From Podospora anserina (taxonomy: Eukaryota), in the NCBI GenBank assembly GCA_017654855.1, contig JAFMPO010000001.1, positions 1,054,001 to 1,118,000 on the forward strand: 64,000 bases of DNA. The letters run 5' to 3'. Positions 1 to 64,000 of this stretch are shown in pieces. Made by a program: the position numbers and the translations under genes. Below the pieces are notes generated by a model that saw only the letters and a program-made list of their open reading frames with translations, searched no databases and was not told where the DNA came from. Positions within the stretch are counted from its first letter, which is position 1; each line of letters begins with the position of its first letter.

Positions 1-1378
1 CATCCGGACCGTGCCATTCGCCCAGCGAGTTGGTATTTTCGTTGGAGAATGTGTCAATAACATAACCCTTGGCACTTGGGGTTGCCACCTGGGTTGTTGT
101 GCGCGTGAGGGCAGAGGGAGCTGGTGACGATGCTGGCGCGACGTACTCGGTAGCTGTCGATCCGCAGTAGAAGGATATGGGGCCGAGGATGACGCCCGCA
201 TTGAGGCCGGAAAAATAAATCATATCCAGCTTTGTCGTATCGACGCCACTGAACGCTGAAAAGGGGAAGGAGTACAGCTTCTCGGTGCCATCGAATGTCC
301 ACTTTAACTGCGCTGTTGTCAAACTAACCGTCTTGACGTTGTTTGAGCCGCAACTATCGGACCATCCCAGAGCCACTGAAAAGCTTGTGCCTCGTGCCGC
401 CCTGACCCTGAACGAGATGCCTCCGTATCTGTTGTTGGCATTCAAACAACCAAACTGACTGTAAAAGTACGAGTTGGCATCTTTGGGGTAAAGGAGGACC
501 CTGTTGTTGCTGACAACGACACTTGACATTGTTCCATCATCGCTCGTTGCTTGCCCCATAGCGTTGTAGCCCAAGAATGTAAGACGGGACTGAGAAGCCC
601 AGTCATCAATCAATAAGTTGGAGCACGTTGCGGGCTGGCTGGTGGTGACTGGCGGTGCTATTGTGGATCGAGTTGCGGTAGGGACGATGGTTGATCTTGT
701 CGGTACACCTGAAAACAATTAGATGCCTAAACAATTCACTCCAACGAGTGGGATCATACTTGTTGAACCAGGGGACGTTGGCTGAGCCACATTCCCGCAT
801 ATCCATGTGATATTGCCAATCGACCATTGAACATTTGACTGTGAAAATACAGCCCAAACCCAACCGACAACAGCATCGTAGTTGGGTTCGTTGTCAAAGC
901 CGACCAAGGGAACATTAATTGTCTGGCGGCTTCCGGTCAGGTTCTCGATGATGGTGTAGTGACTCTTGTATGTCCCGTCGTTGGCGCTACAAGACGAAGT
1001 TGTCTGAAGCTCTAGAGCAAACGAAGCACCGGCAGGGCCCTCGACAGTGAATTGCAATCCTCCATATCCGTTTGTAACGGCAGGTTGGCATTCGAATGAT
1101 TCATAAAAATACGAGGTGGTATCCTTGGGGGTGAAGACAACTTGACCTGTCCCAGCCGCAATGAATTCCATTGAACCGTCATCTGTTCTCAGTTAGACAC
1201 CAGAAGACAGCAATACGAAAACTAACCCACCGCCGTTTGGGGATTCAAGGTTATTGACACCGCTGGTCCATTTGGTGAAGTTGTCGATAAGAAGATTAGA
1301 TGTGCAGGCTTGTGCGTTTACTCCAGAGGCAGCCAGCATGCCAGCCAGCCCGGCGGCGAACCAACGCTCGAAGAACAT
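1..1378 (-). CDS. Secreted protein with tandem ~150-aa carbohydrate-binding-like repeats (3' end outside window)
   Basis: Signal peptide MFFERWFAAGLAGMLAASGVNAQ. Two introns (~1183-1230, ~709-760). The spliced frame stays open to position 1. Three repeat starts: CTSNLLIDNF, CSNLLIDDW, YVIDTFSNENTNSLGEW; the first two share DDG.M..V...PKD..SYFY..F.C....YGG..F. Thr/Pro linkers lie between repeats. Confidence 0.8.
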
Positions 1379-3124
1379 GTCGGGTGTGTCAGACAGTTCT
1401 GTAAATATGAAGGAGCAGGGTGTTTATCATGGGCCAAACTTCGAGGAACATTGCTTGTATATGTATTCTCCGCTTCGCCTCTGAGATGCAACAACTACGG
1501 CTAGGGATTTCGGTTGGCGACATGCCCGATCGATCCATGGAGAAAGAGGAGTTTGGAAGCTGCCCCTAAAAACGAATGTAACAAAGTCGATGGTTCAAGG
1601 ACCACAGTGAAACGTCGAGTGGGTTCAGCTTATAGGGCTTACGCCATGAACACCCATTTCCTGGCAAGAAAAATAGAGTGAGGCGGCATGGATGAAGGGG
1701 TAAATTCGCAGCTGGCGAGCCAACCTTGCAGCCACCCTCGCTTACCTCCGCGGATTGCAACTTCGGATTTCTTGGTGAGCTTGTGCGTTCTTGTGAAAGC
1801 TTGTCCCAACATTGCCGCTCAGGGCCATGAACCATGATGTGGAGCGAATATCGAGCTGACCTAGCAGCATCAAGAGATGGCGTATTCGAGCATACATAGC
1901 CTGGCCATCTCGTGTACACACAGCAAAATCGCCAGTGTGTAGCAACAAGAGTCATCGTTCCGCTTTCCGGCTTTTTCGGGCGTCCTCAAAGGAACAACAC
2001 CAAATGTGCTCCAAATGAATGCTGGCAGCTGTGAGCAAGTTTGCCAGTTTGCCATCCATTCTCGCTCTCAGCGCCTGATGAAGATGTTGGTGGACGTTTA
2101 ATTTAGCAGTGCGGAGACTTCTCGGCACTCGCATCGTGGCAGCCAAGAGCTTGGCACGCAGATCCCGTACTGCCAAGGTCCTGGGGTCGAGCTTGGATCC
2201 AGGGGTGAGGCCCAGGTCCCTTACAGATGGTGTGATGGCGAGGATGGTTAATCAAGAGAGCATCAAATGGGTCGGTTCGTCGGCACGATTACCTGGAGCT
2301 TCTTTGCGATGGATCCTTTTTCTGTTTGAACGTTACTTCGAATTTTTATATGGTTTCACGCCAGCGAGATGGGTATTCAGCCGAGTGGCTATTTTCTGCA
2401 CCTCAGCTCGTTCCAGTCGGCAATCGAGAACTTCAAGGCTGGCGGCGGGGTTTGATTGGAATACATGAGCAGTTCTGTCGATAATTCACGCACATGGAAC
2501 AATCCATGGCGTGTTTGCCGAGCATAGGTAGGCTGCCATGCCTAAAGCCTTGATCCAACAACATACATCAATACATGTCAAGCAACACAAGAAATGGCAT
2601 TCATATCCTGATTATCGCCGTGGTAAGATGTCGATGCATTTCGGGGCCTTGTGTCTTTGAGTGAGCGTTTCTCTTCCGAGCATAGAAAAGGAGCCCCCTC
2701 TTCACAAGACCCCAATGCCGCACCTGCTCAATGCTACATATAGTTCTCAGTTTGTATTTATATGCAGTAGAAGGCTCATGTTGGCATACCTGGTAGATAC
2801 CAAGCTGTGGTTCAAAGTTGCGTCATCTTGAACTGAGCAATTGACATCGTTGACAAGGGCCCGCTGTGGAGTGTGTTATCTCCACGTGATGATACCCGCC
2901 CCGCTGAAATGCCACCCAATTGGCCCAAACACACTTGGAACCCCACTGCAGCAGTCACCACCAATTGCTCCGCCGACAACTGAACCCACTGCACTGAGGA
3001 AGTCCCAGTCTCCAGATTCGATACGCATCCCGTGTTTGCGACAGAGCCGTACTTGTCATCTAGCAAACATTTGACATTACCCGAGTTGTGTCCGTTCTCA
3101 ACAGTTGTTCCCAATCTCAACTCC

Positions 3125-5476
3125 ATGCAACCTCACGAAGATGCGGTCCAAACGCCTTCGCCGGTCCAGTCCCCCCCTCTTGCGGCCTCCTCCATAATGC
3201 GATCTCTCTCCGGGTCCCAAAAGCCACGCCCCGGTGCCTCCTCCATTCTTTTTTCGCCCACGACAGACCCTCTTTCACAGTCGGAACTCTCTTTGCCAAT
3301 ACGCACAAGCAGTACGAGCCGTCGTCCCCAGTCCGCCTCGCTCTTTCGGTCTACCATTCTCAACAACACCCCACCTGGCTCGCCGCGAGATGCCTCCCCA
3401 GCTTCCACCGTACGGTCCACCCGATCACCAGCCCGCACGATGACAGGGTCAATATTCGCCGGAACAGCAGGGTTCAAAGCTTCGCTCCTCGATACAGGGG
3501 CTGCTGATTCTCCCGGAGACCCCCTGAACCTGGTGTTGAAGAGCTTCGTACCCCATGTCGCAATACACGCCAGTGAGGATGTTGATGATCTGGTCAACGC
3601 AAAGGGATTTGAGAAAGGGCTGTGGGAACTTCTTCGTCCATTTGGGGAGCGGGTCATGGGAAAGGTCAATGTCAGGGATAGCAACGGGGTATCGAGAGCA
3701 TGGGAGGACTTCTCACTCAGATTCACCAAGTTCGGCGATCACTCCAACTTGCAAATTCCAGATGCGCTTGCTGGGTTGAATGGGTCAGAAAAGCAGAGCG
3801 GCAGGGCGAAAGAGAGCCTGACAACGGATGTAGAAAAAGTCGTGGAGCGACATCTCAGTTTTGCCGAGGAAGCCTTCAGAGGGACGATGGAGCCACAAAC
3901 ACCAACAAGGATGGGATTAGACGTGGAAGCAACGTCCCCGTACTATGCCCTGTACCTTCGACGACTACTATCTGGCATGCCACTTGCGCCACATGAATCT
4001 TTCGCCCACCCAGTTGCTTGTGTTATGGCCATCAGCTCTCGGAATCCAAACCCTATCGAGGCTTTACACCGGCTTTACACAGAAACGAGAGAAGGGGAGA
4101 AGCGGTACCCCGTGTGGGTGGATGGGGAATACTTGCGGTATTACATTTTGGTGCATGACGAAGAAAATAGCGACATCAGCAAATCCATGGCCCTTTTCGA
4201 GCAGATGAAGAGAAATTTCGGCTTACATTGTCACTTGCTGCGACTAAGAAGCTCTGAAAGCGCTGAAACGGACGACGACAGCATACCATTACCAAGGAGC
4301 GACTGGATGACGGCAGCTGAGGAACTGGCAGATATTGAGGAGAGCGAGACGAAAGAGGACTTTGAGGACCCGACGCGACACATTTTCGAGTCAGATGCTA
4401 CAGCAATACGGACGTTTGTCAGGGAAATGGCAACACAATCTCTGATCCCAACCATGGAGCGCAATATTTCAGTATGGAACGATCAAGTGGCCTCAAAACG
4501 GAAAGGAATCAGCGGGCGATTCATGAGCTTGTCAAAAAGATGGGCATTCGGCGGCTCAAGTCGGTCATCTGGGATAGCAAGCTCATCAAGCAATTACGAT
4601 GCGTCGGGATACTACAGACCAGACAGCCCGGAGGCTATCATGCGCCGATTGGCAGACTTTGCTTTCATGCTTAGGGACTGGAAGCTGGCCATGTCGACAT
4701 ATGACCTCTTGCGGACTGATTTCCAAAACGACAAGGCCTGGAAATACCATGCGGCCGCCAATGAAATGGCAGCTTTTGCTCTGCTTATCATGCCACAGAA
4801 CATGTCATCCAAAACCCGCATCGAGACAATCAATCAGATGCTTGACAACGCGTTTTATTCCTACCTGACACGATGTAATTCATTGTATGGAGCCACACGC
4901 TGTATAGTACTCGCTCTAGAATTGTTGCGGCTCAGAGGTGGGTCGGGGATAGACGAGGCTGTCAGATGGGGTATCAAAGTGCTCGAGTCGAGGTTAATGG
5001 GCAAGATTGGCGACGCACTGCTCAAGGAACGTATGGCAATCTGCTACGCCTCCAAGTCAGGGGCTGGGTCTCAAGCATGGGGTAGCAGGCGGCGCAAGTC
5101 GGCCCTCTGGAGCGTGCTCGGTGCTGAAGCCTGGGTCGCTCAGGAAAAGTACATCCAGGCCCAAAAATGCTTGAACGAAGCCAGAAAGATGTATTCGCTG
5201 CTGCCAGGGGAAAACGGGATCCAGAGGTTCGAGGTGGCAAGCGACTTTTTGGCCATGTTGAATGATCAGGTCAAACAAGGGTTGCAGGTTGACTTATTAG
5301 GGCCCGAGGAGAGCTTGGTAGATGTGGAGGAAGAGACCTTTGATCATGACGATAGACGGACGAGGAGGACGAGCATGATCAATCCTCTTGGAGGGGCGAC
5401 CGCTGCTGGAATGGAAACGGCGCCTTTGCAGAGTCAGGGAGATGTAAGCGGCCCAATTAAGGACGGGTTTGGTTAA
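3125..5476 (+). CDS. TRS85: TRAPPIII complex subunit Trs85
   Basis: Long uninterrupted ORF with first ATG at 3125. Motifs PHESFAHPVACVMAISS, YLRYYILVHDE, RRLADFAFMLRDWKLA and DKAWKY are typical of Trs85/TRAPPC8. Confidence 0.9.
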   Translation: MQPHEDAVQTPSPVQSPPLAASSIMRSLSGSQKPRPGASSILFSPTTDPLSQSELSLPIRTSSTSRRPQSASLFRSTILNNTPPGSPRDASPASTVRSTRSPARTMTGSIFAGTAGFKASLLDTGAADSPGDPLNLVLKSFVPHVAIHASEDVDDLVNAKGFEKGLWELLRPFGERVMGKVNVRDSNGVSRAWEDFSLRFTKFGDHSNLQIPDALAGLNGSEKQSGRAKESLTTDVEKVVERHLSFAEEAFRGTMEPQTPTRMGLDVEATSPYYALYLRRLLSGMPLAPHESFAHPVACVMAISSRNPNPIEALHRLYTETREGEKRYPVWVDGEYLRYYILVHDEENSDISKSMALFEQMKRNFGLHCHLLRLRSSESAETDDDSIPLPRSDWMTAAEELADIEESETKEDFEDPTRHIFESDATAIRTFVREMATQSLIPTMERNISVWNDQVASKRKGISGRFMSLSKRWAFGGSSRSSGIASSSSNYDASGYYRPDSPEAIMRRLADFAFMLRDWKLAMSTYDLLRTDFQNDKAWKYHAAANEMAAFALLIMPQNMSSKTRIETINQMLDNAFYSYLTRCNSLYGATRCIVLALELLRLRGGSGIDEAVRWGIKVLESRLMGKIGDALLKERMAICYASKSGAGSQAWGSRRRKSALWSVLGAEAWVAQEKYIQAQKCLNEARKMYSLLPGENGIQRFEVASDFLAMLNDQVKQGLQVDLLGPEESLVDVEEETFDHDDRRTRRTSMINPLGGATAAGMETAPLQSQGDVSGPIKDGFG

Positions 5477-5972
5477 GGTTACCAGAGGCTGGCTGACTGA
5501 AGGAATGTCTAGTTGTGCAAAGAAACAGAGAATAGAGCAGTGATATCCCCCGACAAGTGATTGCTCTTGAAAGCTTAAACTTGACCCCTGAGTCCTTGGC
5601 CCCACTGCTTGTTGATTGATGCCTGCCGGAGAGTGCTTGGCACCGCCCTTGTGACACGCTGATAAGATAAAGAGAACCAACAGAGTCCCCTGCACGTCAT
5701 TGTCCACCACCTGCTATCAATTAAACTTATCGCTGAGCTCAGTTCGAGGGCTACGCCTTTTCTTTCGAGACTGCATCTTGTCGCAACAGTTGCCTGAATT
5801 CTGGTTGCCAGGGTTGATTCGGCGCAGCCCCTCTTTGGCGCGGTTCATTTTCTCTAAACACGGGCAAGTGTTTACACCGCTCGTTGCCCTCCTTCCTGTC
5901 AACTACGACAAGCCGGTCGAGTCTCAAAACTAGATACCAATCGAGCCACACCAATCAATACATCCAGCCAAC

Positions 5973-7433
5973 ATGTCGCAAAAGTCCCAGTCCCTACTCG
6001 ATTATCTAGTGCAAAATGAGCCTTCCTTCCGCAAGTATGTCTCGCGTGTTTTGTGGCCTAGGTTATCCTCGTCTGCTAACAAAATATGCCAAAGAGCCCG
6101 CCTGCCAGCCCTCTACTCCTCCTTTGCAGCCCAGCGAACTCTGAATCCCGACGGCTATGCTGCCAACCTCTTCGCCTGGCGGCGCGCCCTCGCCAAAGTT
6201 GCGAAATCCGGACTCGCACCTCCACCCACGTCATCCAGCAAACCTTCCCTGCTCGTATTAAACACAGACGAGAGGCTAGTAAGTGCCTTCGAGACGAAAC
6301 AGTACGGCCGCCCACTATCACTGGGGCTGGTGATCAAAGAGGCGGTGGAAAACAAGGAGTTGGTGCCACTGAGGCAGTTCCTCGAGCAGAAGGAGAGCAT
6401 CTACTCCCGCTCTTGGTCGGTATGGGGATTAGCGGGGTGGGTCCTCAAGACGGCGGGTGTGACTGATTTCCTGAAGGGTAGCGGGGATAAAGTACCAAAG
6501 GGGCAATTTGTCGTAGTGGAAAATGTCGAGGGGGCAGGCAAGGCTTTTGGCGAGGGGATCAAGGACAAGGAGGGGCGGTTCGAGAGGACGTTTACCAGGG
6601 CGCATTTTGCCAAGGTTTTCAATGATCAGCTTGTCGAAGGGGGCAGGGAGTTGTCAGATACTGATATGGATGTTTTGCTGGTTTTCTTGGCGAGGGATAA
6701 GCAAATGATAGACTATGATGGGAAGACGGTCAAGATCAGGGATGGGGAGGGAGAGCCAGAGGGCTTGACGGACGAGGACGCGTCGATTGCTCAGCTCAAG
6801 GAGTTGCTGGCTTCTTTGACGCATCAAACGCTCCTTTTGTCCAAGCGGGTCGAGGAACTGGGCGCACAGGCCAAGGAGGCGGTCACGAAACAAAACAGAG
6901 TGGCGGCGTTGGCGGCGCTCAAGAGCAAGAAGCTGGCCGAGCAAACGCTGGAAAAGCGGTATGCCACTGTCAACCAACTGGAGCAGGTACAGACTCAACT
7001 CGAACAAGCGAGCGACAATGTCCAGATTGTCAAGGTCATGGAGTCGTCATCAGACGCTCTCAAGAGCCTCACGGCCAAGGTGGGCGGCGTCGAGGGGGTG
7101 GAAGAGGTTGTCGACAGGCTCCGGGAGCAGATGGCTGATGCCGATGAGGTCGGCAAGATCCTTGCCGAGGCCAGTGGAACAACCGTGCTGGATGAGGGCG
7201 AGATTGACGATGAACTCGCCGAGATGGAGAGACAGGAGAAGGAGAAGGAGAGGAAGAAGGTGGAGGAGAAGCAGCAGAGGGAAGCCGAGGAGAGGGCGAA
7301 GGAGGAACAGAAGGAGGCGGAAGACCTGCGGAAGAAGCTGGAGGCCATTGGCGAAGTGCCTGGCAGTGCTCCTGTCAAAGATAAGGAGACGGACGAGGCG
7401 GAGGCCATGATGGGTAGGCTTACTCTCGGTTAA
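5973..7433 (+). CDS. CHM7: Snf7-family ESCRT-II/III hybrid protein (Chm7/CHMP7-like)
   Basis: N-terminal RARLPALYS..NPDGY..N...W winged-helix-like region and C-terminal Snf7 coiled coil (ALAALKSKK, VEEVVDRLREQ, DEGEIDDELAEME). In-frame 60-nt intron at 6035-6094. Confidence 0.8.
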   Translation: MSQKSQSLLDYLVQNEPSFRKYVSRVLWPRLSSSANKICQRARLPALYSSFAAQRTLNPDGYAANLFAWRRALAKVAKSGLAPPPTSSSKPSLLVLNTDERLVSAFETKQYGRPLSLGLVIKEAVENKELVPLRQFLEQKESIYSRSWSVWGLAGWVLKTAGVTDFLKGSGDKVPKGQFVVVENVEGAGKAFGEGIKDKEGRFERTFTRAHFAKVFNDQLVEGGRELSDTDMDVLLVFLARDKQMIDYDGKTVKIRDGEGEPEGLTDEDASIAQLKELLASLTHQTLLLSKRVEELGAQAKEAVTKQNRVAALAALKSKKLAEQTLEKRYATVNQLEQVQTQLEQASDNVQIVKVMESSSDALKSLTAKVGGVEGVEEVVDRLREQMADADEVGKILAEASGTTVLDEGEIDDELAEMERQEKEKERKKVEEKQQREAEERAKEEQKEAEDLRKKLEAIGEVPGSAPVKDKETDEAEAMMGRLTLG

Positions 7434-7821
7434 TGATGTGATCGAACACGAGGTTTCATGGCAATCCATGTATGCTAATTCGAATCTGCGTATACTAGTT
7501 CATGCTTAATGAGAGTTGTTATGTGACAGCATGTCGCCATGACTCACTATTACACACGATTTATACAACCATTCAACTTCCCCACAATTGGGGGTTGGAT
7601 TCTTTGAGTAGGGATTTTCACAGATGGCATAGGAGTTCGGTAGCATGGCGTTGTTTTGTGTAGGTATCTCATCATGTATTACCCTGAATATGATTGTTTG
7701 GAATCACGGGTGTCAGGATATCATGATGTTGTGAGAAGAGCTGGAGTCCCTATCAAATACCAACAGGATCAGGAAATGACAATTGTGTTTTTTATTCCTT
7801 TTTTGGGGGGTTTTTTCTTGG

Positions 7822-7841
7822 TTTTTTTTTTTTTTTTTTTT
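7822..7841. repeat. Poly(T)20 tract
   Basis: 20 consecutive T between convergent CHM7-like and RAD18 genes. Confidence 0.95.
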
Positions 7842-8263
7842 GGGAGGGCTTTTAGCTATGCTCGTTGCCTCGTCCCAGCCACCAAAAGTGATTATTACTA
7901 CGTATCTATAGGTAAGGTAGATGCAAAGTGGATGCGGCTAAAATCTATGATGCTGAAGCGGAGAAGGTCTGCCAAACCCACCTCCCACATCACAGGTACC
8001 CCCTTGGTCTACCGCTTTATGCCGCGTGTAAAGTTTTGCTCCCCATCTGTGCTAAAACAACATTCCTCGCTCAACCAGCAACTGAAATCAGATTATATTC
8101 TTCTACGAATGTACTACAACACCCAGCCAAGGCCAGTTTTGTGTCCCTTCTACTTGTCGAGCCTGGGTAGGTCAGTAACCTCTTGAGCCGTTAGGCCAGT
8201 GTCTATACTCCTCGTGTCGCTCGGGTATGGGGGCTGAGGGTAGCGTTGGGTTGGCCGAGCCAT

Positions 8264-9600
8264 TTATGGCTGTTGATAGTGCGTTGGTTGGGGTTGATGT
8301 TGCCAACGCTCCGGGTGAGAGTATGACGGGTGTGGTGGCGGTTGAACCGGTAACACTGGTGTTTGTGGCAAAGGGGCTGATTCCGCCGTTGATGGTGTCG
8401 ACGTTTTTGGTACCGAAGGCTGTGGGACTGATGAGCTTGCTTCTTGTTTCGCAGCTTCTTCGGCAGCAGCCTCTCTGGCCTTTTGCTCAGCAATTTGCCT
8501 ACTTCTCCTCGCGTTCGCAATCAAGTCTTTAAAGGAAGAGTCGTGCTTTGCCGCCCAAGCGCCACCATCAAAATCTTTGTCCTTGATTTGAGCGCCTGTG
8601 CTGGCTGCTTTGGAGCTGGTGGGTGCCATGGTGCCTATAGTCCTTTCCCACACCTGCAAATCCTGAAATAGAGCCCCGCGGGTCTTGGGATTGGCAGAAT
8701 CGCAGTTCGCATTCCAAAGTGTGAGCCACTCTCGGTGTCTTGCTTCGAGCATCGTTCGGTTGCCAGCAGTGGACAGACCCAGCTCTCGCATGATTTTCCG
8801 AAGAGCCTGATCCTTCACCATAGAGTATTGAAGAGTTGGGAGACGCTCGGGGGCCTTGGCAGCCGCGGCTGGTGGTCTCTTGGAGGGTGATCGCAGGGCA
8901 GAGGTGATCGAGCGGCTGGCGGCTGGCGTGCGTTTTGGCTGAGGCTGAGGTTCACCTGGACACGAGGTGTCAAGATGTCTGTCGACAAGAACTTCTTTCA
9001 TGCGCTGTTCGCATATAGGGCACGCGACCAGTCCGTCATCTGAGAATCAGTTAGCCTTGTCCTCGGCGGCTAGAACGGGCCCAACGTACTAGGCTCTGGC
9101 ACATATTCATCTTCCCCATCATTGTCATCTTGCAGGTCACCCTCCGAATCCTCAATAGTCAGTTGACTGGATGCTTGTGGTTCCCTTGCCTTGCGATTTC
9201 TCGTAGACCTCCTTGGCCGTTTGCTTTCCTGAAACTCGTCGTCGGAGTTGTCCACATCGGTCGCTTTTCTCTTAGGAGATATCGGTAGAGCCGGCGTTGG
9301 CGTTCTTGCGAATTTGAGAATGCTATCTCGGACTCCCCTAAATGCTTCGACTGCCTCTCGCAGGGCACCGTTGCCCCGCAGTTTGGAGAGGTCGACAGTC
9401 TTCCGGCAAAGCGGGCATTTGCTATCGGCGGTAAGACACCTCCTAATACAAAGCGAACAGAATGTATGGCTGCAGGAGGTAAGCATCGGTGTTGTGAAGA
9501 AGTCCTTGCAGACATGGCAGCGGAGTGCCTCCTCGACGGACTTCAAGCTGGCGAGCGGCGTTCCCAACCAGTCAGTCGAATCTGATACCTCCACCTCCAT
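8264..9600 (-). CDS. RAD18: Post-replication repair E3 ubiquitin ligase Rad18 (UvsH/UVS-2)
   Basis: DSTDW motif, RING ([17 protein letters not shown]), UBZ finger (CPIC..HLDTSC) after an intron at ~9041-9090, SAP domain and LWNANCDS. Confidence 0.95.
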
Positions 9601-9754
9601 CTAGGCTAATGAATTTGAATTAAAAAGATTAATCCAAGATCGGCTGAACGCTGGTGGACCTGGAATGTGTTGCCGCGCTGCTGCTGCTTAATTCTGGAGG
9701 TGAACAAGGAAGGACAAGGACAATCCAACACTCTGAAAGCTGCAAATGGTGATG

Positions 9755-9790
9755 CGCGACGCGACCTATTCTTTGCTGAACGCGACGGAG
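9755..9790. promoter_or_regulatory. MCB-like ACGCG/CGCG elements upstream of RAD18
   Basis: GCGCGACGCGA and AACGCGACG lie about 160-190 nt upstream of the ATG. Confidence 0.35.
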
Positions 9791-11187
9791 CCATTAAACT
9801 TAAAGTGGGTCCTGGTTGCCACACCTAGCAATTCCCTTGAAGATCGATCAATCCAAACGTCAATACCCTCGTGGATATCTATCCTCTCTTTCAAATTGTT
9901 TCGAGTCCAATTCAGAAAACTCAATGTTGCTTCTCGATGACTTTCACTCTGATGTTCCAAATCTTGCTGCTCATTCCTGAAGCTGCAGCCAACCCTAGAT
10001 GTGTTGGTCTTTCAATTGCCCATTAACCACTCGACTCGTACCATACGCATGATGAATTCAGCCAAGGAACCATTTTCATAGACGCTGGTCTGTTCACCAT
10101 ATGCGAAGCGTTATTCTTTGAGACGCTACAAGATACTGGTACACCATACAAGCACATGTGGACTGTCTCATTATTATCGCCATACTCCTATCAGCTATCT
10201 TCTACTAAACCTGGCACCGCACTTGCTCTCAGGGTCTGCCATGTAGGCAACACCAATTTCCCCGCTTCACGTCAAGTTCCTTTGCAAGGGGACCTTATAC
10301 CAAAAACGAGTCTCTATCCGGACTCGATAAGAGGTAAATGGCACTGCCTCGTCTCAGAGGCGTTGTTTTGACTTCATCGTTCCCTCCAGCGGTTGCTGCA
10401 GATTTAAGCGTACCATGACCTAAGTACCGGTAAGCTCAGCAAAATTGCATTATCTTGGTAATGGGCCAGCAGCTTCTAAAAGATGGATATCAAATCTGGA
10501 TTGTTGCTGGCGCGCAGAGGCACCGTTAACATTGAGGCCTAACGGAGATCAATTCAGGATTGTGGTGGACGCCTATGTCCATGGGATCATGTTTGGCGAA
10601 GGGTTGAAAAAGGGAGAGCTGAAAGCGATAGAGCTTGCATGATGTGCTATCTTTTAAGGCCTTTAACCAAGTAGGTGCTAATTTCCATGTCCTAATGAAT
10701 AGAAATAGAAGTTATGGTGTAAATATCAGTCCTGTACATAGCACTGGCATGCAACCCGGAGAAAAGGTTATTGAGTGCAGATGGGCAAAGAAGAATGAAC
10801 TGAAACAGGTCCAGTGCCCCGCACGTGAACAGGCGTCGGAGTTGAGCGGGAGGACCCCACCAAAATGCTCCAGGTTGCACCTTTCCTGTTTTGGAGGGAA
10901 TCAAAACAATGGCTAACCAGATCAAGACGACCCGCTCTGCAAACCCACAACTTTCGCAAAGCAACCATCAATCCTCACCCTCCCTTCCCTGATGGCTCCT
11001 GGTAATCCCTTCTGAGTCTTACAATCCACCCACTTCCTCGCTCTTGTCTTCTTGTTATTTTTGTTGCTTCCCTTTCTGCAATTGTCCTGTACGCCCTTGG
11101 TTGACCTTCGAGACGCGCCGAACAAGCCCAAGAGCCACGAAAACGCCATACCCCATTACCGATCACGGCGACCTCACTCGACGAACA

Positions 11188-14100
11188 ATGGCACTTCGAG
11201 GGGGCCCTCGACTTCAGGTCGGGTCGGCCGCCTGGGTCGAGGAGGAACGGAACTCTGCCCTCGACATCGCCGAGTCAGAGATAGAAGAATTCTCTTTCTC
11301 GGCGCGAAATGAGTTAGATTGGTTGAATGAGCACATGGCCGAGATTTTCTCAGAAAACCAGATGTATGGTCTTGCATGATGATTTAGCACGACGATGGAA
11401 ATGCTGCTGACTACATTTGACAGGAATGTCGCTGAACTCTTCAAAACACCCGGAAAATTGCGTGGGAAAACGCCCATGACAACACGGAAAATCAGACCCT
11501 TGGAAACTCGCGTGGTAGGCAAATGTGGTTGGAGGCGGATATGACGCGTCAAATGCTAACTGGTATCTTGAAGCCACTGTCCGATGTCTTTTCATCAACA
11601 CCAAAGGACGCGCCTAATTCATTCAGCAGCACTCAACGTCAAAGCCCAGCGCGATTGCCACAATTTCAGGTAGCCGAAGACAAGCCCGAGCCCACAGTTT
11701 CCAAGAGTACCAGCCCAGCAAGGATTTTAGCGCCCCCTCCTGCCCTAGCTGTTGCGGCCCCATCTTCCCTCCTGTTCACGGACTCCGGTTATCATGGCAG
11801 CCAAAGTTGCGACACGGTGAATTTGGATTATTGTGACAAGGACGATGACGTCGATATGGTCGACAGCCCACAGCCTGATGTCGAGACAGGAGATGGCGAA
11901 CCCAATGTCCCCAGCGGTCTTGCAGAACAACCGAGTCCAACTCTGACGTTCGCCGAGGACGAATTTGACGCTGCTGATGAGAACGAGACACGCCAGCCTA
12001 CAACCTATGCCTCAGCCAGTGGTGGCTTCTCTTCGGAAATGGGACAATCCAGCAGTCCTGTTGTGGTTCGAACTAAACTCGCAATGATGTCGCCAAGAGT
12101 ACCATCTCCTAAAAAGACCGAACACCCTGCCAGGTTGTCACCCGTCAGAACATCACCGCAGAGGCAAGCGCCGACGAAGCCAGCGTCGCCCCAGAAGTCG
12201 TCTTCATCGCCTCGAAAACCATCCCCTCCAAAATCGTCGCCTGTAAAGCAGACCACGTCTAGTCTTCCGAGGGGTTTCCCGAAGCCTACGGAACATTTTT
12301 CTAGCGAAAGACACGAGGAGTCGGAGGAGGATGCCGAGGATGCTAGGTCACCATCAGAGGCCTCAAGTCCCATCAGGCCATTGGTGCGCAAGAGCAGTCT
12401 GAGCTTCGCCTCTCTGCCCGCCCGCGAGCCATTGGCCTCTAAGAGCGGCAGCCGGATATCTAGGACGAGCCATTTGGATTTCAGTCGCCCAAGCTTCTAT
12501 AATCGCCACACTGGTGGCAAGAGCCTGGGCAACACCAGACAATACTCAGATGATGATGACAATGAGGACATGGATGTCGACGAGGAGCTCACTGCTCAGC
12601 TGGAAAACACCACCAGGATAGCGGAACACAGCAAGACTTACACTCAGCTGTTGCATGATCAGATCAGCATGTTGGGCAAGTCTCAGACTGCTGGCCCAAG
12701 ACCTTCCAAATCACTGGCGAATCTCTTCGTTCCGCCAGCAGGTCAGACGCAGGCCAACTTGGGATCCGTTACAGAAGCCAAGCTGAAACAATCACCCGCA
12801 AAACCGAATGCACCAGCTCCTACTCCCGGAGCATTCCCAGTGGACGATGACGAGGACTGGATCGCGGCCCCAAGTAATGTTGTCACTACAGCCCCTGCCG
12901 TGGTGCCATATAACCCTCGTCCTGAACTCCGCAAGAGCCTCTCCGTCGAAGATATGGAGAATGTGGCAGGCAAGTCGTCGGTGAGCGATACTGAGCATGA
13001 TATGCCCCCCAGCAGCCCCGCCACCGCTTGGAAAGCCCAAGCTAGCCCACAGTGGCAGAACAGCACTCCGGGGCATTCGAAGTCCGCATCTGTGCCTGCT
13101 TTTCCGACACTTGCGCAACTTGAGGGCGGTGATGGTGCTACTCTCAAAAAGATCGTGACGGCAACCCAGCCAACTCTGCCCTCTGTCGAAGAGGATGGTC
13201 GCATGCCAACACCCAGCAAATCGCCTACTCGCAGTGCTTTCCGAGACAACCCCCTGAAGCAGGTTAAGAATAAGCTGTCTTCCCTGTTGAGTAGCGCCAA
13301 GAACTTGAATGTAAGAAGCGCAGCCATCAGTGCTGAAGGCAAAGCTATGATCTCACCTTCCACTGTGCAGCTTGGTATTCATCCAGGACCATCTGTTGAG
13401 TCTTTCAGATCGGTAGACAACGTGATGTACCCCGACCTCACACAGCAGCTTTCATCCACTTCCCGACCACTGAGTCCAGTCAGGTCCAACAGCACCCGGA
13501 GAACTAGAGCGTCTACCGAACGAGAGAAGATCGAGGCCAAGGAGCGGGAGAAGGATTCTAGAGCCAAAGAGAAGGAGATGAAAGAGGTGAGGCGAGCAGA
13601 AAAAGAACTGGAGAAGTTGGATAAGGCACGTAAACAAGAGGACGAAAAGGCGCGCGTGTTCAGCAAAGAGCAGGAAAGACTTGCTGCCATGGAAAAGCAA
13701 GTGGCCCTGCAGAAGGACCGAGAGCAAGAGCAACAACAAGCACGTGCAGAACAAGCTCGCGCCGCTCATTCTCAGTACCGACCCCAACCCCAGGATTTAC
13801 AAACACCGGCACCATCACGAAAGGCACTTCCGAAGGCGCTTCCCAAGTCGACCCGAACCAGCCCGGGAAGGGCCAACCGCCAAGCCGATGATCAAGGTCT
13901 CTCTGATGAGGGTGATGTCGATATGGCCGATGCGACCTCGACAGTCACTATGGCGATGCCCCCGTCTTCCATTCAGCGACCCACGACTGCATCGTCAGTC
14001 AGGACGCAGGGCATCAAGCGCCCAGTCAAGCCAACCAAGGAGACGCTCTCTAAGACGACTCGACAAGCGCCAACCGTCATGCGCGTTTATCCTCCCAGTT

Positions 14101-15440
14101 CTCAACAGTCTCAGTTCCATCCTTCAAATAGCGTCCTGGCCTCCAACCTCCAAGAGACATTAGGTCAGCCACAGCAGCAGCCACCAATGCATGTGAAGAA
14201 CAAGACCAGCCAGAGTTCATTGAACGAGAAGAAGTCATTGCCCAATCTCAAGACATCAGCCTCTTCGGCGGCCTTGAAACGGAAGGAGCAAGAGGAGCGC
14301 GAGGCTCAACGGAAGCGTGATGCCAAAGCCGAGCTTGAACGGAAACGCATTGCTGCCCAGAAGCAAGAGCAACAGAGGGAGCGTATTGAAAAAGCCAAGG
14401 CCACCAGAGCACCCCCTCCGGCTGTTAGGTCACAGCCGAACGGGCCTCCTGATTACAGCATGGCAGACAAGGTTCCTGTGCGGCCTCCTTCTCGGCTGGG
14501 TTCCACTATGCATCAGGAAAGTCGACTTGTCAATCAGAGTTTGGCAAGCGGGAAAGCGCCTATGAAGCGTCCACACCAGCAAGAGAATGAGGGCTTTTCC
14601 AAATCCAAGTCACAAAAGACCACCCAGGAGACCAAACCTATCAGAGTGAGCGAGGACTTTGACCAAGACATTGAGATGGCCGACAGCCAGCAGCGGACAA
14701 TGAAGCCACCGTCTATGAGGCCGTCGGCTGGGTTTAAGGTGAGTCGACCGGCAGGCCCCGTGGCGGTTGTAATCTGGGAGGATGCTAAACGGATCACTCA
14801 GGACCCTTCCAACAAGTCCATGTTCTCGACAGGCTATGCCAACGTGCCTCCGCCCAGTGCGAGTAGAGACCTTTTCAAGGCCACCGTCACAGCACAGCAT
14901 CACAGCACCGTCAAGCCGGCTTTGCACAACACAGCCCAATTCGCCAAAGGTGCCATTCCCTTTGCGCCCAACCGCCCTACAGGACAGGCGGCAAATCCCC
15001 ACAAGACCCCTGCTCGGCCTGGCGCTGGTGGTATTCCAAAGTCAGTCAACAGGACTGCGACTCGGTCATCTCCCCGTTTCCAGAACGGCGAGGCTATTGA
15101 ACTCCCTGAGATTCAGACGGATGACGATGACGATGATGAAGACGAGCATATCATGGTGGCCGATTGGGCAGATTCACCAGCTCTCAAACAGGCATTGCTG
15201 GCACAAGAACGCATGGACCCCATGCAAGTCTTTGGACCACCGGCCCCACTCAACATGGAGGAGGTATTTAGCAAGAGCAAGGACAGATGGCACAGATTCA
15301 GGGCGAGAACGAGCTCGGCCAACTGGAGTGGAACGGATAGGTTGACAGAAGACGAAGTCAGAAAGGATAATATGGCCAGAGACAAGATGAGACGGGATGG
15401 TGGGTGGAGTTACGAGTTGTCCAAAGACATTTCAGGATAA
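11188..15440 (+). CDS. Inner centromere protein INCENP (chromosomal passenger complex)
   Basis: N-terminal EFSFSARNELDWLNEHMAEIF..FKTPGKLRGKTP, S/P-rich body, coiled coil and C-terminal IN-box (ELPEIQTDDD..WADSP..FRARTSSANW). Introns 11364-11423, 11515-11573, 14739-14801. Confidence 0.9.
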
Positions 15441-16309
15441 CATTCTGAGGGGAGATGCATTGTTGGGAGTTTCATTGTTTTAATCTTTCGGTAACAAGTG
15501 TATCATATATGTTGTGGGGAATTAGAGATATCAAGGCAAGGGTCTCATAACGACAAAGGTGTTTCCATGTACATCTCGGGAATGAATGGTCAGCATGACG
15601 GAGCGCATGGAAGGAAAGATATCAAGTTTGAATAGGAGTATGCTATGTATGGCCGGCCCTGTTGAACTTCAATCTGGCGCCACTTGCAATCTTGTTCTGT
15701 GTCTTGCTTATGTCCGATGTGTTTCGTTAGCGGATTTCGTCGTCACAACCCTAACCCGGACGATGCCTTGATGTTCTTCACACGTCCTTCGCATCTTGAA
15801 GTAAAAGACCCGTTCCATGTTTGAGGTGTTCGTAGGATGCCCAGAGTTGGCTTGCTGAGTACGCATCACACTGTTGTTATGCAAGCTGACGTTACGAGGG
15901 TTCTCGGGTTCTGGCAGATGACAAGTTCATCTCCCCCACGATAGTATAGCATAGCCTCAGCCCATCCGGGACTGGTCATCCTATCATTTAAATGTCCCGT
16001 GACCTGATGCTTCAGCACAATAGTCACTGGAACCATTTCTGGCCCTCAAGATCTCCAATCTGAATATGATGGAGGGGGGAAGAACACCTCGTGCGGAGAT
16101 ATCATGCAATGATGATCAAGTGGAAATGAATGGGCGGGACTGAGGGCAACAGAATGATGGTGATAGTAGGATCTTAGGTGGGTAGTCCTAGGTTCAAGAA
16201 GAGGCGCCGATTATTACCCCGCAACCCACAAGTATGGGGTGAAAGGATTCGGATGAACTCCTACTTGTGAGATATAGCGGCAACAAGTGGTGATGACAGT
16301 TAGGACGCC

Positions 16310-17582
16310 TCACCGCTTTTCGCTCTCTTTCCTCTCAAGCAGCATCTCTTGCAGCTTTTGTACAAAGTACTATAGACACAGCTACCCTGCCTCGCCGGCC
16401 CAGGTTCACCAGCTTGAAAAAGGAAAAGCCAGTGGACCAGGCAGGGCGGGAACAGGGGACCAGCAGGTACGTCATATTCACTGTGACGCTGGTGTAAATA
16501 GAGCACGCGCTAATGGCGCCCCCCCTCCACGCCTTGCTCCCAGTTGCCCTTGACAGCTGAAGTAGACCCCACCTAATTGTTTCGATCAAGTGAGCTGCGG
16601 CAGGCGCCCTCTTTTTTGACTGTTGACCTGGCTGGAGATTGAGCACACTCCGAACAATACTAGGGTCGAGGTGCAAGAAGAGGTTACTACATACTCGGTG
16701 TCTTTTGTCATTATTTTGAAAAGCAGTCACTCTTTTCTCCGCATTCCAGAACCGGCGGTTTCCAGCTTGGCAGTTCCTGTCTCGCCTTCCTGTTGGTGAG
16801 TGAGGTAAGCCGAGCGACACGAGGATTGGGACTTACTGCCAGCGCGCGGCGTGTTTGTGTTCCCAAACGCATGCGCCTGTTCGAATTGCGGCTAACCACA
16901 AACCAACATTCGCAGTTTTCCAACACGCACCGAATATTCTCTGCGGAAACGGCTCGACTTGTCAGCACGACATCCTGCAAGCTCCTTCCACCTCTCATCA
17001 CTTGCCTCCAACTGCTGGCTCCGCCGAGACCGAGTTCCTGCTCCCACCCAGCCAGCCCACTTTCGACTTTCATTTTTTTGTCCAATATTTGCCCCACCAA
17101 ATAGTTCACGGTTTTGCGACTCGATCCCTACCCTCAACGTACTGTCACGGTTCCGCGACCTCCAAACAAACCCCTCGAGTTGCCTCTGTGCTAAACAACG
17201 CGTGCGAAGCTGTGCTTGAACGCGGCACCATTCCCACGTCGACACGATCTGGTTTCCCGCCCCCGCCCACGACAACTGCGTCGGGCCCCAATTGCCAGTC
17301 GACTATCCGACCATCCGGCACCGTTTGCCTTCACCCGGAATCAAACGGGCTCGGCCAGACAAGGGGGCCACCAAGTTTGTCCCCTTGCATAGCCAAGGCA
17401 ACAGACAGTTCGCCATTTTGCTCTTTCACTGTTTGCTTGGGGATTTCCGACTTGGAACTTAGAGTGGAGGAAATTCTTCACCAACTTCGAATCTAAGCGC
17501 TTGCAAAAGTTGTTCCTACAGTTGGTATCTTTGGCAGGAAGGGGGACAGGTAGGGCGTGCCCTAGCCCAATATCAGATCACA
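16310..17582 (+). other. Long spliced 5' leader of the J-domain gene (two UTR introns; 5' end approximate)
   Basis: Canonical introns 16467-16543 (GTACGT..GCTAAT..CAG) and 16805-16915 (GTAAGC..GCTAAC..CAG). No ATG in the exonic parts. Confidence 0.65.
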
Positions 17583-20500
17583 ATGGTCAAGCCAGATTTC
17601 GAACGCGATTACTATGCCGATCTCGAACTCCCATCCATGTCCGAGATCGAAGTGGTCAAAAAGCAATTCAAGAAGCTCGGTAGGAACCACCAAACTGGCT
17701 ACTATTCAACATGATTTCGTGCTAACAACTCTTACGCAGCTCTTAAGTATCATCCAGATCGCAACATTGGCAACGAAGAACTATCGAAGGATAAGTTTGT
17801 GCTCATCCAAACAGCCCATGAGATCTTGACCGACCCCTCGCAAAAAGCAAAGTACGATGCCCACCGCGCGCGCTTGGGGCGATGGAGCGCCGCCTACGGC
17901 GGTGCGTCAGGCGTCAGAGGCAACCCATACATGAATACCTCTCAAGATATAAACTCGAAGTTTGGCGCACCTCCGCAGAGACGACCTCCGATGCCCACCC
18001 GGCCGACTACCACAGCCAGCACCGGGGGAGCTTCAAGATACTCGCAATGGCAGGCAAAGCCAAAGACGAAGACGGAGTCAATGAGGGAACAATCGAAATC
18101 GGAGGCTTGGGAAAGGTCCAGGGCATCAAATCCGCAAACTGCCTACGGGGCAACGCGCCCGGTCCCACCGAGACCGAGAGATGCTCCTCCGACCCCGAGG
18201 AGCGCGGCTCAGGAAAGACGGCAACAGGCTGCCTTTGGTGGAAACTCAACAAGGAAGACAGGATTTACACCATCATCACCAACAGGCGACGAACCGCCGG
18301 TTAAAAATCATCACTACAACACGTACACAGCCTCAGGGAGCACCTCAGCAGCCGGCGCTGCCCCTACTGACAAACCTCGGCCGACGTCTGAGTACGTTGA
18401 CCCACTGACCCAACAATTCGGCGACACCTTCTTGGATAATCGGCAGAGCACGCCTTATGCTACCAATGTGGGGGAAAAGTTTAACCCATTCGAGCCTCTG
18501 AACGTCAACCGGGCCAAGAGCATGAAGGACAACGCGCGCAAGAATCCCGCTGAGGCGCCGCCTGCACCTCCTAATCGCCAACGAAGTGCCAGCGTGGGTT
18601 CTGACGGTTTCCGACGATCGAGCAATGAGAAGCCGCCATATCATGAGACAGCCACCAACCCCCGCTTTCCAGCTCAATCAAAGGCCAGCGCCCGGTACAG
18701 CCCCCGAACTGCGCAGCCGCCTGACTCCGCACCACCGACTACGGCTGGGTTTGGCGGAGCCGCCACCAGCTCTACCTCATCAGTCAATAGTAGCGCAAAC
18801 GGTGAGACCCGAACCTGTTAGAAATGAACTTGTGCGTTGCTAACGTCATAAAGCCACAGTAAACGGAGGAGCTTCTGCTCAGGCCAAGCCTGGCCCCAAG
18901 GTGTATGCCGCACCCCTTTCTTCTCGTTACCCCTATCCGGACTATTTCAGCAGAGTTTCTCAGATTCCGCCTCCGTGTGGGTGGACTGGTGAGAAGTCTT
19001 GCCCTCGTAATACTGGATCTGGCGCTACCAAGCCTGGCGTCAACCACCCTCCAGAGAGCTCTCACGGCTACGATGCTTACAGTAAAATCAAGTACTCCTT
19101 CGCTTCCAGCGCGCAGCACAGCATGTATGAAACTCCAAGTGGAGTCCAGCGGGCTGGTTCTCGCTCGAGTCTTTTCGAAGACGACTTGACCGACCAACTG
19201 AATGTGTTGCTGGCCAAGAAGGGGACAAACTCTTCACGGAAACGCCCCAGACCAACTCAGGATGGGCAACAACCACAAAGGCCTACGTGTGATGCTAACG
19301 CCGGTCAAACTGTCAGTTTCGCGGTGCCCGACGACGATGACGACCCGACCTCTCCCATCCAAACAGCCCGGTTCGCGAGACACAGCGCCGATAATATCAA
19401 TACGAAGTTTGTCGCCGAAGACAAGGGTAGGTTTGAGTTCAGCGCTGGGAGTGATTTTGAGGCTTCGCCCAGCTCTCCGCTAGATAATGCCTTTACGAGA
19501 GCGAGACGCCGTGGCCGACAATCCCCACTGCGACAAGATTCCGGGACCTCATACGAAGCATTTACCAATGCATCCCCGAAACCAGCAGCAGCCATGCCTC
19601 AGCAAGAGGCTGCTCCGAAGCTGAGTGCCTTCGATGCCAAGAAGTGGGAGGAATTGAGCAAGGTCAACATCTTTAATCCAACAGCGGCTCAGAGGTCATC
19701 AGTGTCACCTACTCGACCAGTCAAACCTCTCAAGAAGACTCGGGGCGGAGGAGTTCGCCTAACAGCAGGACCGGCTGGAATGGCAGAGGAGGACGATAGT
19801 AGTGGTGAGGACCGAGCACAGGCAGGTACCGGAAGAGCCAACGCCAGTGGTCCCAAAAGCCCCAACGCCATGGATATCGACCCTCCCGTTTCTGAAACGA
19901 CAGCTCAACAACCGCCTGCGGCCAACGAAGCCCGACCCATCCCTGTTGAACCGACGAAGCCGGAGTGGCGAGCTGGCCATGTTGGCACCACTGCAACCGC
20001 TGCTCCGCCTCTGCCTCCAAAGGTCAACGGTACACAGAAGATGCCCAAAGTGAACCCAACTCACGCAGGGTCCGAAGACACGGACGACTTTATGAGACCG
20101 AATGTGTTTGCAGACTTTGAGAATGTTGCGCCTTTCAGCCAGAAAGCAACAGGACTGAACTCATTTGCCGATTTGGGCCAAAGCCTGCCATTCCAATCCA
20201 GACCCTCAGCCACAATTCCCATACCTCAGATGAAGCCTACGCCGCTTTCCTGTCCACCTGTTCCCCAAGCACCCAAAGTTCCGACAACACTTGCTTTTGG
20301 CGGTGTCAAGTTAGGGAGCCCAGCTTGGAATACATATACCAAGGAGTTTGAGGCCTACATGATTGCTTGGTCTCAATGGAACGGCACGATGTTGACACAC
20401 TTTTCTACACGCCAGGCTCAACAAAACTCGGCGGGCTTCTCATGGGTCAGTGCTATGGGTGACAATGGTTATCAGGAATATGTCAACTCGCTGGAGCAGG

Positions 20501-20598
20501 ACAAGCCACTCAGACAAAAGTGGCTAGCCGCATGCGAGAACCATGAGCTGCAGTTCAAAGAGTTTCAGAAGATGCGGCAGGGGTTGATGAGGAATTAG
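17583..20598 (+). CDS. DnaJ (J-domain) protein with long disordered tail
   Basis: DYYADLEL..KKQFKKLALKYHPDRN (HPD) ..IQTAHEILTDP. Introns 17680-17739 and 18802-~18859; probable optional intron 18903-19316. Confidence 0.85.
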
Positions 20599-21572
20599 GA
20601 GGCTTGAAGGCATCGGGTATCCTGAAGGTAATGGCGCCCTGCGACTGCGTTTTCATCACCCTCACCCGGCTCCTAAAATTGCTTCGATGCCGCCTGAACT
20701 GCGGTAACGCAACAGCAGGAAGACAAGTGGGCATCTTCAGCTGCGAAGCCCAGCCATCATTATCCAAGGTTCGGTTTCAAGCCGTTATGTGACCTACCGT
20801 TACGCTCAGCTGTATCTTCGGCTAAAGGGATGTCAGCTTGTGGGAAATGACGAGCATGACCGCATAGTTTTGTTCTCCCGGGAGGACACCGAGTAGCAAA
20901 AGTGCGGAAATGTTACGCAGGCCTTTTGGTTGGAGCTTGGTCTGTCGATAGGAGAGCACGACATCCTCAAGCCGAGATACTTCCATCTATCATTATCAAG
21001 TAGGGGTTGGGTACGAGACGCCATCTCAAGAAAGATCGGGTTGGATGAAGGTTGATGTTCTATGGGCTTGGCTCGCTGCCGCTTTTCGGTGATAGTTCAG
21101 GCTATCCCTAATGTCACGGAGATCAGTGCGATGGCTCTTTTTGCGTTTCTAGGTTCTGGCAACAAGGCTTAAGGTTTGCTTGCCGTTGCTATCTTGCTAG
21201 ATTTGTTCTCTGCGAACTTGGCGAAACAAAATCGGGGAAGGGGGGATAGAAGCGGTTACCTAGAGGGATGCACATGAAACTAGATGAAATGGGGAGACGA
21301 GCTTTGGTTGGGTTATTTTTGTGTATAGTACTGTTAGATGGAGTTCTTGATTGCTGGATATTGTGGCTTGGTGCGTGTCGATGCAGGTTACCATCTCTTT
21401 CTGCGTAATGGCTCAAGAAGAAGACGAGAAGATCAAGTTCCCTCCTTGTTATGGACAGTCGAGGCTGATGTGTCTCATGGTGGCAAAGTTCGGCCCTAAC
21501 ATAGTGTGATGTTATTTCTACCTATCAGAGTCGCCCCTCCAAAAACACCCACCTTGTTACCCTTGACGACAG

Positions 21573-23073
21573 CTATCGAGTCTCGCCTGACAAACCCCTC
21601 AACACACGCCCCAATCTCCTTACCCCCTCTGTGATCTTGTGCTCCTCCTCCCAAGAGAAACTCAACCTGATATTCCCCCTAAACTTCGCCCCTTCCTCAT
21701 CTCCCCTCACCTCAAACATCTCCCCCTCTGCCACGATCAACTCCTCCTCTTGCCTGGCCTTTTGCGCCACCACCCTTGCGTCAAGCCCCCCCGGCAAAGT
21801 CAACCAAACAAAATACCCCCCAAACCTATCCCCATCCTGCGCAGCCACCGTCACCCCCAACTCTCCCAACTCCTGCTTGATCGTTTCCATGATGAGCTCA
21901 TGTCGTCTCCGCAGACCGGGCCTGACCGTTTCCTGCAGATGCTTCTCCAACTCCCCAGCCTTCATCACTTCAGCCAACAACGCAGCAGCAAACTGGCTGC
22001 CCGCGCCTCCCGACCTGGTCGCCCCCGTCTGGGACAGCCCCATGACGAAGTCTGGTGTGCCGTGAACCCACCCCGTCCTGAGACCGGGTCCCAGCAGTTT
22101 GGAGAAAGAGCCGTTGGAAATAACGTTGCCGAACCATTTCCCAGAGCTTGTTGCGGGCTCTGAGGGACCCAATGACAAGTCAATGTCTGAGAGGCGCGGG
22201 AGCAACGGGCCGAGGTCAGACGAGGGGGAGGCTGGCAGGATAGGCCATTGTAAAAAGTCGTAGACATCATCACTCACGACCAGCACATCGTGCCTTCTGG
22301 CGACTTTGACCAGTCGGTTTCTCTTCTCCAGCGTCATGGTCGTCCCAGAAGGGTTGGAGCACGTCGAAACGAGGTAGACAACATGGCGGTAGTGCTTTCT
22401 GTAGGGGCCGGCGTTTTTCCTTTCTGCTCCTTTGTGAGTTGGCTGGTGGTGCTGGGCCTCGTGCTTTTGAAGCAAAGTGTCCAGCAAGTCGATATCAATG
22501 CCCCCTTGCTGGTCCTCTGGCACGGCTTTTATGCGTCCTGGACCAAACCCGGCATCCTCAAAGATGGGACAGGCGAGGTAGTAGCAGGGCGCCGAGGCCC
22601 ATACTTTGTGACATTGACTGTCAGCATAACGTCTCTAAAAACTGGCCATGGGTGAGACACCTACCAGTCTGGGTGTAAGACGGGTCAGTAAAACTAGCCA
22701 GCACACATGCCAACCCCTGACTCGCGCCGCCGGTGATGCATATCTCCTCGCTCTTGGTGCTGGTTGAGTATTGCTTCTCCAGCCAGACAGCCAATTCCTC
22801 TCTGAGAGGCTGGTACCCCGGGTCTGGGCCGTATTGCAAGGCAGGAACGAACAGGGAGGGGTCAGAGAGGAGCGCCGTCGAGGCGGCCTGTAAAATGGAG
22901 GAAGATAACAAGGACGGGGAGGGCCAGCCTCTGAGAAAGTTGATGAGCTCCTTCTTGGAACTGGAAGCACCCCTTTCAGGGTCGAGTGTCTGGTTAGTGA
23001 CGTCTTGTAGTGGTGGCGTGGGTGAGGTGTATATGGAGTTTGAAATCGTCTTATCAGATGTTGTTGGCGCCAT
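21573..23073 (-). CDS. PLP-dependent class I/II aminotransferase (YER152C/MocR-like)
   Basis: INFLRGWP, LQYGPDPG, ITGGASQ, SNPSG, SDDVYDFL and the PLP-lysine motif GSFSKLLGPGLRTGW. Intron 22604-22664. Confidence 0.9.
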
Positions 23074-24129
23074 CTTGACCAAATCATGTAACCAATGGCA
23101 AGAAAACTGCGCGGTTCCAACTAAAGTGATGACTGAAGGCAAGAATGTAATGGCCAAGTCCGAGGTTTGATGTCGTGAGTGGAGAAAGGCCTCTTGACAA
23201 CAAAACACGACCAGAGGCGGAAGGAGGTGCGGGGCGAATGACAATTGTCTCCCCCGAAAAGGGCGACCAAATATTGACATGCGCATACTGACAAGTCATT
23301 GGTACCATACGAGGCGAGACTCGAAAAGAAACGTACCAAAATAATACATACAATCATGAGCTCATTTACTGCACTGAACTAATAAGTTACAATGTTACTC
23401 CAGTTGCCTACCGCCCCATGCTTCAGCTGAAAAACTCATGATGGAATTATGCCGTCCATACACTACAGATAAAAATGACAAGTCCTCATCCTTCTCTTGT
23501 ACACCCTTTGTTTTTTGATGGAAGACACCCGTGCTATAATGTGTCAAGAACATCCAGTTGTGCCCTGCCATCCTACCGGATTACCATTCCCTCCATTTTG
23601 GAATCCTTCCTAATGCAAATGTTCCAAAGGATGAAAGCCTGAACAAGCATCTGTTGCACTCATATCCCACTTTCCACGGTCCCACCCTTTTTGCCCTGTC
23701 TAACGGTTTGAGCTGCCATGTGAATCCAGAGAACCTGGCAGACAAACTCATTGCAGGGAGTTGACAGTCCCCACTCTTCCGTTCAACAAATGCATCCTCT
23801 AGTGGCCATGTTGGTGCGACAAAACAGGAGAAATCCGTGTTGCTTCGAAAGAAATCAACCAAGAAGTGGCCAGACTCCAGAAAATGCGACTGACTATGTC
23901 GCTGCAAAGAATGGGGCTGGCTCAGAAACTCGTACAGGACCGCCGCACCTCAGGCCACAGGTTCAACATAACGAAGGCCAGTATATCGCTTAGCCGTCAT
24001 ACTTAGTGCCGTGGTATCGTGCTTCGACTTCTACTTGTCGATAGAACGGAGTTGACGGCACCAAGGAAGAAAGAATTATACCACTGTGCTGGCCCGTTTT
24101 GCCACCATGTCAGCATCCACCCACTTCCT

Positions 24130-27100
24130 CTATGTTTGAATGGGTGCTGGGGTGTTACGAGACCAATTGTCACGCCCGCGATAGCTGCCACGACTTCCTC
24201 GACTATGCGAGGGATTGGCACCCGTGGAGCTCGAGCCTTGATCAACAGAGGACGATGGTGTATCTCGTCCCTTGCCTCCTTGCCTGTAATGGGGTGCAGT
24301 GGTGTTCCGGCCACCACGCGGACCACCACGGCGGGGGTTGCTGCGGTTCCGCCCGTAGGGAACCACAATCTCCTTCCTCTCGGTTCCGGGAAAGGACACG
24401 CACCATATAGTGCCAGCCCCGGACATGGGCACCGGGAAAGTGATGGAATCAGCACTCGAAGGAACTGCATAGAGTTTCTTCGGGAGAGGTTTAGGCGTGG
24501 GAGACGGCTGCCATGCCGCTTCGGAGACTGTGTTAGGAATCCTCACTGGTGGCAACGATCCCATCTCTTGCTCCTCAAAGCAGTCTTCCGCCATCCCCTT
24601 AGTGGTTACGGATCCATCCTTGCCAGATAGCGGTGAAGAGGGGTGAGAGAAAGGTGAACTAGGCCATGGCTCGGAAGCCATGTGGACTGGTTCATCTCCG
24701 AATCTGAGGCCGGGCGACCTGGGATTGACAGAGTGAGCCTTGCGCCCACCGAGCAGATTGTCAAACCTTGCCTGCCAGGCACTCTCCGGTTTGTTGAATG
24801 ATGGCCGACGATTGCCTGCGTTTGATCCAGCGGGGGGGTGTTCAGACTCCTTGTAAGCAGCTTCTTTGGCCCAAGCGAAACTTGGAACGTGGGATTTGCC
24901 TTGGCCAGCGGCTATGGCGCTTCTCCTGTCGCTAGATGCGGATGGAGGAAGTCGAACAACGGGCTGAGGACGAGGCAGAGACACGTGGGGATGGGCAACA
25001 TCCCCATCGAAGGCAGGGTGACCAGCCATGTCTGGTGGAGGAGGAGACGGTGACTTGGGCCGAGAAACTTCCATGCTACTCTCAAGACGCACGTCACGGG
25101 AAGGGGGGAAGAAACGAGACCCACGAGCATGCTGGGGTGCAGTCGGGACACCGAGGATCGAAGTTGTCGAGATATCCCGAGTATTGATAGTACTCTGGGT
25201 AAGGTGGCCGTACTCGGCCGGGCCATTGCTCGACGCCGACGGTTCTTGCTGAGAGGCTGTGGCCTTCACCTCGGCAGCGGCGCCCCAAGCATGTTCAGAG
25301 CCAATCTTGACCGTCTGCTTCGGGGCAGCTTCTATCCGCCTGCCGTCAGCATCAAGTTTCGTTGGGCGCCAAGTATCCTTGATAGGCGGTTGGTCATTCA
25401 ATCCACGACCAGATTCTTTGAGACGACGCTCCCGCTCTGAGGCGGAATCGCCCAGTATCTTGGCAAACAGTTCATCTTGTAAGCCTATCGTGCTGGCGCT
25501 GTTAGTCCAGGCGGAGGAGGCAGTCTGCCTGGGCTCTGATGCATTTCCTCCATGAGCTTGTTCACTCCGGGGTCCAGGTCTCGGGGGCCCAATCGGCGGC
25601 AAACGAGTTGTGGGAGCCATTGCCCCGCGTACGCTGGTTGGCGGTGCTATAGGACCAGGTCCAGATTTACTCGAAAGCTGATGCGGGAGTTGCGTAGTAC
25701 CCAAATCAGAAACAAATGTACCGTTGCCCAGAGTGCGATTGTTATTCGGAGCGCCCCAAACGTTTTTAGCAGGTCCAGCTTGTGGAGGGCCCCAGGTGGG
25801 AGTCGCTTGATAGCGCTCAACGGGCTTGCCTGTGCTCGGCCAAGGGTGGGCGTGGGTGTGCGGCTGTGCGTCGATGCTGTCCAGAGTTGCCAGGGTTTGC
25901 ACCGGTGATCCATTTGGCAGAGCTTCAGGCTTCCGTTCGGGTTCGGGTGCAGCACCCGGATCGACATCCTCCTTCGGCTTGGGCTCATGAGTCTCTGTGG
26001 GCTTTTGCGTGACAGGCTCACGGAGTTGAGCTGGAGCTGGAGCTGGAGGGTGGTCCTTGGCGGCGGCCATCTTGGCGCTCTTAGATTCAGGGGCAGGACC
26101 CATCGCTTCCAGCTTTGCGCGAATGCGCTCTTTTCTTTCGGCCTCCTCTCTCGCTTCTTGTTCTTGACGACGCTTCAGGGCAAGCTCGCGCCTTTCCCTC
26201 ATCAATTTCTTCTGCAATTCGATATCCTGCTCAGTAACACCAACAAGGCTTGCCGCGGGAACAAGTGGGGATTGTTGGATGGTTGCGGGGGCAGCATCCT
26301 GTACACTGGCCACGGATGGTGCCTGATGATATGGAATGGCATGTGTCATCGCAGGAGAAGCTCGGGGAGCCCAGCCTTGGGGATGACGAGGACCGCCGGA
26401 CGGTGAAAAGTTGCGTGGCGAAGCTGGGCCATCACTGCCGACTGTCATAGACCCACGTCTTGCGTTGATGAGCTCTGGGGGTGGCATCGGATGCTCGAGA
26501 GTCTTAAGCCGGTGCAGGGCTCCGCTACCGCCACTAACATTGGACGATCCACGGCGTCGGCCATAAGGCCCAGGCTGTTCAATATCCCTGGCTCCCGGGT
26601 ATGGACCAGAAGGTTCAAAAGGCCCTTGCTGGTCATAATGCGCAGGCCGGTGCAAGACCGCTGGTTGTCGACCTGGTGGCACATCAGAGCGTACCGTACC
26701 CCGGCGATCAGAAACGGGTTCATAGCGGCCAGACTGCGAGTTGTACAATTCTCTGTTGCTGTGCGGTGGACCATCGCGCCATGGGGCCCTACTAAAATCA
26801 TCGGCAGCGATCTCCTTGGGCGCCAGGCGAGCGTCGCCAGAAAGGGCGGGATCACGTGGAGGGAATCTGGAAACTGGCGGGCCAGACACATCTGGTGCTG
26901 CTATCGGCGAGACCTTGTCGACCTTTGGTATTGTAGCCCATGGCGACTTTATCGCGGCGGGCGGAGGAGGTGGCTTCGCTACAAGCGTTGGTTTCTCGGG
27001 AGCACCCTTCAACACCAGACCTTTGCCACCACCAAGTACATGGGTCTTAGGTGCGGGACCAGGACCGGGAGCAGTAGCCGGTGGGGCAACAAGGGCCGAG

Positions 27101-28120
27101 GCTTTCGTTTTGGCTGAACTCTCACTTTCTCGTGATGCTTGCCGGACAGCCAACTCGCCCGTTGATGCTGTTTGCGCTGCCTGGGGCGCGGAAGCAGAAG
27201 CTGGCATTGCATGATGGTCATCGACATGTGGGATGGTAGTTTTCGTTCCGTCAGCCCAAACGATGGCCTCGGGGGTCCAATCCTCGTCGTCATCTTCTAT
27301 ATCTGCCCAGTTATTCTCCCCTTTGATGTCCTCGGGCCCAAGGCGGCTCGCCATATGGATGCCATACTTCTTAAGTTCTTCATCCGTATATTTCTTGGGC
27401 TCCGGTGGGGGTGCGGCTAGTGAAGATGTATTAGCAAACTACTCACAACAGCAACAACTGCCATGTAATTCCATGATGCTTGCTCACGTCGATTCTTGTT
27501 CCAGACTGCGTTTGCGTCTGGAGCCGATCCCGACTTCCCTCCGTTTGCGCCAGAGGACTTTGCAACCAAGCCACTTCCGGTCTTGGCAACCAATCGGGGT
27601 CGAGATGAACTCAAAGTGCTGGATGGGGTCGGGGAGGAGCTGAGGGTGACGGTAGGTTTCTCCAGCGGCTTGGTCTGAGCAGGAGGCGCCGTGCCCTTTT
27701 GGTGGAGGAAGGTCTTATTGACACTGATGGCCTTGAATGGCGCTGGCTTCTTGATGGTCGACGAAGGTCTAGGATGACCGGCGCCGTCCTCCTTGCCCTT
27801 GGAGCCATCTTTAGACGCCTCGTTGTCGGACCCTCCACTAACACTGACTTCGGCCGAGTTCACAAGATCATCGATAATGTCGGATATATGCTTGTTTGCA
27901 AGGTCGTCGGTCGAGGCGCCATTTATGTGCGTTCGGTTGACGTCGACATTTTCCGGGTTAGTATCGACCTTGGTGGACTGTACACATGCGCAAACAAACA
28001 GTCAGCAAAGGCGGGGTGCGCCTGAGAAGAAGGGGGGAAGCTCTCGAGACTCACGGGTTGGGCGTCAGAAGTTATGGTAGCTTCATCGGATCGTTGTTTT
28101 GGTGACTCAGTGGCCATCAT
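24130..28120 (-). CDS. Large low-complexity protein, PRRC2/BAT2/MOS1-like
   Basis: Introns 27978-28054 and ~27417-27486, plus a 5' UTR intron at 28233-28426. Motifs AVWNKNRP and WADIEDDDEDW, a coiled coil (ELALKRRQEQEAREEAERKERIRAKLEAM) and a C-terminal RG/RGG stretch. Confidence is for the CDS; the family call is inference. Confidence 0.75.
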
Positions 28121-29387
28121 CCGCGTGGAATACTCGTGGATTCGAATCGTGGATGGGAATAGTCCGATCGCAGTTCGGCGCAGAACAGATTAGGCCGTGG
28201 TAGCGTAGAGATAGACGATGCTGTAATGTTTTCTGTAGGAAAAAAAAGGTGGGTTCCGGTCAGCTCCAGGAAGCAACGGGAGTGGTTTGCTCGAGAGTGC
28301 AGCGCGGAGCAGATCGAAGGCTGGGCCTCGCGCAACGGAGGGACTGAGCCAGGTCGACTCGCAACTTTTGTTCGCCGTGTGCAACCCACTTGGCCCGGCC
28401 GGTCTAGTTGGGAGCGAGATACGTACCTCTTGACCCTGAAGATGCTGGGGATAATTGAGAACGGTGATACCTCGCGGTCGCGGGTCAATATTTGGGTCGT
28501 CGTGGGGGAGTGAGGTAAGGGTCGTTGGAGAAAGAGAGGGCAGGAAGCGTCCTGTGAGGCGATGCGGCTGGTGGTGGTCGGAGGTCTTTTTGCCCACTTG
28601 CAGCACTGACGACTCGGTCGGTTGGCAACCAGAGGTCAGAGCTGCCGGGGTCATCGCTTCAGGCTTAGCGCTGGGTGGTGGTCTGTGCTTTGTTGAAGAT
28701 CTACTCTCTGCCCCTCCACAGACAACCAGTCCCGAGCCAGCGACTATATGAAGGGAAAATCTCTATATGTTTGAGTTCAGGATCTGGCAAAGTTTGTATA
28801 GATTGTTCATTGCCAGTCCTAGTCGAATAAATGTACAGTATCTCTGCACCAAGGGCCTCTAGCAATCATGCTTCGACTGAGAGGCATCGCGCTTCCTAGG
28901 CTGAACCATGGTCTTGACTTTTTGTGTGTCATGCCTGATATATTCCGCAATGCCCATCATCAGAGAAACAGAAAGATCACGTAGAGCTCACATGCCAAAC
29001 TTGCTCATGAAAAATTAGAGAACTACATCACTAGGACTGAAGATATTCGGCCTCTTGATTGTACAGGTGGTGTTTCGCGCATCCTCCCAATTGCTTGCTA
29101 GCGAGCGGACTGGACTTTATGTAGAACAGCAAGTTCGCGCAAGGGCTCTGAGCCTAGCTGGGAATATCCGACCCTCATCTCCACATTGAAATCGGGTTAC
29201 AGTGACCGTAGGCTGCACCATTGGCCACTTGGTAGAGCGCCATCCCAGGCAGCTAGCAGAGACATAAAAGAAACAACTCTGTTGCTAAGTGTCTCGTAGG
29301 CACTTCACTCTATTCGGTAACAGGTTATATACACGCCCGAGTCAACTCCAAGCGGAATGTCATCTTCCACAACACCGGCTGAGTAGC

Positions 29388-30099
29388 TTAGTGGGCGTTG
29401 TTCTTGTGGTGACCTATTATTTGTTAGAGAGCAAGCCTCAACTCCCGAGCTCTTTGCATTCAAGACTCACGAAGGTGGAAGTAGTAGTTCTGGGCGTAAC
29501 CAGTGATCAGGACCAGGAGAATGGCGTGGACGATGGCTATGACATGATCAGCATTTGATACTCCCTCTTGTCGTGTCTCCGACAGATACAGGGATACCTA
29601 CGCGCAGCACTGGGGTTCTTGCCAAAGTACTTGGCCTGGTATCTTCCGAGGAGACCGGTGGGCTTGACCTCAGGGGCGGAGCCACGGGGAAGTTTGGAGT
29701 AGAAGTTGACGACACGCTGCATGCGGACGGCATCGGGGTTGGCACCAATGGCCTAGTTTCCTCCGTTAGCTAATGACCCCTTTCAAATTGTTGACCTGTC
29801 CGAATTCTCCATTTCCAAGCGTATTCTGTCCAACAATATCCCGTCGTCCATGTCGTCGTCCCTCATTCCACTTCAGAGTCCTCCCCTCCCCTCCCCACCA
29901 CCAACTTTCCAGATCCCATTTGGCTTTCCAGTGTCGATTCGCAATGTCGGAGTGAATCAAAATAGACGTACCTTGGGGGAAGCGACCTGGAAATGTGAGT
30001 TAGCAAGGTTCCCTACCTGGCTGCAGTCCTCCCTATGCATCCGGATCTTACCTTGGGGGGGATGAGGGTCGAAAGCGCCCGGCGAGTGACAAAGCTCAT
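29388..30099 (-). CDS. ATP17: Mitochondrial ATP synthase subunit f
   Basis: Five exons give [75 protein letters not shown]. Confidence 0.93.
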
Positions 30100-30261
30100 T
30101 TTGGCAGAGGGGTAATCGCGGCTTTCGCGCGATTTCGGATTCGATACAAGAAGGAGTCGGCTCGGGTCGAATGGAGCGAAGTGTCGTCGTCGTCGGCAAC
30201 GATTGACGGAATTGAGCTGTTAAGGTCCAACTGGGAAGGGCTGCGGGAAAACGCAAGGTCC

Positions 30262-30332
30262 CCAATCATCCGGCTAGCAAGAATGTTGTTGCGCAAAACG
30301 GTTGTTTCCGGTTGGCCAATCAGAGCACCAAT
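30262..30332. promoter_or_regulatory. Three CCAAT boxes in the bidirectional ATP17/NDUFS4 promoter
   Basis: CCAAT at 30262, 30316 and 30328 in the 423-nt gap between two divergent respiratory genes. Confidence 0.55.
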
Positions 30333-30522
30333 AGTGGGGTCAAAAGCCGCACCTCGACGCAAGCACCAGCCAGCCAGGTCCCAGTCAAGCCAGCAGCTCC
30401 GACGACCTGTAAGTTCGCCCCCCATCGATTGAAGCTTTGCGCTGGAAGCTTGCGGTGCGAGCTTCACTTGTCCCTCACCTCGACGACGACCACAGCCATC
30501 CTCGTCAGTACACCAACATATA

Positions 30523-31316
30523 ATGGCCTCATTACGCCCTTCCACGGCCGCCGCCGCCGCCAGACTGCTGCGCACAGCAACGTTCTCCCCCCGATCGAGC
30601 ATCCTCCCCGCCTCCCGCCGTTTCGAGAGCTCTACCCCCTCGTCCTCTTCGACCGCCGTGGCTCCCAAGCAAGCCAAGGCAGAGGACCTGGCCCCTGTTC
30701 AGCGGAATGCGCCCGACTATGACGTTCCTGTTGATCAGGCCACTTCGTACGACCCCTCCACAACTATTTTGATATGGATCTCTACAACCATGCACAACTT
30801 GATATCTGATATTGGGTGATATAGGATGTTCACCCCAGTACCCAAGACCATTCAGGATGGTTCCGAAGAAAACCTCACTCTCCCTGCCGGCCTAATCTCT
30901 GGCGCCCCCCTAGAGCTGCAAGCCCGTACAGTCCGGTTTGTTTGCCCTTTGTCCTGTGGTCTACGCCTCTATGGAAGATGCATTTGTCTAACTTTGTCTT
31001 CCAAAGTATCTACCAACCCTCCAAACCAGCCACCCAATCCGGCACCGCCAAGGGCTCCCGCTGGCGCATGGACTGGGACGTCCTCGGCAAGGGCCACAGA
31101 TGGGAGAACCCCCTCATGGGTTGGCAGTCCTCTGCCGATTCAATGCAGGGCACCCACCTAACCTTCAAGTCCAAGGAGGATGCTATTGCCTTTGCCGAGA
31201 AACAGGGATACGAGTACTTTGTCCAGGAGCCAAACACCCGTGCCTTCACACCCAAGGCGTACGCCAACAACTTTACCTACTCGCCCGGTAAGTTGAAGAT
31301 CGTCAGGACCAAATAA
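30523..31316 (+). CDS. nuo-21: Complex I 21-kDa subunit (NDUFS4)
   Basis: R/S/A-rich presequence; [52 protein letters not shown]. Two introns (~30746-30824, ~30936-31006). Confidence 0.93.
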
Positions 31317-32196
31317 AAGGGGGGAAGAGCGAGGCTGGGCGTCAATGTACATATCACGGAACAAGAAAGGGGTTACGGTGTGACCATGCATGTTGAAGCG
31401 GCGAATGTGTGTTGTTGTAGTTATAGAATGGTCAACTGAAAAGAACTGGAGTATTTTTGACGCGCAACTGCTCCGTTCAGCTGGTGCAAGATGGGGCTTG
31501 CAACTTTGACACGGTAACGCAAGACTTTGCCCATGATACAGAACAGAGAAATGTTGGCAGTCATTTCAGCATATAGCCTTTCTCGGTAGGTGAACGCTGA
31601 CTGGCTCAAGCTCGATGCGGTCAACACACCGGAGCTACATTCTGGACCCTTTGGTTCAGGAGCTTGAGAAGCTATCAGTTGTCCGGAGGTGTGAATGGCA
31701 AACCCCCTGAATGTGTGAAACCATACATGTGAACAAAACATGCTTGACCTGAGTAAAGTATCGTAAGCTGGCCAGATGGTGTGATTACAAAGAGGATTGA
31801 TGAGCAAAACCAAGGACATGGCATTAGTGAGACTCTGAGGAGTCTATCCCAAGACAGACTTATGGATTTCGCAGCCTCGAATCAGAAAGATCAGAGATCA
31901 CAAAACACTTCAACGATAAATTTCGATGCAAGAAAGATTCTCAGTATTATACGCTTTAACATACCACCGCCCACATGACGGTCTGCTAAAATAGTGTTGG
32001 TATAATAACCAGCTGAGCTCAAGTCCTGTGTTGCCCGATTGTCTCGTTGCCGAGTGCCCGTGTTGCCCAATGACGCCATCAAAATGCCTGCAAACCCGCG
32101 GAAGAAACAGTTCCCTTACTCATAAAATACCAACGCTGCCAATGCCCAAAACAAATAAAGAGGATATCATGTCATCTTCCACCCCGTGGTTCATCT

Positions 32197-33378
32197 TCAA
32201 GTCGTAATCATTGGTTCATGTCCATTCGTCTCGGTGAGTCCTTGAAACTCAACTGCGTTCTCCCCATTCAGCCCAATGTCGATGTCAGGCGGCAGGTCCT
32301 TGATCTTGGACGATCTGGCCGATGATTCAGCCCAGGCACGCATGCGCACCAGAGCCCGGATAGCGGCCTCTCTGCGCTGGTCTTGCCGGACCAAGACCGC
32401 CTCGTTGACCTTGGTAGCGGTCTTTCTGCGTAGGTCTGATGATAGCAGGTCCTTCAGTTCGGGACTGAGGTTCGAGTCGTGATCAAAGAACAGCAGAGAC
32501 ATGGCTCTTTCGAGATCAACTCGAAACTGTTCATTTATCGACGCCCTGGGAGCCACCTGTTGCGTGGCAAAATCCAAAGCGGGGGTGATATCACCGCCGT
32601 AGCATTGCCTGATGAGCTCCACAAGCTGGAGACGCAATAATGAAAAGTGAAGCTCGGGGTTTTTGTCCAGTATCTGATATGCACGTTAGAGAGACTCAAA
32701 ACAGGCAATTTCAATACAATCAAATGTGTGTAGGTTGCGCTCATAAAGTGGTGGGTGTTTCTCAGCAAAGAGCCCGAAGGCCTATTATGCGTGGTGCATG
32801 AAACTCTGTGTCAAATCATAGCAACGGGGTGTGAACAAGATCGAAAGACTTACATCAGAATCGAGGGCATTCAGGGCCGTGATGGCCGTCTCGATATCCC
32901 CGCTGTGAATGGCATGTTGGATCTCTTGTCTCGTCTTGATGGAGGGGTCCGCTTGCTGTGGCGCCAGGTTTGCCTCTTTGGAGAAGTTGGCAGCGGCGCC
33001 TGGGTACCCCTCCATCGTCAAGTAGTCCAAGATCAAAGCGTTGATGTCACTAGGCCTTCTGTCAGCACGGAACCGAGTCATGTTGAGAGCAGTGAAGCGA
33101 CAAGGAATCGAGGTTAAGAAAGAGGCAGTTCAGAGATTACGAGATAAATGCAGAGTTTCTCCTCATGGATAATCAGAGAGATTCCCATTGATATGCGATC
33201 ATCATATTGCCAGGGCAAAGGAAGCGGAGGGAAGGTGACTAACTTTTTGGGCGTCTTGGTGTGGCCTACGCGCGCCTCGAATGCATATTTAGGAGTAGCA
33301 GTCGCCGTGGATGAAGTCTTGGTTGAGCAAGTCAGCGTGTGAACTTGCGTAGCAAGGTTGTCAAGAGGCACATACCAT
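32197..33378 (-). CDS. GID8: LisH/CTLH/CRA protein, Gid8-like
   Basis: ATG-only first coding exon. LisH DINALILDYLTMEGY..AAANFSKEA, CTLH RQEIQHAIHSGDIETAI, ELHFSLLRLQLVELIR, and CRA LERAMSLL..LRRKTATKVNEAVL. Three introns. Confidence 0.85.
32734..32825 (-). ncRNA. Intronic box C/D snoRNA, snR40/U32-like (18S Gm1271-equivalent guide), non-canonical boxes
   Basis: Terminal stem GTTGC/GCAAC, box C ATGATTT, guide CATGCACCAC (antisense to 18S GUGGUGCAUG), D' CATA, GGCC-UUCG-GGCU hairpin, C' TGCTGA, box D ATGA. Sits in an oversized intron. Confidence 0.7.
33124..33211 (-). ncRNA. Intronic box C/D snoRNA, SNORD79/U79-like (LSU rRNA guide)
   Basis: Terminal stem GGCA/TGCC, box C ATGATGA, guide ATGGGAATCTCT followed by D' CTGA (antisense to LSU GAGAUUCCCA), C' ATGAGGA, box D CTGA. 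Confidence 0.88.
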
Positions 33379-34119
33379 GGGGGCAGCCTGCGATTGACGC
33401 TGCGCTGCCTGTCGAAACTGGGCGAAGATGTGTTCTCTGAACGCAAAATCGGGATCGAGGTGCCCCTGCTGCTGAAAGGCCTGCCAGTTGGACATGTGCA
33501 AACTGGCTCGCTGTGCTTCACATCTGCCGTTGGGTGCACCTGAAGTCAGGTTGCACTGCGGTGTTTTTGGCGGTTTGACCAGAGAAAATTGTTGGGAATG
33601 GAGGAGGTGGAAGTTGCAAGAGAGCTCAAGTTGAAGGTGAAAACCTGGAGGCAGAGGTGTCCGAGCTCCCAGTGGAGTCGTTTACGGGTCTCTCTGTGGG
33701 GGCTCTTTCGGTCAGGGTCAAAGAGAAGCCGGGCAACAGTGGCACCGTGCGAATTTCCCATGCTGTAACACCGTGCTCGGTGGGTAGAAGAGAGCAGCAC
33801 TGATGGCCACAGATAACCCTCAGGACCTTCCCAACCTGATGCTTGGCGAGGGGCAATAGGGCACCTGAGGCACCCATGGCTCCAAACAAAGCAGGGCACT
33901 CCCTCTGCCTTCACCAGCCAGAATGGACCAAAAAGCGGCCTCTACCTGGTAGGTTAAGTTTTTCGTGGATTTGCGCCTATAGTTTGGCCAGCAAAGCAGG
34001 GCAAAAGGTAAGCTTCAAGCCTCACACCCACGAGGCACAAATGCAAATGAGATTCCCGTAACAACCTGTTCCTCCCTCACGACACTTACCCCTCACAACC
34101 ACCACCGCTCTGGTCCAAG

Positions 34120-36074
34120 ATGCCTTCCACCATCCCCGTCGCCCCCGGCACGCCGCAGCTGGAAGATCTTGTCATGAACCTGAAGACCAACGGCACTGCT
34201 GGTACCTCGTCAGTCGACGGCACTATCGCAAAGAGGGCGCACTATGCTCCACCATGGGCCGATGTCAGCATCATCGGTATCGCCGGCAGCTCGGGTTCTG
34301 GAAAGTCGACTCTCTCGCAGGCCATCGTTAGCAAATTGAACCTGCCGTGGGTTGTCATCTTGTCCATTGTAAGTCTCGGGCCTAAGAAAGTACAGGCTAG
34401 AAACAAAATAAAAACTCATGCTTTGTTCATATCCGCTAGGACTCTTTCTACAAGTCCCTCGATGAAGAAGCGTCGAGAAAAGCGTTCCGCTGTGAATACG
34501 ACTTTGATGCGCCAGATGTAAGAAGACAACCTCCAACAAATCATTCTCGTGAATGGGATCCAGGATTGGCAGACTTACCAGGATCGTTTCCACCCCAGGC
34601 CTTGGACTTTGACGTTTTGGTAGACCGGCTGCGAGACCTGAAAGCGGGGTGAGTCCTTCTCTTCTCACGTTGGCCGTAGGCATGAACTGTAAAAGAGCCC
34701 ATCTGATAATCAGATGTTGTTAGCAAACGCGCGGATATTCCAGTCTACTCTTTTGAGAAGCACGCTCGCATGGAACAAACCACATCGATCTACTCACCTC
34801 ATGTCTTGATTCTTGAAGGAATCTTCGCCCTTCATGACCCAAGAGTCCTTGAGCTCTTGGACATGAAGGTAATTTCCGTCTTACAATCTTCAGAGTTACA
34901 TCTCGAGTACTAACATGGGAGAAGATCTTTTGTGAAGCAGACGCAGACACCTGCCTGTCCCGAAGAAGTAGGTTCCCTTGAAGTGAATCGGCTCGTTATG
35001 GAAGAGTTCAAGAATCTAACGAGCTACAGTTCTCCGAGATCAGCGGGAGAGAGGCCGTGATGTTGAAGGTATCATCAAGCAGTGGTTCTCCTTTGTAAAG
35101 CCCAATTTCGAACGGGTAAGCATCATGCTCCGCTCACCTTGGGATTCTTGCTAACTTGAGATCAGTATGTCGATCCTCAGCGCAAAGTGGCCGATATTAT
35201 CGTCCCCCGCGGTGTTGAAAATCAGGTTGCCATGAGTACGTCCAACTTCATTCAGCCCTGGTATAACCATGCATCCCTTGAAGCTAACTGTCATAGCCAT
35301 GGTTACCCAATTCATCCAGCAAAAGCTTCTCGAAAAGTCAACTCATCATCGTGCGGCACTCACCCGCCTCGAGATCGGTGCTCTTTCAGAGCCCCTAACC
35401 TCCAAAGTTCACATCATGAATCAAACGTCTCAGATGCGTGGCATGAACACCATCATACACAACATCGACACCTCGTCAGAGGACTTCATCTTCTATTTCG
35501 ACCGCCTTGCTGCCCTGCTAGTTGAGCAGTAAGTTGCCCCCTTTTCTTGTAGGCTACCGCGTTCCAGCCAGAGTCTCACGCCTACTACAGGGCCTTAAAC
35601 AACGTCTTCTTTACATCCAAAACCATCACCACGCCTCAAAACCTCCCATATCGCGGCCTCGCCCCGGCAGGCGAGGTATCCGCCGTCGTTGTTCTTAGGG
35701 GCGGCGCGGCTCTTGAGGCTGGTCTGCATCGCGTAATCCCAGACTGCAAGACTGGTCGCGTGCTGATTCAGTCCAACATCCGCACTGGAGAGCCCGAGTT
35801 GCATTACCAGGTCCTCCCCAAGGACATCGCTGAACACTCGGCCGTTCTACTGCTCGACGCTCAGATGAGCTCTGGTGGTTCGGCGCTCATGGCCGTGCAA
35901 GTTCTTGTTGACCACGGTGTCAAGGAAGAGAGAATTGTGTTGGTCACTTACAGTGCAGGCCGGATGGGTTTGCACAGGCTCACCAAAGTATTTCCCGACA
36001 TTTCTGTGGTGGTGGGTAATTTGTGCACTGATGCCGAGGAGCGCTGGGTTGAAAGGCGGTATTTCCGTTGCTGA
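34120..36074 (+). CDS. URK1: Uridine kinase with C-terminal UPRT-like domain
   Basis: PPW..IIGIAGSSGSGKST P-loop, DSFYKSL, LEGIFALHD, ADIIVPRG, DFIFYFDRL, LIQSNIRTGEPELHY. About 8 introns. Confidence 0.93.
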
Positions 36075-36406
36075 AGTGTTTGCATCTAAATGTACATGGA
36101 GTCGGTAGCATGGCGCCGGGGCAGGTCTGTCCCATGTTTATATATGCATTGAACACAGCTTTATCATACCCTGAACTATGAGCTAAAGGCTTCATCCACT
36201 GCGTGTTTTCATGGAAACGTTCTGGAATTCACTCCTTGGCCTTCTGTGGCCTGAGCTGTAACAAAACGATAGAGACCCCTCTGTTTGAACGCCACGCTAG
36301 GCTTGCTTGCATGGTCTATGATACAAAATGGCTTCACTCATAAGGTATATTCAGCAAAAAGCCCCCTCCCTAACTCAAGAGGACAAAAGTGTCCAGAGCA
36401 GGAAGC

Positions 36407-38554
36407 TCAGTAGCTCATCAAATCTGTTTCATCAAGGTCAGCCAACAGCCATTCTCATAAAGGCAGAAACAACTTACCTCTCCCAAACAATGCCCTCTTT
36501 CCCCAGTCCATGGCCATCAGCACTCTCGTCCTGAAACTGACGCTTTGAGCAAAGTAGATGCTTCTCCATGCATACACCGCCCACAAACCGCCAGCGAACC
36601 GCCACCCATCATTTCCGAGGTCAAAAACCGCCGAGTTACCAATATACGCCAAGCTTCCCAAGTGTTTGTACTCAAATGCTTTGTAAACCGCCGCGTCCAC
36701 GTCGCCGTCCGAAATCTCGTTGGCTCTCAGCCCTGGAGCCGCCCGTGCCAGCTTGTTAAACTTGTGAGCGAGGTACGACCCTTGCTGGTGGGCCCTTTGC
36801 GCCGTCGCTGGCAAGCTGGTCAGTTTGCTGTCGATTGTCTTGAGCAGCTCGCGCAGCTCCCCAAAATCCAGGGTACCGGACCGATCACGGTCGTACTCCT
36901 CGAACAGCTTGTCTAGCCTCTTTAGATGTCCCACCGCCTGAGGAAACCGCTTCTTGACCTGTTCGGCAACATTTCTCCAGTCGGAAAAATGCAGGGAAAG
37001 CTTCTCGGGGTCAGTAACACCGTGCTTCCAGGCGATGCTTCGGAGGAAAGAAATGATGTGGTCGGCGACGTTGTTTTGAACAGTGGCACAGTCCCCAATA
37101 GCATACACGTCTCCAAGAGGCGTGCCGTTCAGTCTTAGATGTGTGTCTGTCTCAAGGGCATGTCTGTTGTTTTGCGCCTTGCCCAGTTTCGCGCTCAAGG
37201 TTTTGCACAAGTCTGCCTGAGAGACACCAGTGGACCATAGACAGAACCCCATGGGGAGCTCTTTCGTGATGACTGTTCCATCCTTTTGCTTTTGCGTAAA
37301 TACGATGCTGTCCTCCTTCACTTCGCTGACCCTCGAGTTGACCAAGACCTCAACTTGATCTCTGGCAAACCTTTCCTCGGCATAGGTCGAAAGTGTCTCG
37401 TCGTATGTGTTGAGAATGTGGTCTCTGCTCTGAATCAGATGAACTGAGATTTCGTTTCTCAGCAACCTTGGGAACAACTGGATCAGGTCTTCATTTAGCA
37501 GATCATACAGCTCCGCCGCGAACTCCACCCCAGTTGGCCCGCCTCCACTGACCACAAACGATAATAACCTCTTGCGATCTTCGTCACTCGTTGTTGGCAG
37601 GCAAGCCAGCTCCAGGTTGCGAATGATCCTGTTGCGGATCTCCCGGGCGTCTCTGATATCCTTCAAAAAATGGCAGTGCTCCAGCCCCTTAACTCCGTGA
37701 GCATTCGTCACCGAACCCACCGCTACCACGAGTTTGTCGTAAGGCACATAGAACCTCTGTTCAACACCATGGCAGTCCACCTGGCTGACTTCGACTAATC
37801 TCGCACTGAAATCGACATCTTCGGCCCTGGCGCGCAGGAACCGGCCCCTAACCCCGTGGATTATCCTCCGTATCGGCTCGACCAAACTCCGCAGTCCTAA
37901 TGTTCCAACAGTGGCTGAGGGCAGCATGGGCGTGAACAGGAAGTAATTGGTAGGACTAACAACGGTGACATGCCAATCCTCAGGATTCAGTTCCTTCAGC
38001 AGCGCCACACCTCCCCACCCACCACCCAAGATCACCAGTCTTGGCTTGTCCTTTTGCCGCTTGCGGTCCTCGTCATCCTCATCGTCGATGAATACTTCCA
38101 AAATGGGAAGGTTCTTGGGCCCACCCCGTCGGGGGTTGAGTGCAAGCTGTGAGATGGTAAGGTCGGACTTGTTGGAGGCGTGGTCGACATAGGTGGTGGC
38201 ATCGTAGACGAAGAAACCAATTACGCCGAGGGAGACGAATAACACGGAAGAGCCAAACCAGGCGGCGAAACGATAGGCGTATTTGAGGGCTTTTGGAGTG
38301 GTTTTGGGTGAGTTTTTGGATGTTGTGGTAGACAATCGACGGAGGTGGGTTAACGTCAGGGGTGGTGTGGTGAAGAAGGTCTTGAAGTCTGGAGCGGTTC
38401 CAGGGATCGTGGTCCGTGAGGAGGGGAGGTTGGAAACGATGCGTTGTTGAGAAGGGGAGACTATTCTAGTTGGGTATGCCGATGTTCTGGCCCGAAAAGG
38501 CAAAGAATGGACCGTCCGAAGCCCGGCGTCTCGAGACAGGCGACGGCTGAGCAT
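36407..38554 (-). CDS. nde1: External alternative NAD(P)H dehydrogenase with EF-hand (NDE1-like)
   Basis: Presequence and TM segment; VILGGGWGG, FTPMLPS, VVSGGGPTGVEFAAEL; EF-hand DRDRSGTLDFGE; LPATAQRAHQQG. A terminal intron gives the ending ..FGRDLMSY*. Confidence 0.9.
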
Positions 38555-40039
38555 GTTGACGTTGCGGTGTAGTTATGGTGTTTGTTAATTTGCTGTTGGT
38601 TGTGAACCCGTCGCGATGTCTTCAATGACGTCAATTCGTAATCGATAAGGAGCTGCTCGACACAAACTGGTGTAAGTGAGAATCTCAAAACCACATCGCT
38701 GGAGCGCAATTGTGTATCGATATTCAGAGGAAAGGTGAGGATTAAGGAGGAGATCGATGTCAGTTGCTCTAATTCAACAGCAGGAAATTGGAGTTGTCAC
38801 GGTGCAGGGAGGGTAGTTTCATCCCACCTCAAGTTCCAGCCCATCAGATACGTCAGTGCCCGTTTCCAGCTTGACAGGTCAGGGGTCTTGACCTGGACCT
38901 GGCGGCGGCGCTTGTAAGTGCTTTTTTTTCTTGTTCACACTGTGCCAGACGGCCGGAAACACTACATTTAAGGCTGTGTCTAAATATGGCACTCTCTGCC
39001 TGCACTGTGCTCTCAGTTCAACCCCTTTTGGAGAGTGTGTCAACCTCAATGAAAGGCAACGTTGACAGAGGTTTTTTGATATGTTCCAAGTGTTGGATTA
39101 TCTACGTCTATTTGTTGAAAACAAAGATTGTAAAACCTGTACTGTATGAAAAGCGGAGTTGCATATCGGATAGGTGTGACTGGAGTGCCCAATCACCTTA
39201 TGTCCGACAGGATGCATGTATGATGCCAGTAGATTATCCCATAGGGATCTGTGAGAGGTGCAAACGCAACATGCTTGAAGCTATTAAGCGCCCCAGACAT
39301 TTAGACTGGCATTATATTCACGCACGGGATGAGAACTTGCATATGCTATCTGGTTCTTCATCAAGATTCTGGTCTGGCTGCGCGCTGATATAAAATCAAT
39401 TTAGTATTCTGTGGTTTGTCCCGGAGACCAACTCATTTGTCAAGACAAACCTACCATCTATTGCTAGGGATCCAGTCTATTGTCCTCGGTTATGCAAAAA
39501 CCAAGATAGGTATCTCTTTAGTACCCACCCACCCCAGAGCCCAGCATGCACTGGCAAATGCTCTCAAGTTGAAGAAGAAAACAGGCCACTCCTCTTCTGG
39601 GAGCTGACATTGTCCTGGGGTTGGGCGTTTGGTCTTGTGGACAATGGTAAGTCGCTCACTTTGACGTGGCTCTCGCCAACAACGACTCCTCATTTGCAGG
39701 TCAGGGACGTCCTAAAACATTTACCCGGAACCTGGTAGAGGCCGTTATCACGGCTACCTAAGGAGCCAACTATATCACTCTTTGAAACAAGCACCAGCTT
39801 TCTGGACCACTCGGAGTCCATCCACTGTTTGGTTCTGTCCCACAGACTTGTTGCGTCATGGCTTCGAGGATCTCAAGAGAACAAAGTACGAGATAGTCTG
39901 AAGAGACCAATTGCCTTGAGATTAAGACCATCTCTCCTACACATGATAATGAAGACCGCATCTATTTCTAGGCTGCCGATACAGAATTGATCACACATGA
40001 TCTGCCCTTCCATGTTGACTGATACATAGCGTGCTCGCT

Positions 40040-40648
40040 TCATAAACCTGGCACCGCAAATTCCACCGGCTCCCTCTGCGCCTCCCACGCCAACCAATCG
40101 CTCCTCGTCGTAGGCAACAGTCCCATCCCATTCACCTTCCAAACGCCCAGCGCAAGCGCCACGATTTGCATGACCACATAGACGAGCTTCACCTGCAGCA
40201 CCTTGCCCTTGTTAGTCTCCGTCTCGAACCGCTCAAACGCCTGGTTCGTGCCGAGTATTCCCATAATAGGGTTCTTGAAAGCCATAACAATCATCATGAT
40301 GCTGAATATTTGGAGCGAGTTGCCGGACATGTACATCATGATAGCGGTCATGGGAAGAGACTTGATCGGGGCGAGGGCAACCTCCCAGGCCTTTTTGAGT
40401 TTGAGGGTGTCCATTTCTTCGGGAGATGGAGGGTCGCGTTTGGGGGCAGTTTTCTTGTCTTTCTGTTACGCAACAGCAGCAGTTAGCCAAGCGCCAGGCA
40501 CAGTAGTTTCGTGAGATGCGGGACGTACTTTGGAGTTTGAGGGTTGCGAAGAGGGATAGCCAGGGGGGTCGGGGATCGACGATTTGGGCTTATATGGTGG
40601 GGGGTTCTTGAGCTCAATCGCCCATGGCGGTAACGTTGTAGCTGGCAT
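40040..40648 (-). CDS. EMC4: ER membrane protein complex subunit 4
   Basis: DPPGY, LKLKKAWEVALAP, MMYMSGNSLQIFSI, MGLLPTTRSDWLAWE. One intron (~40463-40528). Confidence 0.93.
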
Positions 40649-41453
40649 TGTGGTGGGATGATGTCGAGGAGTGCGCGTCGCGATGGTGGTTGATTGACCT
40701 GGAGGCTTGAATGTTGAAGGTGATGTCTAGATTGAATGGCGTCCGTGCTTTAGGATGGATTTCAGGAAGCTTCTTGGCGGACCATGCTTGTTCCCATGTC
40801 AGTGGAACCCCGTTGCTGTTCTGGACCCGCTCCCCCACTCCCCACAGAACCAATTCTCCACATTGGCTTTGACTTGGAATTGGCCCTGGCGCAATTTGAA
40901 TTTCAGGGGCCTCCATTGTTGAACAACTGCCCGAGGAAGATCCACGCAACCACCCGACTCAAGCGGATCGGAACCGACTAAACGCATCTATCGAGCTCCC
41001 GGCAGAGCCGCAAGTTAAAACCGCCACCGACTTTGCGACCGTTGAGCGTCCGACGTTGTGCTGAATCTCGAATTGGATAGCAAGAACGGTAATACCGGTG
41101 GTTCCAAAGTCCGGTACTTTCTGGGGCGCCCGAGCCAGACACCAACGAAACAAAACCAACACCAACTCGGGCTCTTAACAACAATACAAGAATAGTGACG
41201 CGACGAGATCGAAAGCTACAAGCATCCATCTTGCCGGCTTGACTTCCACGCGCGAACCGAACAAGCGATCGCCTTCGAGTCCAGAACTTGCCGAACCCAG
41301 CTTCAGCTTGGCGCGTCTATCATAAAGAGAACGAGAGACACGGAAACGACTACGAAAGCAGAGCATTTCCAGGGCTTGGTGTGAGGGGTCCGCCCCGTTG
41401 TTGTATCAAATTATTTTGTGAGAGAAAAGAAGGAACAATTCGAGACAGCAAAC

Positions 41454-43942
41454 ATGGCGAGCGCACAGGGAGGAGATTCGAAGCTTTTTGCTCGGGTAAG
41501 CACACAATCCCTTGTTTGGCGGTCTTGGTCCGGGTTTGCGGGGGAAGCCATCTCACCCAACCAAGCTGAGCTATACGGATGGCTTCTGGGTGACTGGCCA
41601 AGGGCGACATCGTCGCCTTATCGCATTCCGTGTTGCTACCCTACATTCCTTGCCCCTCACCACCTTTCAGCACATGCCGTTTCTTCTACCCATACCAACC
41701 AGAAACACGACATCATGAACACCAAGCCTTCAAGATGTTCATGGCATATCTTCCTCCGTCCACTTACTTACAAAGACCACAGGGTAAAGTCGCTGAGCTC
41801 CGCCTCGAGTTGAACAGCGGCAGCAAAAAGGACAAGAATTTCACGACGAAAAAGATTGCGCTGAAAAAGATTGTTGCCAATATGACCATGAGCAACAACG
41901 ATATGGTGGCCCTGTTTCCAGATATCATTGGGTGCATGGGCATTCAGAATCTCGAAATCAAAAAGATGTGCTTCTTGTTCTTGGTCAACTATGCGAGAAT
42001 GCGCCCCGAGGTAGCAGTGAAGGCGATTCCTGTTCTGGAACATGTTGGTTGACCCCCTTTCTTCGACCTTCTGGTTGTTGATGTGCTGATGATATGGGCA
42101 GGACATGGAAGACCCTAACCCTCTTGTACGAGCGCTGGCCTTGCGGACAATGTCTTATATCCATGTGCGAGAGTTTGTCGAGGCCACAGTGCCCATTGTT
42201 AAGCAGCTTCTCCGGGATTCTGATCCGTATGTGCGCAAGACGGCTGCGTACACTGTCGCCAAGTTGTATGATCATGACAGGCACATGGTGGAAAAGTCAG
42301 ACTTGATCGACAGGCTAAACGGCCTGCTGAGAGATGACAACCCGACAGTAGTTGCCAGCGCCTTGGCCGGGCTGATGGATATCTGGGAAAGAAGCGACGC
42401 CATCAAACTTACCATTGATTACAGCAATGCGTCCAAAATGGTTGCCATTCTGCCAGATTGCTCAGAGTAAGTCCAGAGTTGTGCACACTCGGGAAGGGAC
42501 GTGCTGACAGATTTGACAGATGGGGCCAAACATACATCTTGGAAGCCCTCATGTCGTATGTTCCACAAGAAGCAGGGGAAGCTACCCTGTTGGCGGAGCG
42601 TATAGCACCTCGACTTTCTCACTCCAACTCGGCAGTTGTCCTCACCTGCATCAGAGTAATTCTCTATCTGATGAACTACATTGCCGACCAAAAACAGATC
42701 TCCGCCCTCTGCAGGAAACTGTCACCACCGCTCGTCACTCTGTTGGCCAAGGGACCCGAGGTTCAGTACCTGGCCTTGAGGAACGCCCTGTTGATCCTAC
42801 AGCGCCGCCCCGAAGTCTTGCGCAACGACATCCGCGTCTTTTTCTGCAAATACAACGATCCCATCTACGTTAAGGTCACCAAGCTCGAGCTCATCTTTAT
42901 GCTGGCCAACGAAAAGAACATTGACGAAGTCCTGACCGAATTGCGAGAGTACGCCACCGAAATCGACGTTCACTTTGTCCGCAAGGCTGTCAGAGCTATC
43001 GGAAAGCTTGCCATCAAGATTGAACCCGCCGCGCGCCGGTGCATCAACCTGCTGCTGGAATTGGTGTCAACAAAGGTGACTTATATCGTCCAAGAAGCCA
43101 CGGTCGTCATCCGCAATATCTTCCGCAAATACCCCAACCAGTACGAGTCCATCATCGGCACCCTGTGCGAGCATCTCGACAGCCTCGACGAACCAGAAGC
43201 CAAGGCGGCCATGGTCTGGGTCATTGGCCAGTACGCCTCCCGCATCGAGAACTCGGACGTGCTGCTGGAAGACTTTTTGGACTCGTTTGCCGAAGAGCCC
43301 GTCGAGGTTCAACTCGCCCTTTTGACCGCTACAGTCAAGCTGTTTATCCAACGGCCGACAAAGGGCCAGGATTTGGTCCCCAAGGTTCTCAAATGGGCCA
43401 CCGAGGAAACAGACAACCCCGACCTGCGAGACAGGGCGTACATGTACTGGAGATTGCTGTCGACAGACATGGAGGCGGCCAAAAGGGTGGTCATGGGCGA
43501 GAAGCCAGCCATCACTGCCGAGAGCGAGAAGCTGGACCCGCAAACCCTCGAGGAGATGTGTCTGAACGTGGGCACCCTGGCTACAGTGTATCTCAAGCCG
43601 GTGCAGACTGTGTTCAGGAATGCGCGGCCCAAGAAGTTGCACGACAGCCCGTGCCTGCAACGTCAGGAGGTGGCCGTTCCTGGTTTGAGGCAGCCGGGGG
43701 ATGACGGGAACAAGAGTTTGAGCGGGTTCGGGTTCGGTAGTGACAAGGCGGTCCAGAGGCAAGGGAATATGAGTGCGGCCGTATCAGACGCGGATGCCTA
43801 CTTTGCGCAGCAACACACCAGACAACAAGATGGATTTGGGGATCAGGGGCATGGAGGCGGGTATGTGGTCAGCCAGTTTGACGCCCAGGTACCAGTCTAC
43901 TCTGCACAGGGGCAGCCAAACAATGCCGACCTTTTGCTGTGA
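41454..43942 (+). CDS. APL1: AP-2 adaptor beta subunit
   Basis: [78 protein letters not shown]. Three introns. The short tail favours AP-2 beta over AP-1 beta. Confidence 0.85.
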
Positions 43943-44135
43943 TTCGAGTACATGTGTCGACAAAGGACAGGTTGTCTGCATGAGAAATGAGCGCAAGATG
44001 ATACATTGCATTAGTTTAATACCATAATTCGTTCTACATTAGATCCTTCACCATAATTGTCGGCCGTAATCCTGTCTATATCCCCACTTCATCAGTTTGT
44101 CGTCGGTGTGCAACCCAAGGGGCCGTGGGAGGTGG

Positions 44136-44858
44136 TTACACATAAGTCGTCTTCTGTCCGCCCCTTTTGTAGCTCCAGAATCTCAACCCGATCAGGCTGC
44201 CGCAAAGCGCAACCCCAACCACGAACATCAAACTTTGGTTCGCGACAGCTTTGTGGCACAGTCCTTGGAGCCTACTGAATGCCAAATCCGGGGATTTTAG
44301 GTCCTCCTCGCGCAGATAACCAGCAAGTGGCTCCGATCCGCCAACATCAATCAAGCCTCCGTTGATGAGACCGGTAAAATACAGGCCTCTGCCGTCGTCA
44401 TCCCCCAATGAGCAGCCATGGGTATCCTTGAGTCCAATCGACCAAGCCTGATGTTCCTCCGCATTAGCACTCCGCCTCGAGGGCGGTACGGGGGGAATGA
44501 ATACTCACGATTCCGGCTGCGATGAACAACAATGCGGCGATACCGTCCAGAGCCATCAGGGCAATCGTTGGGACAATGTCCTCGAGCCATGTCCACCAGA
44601 TGGCGCCGAGGAGGTTGGCCACTGCTACGATGATGGTGAAGGCGGCAACGAAGATGGTGAACTTGGTGGTGGTGGGGGGGTCGCCATATACCTGGCCCTT
44701 GAGGAAGGTGAGGGTCAAAGCCAGGACCGTGATTGATAGGATGAGCTATTCCAGGTTCCGTTGTTAACCACAACACTAAGGACAGGACAGGCCACAGCAT
44801 CATGATAGCATACCTGGAGGGCTCGAAACACGGCCGTAACCACTTTGGACTTGCCCAT
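44136..44858 (-). CDS. MARVEL-domain four-TM membrane protein
   Basis: Spliced product MGKSKVVTAVFRALQ-LILSITVLALTL..ALDGIAALLFIAAGI-AWSIGL..CHKAVANQSLMF. Two introns, four hydrophobic segments. Confidence 0.78.
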
Positions 44859-46059
44859 GGCTGCCGGTTGTGTGTTGCACTTGGATGGATTGGGTACAGT
44901 ACAGGACCTGGGGTGTACACTGGGGATAATTTCTGTCAGTCTGAGAAAGCGGATGAGGAGTTACAGCTTGGGGTCGGGTATTTGATGTGCAGTAAGGGAA
45001 GGCAGGTGCGGGCGGGAGTGTTCTGGACTGCCTGAGCTTCTTTCCTTGGAGGGCGGGAGCGAACAGGCAGCTGTTCAGTAAAAGCTGGAAGCCATGAAGG
45101 ACCTCCCGTCTTTCCCAAATGGTGGTTGAGGTGATGTCTTGGAGGGGTTAGATCCTACTCACGGTGTTGGGTTTCAGGGGGTGATTGTGCAATGGCGTGA
45201 CGAAAAAAAGGTCAATTGACAGAGGAAATACGAGAAAGAAAACCAACAAGGAGGGTTCTTCCCTTATATACTAGCAAATTCAGTAGTGAACCTGGTAAAG
45301 GTAACCACTATCATAGCCGCATCAAGAGTGGGCGAATGCGTGGAACTTGTGTCTTGTGTCACCAGATAACACCACCAAAGAGTCACCATCAAGTTCAACG
45401 TCTGGTCTTCAATCTGATCACAAACGCTTGGCGGATGCCTGCCTTACCCTGAGGCACATGTTTTGATACGGCACTTTTGGCGTTGCACTCATGGATTTCT
45501 TCGTTCATGCCCTCGGACGATGTGGTGTGGTGGTCAGGACCGAGGTCTGACAGCCTTGCTAGACCCCTTATGCTATGGTGTAGATGCCAAGCCACGTTGG
45601 CTACAATCTCAGCTAACCAAATTGGCATCCAAAGGAACTTTCACTGAAAGATTTTGTCTTTCAAAATGCATCTTATGTGGAATTCTCAAAAGCTTCATGT
45701 GCAGGGCTCTCATGGGGAGACGGGACTTCGGTTCTAATATAGATTGGGCGCTCTTGGCCACTGTATGGTTATCATGGCTATCACCAAACAGTTATATAGG
45801 GAGATACACCAGCTAAAAAACACACCCCTGTGAGTATTTAATCCCAAACCACAGACAGTATCGGTTGAAACTGGCTGGCCCTTTTGTACATTTTCCTTGT
45901 CACAAGCAGCCGCCTTGCTTAACCCATCGACCCCAACAAAATTATTCGAAAGCAGCTGGTTGCAAGGAAAAAAAAGGAAAAAAGGAGGAAAGCTGTAAAC
46001 TTGGAACCCTCTGACCGGCCCCCGACACAGATTCATTCAACTATATCATCATCCGTGCT

Positions 46060-49000
46060 TTACACGTCCACGTCCACGTCCATATCTGCAGCATCCCCAG
46101 GAACGGGAACAACCCCATCCTCCCCTTCACCTAGAACCACCTTGCCGCCGCCTTCGTAGGTGACTCTCCGCCACCCAGTCTCCTCCTCAGGGTCCTTGAT
46201 GAGCTCCACTGTGGGGAAATAATGCTCGTTCTTCTTCATGGTAACCATCCACGGCACACTATCAAAAGTCACTGCCCTCATGCGGAAATCTGCGAAACTT
46301 GTCAGAATGTGGTAAGAAGGGCGGTGCGTACTAGAAATAAACTTACAGGTATTGTCGGGAATCCTAACAACCGCAGCCAAGAAGCTCTCCAGGTCCGGAG
46401 TCGGCTTGTTGTTGACATGTGTAATGAAGTTGGTCGGCGCCAACCCATACTGATACGCGGGGGATCCACGAGTCCGGGCAGAGACATAGACCTCGCTGAA
46501 TAGTTCGCTGATTTGTTGTCTGACGGCATGGTGTGGTCTGTGAATGATAGCACCGCAAAAGGAGATTGCCCGGTGCGTCTCGACGTCATCAGCCGCGACG
46601 GTGGGTAGTTTCAACTTCAACTCCTGGCGCTCGCGCACAATCACGGCATCCAGAAACTCGTTGGCGTACATGACATCGAGATCAGATATTCTGGTGATCA
46701 TACTGCCGTTCAGGGTCAAAATTATGTCGCCCTCAAGCAGAGCCGGGGCCTCTTTCTCCTCCACACGCTCACAGGTGCACTTGGTGACCATGAAGAGCTG
46801 GTGATGGGCAGTATTGGCCACAGAGACCTTCTCGATCCATTCCTCAGAGACACCCATTAGGCGCGCCTGAAGCATCTGGACAGCGCGGAGCTCGACTGGC
46901 AACATGCGCAGCTTGGGGACGATGCCATCCTGAATCTGCTTGAGGACGGGCAGCAGAGTAGGAGTGGCAAGGCCGAGATGGTACTCCTCATCTCTGTGGG
47001 TGGAATGAGAACGCTCTCCCAGATATGTCAACCACAGGGCCTGAACGGTACCGTCCTGCGCAACCAAGACTCCGCTGCCGCACTGTCCACTGAGACTGGT
47101 GTCGACAGTGATAGCGTCGAAATTGACAGCACGATAACGGGGCGCCCCGGAGTTTGCCGGAATCGTCACAGCAAAACTCTCGGTGACCGTGGTGGCCGCG
47201 TGAACGATTCGGCCGATTCTGTTGTAGCCGATGAAGTAAGTTGAGGCACCTTGGCTGATCTGCTCGTTACCCAGTTTGGCGCTAAGAACCGGCGCTTCAA
47301 CCAGCTTAGGATCATACTGAATGATGGCGTAGTTTTGCAGAGGGTGGAGAAAGACCACCTTGCCCTCCACCACAATGGAATCGGCGATAGTGATGCTGAT
47401 ATCGCAGAGATCGTACGGAACGATGGCTCTGGAGATCACCACGAGGCCCTTCTCTGCATCCACGACCAGGCCCATTCCCCACTTCCGGTTCTTCGGGAAG
47501 CCGTCCAGCTTGACCGGAAGAGTGCATTGAACATGAACAAAGCTTCTAACGAGATCTGCCACGGCAGGGTGAGATGTGTGCTCCAGCTGAATGAATCTGG
47601 CCTTGGTGGGGACCGGAGGGATTGGGGGAAGGGGGTCCGCGAGGTTGGTGAAGTCCCAAAGTCCAGTTTTGTCGTTTCTGACTGCCAGCTTCATCTTCTT
47701 GGCCCAGTGGCGGTCGACGAAGATAATGGTGGTGTTCAAAGTGTGCAGATCTCGCAGATGTTTATATGTGACAACAACCCTAGACTTATCCGGAATCCCC
47801 TTCAAAACGTCAATGAAGGTATCGAGGTCGGGTGTCTTCTTATGGTCCACAGTCTGGATTAGCCACCCGCATTCAGAGCTCTCAAAGCGCCAAGAACCAC
47901 CGGCTTCGCAGACGTAGACACCCTTGCAGGCCACACCGTACAGACGGGCTTGCTGGTACGACAACTCGTGAAAGCTACCGCCCGCAACCGAGACGAATCG
48001 ATCAGGCGTAATCTTATGCAGATCACCGACCTCCACCTCGACTTCGACCTCATCGCCGCCACGCAGCACCAGAAGCTTGACAGTACCTCCAACACTGGAG
48101 TCCAGAATATCATCCAGGCGAATGAACTGAGTCAGCATTTCACCGTTGACTTTGATCAGCACATCGCCTTCCTCGATCTTCTTGTGCGAGGGACCCCCAG
48201 GGAGAATAATTTCGGCAACCAACATGTTGGTCTCCTTGGGGAACTTTTCGCGGACTTGAGCCTCCCACTCAGGGGTCAGGCCCAATCTCCGGCATTCGTC
48301 GAACGGCTTAAGAACGAACTGAGTTTGGATATCTCCGCGGGTGATGGGATTTCCTTCTTGCAGACACTTGAGCGCGCGGAGAGGGCGGTCTAATGGGAGG
48401 AAGTAATCTGTGGAAGCACCGTCGCTTCTCCCTCCAGCTTGAAGCGCCACGGCATATCCATCGATGTCTACCACGGGACTGCCCGAAGAACCACCGCTGG
48501 CTGCGGCGCTAGCCTGGTAGTAACATGTGTTGAAGTCGCTGTACCCTTCACCATATTCGGGAGCATTCCGGTCCAGTCTGCTGATCACACCCGAGAGGAT
48601 ACTGAGCTTTTCTCCAGCATCGTTGCCGACCACTCTAATCTCAATGCCCACCTTTGCCAGATCTGGCCGAAGCTGGAGGGCCTCAACAGGCATGTATTTG
48701 ATGGCTTTGGGGTCGAATTTCAGGATGCCGAAGTCGTGGACCGGATCGCGATAGACGGGGTAGGCGTCAACCTCCTCGTGGTTATCAAACACGCAGTAAC
48801 CCCAGAAGGGTCCTGACCCAACAACGTGACGATTTGTCAAGATGTACCTATGATGAGTGTGGAAATCAGCACATATTCACACGCTTACACCCAAGCGTAA
48901 TAACTGACCCTCTCTCCGCATCTACCACGAACCCCGTGGCCTCGCTGGTCAAGGCGGGGTCTGTATCGAAGCTACATGTCTGGCAAAAGCGGATTGAGAC

Positions 49001-49261
49001 GACATTTCGTACCACCCGCTGGATGGTTTCTTGCCATTCGGCGGTATCAGGACCAGCTGGGAGGAGGGCAGCCAGCTTGTCGTCAGGCTCTTCGTATTCG
49101 GGCTCGATGAAGCTGTCGTCGGGTCTGTCGGGGGTGTTCTCGCCGCCCGAAGTATCCAGATCCCCATTGGCGCGATGATGCTTGGGGTGGCGGGCATCCA
49201 GTGCATGGGGTGGCTCTTTGCGCTTGGTACGAACTGACGGGGTCAGGTTGGAACCGTTCAT
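46060..49261 (-). CDS. NMA111: HtrA-family serine protease Nma111/Ynm3 (possible upstream start at 49582)
   Basis: Basic N-terminal NLS (KRK..KHHR), [28 protein letters not shown], catalytic GGSSGSPV, duplicated protease and PDZ modules. Introns ~48845-48908 and ~46290-46347. Confidence 0.95.
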
Positions 49262-50327
49262 CGTGGCGGTGATGGGGTTGACGGTAGATGGATGTGGTGG
49301 TGATGGTAGTGATGATGACACAGTTGTGGAAAATCGCTGGGCGGTCGTACGTAGAAAGAAGAGGTGATTGTTGAACTTTTTGCCTGGTAGATTCAAGGCT
49401 CTGAAGGGGAATGGGTGATTATGATAGTTGGTAAATAAAGTGGAATGAGTGTGTTGACGAGGTGAACGGGAAGCTACTGTTTGGTAGCTGATTGTGAGTC
49501 TGGCTGGTGTAACCAAGCTCTGTTTACTGGATCTGTTGGCAGAAACACCTGAGCGCGTGCCGAAAAAGAGAGCTGGCCGCATTCACAGCCTGGAAGAAAA
49601 TACCGAGAAGTGTTGGTTGTTGAGAAAAAGAGGCCCAGCTAAGAATGGGATTGCTCTGTCAATTCACACTCGCGACGAATTCTTGCGTTGCCTTGCAGCA
49701 ACCTGCAGGGCCACAGAGGCAAGGCGCATATGCCGATTGGCGGGGTGGAGTGAGCCTACCACCAGGAGCTTATCTAATCAAACTCCATCCAATTTCATCA
49801 TTCAGCGCATCCAAATATTTCAAACACTACTAACACAACACATAGGTAAATCGCAGAGGAGACGGCATGCTTCTTGAAACACATAGACTCTATAACAACG
49901 CAATCTTTTTTTTCACTCCCCCCCGACTCCCAGTGTATCTTTGACCCGTCACAAGACATGTTTCATGGTAAGGTTTCAAGCAAACATTTATGAGACTTCG
50001 TAGACATCCCAAGTGCCCAACGTTCAGGGGGGTAGGAAAAGCGTTTTCAGCTGAGTCAGCGGTGCTGATTGATTTACCAACTGGCACTTGATGGGAAATT
50101 GCCTCGGAAGCTCTCACCGTCTTGTAGGCTCGAGGTATGGACACGTATAGAAATTCTCCTCTTATGTTTGAGGGCAGCCAGTTGGAGATACGGTATGTAT
50201 GATCATGGCAAATTGATTAGCAGGCGAATTTGGTTCACAAGAACAATTTGATCCACAAGAACAAGAAACCAGCAGGCAATGCTGCATTATGTATTCACAC
50301 CAACTAGCAACCACAATACCCGCCTTC

Positions 50328-51717
50328 TTAGGCTGGGAGCTGGAAGTCCTTATACGTCCACTTCTCTGTGATCTTGGTCTTGGCCAGCCTCTTGTAGGGA
50401 ATCTTTCTCCGAGCCTCCATTTTGCCCCGAACCAACATGCTCCTGTACCTGTCCTTGAGCAGGTTGCCTTCTGGCTTCAGGAGTCTCAACGAATCCTGAA
50501 GCTCGTCTGGAAGCACAAGCTCCAAGTCCTTCTCCGGCAGCCTGTACCGGCCAAACTGTTTCCTCCGCAGCTTCTCGTCATCACCAATCTCCTCCGCATC
50601 ACTGAACTCGGCCTTTTCAAGGGCCAACTGCCTTTCCTTCTCTGCCACCTCCAACGCAATTTGCTTGATCCGCTCGGCCTGGGCATTCTTTGCCTTCATG
50701 GCCGCTTCGTGCTTCTGCCTCCGTTCTTCCTCCTTTCTTCTCTTGATTCTGTTTCTCTCAGCCTGTGTTTTGCGTCTTGGCCGCTTGGCCTTGACATTGA
50801 GCTCCTCTCCCGCACTCTCGAATCCTTCCCAAGCAGAATCGTCCTCCCACTCTGAAAGATCCGCCCTTGCCTCGGCAGCTTCAGCCTCGGCGGCTGATCG
50901 AGCGGCGGCCTCAAGTTTAATCCTTTCCGCTTCTAATTCGGCAAGACGCTTCTTCTCGGCCTCCACAGCCTTCTCGCTTTCCTCGATCAACCGTTCTCGA
51001 TACTCGGTGAAGTCGGGGTTGTAACTGGCGCCACCCTTCGGTACATAGACAGCAGGGATCGGTTTGCCGTTGGCAGAGAGTGAGATGGATTGTTGTTCGA
51101 GGGTCTTGGGCTTCTTGGGCTTCTCTTTCTCGGGCAGGAAAGCCAGCTCGACAGCCTTCTCTGGCTCTGGCTGTGGCTCGTCGGCCCAAGGGTCAAATGC
51201 GGCATCGACGATGTCAACCGTTGAGTCGTGTTGCCCATCTGCCACCCTCTTTAATCTGCTGAGCTCCTTGCCGCTGACATACTCCTTGCGCTGCCTTTTG
51301 ACTGGAAGAACACCATCTGTGGTCTTGTCGTGAGCGGGGCGCTTGCGCATAGGCACAGCCGGTACTGCTGACCGAGCCGCAAGAATCTCATCTGACTTGA
51401 GGCCCTTCTTGATCTTGGGGAACTTCTTGGTGATAGAGGCATCGCCCTTGACGTCGAGAACGAACAGATCGGCAGAATCCTTTTCCGCAATAACTCCACT
51501 GCAAAAGCACAATTGGTTAGCGACCGCAATCGCACATTCAAAAAGCAGGCATAATCGAGTCCTACCCAATAATCTTTTGAGTATTCAGCTGGTCAAGGCC
51601 CTTCGTGATGTCGGTAACGTCGACATTCTTGCGCCACGCCTTCTTGCCCTTCCTGGATGGTTGTTTGTACTGCGATGGGGCATCGATATTGCCCGAGGGG
51701 GCCTTGAGAACAGGCAT
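50328..51717 (-). CDS. NOP53: 60S biogenesis factor Nop53
   Basis: QPSRKGKKAWRKNVD, LFVLD (Mtr4 arch-interacting-type motif), RRKTQAERN, LPDELQDSLRLLKPEGNLLKDR, EKWTYKDF. One intron. Confidence 0.95.
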
Positions 51718-52462
51718 CTTGGACTGTGGCTGTGGTTGCTGTCGGTCGAACCAGTCGTTGCTTTCAAGCAACTTTTTTCTGGTGTTTTCGTCGACTACGA
51801 GTCTGGCCCAAAGCACCCTGCCAGAGAAACAAAGTGGGGTCCGGGTTTTCAAAATTTCAGCGGGTGTTCGTGGCTGATAAGATAAGAACCCCTGCACGTG
51901 GCGCATAAAGTACCATGCACGGGGTGTCAGGCGAGGGTGACCTGGCCAGCACCCAATCCGAGGTCCAGGCCTGATGCTTCTGGCTGCTTGCTCATGACGG
52001 CCGCCAAGAGCGCTGGAACGGCCAGGCGTGGCTTGCGAAAAACAGCGGGCGTCGCCTGGCTGGTGGCATGCACGCACGCATGGACACGCCCCCCCCTTTC
52101 ACCGTAGCCGCAATCGGGTCTGTTAAGGAGAGTTGAGAGACTGGGCGTTGTGGATTCGAGCCGAACCGAATTCCCATCACAAAGGGAACTTAGACCTCCC
52201 AGTTTTTGAACCTTACTCCGTACCGAGTATAATTTTCGAGGACACTTGTTCACTCCTAGACAATACCGATACAACCATCCGAAAGCTGTTGAACCACGCC
52301 GCGCTTCTTGGGTTCCTGGTCAGCCTGGCCACTGATTTGACGACGGTTAACGACGACTCCACGAGCACCCCTTTTAACGAATACACCCCTCCCTCCCTCA
52401 ACGACGGCCACCACCGCCGAGACGATACATTTCGATTCTCTACACCAAATAATATCAAAACC

Positions 52463-53351
<889 letters not shown>

Positions 53352-54171
53352 ACAGATTCAAAATGTGAGGGTCTGGACGTACACGAAGGGGGATGAATGA
53401 GTCGGGAGAGAGCCATGGTCATTCCGCACACGAATATACCGCGCAACCTCTGTTTTGCTTGCTTTTGTGTGAAGGTTAGACTAGGGAAGCATAGCGGGGG
53501 GTCATGGGTGGCTTTCACGCACCAAAGCGTTTCACATACTTGGTTAAATCTACGTAATGATATATCTTTAGGAGTTTGGGTAGCCGGAACAAGTGGAATA
53601 ACACGTTCAAGACACTCGATTCATCACTCGCTCAAAGTCCAAGTCGATCTTCTTTTGTGGGCAGGTAGAGGGGGTTACAGAGCCGTTGTTCTCAAAGCAC
53701 AACAAAGGTATTTGCCGGCTGCCCATGAAGATGTCTACAACACTCTGGAGATACATTCTAGTAAATAAACTTTTTTTCTGAACACAGCTCCCCTTTCTTA
53801 GTTGTAACGCCGAATTCGCCAAACCCGCAGAAGAAAAAAAAACAATGTTCATGCATGTATGCCCGTCCCCTTTGAGAATCATATCTTGGTCCACACAGAT
53901 TGTTCCTGGTGGCCCATGTTCAACGTCCCATTGGACGAACCACACATGTTCCCAACCTTCCTGATTAGCTGCTGATAGACGTCGTACTCATTGGCTCTGA
54001 GCCTAGCTCGGGTATCTTTTTCTCCTCCCATGACAGGACGATCGTCAAAAGGGAAAGTGACGAGAAATGACGGGTCTAACCCTTCCTTAACGCCACCCAG
54101 CTACCGGTAAAGGACATGAAGGGTGCTGAGACGGGAGCCAGTTCCGGATCACGGCTGAGAGATCGAGCCGC

Positions 54172-54924
54172 TCAGTCGGTATCCATCTCATCATCCTCGT
54201 CCTCGAATCCGTCGTCCTCGTCGTCATCCTCGCCCACAACACCGCCAAAAGACTCGGTAATTTCCTCCACGCCACCGTCAGTCCTGACCCTCAATCTCTT
54301 CACCTCACCACCGAAAGCCTTGCTCTTCTTCCCGGAAGCCTTGGCGGCGAGCTCCTCTCTCTCCAGCTCCTCAACATCGACACCCCTCTCAGCAGCCAAC
54401 TCAACCAACCTCCTCTTCTCGCTGCCCCTGAGTCTGGGAAGCAAGTGCTCGTTGTCAGCCACCAGCTTCCTGGCCGCGGCAACCTCGCGCGCCCTCTTGC
54501 CGGCCATGCGTTTCTTGTAGAAGATTCTCTCGCGGCGGGCCTTGATTTCGCTGATGCGCTCCATGGCCTTGAGGGTCTTGGCGAAGAGCTCGCGGTCGTA
54601 GCGGACGGGCACATTGCGGCGGGCGGCAAACTGCAGAGTGCTGTCGACCGTCATCTCCTTGCCGGCGTTCTTGCGATAGGCCTTTGTCCACTTGAGCTTG
54701 CGGGGGTTGCGCTTCATCTTGAAGTTCTTGTGACATTTTGAGCGGCAGAAGCGGAAAGATTTGCCTGCGAAATTCGCAACGAGCAATGGTCAGCGACAAT
54801 GGGAACACACACCAGCAAGGTGCAAGAGATCAAGAGGGGAGGACAAACCATCGTTGCGCATAAAGGTGATACCCTTGCTAGGCCACGCGGGCCTACCGCA
54901 GAAGAAACAGTTATCGACGCGCAT
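54172..54924 (-). CDS. RLP24: Ribosome biogenesis protein Rlp24
   Basis: [58 protein letters not shown], acidic tail. One intron. Confidence 0.96.
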
Positions 54925-57349
54925 CTTGGAGTGTGTATATGCGCCCCTTTGAAGACGTGGAAAAAAAGGGAAGCTAAGGTGGTGGTTGTTTTGCGAAAAG
55001 AGGGTGACAGGACTGCACTCTCTTCTCTCTCCACCTGGCGCTGAAGGTTCAACTTGCAGCAGGCCGAAAAAATTGACCGCCTTCTTTTGCCCACCCTCCG
55101 CTGCAGGAAAAAAAATGTGGGGTGTGGTGAAAATCGTTATCTTATCGGTCGCCAAGTGTTGAGAGACCAGCTTTTGAAGGGGTTAGGGTTATACAAGAGT
55201 ATCGGCGTCCACAAGACCTTGAAGATAGCTGAGAGAGGTACTCTCCGTTTGTATGCGCAATTGGTTAAGCGGGATTGACCCTTAAGTTACTGCCCGATTT
55301 TGAGTTGATGATCTCTGCAGTGTTTTGATTGATATAGTGAGTGTACTTCGTCTCGTCCTTTGAGGCCATGAATTTTGCAATCGGTCTGCAAGAATCTGGA
55401 AAGGTTGGATCCTAAGGAATTCCACTCCCAATTGCTCTTTCGTTGACGTTCGGGATGTAGAATCGATTACTTGTAGATACTAAAGCTTCGATAAGTTTAT
55501 GTAGATTTGCTGCATCTAGCTCGGAAGGAAAGGATGTAATTCAATTATCTGTACTCACGCCGTTTTGACTGGGCTGCTTCGTTGAAAATGTGCTCGAGGT
55601 CAGTTTATGAATGGTCTCTCACTGCTATCAAGAAAGAGATGCCTGGAAAAGCTGATTCCCCCATATTTTGGCAAGCCCAGCCGTATTGTGAGATATGAAG
55701 AAGTATCATGTGATACGTTTGAAGAGCAGCAGAGTTTCACCATCGCGAGCCTTGGCTTCCGAAGCGATGGGAGGTGCCAAGACAGGGTTTGGACGCTAAC
55801 CTGAGGCTTGGTGATCAGTTCCACTCACCTCACTGGGCAGCCTTCGAGTACACGCAGAGAATGATCTCTACATACGAACTTCTCTTACAATCTGGATTCA
55901 AAACTGAAAGAAGTCAATTGCATCGAGCGTAGCAAGGGCTTTTGTGTTGTCCTTCACGGTTCTGGGACGCGAGAACCGCTTACGGCAGTCCAGGGGCTGC
56001 CCATGTGACCAACATGCGCCTGAGGGTTTCGCCCCAGGCCTGAAGGCTGGATGTTGATTATAATTCAAAGCACCCGGTGGCCCGGACTTGATCTCCGGAG
56101 TTTCTGTGTGTATGAGCGCTGCAAAAATCTTTCTTGCAATCAGATGAATTACATCAAAATAAGGTTTTCGATCGCGGTCAAGCAATGGCAAGAGACGTCA
56201 AATGAAGACGCCGTCGAGGATCGTGAACTCCACACATGACCCACTTGGCGCCGTTGTTTTCTGGGGAAAGTCTGGGGAATGTGGAGCAGTTAGACCAAGG
56301 TGGCTCCACCGACCCTCAATTGACAACGCTAGCACACAACCAAGAGGGAAACAATATCAAGTTTGATATCAAAAACATCTTGGGGTTTTGTTTTTGACCC
56401 TCTAACAATTCCAAATCCTTCTCCAACATTGGAGGCTCTGTCAAAGAGAAACAAGCTGAGCAGGGCCTGAGAGACAAGCCTAATCATCCTTTCCTCCCCC
56501 GCATTTCAAGTGTCTTGTGGCGCCATGTCAGTCCGTAAAGTGAGACGACATGGTTGACGGCTGGCAAGAGTGAGTCCAAAGTGACGTCCAATGAAGTCCA
56601 TGATTGGTGCATGGATATTGCTGCGGTCTCTTACCCCGCTTTCTACCAGGCATGTCTGTGGGTGGTCTTTCCGCTCCTGTCAACGCGCCGCTTGATTGGC
56701 CTTGGCTGGTGCATCCCCTTCCTTCCTGGTTGGGCTTTGGAGTATGCCTGGGAAGGTCGTGGTGGCCATCGCTCCAAGCTCCTCGAAGGAGATGTGGCGG
56801 TTGCCCTTGAGGAGGGATACGTTCCTGCTGGCTGGATCATGGGAAGTGTATGCCAGCTGAGCACACCCGGGACAGGGTCGCCAACCCAGCCATAAAGGGG
56901 GTTTCCCGTCCCTCCCACTTCATCTTGACCTTACCTTCCCCAAGCTCTTCCCGCTCTTTGTTTGTGTGTAACATCTCCTCTTCTTTGTTCCACCGCGTGT
57001 AGACGTCAGTCCATCAACATCTGCATCTAGAGAACGATTTCCTTTGGTGGTGCATCTCCGTCAATCTACCTATCCTAGGTTCACCGCGGTCGATAACCGC
57101 TCTGGTATAGACGAGAAGGGTATGTGTTCCTTCCTCTCTTTCATCACCAGGCATCATCGTCACCTGTTTTGCCTGATGAGCCCACTATCTCCTTGCTTCT
57201 TCCCTAGGGTGTACCCCATCACGTCGCAGCAACCAAATCACATCGGTTCCAAGATTGTCATTGTGCTAACGTCAACACCTGTTGAAGATTTCCTGTCTCT
57301 TGCAACGAACTCCCCATACGATCTATTTCCCCTCGAACCATCTCTCAAA

Positions 57350-57673
57350 ATGCCCGTCCGCATCCCCGCTGCCACTCGGACTGAGGTCTTCTGCATGGGG
57401 GCAGGTGGCCTCAGCGCCTTTGCACCTTTCTACATGATCATCCCTGGCGCCGAGGAGCGTGTCGCTCGCCAGACCACCAAGTGGGCGCCCAAATGGGAGC
57501 GCAACATCACCATGTTCAAGTCTCCAGTTGAGCGTGGTGTCCAGCGGATCTCGCCCCCGGTAGCCCGCACTGTTCAGAAGGTTGAGCACAAACTTCATCT
57601 TGAACAGGCAGCACAGAAGACTGGCCGGGGTATCTCGAAGAGCTTTGACAAGATGGGTATGAAGCACACCTGA
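57350..57673 (+). CDS. Small uncharacterised protein (107 aa), one hydrophobic segment and a basic amphipathic tail
   Basis: CAAAATG start context, C/G-ending codon bias, 5' UTR intron at 57120-57288 (GTATGT..GCTAAC..AAG), upstream TATA-like CATAAA and CT-rich tract. Confidence 0.75.
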   Translation: MPVRIPAATRTEVFCMGAGGLSAFAPFYMIIPGAEERVARQTTKWAPKWERNITMFKSPVERGVQRISPPVARTVQKVEHKLHLEQAAQKTGRGISKSFDKMGMKHT

Positions 57674-59650
57674 AAGTTTGGCGATGGGAAAGATCAAGTT
57701 GGTATGATGACATGATGGGAATGAAACACAACAATGGGTATCGTGTTGGCGTTGGCTTTGTTGCGCTCCTGTACATAAGTACTTGTGTTTGATGATGGGT
57801 GGTCCATGGTATTGCAATGGAAGCTAAATGAGGTATTGGAGCTCCAGCGCTGCCTCCATTCACTAGGAATATATGGCAGTATGACTGTGATTGGGCGTCT
57901 ACCTGTGCAGTACCAACTCCGTCCTGTATGTTAGCATTACATGTCAAGCTTTTGCTGTCTTACAATTGCTTCCTTTCTCTTTTTTCCGCTATCAACAAAA
58001 TCCCGATAATGGTCTGTACGTCCACAGCTGTTCTATAATTCTCGCCATGGCAGATGTCATCACGTTCATCTTTTAGGCCAACATCAGGCTGGCAGACACT
58101 TGTATTGCCAGATAGAACATAACCGCAGTACAGCGTCAAACTATCTTCGAGGTGTAGGAAGATGGCACTGGTTGATGCTGTGATAGAAACATGCAACTCT
58201 GTAATGCTGCTGGTGTAAAGTTAGGTAAGCCCGACGCCTAAGTTCAATGTTTCTTATGGCTTCATTCGAGCTGACATTTCTCTTCAGTATAAGACATGGT
58301 CATGTTGACCTCGATCATCAGCAGAGGCATATACTCAAATATGGTGTTCTGGTATTCCGCAGAAAGGTAATGGACAGTTCATTGCTGTATTCCTGAAAGA
58401 AGAGTCCCTTCCTGTCGATGACATGGAGCCCTACCAATTTGTGTACGGGCACTCCATCTGCAATGTTCTCATTACACAAGCATCACAACGTAGAAAGACC
58501 TATGTTGTCGCCAAGCGCTCACGCTTAAATTCATCATTGGAGACTGGGTCTGTATAACTAGTATCTCGTGAGAAAATGCAGAACATCTAGGTAGGGTTCT
58601 CAACTGTCAAGGATGTTTCAAGCCGGCTCAGTTGCTCGTCCACAGTAGATGGCATGGGTTCAAGTACCGGTCTGTATCTGGCGGCATTGTTGAGTCCAAA
58701 GGACGGTGTAAGTCGCAAAGTGAGCCAATCATATAACTCGACGGACTGGGCGGGTGGAGTTAAGGTCAGAAAAGGCCAGCGCGCTGTTGCAAATAGGTTA
58801 GCATGAAAGAGAAATCAACTGAGATGAACTTCATGCATCGAAAGCTTTACGCCCGTGAGAGCCTTACGACTAGTGTTGAAAATTCCCCATCTGTCTTGAA
58901 CGAGGAGCACCTAGGTAGACATCTTACAGAGCAGCCAACGATCTTTTCTCATAGCGCGTGCTGACCGTGGTGGCTTCTAACTTTCCAGGGTCGCCAACCA
59001 AAAAACGCCCCCTACCAGCAGGCTGGAACCAGGGGCGTCTTTCACGCTCGCTGACTGGTGATTAAAATGGGTTACCGAGAGAAAGTAAGCGATGTAATTA
59101 CGTATGACTGGTCAATGTACTGAATGGCTTTTCCCATATTCAAACATCGCGGTTCTATTCAGGACGCAATTCACGGCCTCACATTTTGAGCAGATACGCG
59201 GATACAAGCCATGAAAAATGGCCCCGCTATTTCCAACCGGCGCTCTTGGGCGCAACGCAAGCTTTCAAGGAAAACCAAGGCTTCAAAAGGCCCACACATT
59301 TCTGTTGGTCGCATAAAACTTGAACGTTGAGTGGCTCGAGAGCCAGTGCCGACTGATCCGATCCTGTTTGGGAAGTCTGGCCAAGACGGCGCGACACAAC
59401 AGGAGGAGACCCAGGTGGAGTTGTTGATCGGGACCCTGAGGAAGTCCGAGATTTGTCGAGTTTAGTTGGTTCTGCGATTTTAGCTTCGGTTCCCTCTCCT
59501 GATCATCGCATTTCTGGCACAAAAACACTTCGACTTCTGCGCTTCTTGACGATTTTGGTTTGCGATTTCTCTTTGGGCGTTTGTACGGTTAAGGCGCAAC
59601 GGGGATCAGGAAAAAGACCAAATAAAAGACGAAAAAGAACGGGGGAAAAA

Positions 59651-60478
59651 ATGATATCCTCACGATCGTCGTGTCGGCTTCGGCTGCCTCGCCCAAGGGT
59701 TTGTTGGTCCTCGATGCCCTCCTTTTCGAAAGTTCAGACACTGATCATCGCGCAGTCATTCCTAGGCTTCATGTCCCTACAGACCGGCACGGAGCTTGTC
59801 TCTCTTGCGCTCTTGTTCAACAAGGCGACGGGAATCTATGGCCTCCTTACCCTCTTCACGGGCTTCCAGATGTCGATCCTTCAGTTCACCGCCTACTTCA
59901 TTTCGATTGCCGTTATCGCCGTTCTGGCGTTCTGCCTCCCACATATTCGCAAGGGAACGCCGTTTCAAAACCTCTTGCTAGCCTGGGTTTACGCGGTGGA
60001 CACGATTGTGAGCGGACTATACACGACAGCTTTTGCGACGGGGTGGTACATGCAGTTAAAGGAGATGCAGGCCACTGTCGCCTCAGGAGCTCCCGAAGAA
60101 GAGGAATTTCAAATGGTTGAGCCTAGGGGCGAGACAACCACCCCAGTCAGAGACGACGGCATCGACACGGCGTTTAGCATGGTGCTTATTATTGGGTTTA
60201 CACTTATCAGGATTTACTTCAGCTTGGTTATCATGGCCTATGCTCGGGCCGTTATCCTGCGGTTTGTTGACGAGAGGGTGCCCGAGTCTGACGAGGATGA
60301 TGAGTCCGGGTCGGCACCAAATCCGTTTGCTGAGGGTGCCCCCCTGGGAGAGGGATTGGAGGGCAAGATTGGGAGGTACATGATTTCTGTGGGGAAGAGC
60401 TATTGGCTTGGTGGAAGAAAGGAGGATGAGGAATGGGCTAAAGATGTTCATTCAAAATTCAGGAGCAGCAGGAGATGA
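59651..60478 (+). CDS. KEI1: IPC synthase regulatory subunit Kei1 (DUF1753)
   Basis: LPRPR-SFLGFMSLQTGTEL..FNKATGIYGLL, several TM helices, RIYFSLVIMAYAR. In-frame intron ~59699-59755. Confidence 0.85.
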   Translation: MISSRSSCRLRLPRPRVCWSSMPSFSKVQTLIIAQSFLGFMSLQTGTELVSLALLFNKATGIYGLLTLFTGFQMSILQFTAYFISIAVIAVLAFCLPHIRKGTPFQNLLLAWVYAVDTIVSGLYTTAFATGWYMQLKEMQATVASGAPEEEEFQMVEPRGETTTPVRDDGIDTAFSMVLIIGFTLIRIYFSLVIMAYARAVILRFVDERVPESDEDDESGSAPNPFAEGAPLGEGLEGKIGRYMISVGKSYWLGGRKEDEEWAKDVHSKFRSSRR

Positions 60479-61445
60479 TTCTCCTCTGCCGGTGATGTTG
60501 TCGAGATGTGGGACGAAGTACATAATGGCGGAGGCGAGTCACATGTTTTCAGCGGCATTTAATGAGTTCAAAGGGCCATCTTTCTGATATAGCACGGTAC
60601 ATTTGGGCGCATGGCTGGTTGGCATACTGCCCTTTTTTTATACTAGACATTGTCATAATAGGGGTTAGGATCTTCGGTTCAGGGGCAAGTAGGGGGGTTG
60701 GAGCTGGGGAGCTAATCATATTCACTCAGATAATAATGGATACGTTGAGAGACAACATCCCACCATGAACCCTTTGTACGAATTATGTACAATTTACGAC
60801 ATCTCGCCAGAGAGCCACGTGTGGCGGACTTGGCAACACCACCTGACTGCTCGCCCGCGCGGGTTGACATACCGCAGTAGATGACCCCCATCTCCATGGG
60901 ACGTGAGAAGAGGTGAGAAGAGAGGATGGAAAGGCTGTGACCCCGAAGCCAAAGCCGAAACAGAGACGGATCCAGGTTCCCGTTTCAACGGCCTATGCCG
61001 AGAGACGAGCATGTTGGGTGCCGAAGACAAAGTGGAACGGCTGGGTTCGGAGACCCGGTGTTAGTCATTGTGGGCAGCGGTGGCATCAACTTCAGATGGT
61101 GGGTGTCAAAGGAGGCATCGAGGAAGTCCATGACAAAGCATGATTTGAATCCCACGCGTGCAATTCGCTGGATGTGCAGCAGCACTCTGGGGGTTCTGGG
61201 CAATTCCCGGGATTCGAGGCGCTAGAGCGATCACGCAATCGATCACCTCTTGCGCCCACCTACCCATCAAGAGAAATTTGGGACACATGCGGGGCCGATA
61301 TAGGGACCCTTTCGCATGAATTGCCTCCGGCTGCACCTTACATAAGTGCCATTGTTTTTTTTCCCTTTTGTCTGCTTGCGATGCAGTAATTCCCTTTCCC
61401 AGTCACTCCTCACACACTCTCAGTTCTCCTGTCGATACCCTCACG

Positions 61446-64000
61446 ATGGCAGGCGCACTCACCACGATAAGGACGCCTGAAGAAGCCGGTAAGACACCCA
61501 AACCCCTCCCCCACATTACCCCAAGCTGTCAAATCGCCGCGAGCAAGCTTTCCCTGCCCCGCCAAAATTGTTTGCTCGCAATGCGACCGACAGCCGGACT
61601 CAACCCGGCATCTCGACCGACAGCCGGGCACACTGCGAAAAGCCTCACAACCGTCCCCAGGGTGTTGATGAGGTGCGCGCAAGCAGTGTAGAGACAGGTA
61701 GCTGACAGTTGATTGGACTAGTCGCGAGAATTGCATACCTTTCCAGCGATGTGGTCATCTCAGTCCAGCCGTCGCTCGCCTCTGATTCCGAGTTCTCGAG
61801 CCACTTGAAGCAGCTCGCCAAACAAAAGGAACAAAGCTTGGTCGCGAAGACCTCGGACGCTGTTCCAGAAATCCAATCAGTCAGACACAACAACGACCCA
61901 TTACTCTCCGTCTTCACTCCCATCCGCTCCGGCCAGCTGGTTTCCGTCACCACCACATCTTCCATTCTCCTGCCCTCGGTAGCACATCTCTACAAGCTTG
62001 CCAACCTCCCGGTCGTCATCCATGTTGCGCTTGGTCCCAAGAGCTTCCCAGACTACTCGGCCATCACCTCCATCAGAAATTCGGGATGGACCTTCCTCCA
62101 GTCCTGGTCCCTCCAGGAGGCTCAAGACATTGCGCTGACTGCTCATGCCTTGGCCATTCGCTCGGGCAAGGGTGTCATCCACTTCTTCGACCCCAGCTCC
62201 GGTGCTGTTGCCGAGTCCATTGAGGGCGCGAGCGCCGACGTTGTCCGCGCTGTCCTCAACCTCGACAATGTGCGGAGGTTCCAGTCTGCGCCGATCTCGG
62301 GGTCAGGGATCTACGCGGATGATGGGCGGGTCGCCGTGGTTTCTGAGCAGCCGGAACCCCTGGCTCTCTCTGGTGGAGTCACCGCCAACCAAGCAGGAGA
62401 GGGTGAAGCAGAAACCCCTCTTCTTACCTCACAGTCGTCAGTCAAGTCCAGTCAACAGAGTGAGACCAGCACGCCACCAAGTGTATCCACTGCAACTACC
62501 ATCGAGCCCGCAGCTCCCCTTGTGTCGTCCGAGGATATCTACAAGTACGTCACCGGCATCTGGGCTCAGCTCAACCAGCTTGTCGGCAGGCAATACAACG
62601 CCTTCGAGTGGACGGGGTCACAATCGGCCGAAAACACCATCTTCCTCTTTGGCTCAGATGTTGCCTTGTTCTCTGACGCTATTGCCAAGGCACAGTCTGG
62701 TGACTCCTTTGCCAACGCTGGCATCGTTGCTCCTAGACTTTACCGCCCGTGGCTGGGCGCCAAGTTGATCGATGCCCTTCCCAAATCTGTCAAGAGGGTG
62801 GCAGTCCTTGAGCAGGTGTCGAGAAAGACCACAAAGTGGGGCCCCGTTCTCATCGATGTCTTGACTTCTGTCAAGAGTGCTGTTGGTGGTGTCGAGACTA
62901 TTGTTGGGTACCAAATTGGCTACATCACCAAGGAAAGTGTCAAGCAAGCTTTGTCCGGTGTTTTCCAGAACTTGACTCTAGAAAAGCCTGTACAGAACTT
63001 GGAGGTTGGTGAGCGCGAGATTCCTCAGGAGACCTCCGAGTACGACCTTTCGAAGCCCAAGCTTGAGGTTTCTTATACCAAGATCCTCGATCAGTTGTTT
63101 GGAAGCAGAGCCTTTGTCGCCAACTCCCTCGATTCCGACAATGCCGGCGTCTCACGGACCATCTCGGCCACTCCCGAGTATGGTTTCGGCTCTCTCCTCG
63201 CCAGAAAGGAGCGCAGACAAAAGTTTGTTGCCGAGGTCAAGGAGGCCGCCAGCAATGGCCGTTTCCTGACTGAAGTTCCCAAGAGAGCCTTGGCCAAGTG
63301 GGTAGCTAGCGCTGACGATGCGAAGAAGTCTGAGGAGGCTGCCGAGGAGGTTGTTTCCAAGCTTACACTCGACAACTCGACGCCATCAAAGGCCCTGCTC
63401 CAGCACAAGGCATTCTTTCGCAAGCAGTCTCTTTGGCTTGTTGGGTCCGACGCCTGGGCTTATGACCTTGGCAACTCTGGCGTTCATCAGGTTCTGGCTT
63501 CGGGCGAAAATGTCAACCTGCTCATCATTGACTCGACCCCTTACTCTGAGCGCGCTGCCGCTGATGCGAACCGCAGAAAGAAGGACATTGGTCTCTATGC
63601 CATGAACTTTGGAAACGCTTACGTCGCCTCCACCGCCGTCTACAGCTCTTACACCCAGGTTCTTCAGGCTATGGATGAGGCCGACAAGTTCAATGGCCCC
63701 TCTATCGTTCTGGCTTATCTTCCCTACTTTGGTGAGCACGAGTCTCCTTTGACCGTTCTCACTGAGACCAAGAAGGCCGTGGACCTTGGTTACTGGCCTC
63801 TGTACCGGTGGAACCCCGAGAATGAGAAGAAGGGCGAGCCCAACTTCTCTCTTGACTCTGAGCGTATCAAGAAGGAGCTCAAGGCCTTCCTTGACAGAGA
63901 CAACCAGCTCACTCAGATGATGCGGAAGGAACCCCAGTTTGGTGCTGTTCTTGATCAGGACTTTGGTACTGAGATTCGCGCCCAGCAGAAGCGCAAGGCC
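61446..64000 (+). CDS. MET5: Sulfite reductase beta subunit (runs off window)
   Basis: Intron 61489-61721; RLYRPW, PEYGFG, WLVGSDAWAYDLGNSG, RKKDIGLYAMN, YVASTAVYSSYTQ, GPSIVLAYLP, GYWPLYRWNP match Met5/Ecm17. Confidence 0.92.

What the first reader, a model, noticed from the sequence alone, without database searches (positions are those of the whole stretch)
49262..49582. NMA111 has an in-frame 107-aa extension that looks like a mitochondrial presequence
Seen: a true ATG at 49582 is in frame with the conventional start (49261, ACGATG). The 107 added residues ([31 protein letters not shown]..) contain no Asp or Glu, are R/S/T/L-rich and include an MPP-like R-F-S-T site. Known: yeast Nma111 is mainly nuclear, while the metazoan HtrA2/Omi protease is mitochondrial. 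Inference: alternative initiation or TSS choice gives nuclear and mitochondrial isoforms of this cell-death-linked protease.
Basis: partly seen in the sequence, partly recalled or inferred. Interest (0 to 1): 0.7.

Follow-up and report, generated by a model that had tools for sequence, protein, structure and literature searches.

The report
Conserved second start of fungal Nma111
Filamentous fungi appear to keep a weak extra start codon in front of the gene for Nma111, a protease described as nuclear, which would add a mitochondrial-type address tag to a share of the protein; the mitochondrial location itself is predicted, not shown.

Summary
Observation confirmed: the gene is Podospora anserina Pa_1_24240 (annotated short). 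An ATG at 49582 opens 107 acid-free codons in frame with 49261. One case is weak evidence (open and acid-free in 0.53% of shuffles). Conservation carries the finding. In unannotated fungal DNA, 31 of 32 dereplicated filamentous-ascomycete loci (window included) have an in-frame upstream ATG 59-113 codons ahead, against 1 of 32 in each other frame; 0 of 4 yeast-like loci do. The upstream ATG has a conserved weak context (-3 T in 24 of 31, A in none). Out-of-frame ATGs between the starts are depleted (4 vs 24), as are Asp/Glu. Published transcript ends lie 108-115 nt upstream of it. Best reading: leaky scanning gives a minor presequence-bearing, probably matrix, form and a major nuclear form.

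The parts
49583..49697 (-). 5' leader upstream of the first AUG; holds no ATG
   Evidence: Table S1 of PMC9801653 lists 5' UTRs of 436 and 429 nt for Pa_1_24240 counted from the short start, i.e. about 49697 and 49690 (my conversion). Contigs of 4 runs end at 49563, 49581, 49591/49623 and 49629. ATG list.
49580..49588 (-). Upstream AUG (49582-49580) in a weak context, preceded by an in-frame TGA
   Evidence: Across 31 loci: -3 T 24, C 4, G 3, A 0; TG at -3/-2 in 19 of 31 vs 8% background.
49262..49582 (-). 107-codon in-frame N-terminal extension, presequence-like (no D/E, 12 R+K, no transmembrane stretch)
   Evidence: Counterparts in 31 of 32 dereplicated loci and in 38 of 120 and 29 of 114 database proteins examined.
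49532..49582 (-). First 17 codons of the extension: the part that is conserved within fungal orders and the likely import signal proper
   Evidence: Codon tables and alignments; Arg excess in the first 20 residues and raised hydrophobic moment, pooled over 31 loci.
49325..49336 (-).
   Evidence: lost in P0125, absent in P0004 and P0124.
49259..49261 (-). Downstream (conventional) AUG in good context, A at -3; start of the annotated 1027-aa form
   Evidence: start of P0123 = B2ASP9 / PODANS_1_24240; purine at -3 in 23 of 31 loci.
49172..49231 (-). Basic, bipartite-NLS-like motif (residues 11-30 of the short form), present in both forms
   Evidence: K-R-K nearly invariant in alignment A1. Its function as an NLS is inferred from what I recall of yeast Nma111.
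48909..49582 (-). Coding exon 1 (long form; the short form begins at 49261)
48848..48908 (-). Intron 1, 61 nt, GT..AG
   Evidence: Skipped in contigs of all 4 runs laid; sequence.
46347..48847 (-). Exon 2: Trypsin_2 and PDZ domains; catalytic His, Asp and Ser motifs at 48837-48823, 48741-48727 and 48495-48475
   Evidence: identical to the matching part of B2ASP9.
46290..46346 (-). Intron 2, 57 nt, GT..AG; inferred, no reads laid here
   Evidence: Sequence; exon lengths add up to 1134 aa, the length of P0003.
46060..46289 (-). Exon 3 to the stop codon
49664..49729 (-). 21-codon ATG ORF in the same frame, closed by a stop; its ATG lies upstream of the listed transcript ends, so probably not translated from these mRNAs

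Best explanation
One NMA111 mRNA carries two in-frame AUGs. The first sits in a weak context kept by selection, so most scanning ribosomes pass it, meet no other AUG and start at the good-context second AUG, making the 1027-aa nuclear/soluble protease. A minority start at the first AUG and make a 1134-aa precursor whose acid-free, Arg/Ser/Thr/Leu-rich N-terminus is a cleavable mitochondrial presequence. With no membrane anchor, this form most likely ends in the matrix as an ATP-independent quality-control protease. SHOWN: the open frame, its conservation, the weak/strong context pair, AUG depletion, composition, and transcripts that include the first AUG. INFERRED: translation from both AUGs (about 0.9), mitochondrial import (about 0.8), leaky scanning as the main switch, matrix location, cleavage and function. 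Transcription starts near or just past the first AUG may add to the ratio.
For: Unannotated loci were chosen by exon-2 peptides, blind to the 5' end. In-frame upstream ATG at least 50 codons ahead in 31 of 32 groups (30 of 31 without the window) vs 1 of 32 in each other frame; 0 of 4 yeast-like loci. Contexts: first AUG -3 T 24/31, A 0/31 (background 28% and 27%); second AUG -3 purine 23/31. Out-of-frame ATGs in the extensions 4 vs 24.2 +/- 4.4 in codon shuffles, 0 of 2000 as low; all 4 have T or C at -3 and close before the second AUG. D+E 34 vs 82.6 +/- 6.9 (lowest of 300 shuffles 65); 1.4% in frame vs 4.3% and 4.8% in the other frames; Arg in the first 20 residues 85 vs 56 +/- 7.3 (highest 80); hydrophobic moment 0.557 vs 0.500, p 0.004; best 19-residue hydropathy at most 1.54. 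First codons change mostly synonymously in three of four groups (pN/pS 0, 0.51, 0.54). Transcript 5' ends upstream of the first AUG. Dual-AUG leaky scanning for mitochondrial forms is described for N. crassa (PMC7049704 section 19).
Against: No direct localisation. [quoted passage not shown] N. crassa NCU05200 occurs twice in the supplement of PMC8877502: in the S100 'cytosolic' list (read) and in a second row that I take by its layout to be the S100 table; no mitochondrial listing was seen, though that table may hold only known or predicted mitochondrial proteins. B2ASP9 was not found in a P. anserina mitochondrial complexome supplement (file cut when stored) nor in a P. anserina proteome table. 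The extension is long for a presequence, total Arg is only weakly enriched (236 vs 208 +/- 13, highest shuffle 242), and an R-x-[FLY]-S-type motif in the last 35 residues (11 of 31 vs 4.0 +/- 1.8, highest 13; pattern chosen after looking) is not clearly above chance. Sordariales pN/pS is 0.85 and the pooled third-position excess is marginal (42 of 100, p 0.043). Contigs of 2 of 4 runs stop short of the first AUG. Loci are related, so the p-values overstate independence. No TargetP or MitoFates run was possible.
Confidence: 0.7

Rival explanations
1. Same two isoforms, but set mainly by transcription start choice: long mRNAs make the presequence form and mRNAs starting between the AUGs make the nuclear form.
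For: Contig ends cluster right around the first AUG (49563-49629), two of four runs short of it; PMC7049704 describes TSS choice backing up start-codon choice.
Against: TSS choice alone does not need a weak first context, yet it is conserved. Both listed transcripts begin upstream of the first AUG. Contigs cannot show starts.
Confidence: 0.1
2. The extension is translated but is not a mitochondrial signal: it attenuates translation, destabilises the long form, masks the NLS or targets another compartment.
For: No mitochondrial listing in the supplements searched; no conserved cleavage site; unusual DNA-level conservation of the first ~50 nt in Helotiales-like loci, synonymous sites included, with a 3-codon out-of-frame ORF.
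Against: Frame-specific loss of acids, N-terminal Arg excess and amphiphilicity fit a presequence; no hydrophobic core for a signal peptide. An attenuating uORF would not need to stay in frame in 31 of 32 loci.
Confidence: 0.13
3. The long form is the only product; the short annotation is wrong and Nma111 of moulds is simply mitochondrial.
For: First-AUG rule; many current annotations use the long form, e.g. N. crassa XP_962199.2 and B. cinerea B05.10 Bcnma.
Against: The second Met, its good context and the K-R-K motif are kept; the first context is poor; AUGs between the two are purged. The N. crassa protein is in the S100 fraction.
Confidence: 0.03
4. The region is an untranslated leader; G-poor, AUG-poor DNA is open and acid-poor by chance.
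For: Single-locus odds are modest; 7-9 substitutions in 107 residues vs 1-4 in 1027 within the species complex; the other two frames are also often open for 50 codons or more (9 and 16 of 32).
Against: An in-frame ATG in 31 of 32 vs 1 of 32; 0 stops in frame vs 46 and 52 in the other frames (partly by construction, since the 31 were those with an open frame); shuffles leave 6.7 of 31 open.
Confidence: 0.04

Closest known systems
Leaky dual-AUG dual localisation in Cryptococcus and Neurospora crassa (Wallace et al. 2020, PMC7049704; section 19 and passages read, supplements searched)
   Same: Weak first AUG, strong in-frame second AUG, predicted mitochondrial targeting sequence between them; reported as common in N. 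crassa.
   Different: Examples named there are tRNA synthetases, Pus1 and glyoxalases, with a median spacing of 69 nt in C. neoformans; here a protease with 177-339 nt spacing. Nma111/NCU05200 occurs neither in its main text nor in the supplements held, which may not list N. crassa genes one by one.
S. cerevisiae Nma111/Ynm3 and B. cinerea BcNma (fungal clade of DEG7-like HtrA proteases)
   Same: Same domain layout and catalytic motifs; database names agree.
   Different: Described as nuclear (passages). The four yeast-like loci lack the extension. GenBank ADN67560 'NMA' of B. cinerea is the 1028-aa short form while the genome annotation is 1102 aa, so a construct built on it could not show a mitochondrial form; that link to the published localisation is my inference, the original paper was not read.
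Animal HtrA2/Omi
   Same: HtrA-family serine protease with an N-terminal mitochondrial presequence; linked to cell death through IAP proteins (passages).
   Different: Not a true orthologue. One protease domain rather than the duplicated layout. By recall it has a membrane anchor, sits in the intermembrane space and exposes an IAP-binding motif; no anchor is seen here and the motif was not tested.
Arabidopsis DEG7
   Same: Same family and layout; reported inside an organelle (chloroplast), degrading damaged protein (PMC3194040 passages).
   Different: Plastid rather than mitochondrion; no dual start described in the passages read.

Membership tests
Nma111/Ynm3/DEG7 proteases | N-terminal trypsin-like domain with His/Asp/Ser motifs followed by PDZ domains | tested here: met
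   PF13365, PF12812, PF17820, PF00595, PF13180; motifs located.
Nma111/Ynm3/DEG7 proteases | Duplicated layout with a second, degenerate protease domain, about 1000 aa | tested here: inconclusive
   Two stretches each for PF13365 and PF12812 and 1027 aa; loss of the second triad was not checked residue by residue.
Leaky dual-AUG dual-localised genes | Two in-frame AUGs on one mRNA | tested here: met
   listed transcript ends upstream of both; contigs of 2 of 4 runs span both.
Leaky dual-AUG dual-localised genes | First AUG in weaker context than the second, no competing AUG between | tested here: met
   judged by the -3 base, not by a species-specific Kozak score.
Leaky dual-AUG dual-localised genes | Initiation at both AUGs in vivo | not testable with these tools
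   Needs ribosome profiling or N-terminomics.
Cleavable mitochondrial presequence | Net positive, acid-poor, hydroxylated-rich, amphiphilic N-terminus without a transmembrane core | tested here: met
   Pooled tests on 31 extensions; the window's own moment (0.50) is only at the pooled shuffle mean. No reference set of true presequences was built.
Cleavable mitochondrial presequence | MPP R-2/R-3 cleavage motif | tested here: inconclusive
   R-F-S-T not conserved; motif in 11 of 31 vs shuffle maximum 13.
Cleavable mitochondrial presequence | Drives import into mitochondria | not testable with these tools
   Supplement searches gave no mitochondrial listing.
HtrA2/Omi | Transmembrane stop-transfer after the presequence | tested here: not met
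   Best Kyte-Doolittle 19-residue mean 0.38 in the window, at most 1.54 in 31 extensions.
HtrA2/Omi | IAP-binding motif exposed on processing | not tested
   The cleavage site is unknown.

The most novel reading that the evidence does not exclude
Filamentous ascomycetes share an unrecognised mitochondrial HtrA-type protease, made from a TG(A/G)AUG start tuned to be leaky. The stringency of start-codon selection would then set how Nma111 is split between nucleus and mitochondria under stress or ageing: a lineage-wide, independent route to the mitochondrial location of animal HtrA2, missed because yeast lacks the extension and the reference sequences and at least one deposited clone are the short form.
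Probability: 0.25. Interest if true: 0.82.

Novelty: new member of a known kind. Interest (0 to 1): 0.62.

Why it matters
Reviews contrast the nuclear fungal Nma111 with the mitochondrial animal HtrA2. If the long form is imported, that contrast holds for budding yeasts but not for moulds, and deletion phenotypes in moulds may mix nuclear and mitochondrial roles. P. anserina is a model of mitochondrial protein quality control and ageing, so one more candidate mitochondrial protease can be tested with two point mutants. It also explains why databases annotate orthologues at about 1025 or about 1100-1160 aa: both starts are probably right.

Tried and rejected
No RNA holder was on record; the four runs laid are guesses of RNA, supported by the intron-1 joint, and contigs cannot give starts or levels. 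Conserved RNA structure at the first AUG: none (mean z between -0.43 and +0.10 over 13 windows; whole region z -0.82). Neighbour-gene control across loci: tblastn of the upstream neighbour found no hit in the fungal loci, so it could not be done. AlaRS as a positive control for context: an in-frame ATG 95 codons upstream with C at -3, unverified and uninformative. An aldehyde-dehydrogenase search meant to build a presequence reference set was not followed up. ESM Atlas with the extension: no usable hit. Pfam: nothing on exon 1. Wrong-frame translations. The second half of the script crashed and was redone. Literature: no paper in the held library had NCU05200, nma-111, Pa_1_24240, MoNMA111, Afnma111 or 'nma111 filamentous'; listings showed no title or abstract start on a mitochondrial Nma111 isoform; NMA111 is absent from the main text of PMC6582344; passages of PMC11192938, PMC7006503, PMC5841409 and PMC4255311 added nothing on an isoform. 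PMC2613113 (yeast Ynm3) is not held; my recollection that it reports a small mitochondria-associated fraction is unchecked. Rows dropped before the count: of 80 loci, 29 at 36-58% identity (L052-L062, L064-L081) were not examined; L040 and L046 lack upstream DNA, L027 begins past the start, L049 and L051 gave no recognisable start; L012 and L018 are cut by the contig end (open for all 68 and 94 codons available); 9 near-duplicates were merged.

Full report
WHAT IS THERE. The window holds a three-exon gene on the minus strand. Its two larger exons, read from the ATG at 49261, are identical to the matching parts of B2ASP9 / PODANS_1_24240 of Podospora anserina, annotated at 1027 aa. Pfam gives Trypsin_2 and PDZ domains, and the catalytic His, Asp and Ser motifs are intact. 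Only one place in the genome matches exon 1. The ATG at 49582 is in frame, adds 107 residues without Asp or Glu, follows a TGA directly and has T at -3; the ATG at 49261 has A at -3; no ATG lies between them in any frame. For this single locus the pattern is suggestive only: 0.53% of 20,000 dinucleotide shuffles are both open and acid-free, and the upstream neighbour has a 63-codon in-frame upstream ATG of its own, acidic and outside its listed transcript.

IS THE FIRST AUG ON THE mRNA? Contigs of four runs from four studies, guessed to be RNA, all skip intron 1. They end at 49563, 49581, 49591/49623 and 49629, so two of four pass the first AUG and two stop 19 and 1 nt short; contigs cannot show starts. 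Table S1 of PMC9801653 (rows seen; method passages) lists two StringTie transcripts with 5' UTRs of 436 and 429 nt from the short start, which I convert to about 49697 and 49690, 115 and 108 nt upstream of the first AUG. These are coverage-based ends, not cap mapping.

CONSERVATION IN ANNOTATED PROTEINS. Among the 120 best hits (of 432 found), 38 are long, 78 short and 4 unparsed; among 114 new hits (best 120 of 298 listed), 29 are long, 77 short and 8 unparsed. The long N-termini have at most one acid in the first 30 residues in 37 of 38 and 27 of 29. The same species often appears in both lengths: N. crassa 1163 and 1026 aa, P. oryzae 1117 and 1029, B. cinerea 1102 and 1028. Annotations are biased towards open frames, so I turned to raw DNA.

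CONSERVATION IN UNANNOTATED DNA. One search returned 80 loci (the best 80 of 464 confirmed), found by two exon-2 peptides. After the exclusions listed under Tried and rejected, 42 filamentous-ascomycete-like loci plus the window formed 34 groups, two cut by contig ends. In 31 of the remaining 32 an in-frame ATG lies 59-113 codons before the conserved start with no stop between; the other two frames score 1 of 32 each; four yeast-like loci have only 5-34 open codons and no such ATG. Where several upstream ATGs exist (L014, L021, L022, L047) I took the nearest one at 50 codons or more, except L022 (64 rather than 62). By best hit against a reference set whose class labels I supplied from memory, the 31 include 5 Sordariomycetes, 4 Leotiomycetes, 2 Eurotiomycetes, 1 Lecanoromycete and 19 mostly Dothideomycete-like loci, some weakly placed. 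The exception, L037, is open for 84 codons without ATG and has ATC in the same TGG context 79 codons up: a possible near-cognate start, untested.

SIGNS OF LEAKY SCANNING. The first AUG has T at -3 in 24 of 31 and A in none (background 28% and 27%), and TG at -3/-2 in 19 of 31 (background 8%); the second has a purine at -3 in 23 of 31. A purine at -3 marks a good context in the fungi analysed in PMC7049704 (passage on C. neoformans). Out-of-frame ATGs between the two starts number 4 against 24.2 +/- 4.4 when codons are shuffled, and against 93 in equal lengths of downstream coding DNA. Ribosomes therefore appear to scan across the extension to the second AUG, which argues against a long-form-only gene. 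The loci are related, so formal p-values are too small, but the extensions of different classes look unrelated in sequence (by eye).

SIGNS OF A PRESEQUENCE. Pooled over 31 extensions: D+E 34 vs 82.6 +/- 6.9; Arg in the first 20 residues 85 vs 56 +/- 7.3; helical hydrophobic moment 0.557 vs 0.500 (p 0.004); no 19-residue window above 1.54. The first 16 codons are conserved within orders with mostly synonymous change in three hand-picked groups (pN/pS 0, 0.51, 0.54) but not clearly in Sordariales (0.85); pooled third-position share 42 of 100, p 0.043. The rest drifts fast: 7-9 substitutions in 107 residues vs 1-4 in 1027 within the species complex. Weak points: total Arg is near the shuffle range, the window's own moment is only average, a cleavage motif is not clearly enriched, and R-F-S-T is lost in close relatives. 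No trained predictor could be run.

RESULTS AGAINST. A review states that Nma111p and BcNma are exclusively nuclear (PMC11596484, passage); another says yeast Nma111 is not mitochondrial (PMC5613156, passage); PMC10565124 saw yeast Nma111-GFP mainly in the nucleus (passage). The yeast statements fit the missing extension in yeast-like loci. For B. cinerea the deposited NMA record is the short form, which may explain the result; the original paper was not read. In PMC8877502, N. crassa nma-111 is in the S100 list, and I saw no mitochondrial entry (supplement hits and one part of 31 read; passages). B2ASP9 was not found in the supplements of PMC8699231 (mitochondrial complexome, file cut when stored) or PMC10886707. 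These fit a dominant short form and a scarce long one, but they give no positive sign of import. Supplements of bioRxiv preprints and papers of subscription journals could not be seen and may hold localisation data.

HOW IT MOST LIKELY WORKS. Most ribosomes skip the weak AUG and make the NLS-led protease; a fraction make the precursor, whose N-terminal basic amphiphilic segment leads it into mitochondria, where it is trimmed at a site not yet located. Lacking an anchor it should reach the matrix (inference from general knowledge of import). A quality-control role is the simplest guess, in line with plastid DEG7 degrading damaged protein (PMC3194040, passages). An HtrA2-like release in cell death is possible but has no support here. 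Overall confidence 0.7; a further 0.1 goes to the same two isoforms made by TSS choice.

NOVELTY. The mechanism is known and called common in N. crassa (PMC7049704, section 19), so this is a new member of a known kind. I found no report for Nma111 in the searches, nor in that paper's text or supplements, nor among this scan's notes. Interest 0.62: lineage-wide, at odds with the 'nuclear only' description, and testable with two point mutants, but the mechanism is familiar and import is not shown.

Noticed in passing
L008, L010, L011, L013: about -6 to +50 around the upstream ATG (e.g. L008:175-235): In Helotiales-like loci this stretch is almost invariant at DNA level (0 amino-acid changes, 3 synonymous, in 15 codons) while the rest of the extension diverges; it contains a 3-codon out-of-frame ATG ORF at +16 (seen in L008, L010, L013). 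No conserved fold was found. Unexplained.
   Followed up: partly
L037, 79 codons upstream of the conserved start: The one filamentous-type locus without an upstream ATG has an 84-codon open frame with ATC in the same TGy-TGG context that precedes ATG in other loci: possible near-cognate start.
   Followed up: partly
window 51906-51718, minus strand: The upstream neighbour (NOP53-like, name recalled) has an in-frame ATG 63 codons before its conventional start at 51717; acidic, and upstream of the 91-nt 5' UTR listed for Pa_1_24250. Looks like chance.
   Followed up: partly
window 50161: C>G difference in contigs of runs X2 and X3, in the 3' UTR region of the upstream neighbour; not covered in X7 and X16. 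Strain difference is the simplest reading.
   Followed up: no
L082 (G000:C1, alanyl-tRNA synthetase): 111 open codons before the conventional start, with an in-frame ATG 95 codons up and several near-cognate codons; presequence-like in its lower part.
   Followed up: no
G000:C4:402023-402529 and G000:C6:2486824-2487267: Two further Trypsin_2 (PF13365) matches in the genome; not examined.
   Followed up: no
L052-L062, L064-L081: Metagenome loci matching most of the Nma111 core at 36-58% identity, many as a single long piece; possibly bacterial full-length relatives of a family described as fungal and plant only in PMC3194040. Not examined.
   Followed up: no
window 49866-50087: A low-depth 222-nt contig of run X2 lies in the intergenic stretch between the two genes.
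   Followed up: no
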